Below, in pieces: positions 1 through 24,042 of a stretch of 24,042 nucleotides of DNA. This stretch comes from Candidatus Odinarchaeia archaeon. Lineage in GTDB: Archaea > Asgardarchaeota > Odinarchaeia > Odinarchaeales > Odinarchaeaceae. The stretch is from assembly GCA_029856525.1 (NCBI GenBank), contig JAHQXC010000012.1, positions 1-24,042 on the forward strand, given 5' to 3'. A program made the position numbers and the translations under genes. The stretch's first letter is position 1. The number at the start of each line of letters is the position of its first letter. The notes under the pieces were generated by a model. It saw nothing but the letters and a program-made list of their open reading frames with translations, searched no databases and was not told where the DNA came from.

Positions 1-272
1 CCTTCACAAACCTCTGTTAAAGCTTTCACCATAGCCATAAGATCATGGTGAATCAGCTCCTCTATTTCTTTAACCCGCTCCAGTCTCACATATTTAACAG
101 AGGCTTTCCTCGTAATCTCTTCAGCCGCCTCCCTTGGAATATTACCGAGCTCAGCATGGGCTTGAGCTAAAGCAGCTTCAACGTCAAGCCATTTCTGTAA
201 ACGATACTCCTCGGTGAACAGAGACCTCATTTCAGGATAGAAGTAACGGTATTCAATCGGGTGAACATACAA
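1..272 (-). CDS. purB: Adenylosuccinate lyase, N-terminal 90 codons (runs off the left edge)
   Basis: Manual translation from TTG at 272, preceded by GGAGG: MYVHPIEYRYFYPEMRSLFTEEYRLQKWLDVEAALAQAHAELGNIPREAAEEI...VKEIEELIHHDLMAMVKALTEVCE. This matches the archaeal PurB N-terminus, and the gene is last in the pur operon. It is absent from the ORF track because there is no stop in the window. Confidence 0.95.
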   Translation of the reverse strand, partial: MYVHPIEYRYFYPEMRSLFTEEYRLQKWLDVEAALAQAHAELGNIPREAAEEITRKASVKYVRLERVKEIEELIHHDLMAMVKALTEVCE

Positions 273-292
273 TTCTCCAATCCCCTCCAATA

Positions 293-694
293 TTATTTCG
301 TTAAGCTTAGTATTCTCTTAGCTAGTAGAGCGGCGTTTCTACCGTTATCGATGCCAACCGTGGCTACAGGAACCCCTGAAGGTGTTTGCACAATGGAGAG
401 CAGCGCGTCTAAGCCGCCTAGTTTAGCTGAAACAGGGACTCCGATAACCGGTTTACTCGTGTAAGAGGCGACAACCCCCGGTAAAGCTGCAGCTAAACCT
501 GCGATGCAAATATATATTTTAATTCTATCATCGTTTTCTCTAATATAAGCGTGAAGCCTCTCAGGTTCACGGTGAGCGCTAATATAGTTGACTTCATAGC
601 TTATCCCCTCCTCGTCGAGTGTAGATGTAACCTTCTCAACTATTTCACTATCAGATTTCGAACCAGCTAACACCGCGACATCTATTTTATTCAA
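293..694 (-). CDS. purE: AIR/N5-CAIR carboxylase-mutase PurE (short, 133 aa)
   Basis: Motifs [55 protein letters not shown]. Start moved from 733 to TTG 694, which has GAGGTG 6 nt upstream. Confidence 0.95.
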
Positions 695-733
695 AGAGGA
701 CACCTCGACAAGCTTTAAAAAATAAGTGTCCAA

Positions 734-1666
734 TTAAGTTAAATAGTTTACTCTAAGAGATTTAACGAAGTCTTCAAGCTCTTTACGGGTTGGTAAACCA
801 CCCCTCGCACCGATATGCTGAATTTTTAAAGCAGCTACAGCCGCGCCCATGAAACCTGCCTCCCTAAGACTCTTACCGTTCAGTAACCCTGTTAGAAAAC
901 CGGCGGTGAAAGCGTCCCCGGCGCCGGTTGTATCCCGTACATTAACTTTTATAGCCGGGATCATATAGGTTTCAGAGCGGTCGGCGACCATGCAGCCTTC
1001 AGAGCCTAGTGTAATCGCGACAGTGGAGACGCCTAGCTTAAACAACCTTTCTTTAACGCTGTCTAATCCTTCAACGCCTAGTATTCTAACAGCTTCACTA
1101 TAAGATGAAATATATATATCAGTGTTTTCGATAATCGGTTTAGCTTTCGCTAAACCCTGGTTCGCGATTAAGGCGCCGGGGTTTAAAGCTGTTCTTAAAC
1201 CTTGGTCTTTAACATTCTTTGAAAGCTCTGCTAGAAAACCCGTGTTTTCAAGGCTAGCCATATATAGTAGACGGGTATCTAAAAGCTTATTAATATTTAA
1301 TTCACCGACGGACAGCTTATTAGCAGCCCCGGAGAAGGCGAACATCCTCCTATCCCCGGTTGAATCCACGGCGATAAAGCATAAACCTGTAGGCGTATCA
1401 GGTGATCTTAATATAAGAGATGTGTCAACTTTCTCTTCAGCGAATTTTCGAATTATTAAATCACCGAAGTAGTCTAATCCAATCTTACCTAGAAAAGCCA
1501 CTTTTAAACCGAGTCTAGAACAGGCTACAGCTGTGTTAGCGGCTGAACCCCCGTATTCAATCCTTAAATCAGGAATGAATATTTCATCATCCGACTCTGG
1601 GAAACGGTTAACTAAAGCGACTAAGTCTATTAGAGAGGCTCCGACAGATATTAAATCAAACTTCAA
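734..1666 (-). CDS. PfkB/ribokinase-family carbohydrate or nucleoside kinase
   Basis: GGSAANTAVACSRLG (PfkB signature 1) and DTTGAGDAFTAGFL (signature 2, catalytic Asp). TTG start with GGGAGTG upstream. Confidence 0.9.
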   Translation of the reverse strand: MKFDLISVGASLIDLVALVNRFPESDDEIFIPDLRIEYGGSAANTAVACSRLGLKVAFLGKIGLDYFGDLIIRKFAEEKVDTSLILRSPDTPTGLCFIAVDSTGDRRMFAFSGAANKLSVGELNINKLLDTRLLYMASLENTGFLAELSKNVKDQGLRTALNPGALIANQGLAKAKPIIENTDIYISSYSEAVRILGVEGLDSVKERLFKLGVSTVAITLGSEGCMVADRSETYMIPAIKVNVRDTTGAGDAFTAGFLTGLLNGKSLREAGFMGAAVAALKIQHIGARGGLPTRKELEDFVKSLRVNYLT

Positions 1667-1689
1667 GTTTTAACACTCCCTTATAAGCT

Positions 1690-2769
1690 TCAACCTAAAA
1701 CACCAACCCAGCCTCTAACCCTCCGCCTCATCTCTCTCTGAGCTTTAACAACCTCCTCTATTAAATTCGAATCAGCGTCTCTTAAATCATCTATACGGGG
1801 AACAAAGTTGTGTTGAATAAAATATTTTTTAGTGGAAGCGGAGATAAGAGAGCCCGGTATCCTCTCAGGGCTGTCTCTGAATAAAGGATACTTCTCCACC
1901 CATTCATCAAGCCACTCCCAAATCCTTTCATGATTCTCGAATAACAGGTAAGAGCCCATCTGATTCGGGCTGGTTACAGCGATATTCGCGTTTGGAACAG
2001 AATACTGGTTGCCGTTAAAGCTTACAGCTACACCGCCCTCATCTTTCACACGCTTCAACATGTTAATATCTGTAATAGAGTCGCCTACCGCGATCAACTT
2101 ATTTAAAGGGTAATCGTGTTTACACGCTATTTCAAGCATAGCCTTCTCTTTTCTACGACCACCTCTAACAGTAACCTTCATCATTGTCTCAGTGTATTTT
2201 GAACATGTTTTAAAGAAGAATTCATTCAACTCGTCTAAGACACCTATTAAACCTTTAGAAAAATATTTAGGGAATATATCATCGATTAGAATTTTAACCG
2301 CTGGAGTAATATCCCCTAGTGTACGCTTCAAATCCTCTACAGGGAAATCCGTGCAATACACGTTTTCTAAAGGCAATCCGATAAGCGAAGCAATATTATA
2401 CGCGTGCTGAGCGTAGCTTGTAGATATAACGTATACCCGCCAGCCTTCATATAATCGTTTAAATAAGTCTACGCTACCTGGAATGAGACCAGGGTTAGCT
2501 TTAGAAATATTCGAAAGCTCCTCCTCTGTGAAATAATAAGCGTAGAATGGAGCTAAAAGTCTTAGAGTATCACCGGGCTCATAGCTTTCAACGCCTAGTG
2601 AGCGGGTTATCTGAGGATGCTCTATAAGGTAATCGTCGTAGTTGCTTATCATCTGATAGAATAAATCAAGGTTAGAACGGTTTAACTTCTCTTCAAGTTT
2701 TTTAAAGAGATCGGCTGCGAAATCCACGTAGCTTATAGGTCCCTCAAGATCCCAGACCGTGAGCTTCAA
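1690..2769 (-). CDS. HAD-superfamily hydrolase, AF1437/COG4030 (often labelled EhaR-like) family
   Basis: Motif I variant WDLEGP, then NYDDYL, YEPGDTLRLLAPF, motif II ISTSY, motif IV VGDSITD, GGVAVSFNGN and C-terminal MRRRVRGWVGVLG. These resemble Archaeoglobus AF1437 as recalled. Start moved to TTG 2769 (GGGGTG 5 nt upstream). Confidence 0.8.
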   Translation of the reverse strand: MKLTVWDLEGPISYVDFAADLFKKLEEKLNRSNLDLFYQMISNYDDYLIEHPQITRSLGVESYEPGDTLRLLAPFYAYYFTEEELSNISKANPGLIPGSVDLFKRLYEGWRVYVISTSYAQHAYNIASLIGLPLENVYCTDFPVEDLKRTLGDITPAVKILIDDIFPKYFSKGLIGVLDELNEFFFKTCSKYTETMMKVTVRGGRRKEKAMLEIACKHDYPLNKLIAVGDSITDINMLKRVKDEGGVAVSFNGNQYSVPNANIAVTSPNQMGSYLLFENHERIWEWLDEWVEKYPLFRDSPERIPGSLISASTKKYFIQHNFVPRIDDLRDADSNLIEEVVKAQREMRRRVRGWVGVLG

Positions 2770-2793
2770 GCTAACACCCCCGCGGAGACTCAT

Positions 2794-4095
2794 TCAACTT
2801 AAAAGCTGCTTCATGTGATCTATTCTCTTCTGAATTAGCTTACGGGTTCCTATATCCCGTCTGTGAAACAACTCCCCGCCGATATAGCATATAGAGTTTT
2901 CAGCTATCCTCTCAGCCTCCTCTATAGTTGAGCCTACACCGAGCACGGCGATACTCCTAGAAGATGTTGTTAGAATTCTACCATTCACCTCGGAGACTGA
3001 AGCATAGTAGACGCGCCCTCCAAGGTTTCTAATCTCATCCTCGTTAACGGTCACCTCAGTCATCACAGGGCTCACAGGGTAGCCTACAGGCGCTAAATAT
3101 TTGACGACTGTAGCCTTATTCTCAAACTCTACGTGTTTAGCTGATAGATTACCATCTATTATTCTAAGACATATATCTGTGAAGCTGGTTTTAAGAATCG
3201 GTAGAATATTTATAGCCTCAGGGTCCCCGAATCTAGCGTTGAATTCGACAACCTTCAACCCGCTTCTAGTAAGCATGAATTGACCGTATAAAACGCCTTT
3301 ATAAGGTGTACCTGTCTCCTCTCTAACAGCTCTCACAGTCCTCTTTAAAATATCTAAAGCGATTGGAATATACTTTGAGTCTATGAACGGGAGACCGTGA
3401 TCGGGGAAACTGTATGAGCCCATACCCCCGGTGTTAGGACCCTGATCCCCTTCATAAGCTCTTTTATGATCTTGAACTAGAGGGGAACCGATAACATGCT
3501 CGCCGTCTACGAAAGCTTGAAGCGTAAACTCTTCACCGTCAAGTCTCTCTTCAACGACGACTCTACCATCCTTCTCTATTAACTCTCTAATATAGGCTTC
3601 AGCTTCAGCTATACTGGTTAAATGCTCCCCCCAGACTTTAACACCTTTACCCCCGGTTAAACCGTCAGGTTTCACGACGATGCTAGATTTTTTTTGAAGA
3701 TAGTCTCTAACATGATTCATGTCTTCGAACACCTGGTAGTCTGGGTTACCTGGAATCTTATATTTAGTTAACAGGAGGCGTGTGAAAGATTTACTAGACT
3801 CTAATCTTGCAACCGATCTACGCGGACCTATACACGGGACACCGGCATCCTCTAGTCTATCAACAAGACCGTCAGCTAAAGGATCCTCAGGCCCTATAAT
3901 ACAGAAGTCAACGTTTTTAGCGAATTCAACTATACTGTTGAAATCGTTAAGAGAACCTGTTTTAACCTCTCTAGATAGTTTAGCGATACCAGGGTTACGC
4001 GTCTTCATATAAGAGTATAACACGCCGCCGCTTTTCACAACGCTTTCAGCGATAGCGTGCTCTCTAGCACCTTGACCTACTAAGAGAACTTTCAT
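2794..4095 (-). CDS. purD: Phosphoribosylamine-glycine ligase
   Basis: MKVLLVGQGAREHAI, IGPEDPL, LESSKSF, VVKPDGLTGGKGV, QDHKRAYEGDQGPNTGGMGS, EFNARFGDPE. ATG 4095; TTG 4098 is an alternative start. Confidence 0.97.
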   Translation of the reverse strand: MKVLLVGQGAREHAIAESVVKSGGVLYSYMKTRNPGIAKLSREVKTGSLNDFNSIVEFAKNVDFCIIGPEDPLADGLVDRLEDAGVPCIGPRRSVARLESSKSFTRLLLTKYKIPGNPDYQVFEDMNHVRDYLQKKSSIVVKPDGLTGGKGVKVWGEHLTSIAEAEAYIRELIEKDGRVVVEERLDGEEFTLQAFVDGEHVIGSPLVQDHKRAYEGDQGPNTGGMGSYSFPDHGLPFIDSKYIPIALDILKRTVRAVREETGTPYKGVLYGQFMLTRSGLKVVEFNARFGDPEAINILPILKTSFTDICLRIIDGNLSAKHVEFENKATVVKYLAPVGYPVSPVMTEVTVNEDEIRNLGGRVYYASVSEVNGRILTTSSRSIAVLGVGSTIEEAERIAENSICYIGGELFHRRDIGTRKLIQKRIDHMKQLLS

Positions 4096-5530
4096 CAACA
4101 CACTCACCATCCTCTCTATGCGTAAGCTTCTTCTGTCTAATATTCTTAGCTTTCATATTCGGATAGCATCCTGTAAGACAAGCCAAGCAGAGACGGCTTC
4201 TATCAAGGCCGATCGCTTCTATTAAACCCTCAAGGGACTGGTAGCCTAAGCTGTCAACACCTATCTCGGATTTTATTTCTTCAACAGATTTATTAGCGGC
4301 TACAAGCTCATCTCTACTCGGGAAGTCGATACCCATATAACACGGGGATATGATAGGAGGGCAGCTTACTCTGAAATGAACTTCTTCAGCTCCAGCCTTC
4401 CGGACGATGTTAACTATACGCCTGGATGTTGTACTCCTCACAATACTGTCATCTATTAAGACAACTCTCCTACCTTCAATAGCCTCTTTAACAGGGTTAA
4501 TCTTCAATTTCACATATCTTTCGCGAAGCTCAGGGTATGGGAGTATGAAGGTTCTCCAAATAGACCTGTTCCTGATGAGGCCTTCAACTAAAGGAATACC
4601 TGATTGATGAGAGAAACCTATCGCGGCGACGCGGCCTGAATCAGGTACAGGTATCACAACATCAGCGTCTACGGGGTGTAGTTTAGCCAGGTTTACACCT
4701 AACTTCATACGCACGTTGTGAACTGATATACCGTTTATGATTGAATCAGGTCTAGCGAAGTAAACGTATTCGAACATACAGTGAGCTGTAGGCTGAGCTG
4801 GATTAGATGACTCGAATACTTTACGGGGTTCAATACGATTATCCTGGATGACGAGTATTTCACCCGGTTGAATATCGCGGAGATAGTTTACTTCAAGAAT
4901 ATCGAAGACCACGGTTTCAGATGATATAACATACGAGCCTTTCTCTAGTTCACCTATAGATAAAGGTCTGAAGCCGAGCGGGTCACGGATCGCGTAAAGC
5001 TGACCGCTGTTATTCATTAAAACCATGGAGTAAGCTCCCTCTAAAAGCTCCATTGTACGCTCAATCGCCTTATTATAGTTGAAATCCGATTCTAGAAGAT
5101 AAGAGATCATGAGATGAGCGATAACCTCTGTGTCAGCGTCTGAAGTAAACGTATGCCCGCGGCGTATAAGATTCTTTTTAAGCTCTAGGTGATTTGTAAT
5201 ATTCCCGTTGAAGGCTAAAGCGAACTGAGTGTCACCTATATCAATAGTGTAAGGTTGAATGTTAGCTTCATTACTAGAACCGGATGTAGAGTAACGCGTA
5301 TGCCCGATACCTATATTCCCGAATAATTTAGATAAGCTCTCCTCAGGTATAGCTTCATCAACGCTACCCATACCTTTAACTGAGCGTATAGTTCTACCTG
5401 TGAGAACGCTTACACCAGCTGATTCCTGTCCGCGATGCTGTAAGATGAGTAAACCATCGTATAGCAGGTGGGCTACGTTGAAATCACGGCTATGAGAGTA
5501 AACACCGACTACGCCGCAAGACTCTCTCAC
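4064..5530 (-). CDS. purF: Amidophosphoribosyltransferase ([4Fe-4S] type, short propeptide)
   Basis: (M)RESCGVVG with the Ntn catalytic Cys, LQHRGQESAG, GHTRYSTSG, PRPP motif VLIDDSIVRSTT, and Fe-S cysteines in CMFE, SCPP..CYMG and CLAC. The GTG start overlaps the purL stop (GTGA). Confidence 0.97.
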   Translation of the reverse strand: MRESCGVVGVYSHSRDFNVAHLLYDGLLILQHRGQESAGVSVLTGRTIRSVKGMGSVDEAIPEESLSKLFGNIGIGHTRYSTSGSSNEANIQPYTIDIGDTQFALAFNGNITNHLELKKNLIRRGHTFTSDADTEVIAHLMISYLLESDFNYNKAIERTMELLEGAYSMVLMNNSGQLYAIRDPLGFRPLSIGELEKGSYVISSETVVFDILEVNYLRDIQPGEILVIQDNRIEPRKVFESSNPAQPTAHCMFEYVYFARPDSIINGISVHNVRMKLGVNLAKLHPVDADVVIPVPDSGRVAAIGFSHQSGIPLVEGLIRNRSIWRTFILPYPELRERYVKLKINPVKEAIEGRRVVLIDDSIVRSTTSRRIVNIVRKAGAEEVHFRVSCPPIISPCYMGIDFPSRDELVAANKSVEEIKSEIGVDSLGYQSLEGLIEAIGLDRSRLCLACLTGCYPNMKAKNIRQKKLTHREDGECVDESSLSRSRC

Positions 5531-7755
5531 TTCATCCATTTATTAACACCCATATAACGGGGTATCGTCTCATAGTATAGTTTTCTAAGCCTACGAGTCG
5601 AGCAGGATACCCTCCTATTCTTATATTCGAATTCGAATCTACCTTTATCAGTGACTACACCGATCTCTTTAACTGGAATATTATTTTCATCGAATATTTC
5701 AATCACGTCGGTTAAATACTCTTCCCCTGTTGTTAGAATATAACGGCTGTGGCTTTCAGAGAAAAGAAGCTCGTCGAATCTTAAATCAGGGTCACCTACC
5801 CCGTTCAAGTTAACAGTAGCTGACAGATTATTCTCCATACCCATTTCAATCAAGCTTACAGCGATACCTCCCCTGAAGCAGTCGTGGGCTGCTGAGATTT
5901 TACCTGTTCGAACAGCTTTTAAAACTGTTTTCAAAGTAGCCGCCTCCAAGTCGAGGTTAACTACAGGAGCACGGCCTCCTTGAATATTATGATAGAACGT
6001 ATAGTATTCTGATCCACCCATTTCACGGTGGGTTAAACCCACCATGAGTATTCTTTCACCAGGCTTCTTAAAACTCATAGTCGTAATATATGACAGGTCC
6101 TCTATTAAACCAACTGTGAGAACTACAGGGCAAGGTTTAACCACACGGGCGCTCACCTGATCCTCATTATAGAAGCTTACGTTACCGCCTATGCAGGGAA
6201 TCTTCAACTTTAAAGCGTAGTCTGTTAAACCTTTAATAGTCTCATTGAAAGACCATAAAACCTCAGGGTTCTCAGGGTTACCGAAGCTTAAACAATCAAC
6301 CCATGCTAAAGGCTCAGCTCCTGTAACAGCTACATTTCTACAAGACTCAGCTAAAGCCCCAGCTCCACCATTATACGGGTCAAGATAAGAGTGGCTGGGT
6401 GTAGCGTCGGATTTAGCGGCTATCGCCTTGTTTTCACCTAAAACACGGAGAACCGCGGCGTCAGCTTGACCAGGTTTAATAATAGTTCGATCACCGACTT
6501 CATGATCGTATTGACGGTAAACCCATGCTTTAGAAGCCAGGTTAGGGGAGCCTACAAGCTTGTAAACCACTTCAGCTAGATTTAAAGGCATAGGGGGAGG
6601 TGTCACAGCAGCCAGCTGATCTATATAAGAGGGGCGTTTAACAGGACGGTTTAAAACAGGTGGGTCAGATAACATTCTAGAAGGTACCTGGGCTACGAGG
6701 CGACCGTTTTTATAAACGTTAACCATTTTAGACCCGTCTACTCTTCCAATAACACTATATGAGAGCTCGTATTTATCGAATATTCGAGTTATTTCACTCA
6801 CACCTTCAGGTTTAACGACGAATAGCATCCGCTCCTGTGATTCAGATAACATTATCTCGTATGGAATCATATTCTCTTCTCTTAAAATAACATTGTCAAG
6901 GTTTATTTCAACACCTGTCCCCCCTGCACCAGACATCTCTGAAGCAGCGCAGGTTAAACCTCCGCCGCCTAAATCTTTTAAACCTGTCACATACCCTGTT
7001 TTCACCGCTTCTAAAGTAGCTTCGATAATAAGTTTTTTAGTGAATGGGTCTCCTATTTGAACAGCCGGTCTATCAGCTTCAGAAGCCTCTGTTAAAACAC
7101 GTGAAGCGAACGTCACACCGTGTATTCCATCTCTACCAGTCGAACCCCCCATTAATATTAGAATATCACCGATGTTTCTAGCCACGCTTAAAACTATATC
7201 CTCTCTTTTAGCTAATCCTATACAGCCGACGTTAACAAGACAGTTATTCTCATAGCTGTCGTCGAATTCAACATCCCCTCCAACCGTAGGCACCCCGATA
7301 CAGTTACCGTAGTCGCTGATACCTTTAACCACGTATTCGAAAAGCCATTTAGAGTGGTTGCTGCGGAGTTCACCGAATCTGAGATTATTAAATAACGCGA
7401 TAGGGCGGGCTCCCATGCAGAGTATATCTCTTACAATACCGCCTATACCTGTAGCCGCTCCATTATAAGGTTCTATAGCGGAAGGGTGATTATGAGTCTC
7501 AACTTTGAAGACGACCACGTCACCGTCGTTGATGTCGACGACACCGGCGTCCATGCCAGGTCCTACAATAACTCTAGGCCCCTCTTTAGGGAGCTGTCTA
7601 AGAAAAGGTTTAGAAGACTTGTATGAACAGTGCTCAGACCACATTACATCGATCATACCCGCTTCAACTTGATTAGGCTCCCTGCCTAGTAAAGCTTTAG
7701 CTTTCTCAACCTCCTCTTCTGTGAGGTTGACTTTAACACCGTTAATGAAAGTCAT
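5527..7755 (-). CDS. purL: Phosphoribosylformylglycinamidine synthase subunit PurL (small-type)
   Basis: WSEHCSYKSS, KVETHNHPSAIEPYNGAATGIGGIVRDI, GRDGIHG, DLGGGGL, SESQERM. Confidence 0.98.
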   Translation of the reverse strand: MTFINGVKVNLTEEEVEKAKALLGREPNQVEAGMIDVMWSEHCSYKSSKPFLRQLPKEGPRVIVGPGMDAGVVDINDGDVVVFKVETHNHPSAIEPYNGAATGIGGIVRDILCMGARPIALFNNLRFGELRSNHSKWLFEYVVKGISDYGNCIGVPTVGGDVEFDDSYENNCLVNVGCIGLAKREDIVLSVARNIGDILILMGGSTGRDGIHGVTFASRVLTEASEADRPAVQIGDPFTKKLIIEATLEAVKTGYVTGLKDLGGGGLTCAASEMSGAGGTGVEINLDNVILREENMIPYEIMLSESQERMLFVVKPEGVSEITRIFDKYELSYSVIGRVDGSKMVNVYKNGRLVAQVPSRMLSDPPVLNRPVKRPSYIDQLAAVTPPPMPLNLAEVVYKLVGSPNLASKAWVYRQYDHEVGDRTIIKPGQADAAVLRVLGENKAIAAKSDATPSHSYLDPYNGGAGALAESCRNVAVTGAEPLAWVDCLSFGNPENPEVLWSFNETIKGLTDYALKLKIPCIGGNVSFYNEDQVSARVVKPCPVVLTVGLIEDLSYITTMSFKKPGERILMVGLTHREMGGSEYYTFYHNIQGGRAPVVNLDLEAATLKTVLKAVRTGKISAAHDCFRGGIAVSLIEMGMENNLSATVNLNGVGDPDLRFDELLFSESHSRYILTTGEEYLTDVIEIFDENNIPVKEIGVVTDKGRFEFEYKNRRVSCSTRRLRKLYYETIPRYMGVNKWMK

Positions 7756-8463
7756 TCAACGACCACCGTTAAAATATTTTATAAGTGATTCGAAGATTAA
7801 ACGACCATGCTCGGTTTTATAAGGGCTGAGAATCGCTTCAGAAGCTCTTTCAGGATGAGGCATTAAACCGACTACGTTACCCTCCAGATTACATATACCG
7901 GCGATGTTATCCATCGACCCGTTTGGATTAGAATCATCTGTTTCAACACCGTTTTCGTTAACATATTTGAATACGATTTGATCGTTATCATATAACTCCT
8001 TGATCCTTCTACGAGTGTTAACGTATCTACCCTCTTTATGCGCGATAGGTATTCTGAGAATAGATGATTTTTTAATGAAGCGGGTGAAAGGTGTCCGCGA
8101 GGTTTCCACTCTAAGATTCACCCATCTGCATACGAAGGTTAAACAGTTATTCTGAAGGAGGGCGCCGTCTAAAAGCTTTGATTCAATTAATATCTGGAAG
8201 CCGTTGCAGATTCCGAGAACAGGTTTACCTTCAGCAGCCATTTCGCGTACATAGCGCATAGCAGGACTGTAGGCTGCGATCACGCCTGCTCGAAGATGGT
8301 CGCCGTAGGAGAATCCTCCTGGGAGAATAACCGCGTCGAAGTCGTCGCTTTTAAATTCTTTATGCCATATTAGATGAGCGTCTTGTTTAAGCACGTTTCT
8401 CAACACGTGTAAAGCGTCATACTCGCAGTTTGATCCGGGGAATTGAATTATAGCGATTTTCAA
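7756..8463 (-). CDS. purQ: FGAM synthase glutaminase subunit PurQ
   Basis: FPGSNCE, PGGFSYGDHLRAG, LGICNGFQIL (catalytic Cys), MPHPER. Confidence 0.98.
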   Translation of the reverse strand: MKIAIIQFPGSNCEYDALHVLRNVLKQDAHLIWHKEFKSDDFDAVILPGGFSYGDHLRAGVIAAYSPAMRYVREMAAEGKPVLGICNGFQILIESKLLDGALLQNNCLTFVCRWVNLRVETSRTPFTRFIKKSSILRIPIAHKEGRYVNTRRRIKELYDNDQIVFKYVNENGVETDDSNPNGSMDNIAGICNLEGNVVGLMPHPERASEAILSPYKTEHGRLIFESLIKYFNGGR

Positions 8464-8726
8464 CCGGTACTCTCCTTTAAAACTATACTATAAGTGTGAG
8501 CTACAGGATTATATATTCTAAGATCGTTAATCATTTTTATAACATAGTTTTTAGCTTCTTCACCGTTTTCAGCGGAAACCTTTATTCTAAGAAATTTACC
8601 GGTTCTAACAGAGTTAACTCTATCATAACCTGTTTTATGCATTAGATCCCTCATTATAGTCACGCCTTCAGGATCCTTCGCGTACGGTTTACTTTCGATA
8701 ACGACTTCTACAATATACTCTCTCAA
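8460..8726 (-). CDS. purS: FGAM synthase subunit PurS
   Basis: 88 aa with DPEG, VRTGK and NPV motifs, located between purC and purQ with 4-nt overlaps. Confidence 0.95.
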   Translation of the reverse strand: MREYIVEVVIESKPYAKDPEGVTIMRDLMHKTGYDRVNSVRTGKFLRIKVSAENGEEAKNYVIKMINDLRIYNPVAHTYSIVLKESTG

Positions 8727-9481
8727 CTTTCAAGACCCTCTTTTAAAGGTTCTTCACCTGTTATAACTTTAAAAGCCTCTATGTATGTTTCCCTCACCCT
8801 CTCTAAAGCGTCACCGCTTCTATAACCGTCTTTATCGAAGGCTCTTCTACCGTCAAGTGTAGCCCAAAGCCTCATAGAATCCCCGTTCAACTCGTCACCT
8901 ATTATAACATTGTCTGCGGTTAAACGGCCGAATTCTATTTTAAAATCAACGAAGATGAGGCCGCGCTTAGCGAAGAAGTCTTTTAACACAAGGTTCGCTT
9001 TCAAAGTGTAATCTTTCATCTGTGATATTTCCCGCTCCGAGGCGACGCGGAGGGCTTGAATATGGTATTCGTTAACCATCGGGTCGTGTAATTCATCTGA
9101 TTTATAGAAGAATTCGACTACAGGAGGGTTAAGCTGTTGACCTGTTTTGAAAAACGGTAGTCTTTTAACAAGATGCCCGGCGGCGATGTTCCTGCACACA
9201 ACCTCTAAAGGCAGCATCTGAATTTTTTTAGCTATTATAATATTAGGGAAAACATATTCTACTAGTTGAGTTGGGATACCTGCTTTTTCAAGTTTTTCGA
9301 AAAGATATTTAGTTATATAAGCGTTAATGTATCCTTTCCCGGTGATTACATCATGCTTTAAACCGTCTAAAGCTGTTATATCATTTTTAAAATATAAGAT
9401 GACTTTATCAGGGTCGTCGTGAAGATATACTCTTTTAGTTTTACCTTCAGCGATCAGCTGCCTACCTTTTATAATACTCAT
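8723..9481 (-). CDS. purC: SAICAR synthetase
   Basis: EGKTK, KNDITALDG, PLEVVCRNIAAG, EFFYKSDELHDP, VDFKIEFG, DELNGDSMRLW, DKDGYR. Confidence 0.97.
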   Translation of the reverse strand: MSIIKGRQLIAEGKTKRVYLHDDPDKVILYFKNDITALDGLKHDVITGKGYINAYITKYLFEKLEKAGIPTQLVEYVFPNIIIAKKIQMLPLEVVCRNIAAGHLVKRLPFFKTGQQLNPPVVEFFYKSDELHDPMVNEYHIQALRVASEREISQMKDYTLKANLVLKDFFAKRGLIFVDFKIEFGRLTADNVIIGDELNGDSMRLWATLDGRRAFDKDGYRSGDALERVRETYIEAFKVITGEEPLKEGLES

Positions 9482-9489
9482 CCTATAAG

Positions 9490-9532
9490 CCTCCGGGTTA
9501 AGTATATTTGAGAAGGGAATATAAATATTTTT
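9490..9532 (-). promoter_or_regulatory. Putative BRE/TATA promoter and Shine-Dalgarno of the pur operon
   Basis: Minus strand reads AAAAATA-TTTATA (9532-9520) about 25 nt upstream of GGAGG (9494-9490), which precedes the purC ATG. Confidence 0.55.
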
Positions 9533-9563
9533 AAAAATAAAATCATATTTTATAGAAAGCAGT

Positions 9564-9851
9564 CTAAGATGCAGCTGAACCCGTATATATTTTAATACGC
9601 CTACTCTCAGAGACAGGTTTAATCAAACCCTTCTCAGCTAGTTGAAGCAAAACCTTCTTAGCCTCACCTAACCGAAGATTATATTTAACACCAAGCATAT
9701 TAGGCGTAATCACCTTCATCTTCGGAACCTCTCTAACAAGAGATTTAAGCAGCTCAGGTTTCAGCTCAACATCTTTAATATTCTTCTCAATTTTTTCAGG
9801 AGTAGCCCCCTTCTTTTTAACTTTAGCCTTACCCTTAGCCTGCTGGGACAT
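9564..9851 (-). CDS. rps25e: 30S ribosomal protein S25e
   Basis: Lys-rich N-terminus followed by the winged-helix core REVPKMKVITPNMLGVKYNLRLGEAKKVLLQLAEKGLIKPV..RRIKIY. GAGGTG SD 5 nt upstream. Confidence 0.92.
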   Translation of the reverse strand: MSQQAKGKAKVKKKGATPEKIEKNIKDVELKPELLKSLVREVPKMKVITPNMLGVKYNLRLGEAKKVLLQLAEKGLIKPVSESRRIKIYTGSAAS

Positions 9852-10022
9852 GAAAACACCTCGATAGGATACTATACAATCAGGTATATAATGTTTAGCA
9901 GTGAACGCTAATAGAGTTCAACCAAAAATAAAGTTTAAAGAAACCATATTTTAATTTTTCCATTCAAATAGAGTAGAGTTTAAGTTGAGCGGAGTATTTA
10001 TTAATAGAAAAGTTATATTATA

Positions 10023-10043
10023 TTTCGTAGTAAAATTACATAA
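10023..10043 (+). promoter_or_regulatory. Near-palindromic operator-like site, copy 1 (TTTCGTAGTAAAATTACATAA)
   Basis: 19/21 identical to the reverse complement of 15722-15742. It lies just downstream of TATA-like TTATATTA (10013-10020) in the upstream region of the Pro-rich gene. Confidence 0.55.
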
Positions 10044-10132
10044 ATAATAGTAAGAAAAAATTAATATAACAGCGCTAAATAAGATTATATGAGTCTAGTA
10101 AAAATTTCAAGTTTAAAATTGAGGGGAATATC

Positions 10133-10744
10133 TTGGAAGATCAAACCCAGAAAGCAGTGCGAGTGTTAGCCAGGATAAAAGACTACTTTCTAGAAGCTAT
10201 AGACAAGTTTTCTAAAACAGTTAACGAGGCCACTAAAACACTCACAGACAGTTTAAAACGAATTGAAAAAGATTTAAAATCAATCGAGCTTGGCAGTCTA
10301 CCAGCCAGTGAAAAAACAACATCCACATCTGTGATAACCACTGTTCTAGCTAAAAGAGGAGAGATAATGACACCCGAAGACCTGTGGGCTTTACTATCAG
10401 GTAAACCTGTAACACAACCGGTTACAGTTCAACAAACACCACAACCCCAGCTTACACCGCCAACACCACCCACATTACAAATCCCAGAAGCTGAAGCCAC
10501 TCCAAAGATCACACCGCCGAAGGCGCCGGAGTTTAAGCCGGCTGCTCAAATCCCTCCTATAATTGAACCGCCCGCCGCTATACCGAAGGCAACTCCAACC
10601 GTAACAACACCAGCCGGCATACCTCAAATACCTTCAGAACCAGTAGAGGAGGCTACCGTAGACCAAACCTCAGTAAGCTCACTTAAAAATGAAATGCTAA
10701 AAGAGTTGAAACGGCTTAAAAAGCTTATGACAGGCATGACATAA
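10133..10744 (+). CDS. Hypothetical protein: N-terminal coiled coil, Pro/Thr-rich linker, C-terminal amphipathic helix
   Basis: 203-aa ORF with GAGGGG SD 6 nt before TTG. Heptad-like residues 5-52, about 30% Pro in residues 92-170, ending in SSLKNEMLKELKRLKKLMTGMT. Confidence 0.85.
   Translation: MEDQTQKAVRVLARIKDYFLEAIDKFSKTVNEATKTLTDSLKRIEKDLKSIELGSLPASEKTTSTSVITTVLAKRGEIMTPEDLWALLSGKPVTQPVTVQQTPQPQLTPPTPPTLQIPEAEATPKITPPKAPEFKPAAQIPPIIEPPAAIPKATPTVTTPAGIPQIPSEPVEEATVDQTSVSSLKNEMLKELKRLKKLMTGMT
10406..10642 (+). repeat. Low-complexity Pro/Thr-rich coding segment (degenerate TPP/IPP/xP repeats)
   Basis: 24 Pro in 79 residues, e.g. LTPPTPPT, ITPPKAP, QIPPIIEPPAAIP, GIPQIPSEP. Confidence 0.7.
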
Positions 10745-10779
10745 TAGAATAAAACGTATTTTAAACTTAACAGTGCTTC

Positions 10780-10800
10780 TCTAAAAGCTTTTAGAAAAAA
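10780..10800. terminator. Perfect 16-bp palindrome plus A6 tract between convergent genes; possible terminator or protein-binding site
   Basis: TCTAAAAGCTTTTAGA (10780-10795) is self-complementary. The A run at 10795-10800 is a T6 tract on the minus strand, downstream of the 96-aa gene. Confidence 0.35.
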
Positions 10801-10871
10801 TAGTTTAACAGACTCCCATGCTTAAAGCCTGTTTAAGATATAGTAGCGTAAATAGAAAGAGAATATAAAAT

Positions 10872-11162
10872 TCAACTAGCACACTCCAGTTTATAGCTTT
10901 CAGAACCGTGAGGTATATAGAATACATCCCCTCGCTTAATTATTATACTTCTAAAATACTGGGCTAAAGCTAGAAAAGCTTTAATAGGCGCATCATCTTC
11001 AGGTTCAACCTTCATCTCCACAATCCACGCAACCGCTCCGGGATTAATCTTTAAATCAGAAACAGTTTTCTCATCTAGTATAGGAATCTTCAACTCTGCG
11101 GCTAGATCAAAGACTTTCTTAACGAATAGTTTAACTTTTTCAACATCTTTAAATAAGGGCAT
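10872..11162 (-). CDS. Hypothetical protein (96 aa)
   Basis: ATG with GGTGG SD, AT-rich promoter-like upstream region, no overlap with other genes. No family recognised. Confidence 0.75.
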   Translation of the reverse strand: MPLFKDVEKVKLFVKKVFDLAAELKIPILDEKTVSDLKINPGAVAWIVEMKVEPEDDAPIKAFLALAQYFRSIIIKRGDVFYIPHGSESYKLECAS

Positions 11163-11277
11163 ACAACCACCAGGCGACTCTTCAAATTATAACATAGTTT
11201 TCTATTATAAAACCGGGTTTAAATAGACCTTTCTAATTATATAATTTAAAAAGTATTTAAATATTATTAAGAAATTT

Positions 11278-11937
11278 TTACTGAAGCTTCCGACGCTCCC
11301 CTGTAAACATGTATATCAGTCTACTGCCTATATTACAAGCGTGGTCAGCCATTCTCTCAAGGTATCTGGCAACTAACATAAGATCAGTGGCATCGGATAT
11401 AACACGCGGATTCTCTATCATCATAGAAACAAGTTCACGGTAAACCTGATACCATAAAGCATCCACTTCATTATCTTTCTCAGAAAGTTTTTCAACGCAT
11501 TCCAGTACTTTACTCTGCTCAAGCGCGTCCAGAGTACATCTAATCATCTCCTGAGCCAGCTTACTCATCCTCGGAATATCTATTAAAGGCTTTATTAAAG
11601 GCTTATCAAGCGTTTGCTTAGTTATTCTAGCAATATTAGAGGCTAAATCACTGATCCTATCGAAGTCGCCTATAATCCTTAAATACGAGATAATCGCTCT
11701 CAGATCGTCAGCTACAGGCTGCTGGCGGACTATAAGTTGAATACAGGTTTCTTCGATTCGAAGCTCATAGTCGTCGATTCTAGCAGCCTCAGTTAAAACT
11801 TTATCAGCTAAAGAAGCGTCCTTATTAGCTAAGCTTAACACGGCGATATCTATAAGACTAGCCGCCAGCTCACCCATTTTAATAACGCTTTTAGTTAAAT
11901 TAGCCAGCTCCTGGTAGTATCGCTTTCTAACCTGCAT
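11278..11937 (-). CDS. phoU: Phosphate transport system regulator PhoU
   Basis: Two PhoU repeats: IDDYE...QQPVADDLR...DFDRISDLASNIA and DNEVDAL...ARYLERMADHACNI. Downstream of pstB. Confidence 0.96.
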   Translation of the reverse strand: MQVRKRYYQELANLTKSVIKMGELAASLIDIAVLSLANKDASLADKVLTEAARIDDYELRIEETCIQLIVRQQPVADDLRAIISYLRIIGDFDRISDLASNIARITKQTLDKPLIKPLIDIPRMSKLAQEMIRCTLDALEQSKVLECVEKLSEKDNEVDALWYQVYRELVSMMIENPRVISDATDLMLVARYLERMADHACNIGSRLIYMFTGERRKLQ

Positions 11938-11973
11938 TTAAATCCACCTTAAAAGAGAATTGAAAACATATTT

Positions 11974-12783
11974 TTAACCAAACCTCCCGGTTATATAAGC
12001 TTTAGTCTTCTCCTCTCTAGGCCGCTCGAATATTATACTAGTAGGACCGAATTCTACAAGCTCCCCCATATATAGAAACGCGGTGTAATCTGATACGCGA
12101 GCCGCCTGCTGCATGTTATGAGTAACTATTACTATGGTGAGAGATTCTTTAAGATCTAACATAAGATCCTCTATTTTAGCCGTGGATACAGGGTCTAAAG
12201 CAGAACACGGCTCGTCCATTAAAAGCACTTCAGGGTTGACTGCTAAAGCTCGAGCGATGCAAAGCCGCTGCTGTTGGCCTCCTGAAAGACTTAAAGCGTT
12301 ATCCTTCAAACGGTCTTTAACCTCATCCCATAATGCTGCACGCTCTAAGCTTTCCTGAACTATTCTATAAAGTTTAGATTTACTTCTCACACCGTGAATT
12401 AGAGGACCGTAAGCCACGTTCTCGAAAATAGATTTAGGGAAGGGATTAGGTTTCTGAAAAACCATGCCAATCCGTCTTCGAAGCTCGACAACATCCACAT
12501 CGTCGCCTATAATATTATATCCGTCAAATAGAATTTCACCTTCAACACGAGCGTTATCTAGATCACACATTCTGTTAAAAGTTCGAATCAGCGTGGTTTT
12601 ACCGCAGCCTGAAGGTCCGATAATCGCGGTTATCCTGTTCCTCTTAATCTCTAAGTTAATAGACTTCAAAACATGAGTGGAACCGAACCATAGGTTAAGA
12701 TTTCTAACCGAGATAACGCTTGGCAGTGCTTTAAAATCCTCCTGTATGAGAAACTCTTTAAGCCAGTCGTCGTCTACAAGCAT
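11974..12783 (-). CDS. pstB: Phosphate ABC transporter ATP-binding protein
   Basis: Walker [72 protein letters not shown]. Confidence 0.97.
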
Positions 12784-12793
12784 CTTCCACCAC

Positions 12794-13657
12794 CTATGAA
12801 GACCTCACCGCTTCAAGTCTTCTTCTAGCCTTGTTTCTAATATAAATCGCTAAAATATTAAGAGAGGTGATTAAAGCTAATAGAATAAGACAGGCGGCGA
12901 AAGCGATCGGCAGCGTGTATTCTAAACCGGTTGATTGAAGAGTTAAATTATATATTGTAAACGGTAAAGCCATGGAAGGAGCTAAAGGAGAGAAAACGAA
13001 GCCGGATAATCCCACAGCGTAAACGAATAGAATAGGCGCGGTCTCACCTCCAGCTCTGCTTAAACCTAGTATGCCACCTGTCATAATCCCGGAGATCGCG
13101 TTAGGTAACACGTGATCTCTTATAGTCTGCCACTTAGTAGCTCCGACAGCTAAAGCAGCTTCCCGATAGCTCTTAGGAACAGATAAAAGCGCCTCCTGGG
13201 AAGCTGATATAATAACCGGTAGAGTCAGCAGAGAGAGGGTTAAAGCGGCTACAACAGCTGATTTAGGGAAGCGTAAAATAATTAGAAAGAATACGAATCC
13301 GAAAACACCGTATATAATAGAAGGGAGACTAGCCAACGTGTTAATCGCCATTCTAATAATCTTTGTGAAAAGATTATCTTTAGCGTATTCTACAAGGTAG
13401 ATTGCAGCTAACACACCTATCGGAAGACTGAAGATTATAGTGAAAACCATAACGTAAATTGAGCCTAAAATAGCAGGGCCTATACCGTAAGAGTCATAGC
13501 TACCTGGGGTTGGAGCGCCTAGTAGACTCGGCTTCAACGCAGGGATAGCGTAGAAGATAATAGTGCCTACAATCCAGCCTAGAAAAATTAAAGGTATAGC
13601 AGCAACCACGCGCATAACCCAGAAATACAGTTTCTGCTTAGAATACTTTGAAATCAA
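12794..13657 (-). CDS. pstA: Phosphate ABC transporter permease PstA
   Basis: Multiple TM segments, [22 protein letters not shown] motif [23 protein letters not shown]. Confidence 0.95.
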
Positions 13658-14610
13658 CGCCTAATCCTCCAACCGATTTTCTTAGAAACCACGGAGGTAG
13701 CCACCCAGTTAACTAGCAGCGTGATGATTAAAAGAACCAGGGCGACTGCGAAAATTGAATGATACCATGTCGACCCGATAGCTACTTCACCGAAATCTCT
13801 CGCTATTAAAGCAGTCATAGCGAGAATAGACTGCAAAGGGTTAAACGCTAATAGAGGGCTGTTACCTGTGGCCATTAAAACCGCCATAGTCTCGCCGATA
13901 GCTCGGCCGAAACCTAATAAAATCGCGGTTAAAACACCAGGCTTAGCCGCCGGTAGAGTAATATTTCTAAGAGTCTCCCATTCAGATGAGCCTAAAGCTA
14001 AAGCAGCCTCCTTATACTCTTTTGGAACAGCTGTCAGAGAATCCTCAGAGATACTTATAATAGTAGGTAAAGCCATCACCGCTAATATTATCGCACCGTT
14101 TAAAGCGTTAAGCCTCGTCACCACAGCTTCACCGAATAACGTTGATAAAACAGAAGCCAGTACGACGAGCGCGAAGAAACCGTAGACAACGGAGGGGATA
14201 CCGGCTAGGATTTCAATTAAAGGCTTCAATATACTACGCTCCAGTTTACGCGCAACCTGAGAAATATACATCGCGGTTACAACACCTACAGGGACAGCTA
14301 TAGCTAAAGCCATCACTGTTATAAAGAAGCTACCCCACAGGGACGGGAGCAAGCCATATTGAGGGTTAGTTGGAGAGTCAGGACGCCAAACAATGTTTAA
14401 AAAGAATTCTAAAGGGTTAACTTGGAGAAAGAAGGGAACCGCCTCGTAAATAATATATGCGAATATTAAAACTACGAATATAACTGCGAAGAGACCGGCT
14501 GCTAAGAGAGCTTTCTCGATTAAAAACTCTACCCAGCTCCTCCTCGAACGAGAGGGATTCAACAACCCTGAAACCCGTCTATTATTACCGGTCTGGGATA
14601 CGTTCCCCAT
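13654..14610 (-). CDS. pstC: Phosphate ABC transporter permease PstC
   Basis: LAGIPSVVYGFF, KEAALALGSSEWET, GRAIGETMAVLMATGN. Confidence 0.95.
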   Translation of the reverse strand: MGNVSQTGNNRRVSGLLNPSRSRRSWVEFLIEKALLAAGLFAVIFVVLIFAYIIYEAVPFFLQVNPLEFFLNIVWRPDSPTNPQYGLLPSLWGSFFITVMALAIAVPVGVVTAMYISQVARKLERSILKPLIEILAGIPSVVYGFFALVVLASVLSTLFGEAVVTRLNALNGAIILAVMALPTIISISEDSLTAVPKEYKEAALALGSSEWETLRNITLPAAKPGVLTAILLGFGRAIGETMAVLMATGNSPLLAFNPLQSILAMTALIARDFGEVAIGSTWYHSIFAVALVLLIITLLVNWVATSVVSKKIGWRIRR

Positions 14611-14766
14611 TTAAATTCACACCAATCTTATTACAAAAAACAATAAAAGGGAACAAGTATATTAATTTTTATCTTAAAAATTCAGCGAGAATAAATTTTA
14701 GACGTGGCTTCCCGTAAATTTTATATCTTTTTTAAAATCTTAGTTCACTTAGAGGCTGGTGAATTT

Positions 14767-15690
14767 ATGGAGATAGATGATTTACAAGTCGGTTTCGGCA
14801 GGCGGACGCTGATTCTAATATTTATCTGCGCTCTAGGAGGAGGGTTTATAGGAGGCTTCTTTCTAGGCGCGTATATTGGACCTGGAGGAGTGGGAGGGTT
14901 CAGCGCTCAAATAAATATTGAAGGATCTAACACGTTATTCGAATTACAGCAAACATGGGCGTATTATTATATGCAATATAATCCTGGTGTGAATATTATT
15001 GTAGGCGGCTCCGGAACCTCTGTTGGAATAAGCCAGCTTATAAACGGGATTATAGATATAGCTGACGCCTCAAGGCTTCCAAAACAATCCGAGTATGATC
15101 TCGCGGCTAGTAAAGGGGTGAGTTTACATGTAACCCCTGTCTGCATCGACGGAATAGTTATAATAGTCCACCCCTCCAATCCCATCAGCAATATAAGCTT
15201 TAGTATTCTAAGAGGAATCTACAACGGCTCTATAACTCAGTGGAGCCAGGTAGACCCTGCTCTTTCAACTCTAGGCGCGATAGTAGCTTATTCACGTGAC
15301 CCGTCTTCAGGAACATACGGTTACTTTCAAGAACATGTTATGGGTAACGACGACTATGCTAGTAGCGTTCAGCCTTTAGCAGGTAACTCCGCGATTATTT
15401 CAGCTGTAGCAGCAGATCCGAGGGGTATAGGCTACGTTGGCGCAGCTTACGCTCAAACCTCTAGTGTGAAAGTTATCTCAGTAAACGATCCTAATACAGG
15501 TATCCCTGTTGAGCCGAGTTTCGAGAATATTAAAAGCTTCACTTACCCTATTGCTAGATATCTTTACGTGATTACAAACGGGGTTCCCAGAGGCTATATA
15601 GCGGCTTATATTGATTGGTGTCTTGGGCCTGAAGGCCAGGTGATAGCTAATAATACAGGTTATCTTCCAGTGTACTCTTTGCCTGTGTAG
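14767..15690 (+). CDS. pstS: Phosphate ABC transporter substrate-binding protein, N-terminally membrane anchored
   Basis: IEGSNT, GSGTSVG, DIADASR, IVIIVHPSN, YSRDPSSGTYGYF, IGYVG, YPIARYLY. Start set at ATG 14767 (GGTG 5 nt upstream) rather than GTG 14704. Confidence 0.95.
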   Translation: MEIDDLQVGFGRRTLILIFICALGGGFIGGFFLGAYIGPGGVGGFSAQINIEGSNTLFELQQTWAYYYMQYNPGVNIIVGGSGTSVGISQLINGIIDIADASRLPKQSEYDLAASKGVSLHVTPVCIDGIVIIVHPSNPISNISFSILRGIYNGSITQWSQVDPALSTLGAIVAYSRDPSSGTYGYFQEHVMGNDDYASSVQPLAGNSAIISAVAADPRGIGYVGAAYAQTSSVKVISVNDPNTGIPVEPSFENIKSFTYPIARYLYVITNGVPRGYIAAYIDWCLGPEGQVIANNTGYLPVYSLPV

Positions 15691-15721
15691 TAAGGTTTTT
15701 ATATAAATAATTTATAATAAA

Positions 15722-15742
15722 TTATGTAGTTTTACTACAAAA
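15722..15742 (-). promoter_or_regulatory. Palindromic operator-like site, copy 2 (core TGTAGT-TTT-ACTACA)
   Basis: Perfect 6-3-6 inverted repeat at 15725-15739, just downstream of TATA-like TTTATAAT (15711-15718) and just upstream of the longin-like gene start. Confidence 0.6.
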
Positions 15743-15753
15743 TTGTGATTGAA

Positions 15754-16197
15754 ATGTTGAATGGACAGGAAAAAAATCAATGCGAACCGAAACATAGAGT
15801 TGAAGCAATCTACATACTAGATAAAACAGGAAGCATACTAGCCTCATACAATAATAGTAAAGTAAGCGTAAAACTACTAGAAGCTATAAAAAACAGTTAC
15901 GATAAGAAAATGAAAAACAGAAAATTAAACAGCTACAAGCTAAACTGCCATAAAATATGGTATATTAAAGAAGGAAACATAGTTTTCAGCATGCTCACAA
16001 CCAGCAGTCTACCGGAAAAAGTTAGCAGGCATATATTAAAATTGATTAGAAAACCATTCCTTCAAGGATTCAAAGAAAACCTGGAAGTATACTATAAACA
16101 GAGGAGAATCATCCAATCATATGAGGAGATATTAAAAGGATGCTGCTACCCGTTATTCATAGAAATACTTGTAAAAGAATTAAACGGAGAAGAATAG
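15754..16197 (+). CDS. Longin/roadblock-like small domain protein (sigma-adaptin-like pattern)
   Basis: VEAIYILDKTGSILASY (beta hairpin), a helix, then SYKLNCHKIWYIKEGNIVFSMLT (three strands) and LPEKVSRHILKLIRKPF (helix). This is the longin beta-beta-alpha-beta-beta-beta-alpha-alpha order. GTG 15745 is an alternative start. Confidence 0.65.
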   Translation: MLNGQEKNQCEPKHRVEAIYILDKTGSILASYNNSKVSVKLLEAIKNSYDKKMKNRKLNSYKLNCHKIWYIKEGNIVFSMLTTSSLPEKVSRHILKLIRKPFLQGFKENLEVYYKQRRIIQSYEEILKGCCYPLFIEILVKELNGEE

Positions 16198-16233
16198 TGA
16201 AAAAACCTTATAATATGTTAGAAGAGTGATCAC

Positions 16234-16896
16234 TTGACCGCGATGAAAGAAAGCGAAGAGAAAAATTTGAAAACACTGATTAAACCAGTCGCGGTTATCA
16301 TCATAATAGTAGGCGCGATAGGAGTAGGATACTTCTCACTTACAACATACCTTGGAAGCAGCACCCCTATAGTAGTAGTCACATCAGAGAGCATGCACCC
16401 AGTCTACTGGGAGGGAGACATATTATTCGTTAAATATGCGACACCCGACGAGATAACAATCGGAACAGATATAGTCTTCCACGCTACCTGGATACCGGCG
16501 TCAGACCCGAACGCGAATATACCGGTAGTTCACCGCGTAATAGATAAAAGACTGATAAACGGGGAATGGTATTTCTGGACTCAGGGAGTAAACCCTGAGA
16601 CAAACCCTTACCCTGACCCGGAGCCTACACCATACTCTAATGTAATAGGTAAAGTCGTTTTCACCATACCGAGAATAGGCTTACCCCTAGTAGTATTAAG
16701 ACCGGTAGCCGGCTACCTTCAATACTTACTGATAACAATAGTAGTCATATTAATCGTTTACATATTATACGATTACTATAAGCCAGACGGGAAAAACAGG
16801 CAGGTTAAAAATGAGAGAACACTGTGGACGGAGGAAGAGCTTAAAGAAACAGAGAAGATAGCTGGAAACCGGATTAAAGATGAAAGAGAAGAATAA
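16234..16896 (+). CDS. sec11: Signal peptidase I, archaeal/ER Sec11 type (S26B)
   Basis: N-terminal TM, VVTSESMHP (catalytic Ser), GDILFV, VVHRV (catalytic His), GKVVFTIPRIG, C-terminal TM. Confidence 0.93.
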   Translation: MTAMKESEEKNLKTLIKPVAVIIIIVGAIGVGYFSLTTYLGSSTPIVVVTSESMHPVYWEGDILFVKYATPDEITIGTDIVFHATWIPASDPNANIPVVHRVIDKRLINGEWYFWTQGVNPETNPYPDPEPTPYSNVIGKVVFTIPRIGLPLVVLRPVAGYLQYLLITIVVILIVYILYDYYKPDGKNRQVKNERTLWTEEELKETEKIAGNRIKDEREE

Positions 16897-17592
16897 TCAG
16901 CGAGTTGAAGCCCCGAATCTCCTCCTATAATCCTGGAATAACCGGTATTCTCTATCAGATACGATCACCCGCCCGTCAACCTGCTTATTATAAAGATATT
17001 CGAAGACATCGCTAACCTTTAAAAGAGAGTATAAGGGAACACCTTCATCTCTTAAAACATCCCCGCTATATCTGCCATCCTCCCCGATCTCCTCTCGATC
17101 TAACAGGATCAGCACACCTTGAAAACGTAAATCATAATCTTTGAAAACATCTCTAAGCCTACGAATTAAATCGATTTTAGTCCCCCCTGTTGTAGCCACA
17201 TCATCCACTAAAAGCAGCCGATCACCCTTACGCAGCTCTCCTACAAACCATTTTTCAGCTGACACACCGTAAGACTTCTCCTCCTTCCGGTCATAACCCC
17301 ACCGGACGTTCAAATTAAGCTTACTGTAAAGCAGCATTGATATAACAGCCGCTAAAGGTATAGCTTTATAAGCAGGCCCTAAAATGAAATCGAATCCAAC
17401 ACCGCTCATAAAATCTAATATTCCTTGAAGATAAAACTCACCTATTCTTAGAAGACCATCCCCGCTGTCGATAGCCTTCGCTATGTTAAAGAAGAAAGGG
17501 GATAAGCGACCGCTTTTAAGCTTAAACTCCCCGAATAAGAGAGCACCACGTCTAGCTAAAAACTCTGTAAGCTTAATCTGCCATTCCTTCAA
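16897..17592 (-). CDS. pyrE: Orotate phosphoribosyltransferase
   Basis: FGEFKLKSGRLSPFFFN, GPAYKAIP, DRKEEKSYG, PRPP motif LLVDDVATTGGT. Start moved to TTG 17592 (GGTGGTGGAG upstream). Confidence 0.95.
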   Translation of the reverse strand: MKEWQIKLTEFLARRGALLFGEFKLKSGRLSPFFFNIAKAIDSGDGLLRIGEFYLQGILDFMSGVGFDFILGPAYKAIPLAAVISMLLYSKLNLNVRWGYDRKEEKSYGVSAEKWFVGELRKGDRLLLVDDVATTGGTKIDLIRRLRDVFKDYDLRFQGVLILLDREEIGEDGRYSGDVLRDEGVPLYSLLKVSDVFEYLYNKQVDGRVIVSDREYRLFQDYRRRFGASTR

Positions 17593-17603
17593 CTCCACCA
17601 CCA

Positions 17604-18728
17604 CTAAAATATTAGTAAAGGAGTTAAAGATAACACTAATAAAAATATCGAGATAACCCATAGAATTATCCTACTCTTTGAAAGAGCTGACACCTCGTCT
17701 AATGGACCCTGATTTCTTAAACCGCTGATAAGAAAAACCAGTAAAGCCATCAACCAGTAGCCTAAAACTATAAGCAGAATCAACATTATATATGAAGTGT
17801 ATCGGCTAAGCTTCTCCCCTAAAACAGCTCTAGCAGAATGCCCGCCGTCAAGTTGACCGATAGGGAGAAGGTTGAGAGCTGTTATTAAAAGTCCAAGCCA
17901 GCCTGCGTAAGCTACAGGATGCATGAAAACCACTCCCCCGGAGACCGGGAGAATCAACCCCTGAATTATTAGAAAGAGAAGAGAAACCGGTATAGAGGAA
18001 ACCCCAGGGTATTTCTCGAGAAGATATTCAGCGTACACTGGAGAGATAGTCTTCGACATCAAAACCCCTAAGATTATAACTGTGAAGGAGAGTAGAAAAC
18101 TGGTAAGAGGACCGCTCAAACCTAGATCGAAGAGAGCGTCACGGTTAACAGGAGGCGTTCTCTGAAGAATCACAGCTCCGAAAGTAGGCAACCCTATTAT
18201 CGGAATACCGGGTATAAAATAAGGCGGACTGGTTTCGCATCCAGCCTTCTTCAAAAATAAAATATGCCCGAGCTCATGTAATCCTATAATACTCATCAAA
18301 CTCAACGTAAACTCGAAGCTTACAAGGATAGTATTAGCTTCAGGGTAAACTTCTAGAAAAGGACCGGTAGAACACATATAAAAACCGGTTGAAGCGGTTG
18401 TGATTAAAGTTAATAGAAATAAAAAGATATTAATCGAAATAGACCTGGGTTTAACAGGTTTTAAAGATGAAAGCTTTAAGAAAACCTCACTTCGATTACG
18501 TGAATCCAGTCCTTCAATCGAGAGTTTAGGAATCAAACCATAGTCTTTCAGAAACATATAAAGTTTTTTAAAAGAGTCTTTAACATTCGAGTCTAATCCA
18601 ATAATATAAATCGGATAGAAGGCGGCCGGCTCTTTGAAAACAGCCTTCACATTAAATAACAATCTAATCTTCTCGTCAACAATTTTAAAAACATCGCCGG
18701 TGGTTAAACCGCTCATATTATAATTCAT
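17604..18728 (-). CDS. Site-2 protease family (M50) intramembrane zinc metalloprotease with N-terminal soluble domain
   Basis: LHELGH (HExxH), PYFIP, FGAVI, SGPL, AYAGWLGLLITALNLLPIGQLDGGH (LDG Zn ligand), multiple TM segments. Confidence 0.93.
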   Translation of the reverse strand: MNYNMSGLTTGDVFKIVDEKIRLLFNVKAVFKEPAAFYPIYIIGLDSNVKDSFKKLYMFLKDYGLIPKLSIEGLDSRNRSEVFLKLSSLKPVKPRSISINIFLFLLTLITTASTGFYMCSTGPFLEVYPEANTILVSFEFTLSLMSIIGLHELGHILFLKKAGCETSPPYFIPGIPIIGLPTFGAVILQRTPPVNRDALFDLGLSGPLTSFLLSFTVIILGVLMSKTISPVYAEYLLEKYPGVSSIPVSLLFLIIQGLILPVSGGVVFMHPVAYAGWLGLLITALNLLPIGQLDGGHSARAVLGEKLSRYTSYIMLILLIVLGYWLMALLVFLISGLRNQGPLDEVSALSKSRIILWVISIFLLVLSLTPLLIF

Positions 18729-18853
18729 CTCTGAAACCGGTTAAGAATATAATAGCTGAAAAAAGTATATATGCTTTCATAATCCCGAAAGTTCAACAAA
18801 AAATATAAATTATAGATTAAATCCTAAATTTAAAAACCAGTTGTCTAGGTGGG

Positions 18854-19594
18854 ATCGCCACGGAGATTTTCAAAGGGTGGAGGATAAGATTCGCTGAAGA
18901 AAAGGATATACCCGCAGTCATGGAGTTAAATAGAACATGTCTACCTGAAAATTATCCTGAAATATTCTTCAGAGAAATACTAGCAGCCTACCCCAGATTC
19001 TTCATAGTAGCTGAAAAAGATTCGGAGACAGTTCTATCCCAGGATCCTGAAGCATATAGCATAGTTAAATTAATGAGAGAGAAAGAGTTGAAGACGTTAA
19101 CCGTTGAGAGATTAATGAATTTGAAAAACATAACATATGATGAATCGAAGCGGCTTCTAGAAAAGGTTTTAAACTACTCGGAGAAGCTTCCCCCTCCGTT
19201 CAAATTCTTTCGAAAAAACTTCGAAAACGGTTTAAGCAAGTATGAATTAATCTCTGATCCTAAAATCATCGGGTATATAATGTGTAGAATTGAAAGCGGT
19301 ATCTCCAGCTTCGGGTTTAAATGGGTTAAAAAAGGGCATATAGTCTCAATCGCAGTCGATTATCCTTATAGAAAACAAGGAGTCGGCGGGGAAATCCTAT
19401 CCAGAGCTTTAAAAGAAATGGAGAAAGCGAATACAGCGGAGCAGGTTCTCGAAGTTAGAACCAGCAACTACGAGGCGATTAGAATATATGAGAAATTAGG
19501 GTTTAAAACAGTTAAAACTATTAAAGGATACTACCACGACGGCGCGGATGCTTATCTTATGGTTAGAGCTTCTAGTGGAAAAAATGAGAATTAA
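18854..19594 (+). CDS. ard1: Ard1/Naa10-type N-terminal acetyltransferase (GNAT) with an ~80-aa insertion; true start uncertain
   Basis: RIRFAEEKDIPAVMELNRTCLPENY, IIGYIMCRIE, KGHIVSIAV..YRKQGVG, LEVRTSNYEAIRIYEKLGF, YYHDGADAYLM. The conserved N-terminus lies upstream of the first ATG (18920). The listed start ATC 18854 is one of several non-canonical candidates. Confidence 0.88.
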   Translation: MATEIFKGWRIRFAEEKDIPAVMELNRTCLPENYPEIFFREILAAYPRFFIVAEKDSETVLSQDPEAYSIVKLMREKELKTLTVERLMNLKNITYDESKRLLEKVLNYSEKLPPPFKFFRKNFENGLSKYELISDPKIIGYIMCRIESGISSFGFKWVKKGHIVSIAVDYPYRKQGVGGEILSRALKEMEKANTAEQVLEVRTSNYEAIRIYEKLGFKTVKTIKGYYHDGADAYLMVRASSGKNEN

Positions 19595-19597
19595 GAT

Positions 19598-21139
19598 TCA
19601 TACAATATTTGAAGGCTGTTCAGGCGCTTGGTCACGTCTACTCTTCAAGATTTCTCTAACCTTTCTATCAGATTTATTAATCGCGTAATTTACGAAGCGG
19701 CGGATAAACCAGCCGGCTAAAGGATTCATACCAGCAGTGTGATCGACAGCCAACTCCTTCAACCAGATTTTCAAGTGATCCCAGCACGATAAGAAAACAT
19801 CCCAGTGAGCTTTAATCATTCGATCAGTTCCGAAGAAAGGCTGGTCAGCTAACTCAGCTATTGGAACACAGAATAACGGGACGATTAAACTCTTATATTT
19901 TTTAAGTCTATCTAAAAGCTCTAAGGTATCCATCACATCGTCAACAGTTTCATCAGGGAACCCGATGATTAAAGTAGCCGCTGGAACCCACTTATAATCA
20001 TGACAGTAACCGAAAGCCTGCTCAACGATATCAGGCCACTCCTCCGGTTTGAAAGGCTTAACCTTCCCCTCCATGTATTTTTTAATCAACCTTACGCTAC
20101 CCGTTTCAACACCGGTTTGACATCCCATCCAAGGTTTAAGCTTAGATGAGCCTACACCAACCGCGTGAGCGACATCCTCTAACAGCTTAGGATCCTGACA
20201 GGCGGCTGCTAAAGAGAAGTGGCTGGCTCCTACGCCAAGGCAGCCATCCAGTTTATTAACTGAATCGAAGAGTTCAACCACAGCGTTATGATCCAGCTCT
20301 AACCCTTTAGCCTTATATCTTAAAACATCCTCGCCGTGAAGGGTTATCCATCGCTCACCGCCTTGAATATTAACTTTAGCCTCATCTAAAATATCCTCTA
20401 AAGGCCTAGACCTCAGCTTCCTCATAGTTGGAATACAGAAATCACATCCACGACCGCAACCCCGCGTAATCTCAACTACACCGCCGATAGCGGCGTGTCT
20501 TATCCTAGGTATTCTATCAACTGGGACAAGCACCTCTTCAACTATTTCAGGAACATCACCTCCATCCAAGATCTGCCTAAATACTTGAGGGGCTGTTAAA
20601 TCAGCTTCACCTATCAGCACCGTGCTAATTCCAAGGCTTCGACGAACCTCAGGGCTTCTCTTAAGCTGCCAGGCGCCTGAACCCCCGACCACGATTTTAA
20701 CATGAGGGGCGTGCGATCTAATATTCTCAACTAACTCTCTAAACTTCCAGGCTAAATAAGAGTCAACTTTCACAAGACCCCCGGGCCCGGCGAAAGTGTT
20801 AGTCGCAGGCCCTTGACCTAAAGGATCCATCGCAGAGATACCGACAATCCTAGTCTCAGAGCCTATGTAATCCATCACATCATCAGGGTTAACTGTGATA
20901 ACCTCTTCTTCAGTGAAGCCGTCTGCAAGTAAAGCCGCCTCAATCTTCCTCAACCCATATGGAGCGGCTTTCACCCTACCGTTCACAGTCTTCATCTTAG
21001 GAGCGATGAAAGTGAAGAATAGGCGAGGATTAATCATGGTTTTAGGCCCGCATGTAGTAAAACCGATGAATAAAGAACCCCTATAATCGCTCATAAGCGT
21101 TCGATCCGATGTTAAAACAATCTTATAACCGTTCTCCAT
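19598..21139 (-). CDS. Radical SAM protein with B12-binding-like N-terminal domain, archaeal family of unknown function
   Basis: EITRGCGRGCDFC (CxxxCxxC), APYGLRKIEAAL, GISAMDPLG, VVGGSG, GVETGS, TLIIGFPDET. Confidence 0.88.
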   Translation of the reverse strand: MENGYKIVLTSDRTLMSDYRGSLFIGFTTCGPKTMINPRLFFTFIAPKMKTVNGRVKAAPYGLRKIEAALLADGFTEEEVITVNPDDVMDYIGSETRIVGISAMDPLGQGPATNTFAGPGGLVKVDSYLAWKFRELVENIRSHAPHVKIVVGGSGAWQLKRSPEVRRSLGISTVLIGEADLTAPQVFRQILDGGDVPEIVEEVLVPVDRIPRIRHAAIGGVVEITRGCGRGCDFCIPTMRKLRSRPLEDILDEAKVNIQGGERWITLHGEDVLRYKAKGLELDHNAVVELFDSVNKLDGCLGVGASHFSLAAACQDPKLLEDVAHAVGVGSSKLKPWMGCQTGVETGSVRLIKKYMEGKVKPFKPEEWPDIVEQAFGYCHDYKWVPAATLIIGFPDETVDDVMDTLELLDRLKKYKSLIVPLFCVPIAELADQPFFGTDRMIKAHWDVFLSCWDHLKIWLKELAVDHTAGMNPLAGWFIRRFVNYAINKSDRKVREILKSRRDQAPEQPSNIV

Positions 21140-21298
21140 ATTTCAACCGCCTTAAAATAATAGCAGCTGAATAATATTCTTAAAACATATTTAAATAGAG
21201 TATAAAAGATGAAAGTAGTATTTAAAATTTTTAGTAGAAGACCAGGCTGCAAAATGCTAAAAATTAGCTAACATTATAGAAATGTCACGGTGTAGTGA

Positions 21299-22696
21299 AT
21301 GAATTCGAATACTATAATCGATTTCATCGAGAAAATCTTAGCTGAAGCCGTTAAAAACAGTTTATACGCGGATATACTCTTCGAGCGGGTGAAGAGCACA
21401 AGTATTTTAAAAGATAAAATAGAGGAGAAAATCTACAACCCTTATATGAGTTCAGGTTTAGTTGTTAGAATTCTAAGCGGTGACGGAGTCTGGCTGGAAA
21501 CAGGGTCATCTGATTTAACCGGTAAACGTAAACTTCTAAACTCTATTAGAAAGCTTACCAGGAGATGTAAACCAGCAGAGAAGGAATTAAAACTATACCC
21601 TGTGAAGCCTTGGAGTGTAAACAGAGAAATAAAACCTTCAATAAATTTCGAAGACATCCCGTTAGAGGAGAAGTATGAAACAGTTAAAAACACGTTTACA
21701 ACAGCTTCTAAAATAGATAATAGAATCATTAACACGCGTATAGTATACTCGGAGTCTTTAACCGAGAAAATATTCGTTAACAGTGAAGGATCCAATCTAA
21801 GACAGATAATTCCTAGAACCAGATTCAGCTTAATATGTGTTGCGAGAGAAGCTGGCAGAGTAGACTACGACTATCTCTCTTTAGGCCATGTAGGCGGCTA
21901 CGAGCTTATTAAAAAAATTAGAGAAGAAGATATAAAAGCTGTTGGAGAAAGCGCTGTAGAACTTTTAAACGCTACAGAAGCCCCGGCAGGCCGGCTGCCC
22001 GTGATTTTAAGCCCGAGTATGACCGGTACATTCGCGCATGAATCATTCGGTCACGGATGTGAAGCAGACCAGGTTTTACGTAAAAGATCTTATTTAATCA
22101 AATATTTAGGTGAGAGAATAGGAGGCGAAGACTTCACATTATACGATGACGGAGCCTATCCTGGTGGATACGGATCAATGTTATTCGACGATGAAGGGGT
22201 GAAAGCCTCTAAAACAGCGATCGTTGAAAAAGGTGTTTTAAAAACATTCCTACATGATCGCGTAACAGCCGCTGTTATGAAAGCTGAACCCACTGGAAAT
22301 TGTAGAAGAGAAAGTTTTATGCGTAAAAACTTTATTCGAATGACTAACACTTACATCGCGCCAGGGGACTGGAAGCTAGACGAGATGATCTCAGATATTA
22401 AACTAGGCGTGTTAATGATTAGATTCGAATCTGGAATGGAGGATCCGGCTGGTGGTGGAATGCAGTTGAAAGCTAAAAAAGGATACCTGATAGAGTCAGG
22501 GAAAGTCACCAAAGCTTTATCAAGCCTTGCTCTAACCGGTGGAGTACTGGAATTTGTAAAAGATATCGACGCTATAAGCAGTATAAGAGACTTTGAACTT
22601 GATAGTGGAACATGCGGGAAAGGGCATGAAGATTACGTTCCAGTTGGAAGCGGAGGCTGCTATATAAGATCTAAAGGAATCGTAAGCCAAGGCTGA
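21299..22696 (+). CDS. tldD: TldD family metalloprotease subunit
   Basis: FAHESFGHGCEAD (HExxxH), FDDEGV, PTGNCRR, RMTNTYIAPG, C-terminal CGKG..VPVGSGG. Confidence 0.95.
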   Translation: MNSNTIIDFIEKILAEAVKNSLYADILFERVKSTSILKDKIEEKIYNPYMSSGLVVRILSGDGVWLETGSSDLTGKRKLLNSIRKLTRRCKPAEKELKLYPVKPWSVNREIKPSINFEDIPLEEKYETVKNTFTTASKIDNRIINTRIVYSESLTEKIFVNSEGSNLRQIIPRTRFSLICVAREAGRVDYDYLSLGHVGGYELIKKIREEDIKAVGESAVELLNATEAPAGRLPVILSPSMTGTFAHESFGHGCEADQVLRKRSYLIKYLGERIGGEDFTLYDDGAYPGGYGSMLFDDEGVKASKTAIVEKGVLKTFLHDRVTAAVMKAEPTGNCRRESFMRKNFIRMTNTYIAPGDWKLDEMISDIKLGVLMIRFESGMEDPAGGGMQLKAKKGYLIESGKVTKALSSLALTGGVLEFVKDIDAISSIRDFELDSGTCGKGHEDYVPVGSGGCYIRSKGIVSQG

Positions 22697-22700
22697 TTAT

Positions 22701-24042
22701 ATGGAGATTTCAAAGATAATAAGTGTACTAGAAGAAAACCAGGTTAAAGACTGGGAGATTTACATTCAAAAAACAGTGGAGGATGAAGTGCATTTAATAG
22801 GAGACCGTGTGGAAGCTTTAAGAGACTCTTTAGAAAACATCGGTTATAGTATAAGAGTTTTAAAAAAGACAGGCAGCGGTGTTAGAGTAGGGTCGGCTTC
22901 CGGTTTCTCACAGACAGAGGCAGACTTCAAAGAAACAGTTAAAACAGCGTTAAAAAACGCTTCGATAACCAGTCTACCATGCTACACCTTCCCTGAACCT
23001 CAAAAATATTCTAAAACAAGAATAATAGACGCTGAGATAATGAAAGACTCTTTAAACAATCTATTAGATAAAGCTGAACATCTTAAAACCTCTCTATCAG
23101 AATACAGTAAAGTTGAGCTCACATTCTGCAAGCTTAGATCATATAAAGTCTACACAGAAATCTACAACTCGAATAATTTACATGCCCGAAAAAAAGAAAC
23201 ATTCTTCTACCTAGAGCTTGCATTGAAAGCTGAAGCTGAAGGTAGAATAGCCGAGTACTGGCCTGATAAATACTATAGAAGAATAAGAGACTTTAAAGTC
23301 GATGAATCCGTGGAAGACTGGGTTAAGTTAACCTTAGACTCTCTTCAAGCTAAAAAACCGCCTACAGGTGTAATGGATGTCATATTCCCACCGGATATAG
23401 TAGCCGAGCTTCTACCACCTGTGATAGGATACCATGCTTCAGGTGAAGCGTTATATAAGAAACTCTCATTATTTAAACGAAACCAGCTTATAGCCGACGA
23501 GAAGATCACAATCATAGATAACGGTTTATACCCGTACGCGCTTAACACAAGCCCCTTCGACGATGAAGGCAACGCTAAGCGTAAAACAATTATAATAGAT
23601 AAAGGGGTCTTCGAAAACCATATCTTCGACCAGCTATACGGTTTACTAACAGGGGGTAGATCAACAGGTAACGGTGTTAAAACTGGAGCGGTAATAGAGC
23701 AAAAATATAACAGTCAAATATATAATACAGTAAACAATCTTGAAATTAAACCAGGAGACTGGGAGATTGATGAAATAATATCCAATGTTAAAAAAGGGAT
23801 TCTAATAAGAAAATTCGCTTGGCTTAACCCTGATCCTATAACCACATCATTCGGATCGGAGATTAGAAACGGATATCTAATAGTTAACGGTGAAATAAAC
23901 GGTACGGTTAAAGGAGGGCAAATCTCTGGGAGAATAATAGAAGCTGACCCGTCTAAAGAGAATACCAGCCTCCTTAAAAACATCTTCGCGCTCTCGAAAA
24001 AACAGGTGGTTGAAGGAGACACTATAACACCTATAATAGCAG
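22701..24042 (+). CDS. pmbA: TldE/PmbA family subunit (runs off the right edge)
   Basis: Manual translation gives 447 codons open from ATG 22701: MEISKIISVLEENQVKDWEIY...PFDDEGNAKRKTIIIDKGVFENHIFD...STGNG...NNLEIKPGD...NGEING. No HExxxH was seen, and the gene directly follows tldD. Confidence 0.92.
   Translation, partial: MEISKIISVLEENQVKDWEIYIQKTVEDEVHLIGDRVEALRDSLENIGYSIRVLKKTGSGVRVGSASGFSQTEADFKETVKTALKNASITSLPCYTFPEPQKYSKTRIIDAEIMKDSLNNLLDKAEHLKTSLSEYSKVELTFCKLRSYKVYTEIYNSNNLHARKKETFFYLELALKAEAEGRIAEYWPDKYYRRIRDFKVDESVEDWVKLTLDSLQAKKPPTGVMDVIFPPDIVAELLPPVIGYHASGEALYKKLSLFKRNQLIADEKITIIDNGLYPYALNTSPFDDEGNAKRKTIIIDKGVFENHIFDQLYGLLTGGRSTGNGVKTGAVIEQKYNSQIYNTVNNLEIKPGDWEIDEIISNVKKGILIRKFAWLNPDPITTSFGSEIRNGYLIVNGEINGTVKGGQISGRIIEADPSKENTSLLKNIFALSKKQVVEGDTITPIIA

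Follow-up and report, generated by a model that had tools for sequence, protein, structure and literature searches.

The window analysed here, a stretch of 24,042 nt from the genome of a Candidatus Odinarchaeia archaeon (G000), contains two copies of one palindromic element, each in an intergenic region. The sequence at 10023-10043 (TTTCGTAGTAAAATTACATAA) and the reverse complement of 15722-15742 (TTTTGTAGTAAAACTACATAA) are identical at 19 of 21 positions. The core is a 6-3-6 inverted repeat, TGTAGT-WWW-ACTACA, perfect in copy 2 and carrying two mismatches in copy 1, and a PWM scan found no third copy in the window. On all of these points, the 2 differing positions of 21, the core, the intergenic placement and the number of copies, our results agree with the initial annotation of this DNA. 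The pair does not reach significance when only the window is considered: 2 matches occur where 0.94 would be expected, and 22 out of 100 shuffled sequences also contain at least 2. The features of the locus, together with a regulator gene encoded elsewhere in the genome, are collected in Table 1.

Table 1. Positions of the operator copies, promoter elements and genes discussed in the text (window coordinates unless a contig is named)
Feature	Position	Strand	Details
Ribosomal protein S25e gene	9564..9851	-	PF03297 E 2e-19; divergent from 203-aa gene; 174 nt from copy 1
Operator copy 1	10021..10045	.	25-bp PWM score 24.6; core CGTAGT-AAA-ATTACA at 10026-10040
BRE/TATA-like block AAGAAAAAA-TTAATATAA	10052..10069	+	conserved; start about 12-20 nt downstream of copy 1
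203-aa gene	10133..10744	+	TTG start; Shine-Dalgarno GAGGGG 10121-10126
TATA box TTTTTATA	15696..15703	+	conserved; preceded by purine-rich BRE-like AAGG; copy 2 core begins 21 nt after
Operator copy 2	15720..15744	.	25-bp PWM score 29.7; core TGTAGT-TTT-ACTACA at 15725-15739
Longin-fold protein gene	15754..16197	+	ATG 15754; Shine-Dalgarno-like GTGAT 15745-15749
Archaeal signal peptidase I, Sec11 type	16234..16896	+	TIGR02228 89.6 bits (cut-off 51.85); 36 nt after longin-like gene
TrmB-family regulator gene, 275 aa	G000 contig C37, 4512-5339		PF01978 winged-helix E 2.2e-18

Copy 2 precedes a gene whose start codon was placed by orthologue alignment and whose product had been called longin-like. 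The Pfam Longin match (E 5e-4) is below the family cut-off, and the AlphaFold model (pLDDT 75) matches the longin domains of VAMP7 and Sec22b at a TM of about 0.6, which confirms the longin fold. The downstream gene, taken earlier for sec11, indeed encodes a Sec11-type signal peptidase. It is probably co-transcribed with the longin-like gene, and the order of the two genes is kept in 5 of 5 relatives examined. The palindrome is kept before the longin-like orthologues in G002, G003, G005 and G006, and in G004 it lies on an abutting contig end; although the orthologous proteins are only 24-29% identical, the site is conserved across the order. The initial annotation placed both cores 5-6 nt after TATA-like strings, which are present before copy 1 (TTATATTA, 10013-10020) and copy 2 (TTTATAAT, 15711-15718), so that the cores would cover the transcription start. 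That spacing does not hold. For copy 2 we rejected TTTATAAT as the TATA box, since the box conserved in relatives is TTTTTATA instead; TTTTTATA or CTTTTATA stands 19-22 nt upstream of the core in 6 of 6 genomes of the order, and the intervening sequence diverges. This box marks the predicted promoter of the longin-like gene, and behind it copy 2 still falls at the predicted start, a position of the repressor type.

Copy 1 precedes a gene for a 203-aa protein of an Asgard-only family, for which we found no matching Pfam or NCBIfam family. The N-domain of this protein is helical, and it also has a Pro-rich linker and, at the C-terminus, an amphipathic helix that is conserved. In G002 and G003 the orthologue has a site in the corresponding upstream position, and in the sister family f2 it has none. 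Conservation upstream of orthologues is thus order-wide for the longin-like gene and genus-only for the 203-aa gene. The block around 10052-10069 is nearly identical in G000, G002 and G003, and the sequence upstream of the palindrome diverges; 10052-10069 is the likely core promoter of the 203-aa gene. The proposal that copy 1 covers the start is not borne out, as the conserved BRE/TATA-like block lies about 20 nt downstream of the palindrome. A palindrome upstream of the predicted BRE/TATA is in an activator-type or BRE-occluding position. The divergent S25e gene is a possible but less likely target of copy 1.

Both window sites belong to a genome-wide motif with the consensus TTWTGTAGY-N3-RCTACAWAA. 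A PWM scan of G000 gives about 24 sites, nearly all in promoters, a number that is soft near the threshold because the PWM was trained and scored on this one genome. The top ~24 matches are all intergenic or inside a doubtful 87-aa ORF, in a genome that is 89% coding. Enrichment was calculated for a core specified beforehand, the TGTAGT-N3-ACTACA of the initial annotation, over the genome minus the window's contig and with expected counts from a first-order Markov model. Intergenic occurrences at 0, 1 and 2 mismatches numbered 2, 3 and 15 (0.01, 0.26 and 5.4 expected), and coding occurrences 1, 0 and 21 (0.05, 2.1 and 40.8 expected). Five intergenic cores with at most one mismatch against 0.27 expected amount to a ~20-fold excess (P about 9e-6), and outside the window's contig there is no enrichment in coding DNA. 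Chance resemblance, or the remnant of a repeat or mobile element, would account for a pair that is not significant in 24 kb. We regard this explanation as refuted by the genome-level enrichment (P about 1e-5), by conservation of the motif across the order and three classes, and by the extent of the similarity, which between any two sites ends at about 25 bp, the flanks of different sites being unrelated. Promoter enrichment and orthologue conservation together support the earlier suggestion of a shared cis-regulatory element and an undescribed regulon. Our literature search found no report of this regulon and no described transcription-factor regulon of Asgard archaea.

With the relatives included there are 56 distinct sites, 15 of them perfect palindromes and 41 imperfect, with the half-site consensus TTWTGTAGY. 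At position 6 the left half-site has Y and the right half-site has R, each varying independently of the other (Fisher P 0.40), and no compensatory change occurs at any position among the 56 sites. Because the half-sites degenerate independently, the element fits a protein-bound operator and not an RNA stem. A palindrome acting as RNA, either as a 5'-UTR hairpin or as the terminator of the upstream gene, seems to us highly improbable. If transcription starts at the core, a hairpin would form the 5' end of several mRNAs, and a co-directional gene precedes several sites, such as pstS before copy 2. Against this stand the prevalence of imperfect sites and the lack of compensatory substitutions, the weakness of the hairpins (-5.2 and -1.1 kcal/mol; z -1.1 and -0.2 against shuffles), the lack of any Rfam family match, and the occurrence of sites between divergent genes and ahead of TATA blocks, with no T-run rule.

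The targets of the motif in G000 are the genes for actin, profilin, a one-domain gelsolin, Ras/Arf-like GTPases, longin and roadblock proteins, FtsZ and envelope glycosyltransferases, and the TrmB-family regulator gene. The motif is found on 8 of 32 small-GTPase, longin/roadblock, actin, profilin and FtsZ genes as against 21 of 1383 others, an association (odds ratio 21.6, P 8e-8) between classes that were defined after the targets were seen. Perfect sites are likewise found next to GTPase, longin-GTPase and roadblock genes in Freyarchaeia and family f2. The sites at actin, profilin and gelsolin are, like that of the 203-aa gene, conserved within the genus, in flanks of about 30-60% ungapped identity (89% for the upstream flank of actin), and absent in f2. 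Predicted membership of the regulon is only partly conserved between families.

Two arrangements of palindrome and promoter recur. Of 17 promoters examined, 13 have a conserved TATA 16-22 nt before the core, and at others BRE/TATA-like blocks lie 0-20 nt downstream of it. These positions were assigned from the sequence, and TATA-like words are frequent in DNA this AT-rich. The first arrangement, with 16-22 nt between the TATA and the start of the palindrome, is seen at copy 2 and at the genes for GT4/DUF3492, a longin-Arf GTPase and a Ras GTPase; binding there would block recruitment of RNA polymerase and so repress. The second, with the palindrome 0-20 nt upstream of the block, is seen at the promoter of the TrmB-like gene, at copy 1 and at gelsolin, and probably also at profilin; binding there might be activating, or might occlude TFB. 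What we observe directly are the motif, its excess in intergenic DNA, its conservation, its targets and the TATA spacing, whereas the transcription starts, the direction of regulation and the binder are inferred. We found no RNA run that contains this DNA. Since copies 1 and 2 differ in this geometry, the co-repression of the two window genes proposed at the outset is not established, and the longin-like and 203-aa genes could be regulated in opposite directions. It is very unlikely that the basal machinery itself reads the palindrome as a promoter-class element, such as an initiator-region signal of an alternative TFB/TBP paralogue. In many promoters the distance from a TATA-like box to the core is indeed fixed at 16-22 nt, which places the core at the predicted start, and other archaea have promoter sets specific to particular TFB paralogues, as a 2026 preprint reportedly describes. 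The two-fold symmetry with independently degenerate half-sites is, however, typical of dimeric factors, and a fixed initiator element does not fit because sites also lie upstream of BRE/TATA-like blocks and in tandem at the regulator's promoter.

The motif precedes the gene for the TrmB-like protein in both Odinarchaeal families, f1 (4 of 4 genomes) and f2 (3 of 3, with two copies each), in 5 of 6 Jord/Freyarchaeia with 1-3 copies (in the sixth the contig is truncated), and in one Sifarchaeum. Four families belonging to three Asgard classes thus have canonical sites at this gene, frequently 2-3 of them, with the tandem copies 35-125 bp apart. In Baldrarchaeia the same position holds a conserved TGTAGTAACA half-site or TGTAGT-N7-ACTACA. 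At least three perfect cores occur in 8 of 41 Asgard genomes, all 8 of which encode the TrmB-like gene, and none of the 30 genomes without it has more than two, counts in which related genomes are non-independent samples. Because the motif stands before TrmB-like orthologues in several Asgard classes, we infer that an autoregulated TrmB-like factor is the binder. It is the most likely candidate, and autoregulation is a strong but indirect argument.

A genuine operator bound by some other factor, with the TrmB-like gene one of its targets, is a rather unlikely alternative. The link to the TrmB-like protein comes solely from motif copies upstream of its own gene, and 6-3-6 palindromes are bound by many winged-helix dimers. 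One such gene, ArsR-like and also winged-helix (contig C114, 5852-6496), has a palindromic site 54 nt upstream that is conserved in G002 and G003. The half-sites there, however, read TGTAAY or TGTATC, without the near-invariant G at position 5, and are absent in f2, whereas the canonical sites recur at the TrmB-like gene across classes and strong motif enrichment is confined to genomes that encode this factor. The N3-spaced, TA-rich palindrome also resembles the Pyrococcus TrmB operator TACT-N3-AGTA. Taken together, our results make it probable that the element is the operator of an autoregulating dimeric winged-helix factor, most likely the TrmB-like protein, with a predicted regulon of about two dozen promoters. 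A TrmB-like dimer would bind the consensus palindrome, including that in its own promoter, and would control cytoskeletal, GTPase, longin/roadblock and envelope genes and the two window genes.

Immediately 3' of the TrmB-like gene lies a gene for a Rab/Ras-like small GTPase, and the two are probably co-transcribed. This raises the speculative and, in our judgement, doubtful possibility that the factor and the Rab-like GTPase form a nucleotide-state-gated transcription switch with feedback on the actin module and on GTPase-regulator genes. Operator binding by the factor would depend on the GTPase, or on longin/roadblock proteins of the regulon that serve as its GEF or GAP, and the GTPase cycle would feed back on transcription of actin, profilin, gelsolin and the GTPase-regulator genes. 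If true, archaeal signalling from small GTPases to gene expression would predate eukaryotes.

Interest in Asgard archaea comes from the "eukaryotic signature proteins" that they encode. Little has been described of how these genes are regulated and which of them act together, and most lineages are uncultured. An operator common to actin, profilin, gelsolin, small-GTPase and longin/roadblock genes would provide a testable regulatory link among "eukaryote-like" genes and a sequence-based prediction of which paralogues act in one programme. The candidate regulator-operator pair is concrete and can be tested in vitro without culture. The shared operator also offers a functional context for the conserved operon of the regulator and the Rab-like GTPase and for uncharacterised Asgard-only proteins such as the 203-aa Pro-rich protein.

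Several described archaeal systems resemble this one in part. TrmB and TrmBL1 (Tgr) of Thermococcales recognise the operators TACT-N3-AGTA and TGM TATCAC-N5-GTGATA, and TrmB operators, palindromes such as the former, mediate activation when upstream of BRE/TATA and repression when downstream at the start (PMC4158304). The Asgard protein shares with them the TrmB N-terminal winged-helix and, after it, a helical segment aligning to TrmBL2/TrmB (residues 19-168); also in common are an N3-spaced, AT-rich palindrome (TAGY-N3-RCTA here), likely autoregulation, and a duality of predicted sites, behind the TATA at the start or just upstream of BRE/TATA, that recalls TrmBL1/Tgr as repressor and activator. 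We rejected identity with the TrmB, TrmBL1 or TrmBL2 equivalogs, as the protein reaches 47.7-53 bits in NCBIfam, where the cut-offs are 530-650, and only about residues 8-182 align. The TrmB_C sugar-binding domain was not detected in the protein, and its conserved C-terminal domain matches no family. The half-site sequence differs as well, the targets here are cytoskeletal, GTPase, longin and envelope genes whereas theirs are for sugar transport and metabolism, and the Asgard gene has a fixed operon partner, a Rab-like GTPase gene. The closest solved relatives are TrmBL2 and TrmB. TrmBL2 (PDB 5box/5bpd/5bqt; E 3.5e-11 over residues 19-168) is closest by sequence, is of similar length and likewise has no recognised sugar pocket. 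According to a table in PMC4158304 it is abundant and binds coding and intergenic regions, whereas the operator predicted here is sequence-specific and confined to about two dozen promoters. The ribbon-helix-helix regulators aCcr1 of Sulfolobales and CdrS of Halobacteria control cell-division regulons, the aCcr1-box being the 9-bp palindromic A(T/G)G(A)TA(G)A(T/G)TACN (PMC9976878, PMC7439475). One FtsZ gene among the targets here is a point of likeness. We rejected a regulon of the aCcr1-box/CdrS type, as half-site and motif length differ and the candidate binder is a winged-helix protein; the 21-bp 6-3-6 palindrome, with a TrmB-type candidate, would define a regulon centred on actin and GTPase modules.

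The two 21-bp palindromes reported in the initial annotation, copy 1 upstream of a 203-aa gene and copy 2 upstream of a longin-like gene, are real. They differ at 2 of 21 positions, and the core is perfect in copy 2 and carries two mismatches in copy 1. Judged on the window by itself, the pair does not reach significance (0.94 matches expected; at least two in 22 of 100 shuffles), and therefore we tested the genome assembly as a whole (127 contigs totalling 1.32 Mb, 38.5% GC), in which the window is contig C113. The genome has four perfect copies of TGTAGT-N3-ACTACA and three with a single mismatch; each is intergenic or inside a doubtful 87-aa ORF. Expectations were analytic under a first-order Markov model, for intergenic and coding DNA separately and with the window contig excluded. 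Cores with 0, 1 and 2 mismatches number 2, 3 and 15 in intergenic DNA against 0.01, 0.26 and 5.4 expected (P about 1e-5), and 1, 0 and 21 in coding DNA against 0.05, 2.1 and 40.8. Rather than lying at background frequency and mostly within genes, matches are in excess between genes and not enriched inside them, and this genome-level enrichment rules out a chance likeness. Perfect cores number 4-7 per genome in three genomes of this genus, 3-4 in three genomes of a sister family of the same order, and 0-2 in most other Asgard genomes despite their larger size; a reversed-pattern control gave no perfect match. An iterated PWM, trained on the same genome that it scored, gave about 24 sites with the consensus TTWTGTAGY-N3-RCTACAWAA. 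Nearly all have a start codon 5-110 nt downstream, with genes called by our own ORF heuristic on metagenome-assembled genomes. For three good copies, one of them in a convergent intergenic region, the nearest ORF start is over 200 nt away; these could be signs of small genes or RNAs missing from the annotation. Five loci with a site far from an ORF start, and the window region, were scanned against Rfam and for tRNAs, and nothing relevant was found.

Symmetry was examined in 56 distinct sites, taken from this genome and from related ones, of which 15 are perfect palindromes. Where a site departs from symmetry, it does so on one side. At position 6, the left half-site has T or C and the right has A or G, with no association between the two (23 T/A, 11 T/G, 12 C/A, 10 C/G; P 0.40). 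Such one-sided, independent variation is what a dimeric protein that reads two half-sites should produce, and we regard the palindrome as a candidate protein-read operator, not an RNA stem. An RNA hairpin was rejected on these deviations together with the absence of an Rfam family and weak predicted folding, no better than that of shuffled sequence. Readings of the palindrome as the terminator of pstS, or as a repeat or mobile element, were also rejected, and the aCcr1-box of Sulfolobales, compared with the motif, is different.

Orthologues of the longin-like gene keep copy 2 upstream in the same-genus genomes G002 and G003 and in two of the sister family (G005, G006), between which families the proteins are only 24-29% identical; in the third, G004, copy 2 lies on an abutting contig end. 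The alignment gives a clear-cut footprint, reading 5' to 3' a conserved AAGG-TTTTTATA box, 19-22 diverged bases, the palindrome, a Shine-Dalgarno sequence and ATG. The structural model of the longin-like protein matches the longin domains of VAMP7 and Sec22b, and a Sec11-type signal peptidase gene follows in five of five relatives. Copy 1 is conserved within the genus, but the 203-aa gene of the sister family has no site. There, the longin-like gene follows the 203-aa gene on the same strand at a distance of about 0.9 kb, without the phosphate-uptake cluster that separates the two in this genus.

The 203-aa protein is from a family restricted to Asgard archaea (atlas score 0.90). Its helical N-domain is followed by a Pro-rich linker of about 80 aa and by a conserved amphipathic helix at the C-terminus (...SLKxEMLKELKxLKKLM), an arrangement that may resemble that of poly-Pro plus WH2-type actin regulators. 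Pfam and NCBIfam returned no family for it or for several other targets; a match to CCDC53, a WASH subunit, was not significant (E 0.09) and is not relied on. In this genus, the operator is common to the 203-aa, actin, profilin and gelsolin genes.

Genes next to sites were identified by Pfam, NCBIfam and fold searches, and the resulting targets are collected in the table.

Genes and sites associated with the palindrome (G000, genome under study; G002 and G003, same genus; G004 to G006, sister family; C, contig; L, locus)
Feature	Location	Strand	Observation
Copy 1 core	window 10026-10040		
203-aa gene	window 10133-10744	+	Target
pstS, pstC, pstA, pstB, phoU	window 11278-15690	pstS +; others -	Phosphate-uptake cluster
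Copy 2 core	window 15725-15739		
Two longin proteins	one at window 15754-16197	+	Targets
Actin (sole gene in genome)			Target
Profilin (sole gene in genome)			Target
One-domain gelsolin, 83 aa, unannotated-looking ORF	G000 C9 10308-10559		Operator copy 59 nt upstream
Ras-like GTPase			Target
Longin-Arf-like GTPase fusion			Target
Roadblock protein			Target
One FtsZ			Target
Two GT4/DUF3492 glycosyltransferases			Targets
PelG-like exporter			Target
Two winged-helix regulators			Targets
Adenylate kinase, SAM synthetase, Get3, S25e			Some only divergent neighbours of another target
TrmB-like factor, 275 aa	G000 C37 4512-5339		Candidate regulator
Family-B DNA polymerase with intein	G000 C37 (L004:582-4403)		Immediately upstream of regulator-GTPase operon
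103-aa gene of sister family	G004 L031:2177-2488; equivalents in G005, G006		Divergent from regulator gene; strongest operator copy, 21-22 nt before start; no family match, no G000 homologue
Carotenoid-oxygenase-like gene, 461 aa	G002 L026:2194-3610; G003 L027		Directly after 203-aa gene; perfect operator, TATA box 19-20 nt upstream; absent from G000 (no tblastn match)
ArsR-like winged-helix gene	G000 C114 5852-6496		TGTATC-TAT-ATTACA 54 nt upstream
Copies far from ORF starts	G000 C25 1855, C84 457, C3 4543		

A site is present at 8 of 32 small-GTPase, longin/roadblock, actin, profilin and FtsZ genes versus 21 of 1383 others (odds ratio 21.6, P 8e-8), in classes set after the targets were known. 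The gelsolin model is confident (pLDDT 92), and its best PDB match is the actin-bound Thorarchaeota ProGel 7c2f (TM 0.77). The actin, profilin and gelsolin sites are limited to the genus, where identity over their 25 bp is 0.80-1.00 versus 0.29-0.60 in the flanks, except for the upstream flank of actin (89%). The related palindrome of the ArsR-like gene, TGTAAT-N3-GTTACA in G002 and G003 and confined to the genus, either marks the gene as a weak member of the regulon or is a distinct operator of its own.

Inspection of the neighbours of perfect sites in other genomes pointed to the TrmB-like gene as encoding the candidate regulator. Two motif copies precede its orthologue (58% identity) in all three sister-family genomes, and three precede a 45%-identical orthologue in two genomes of Jord/Freyarchaeia. 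Across 121 genomes of the phylum, orthologues are found only in Odinarchaeia (7/7), Jord/Freyarchaeia (6/6), Baldrarchaeia (4/5) and Sifarchaeia (1/5). The motif lies upstream in 13 of the 14 loci outside Baldrarchaeia, the exception being a locus cut by a contig end. The Baldrarchaeia orthologues (L064-L067) are preceded by a conserved block with a TGTAGTAACA half-site; G012 has TGTAGT-N7-ACTACA, suggesting that in this class the half-site was kept and the spacing changed. All eight genomes with at least three perfect cores encode the factor, and all 30 without it have at most two, a comparison that spans only about three independent lineages. A Rab/Ras-like GTPase gene lies directly downstream of the regulator gene in 15 of 17 loci; a complex prediction of factor, GTPase and GTP scored 0.00, which counts neither for nor against an interaction. 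The TrmB winged helix of the protein retains the tyrosine of its recognition helix, invariant as Y53 in a VPRPNVY motif. We equate this tyrosine with Tyr50 of TrmB, which matters for DNA binding (PMC4158304). The C-terminal domain is strongly conserved and matches no family.

The TATA boxes first proposed are not the conserved ones in alignments of relatives. A TATA-like box ends 16-22 nt upstream of the core in 13 of 17 promoters examined, which places the core at about -3 to +15 of the predicted start. This layout is seen at the longin-like, GT4/DUF3492, longin-Arf GTPase and Ras GTPase genes and the 103-aa gene of the sister family. The promoter of the candidate factor itself has another layout: in three lineages a conserved BRE/TATA-like block follows the site after 10-15 nt. 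Gelsolin, copy 1 and probably profilin share this arrangement. In the TrmB family, sites at the TATA box or start, or beyond them, repress and those upstream of BRE/TATA activate (PMC4158304); both placements are predicted here. Of the suggested co-repression of the two window genes, we infer repression for the longin-like gene, where a factor bound at copy 2 would sit at the predicted start. For copy 1 the sign is less certain: binding upstream of the BRE/TATA-like block could either activate or occlude the BRE. Profiled by position over 508 genes, upstream TATA-like words form no sharp peak that would give a typical 5'-UTR length; in the same profile, a Shine-Dalgarno peak stands out clearly at -15 to -6. 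A search of public sequencing runs for window DNA returned no RNA run and matched only the probable source metagenome.

Our search of the literature on Asgard regulons, promoters and TrmB-GTPase links found no account of this system. TrmB-family factors that use palindromic operators are a known kind, the family's operators including TACT-N3-AGTA and TATCAC-N5-GTGATA (PMC4158304). The candidate factor described here falls far below the equivalog cut-offs of TrmB, TrmBL1 and TrmBL2. What is new is the operator sequence, its apparent conservation in three Asgard classes, a fourth retaining half-sites, and a target set that ties actin-cytoskeleton, small-GTPase and longin/roadblock genes to the regulator-GTPase operon.
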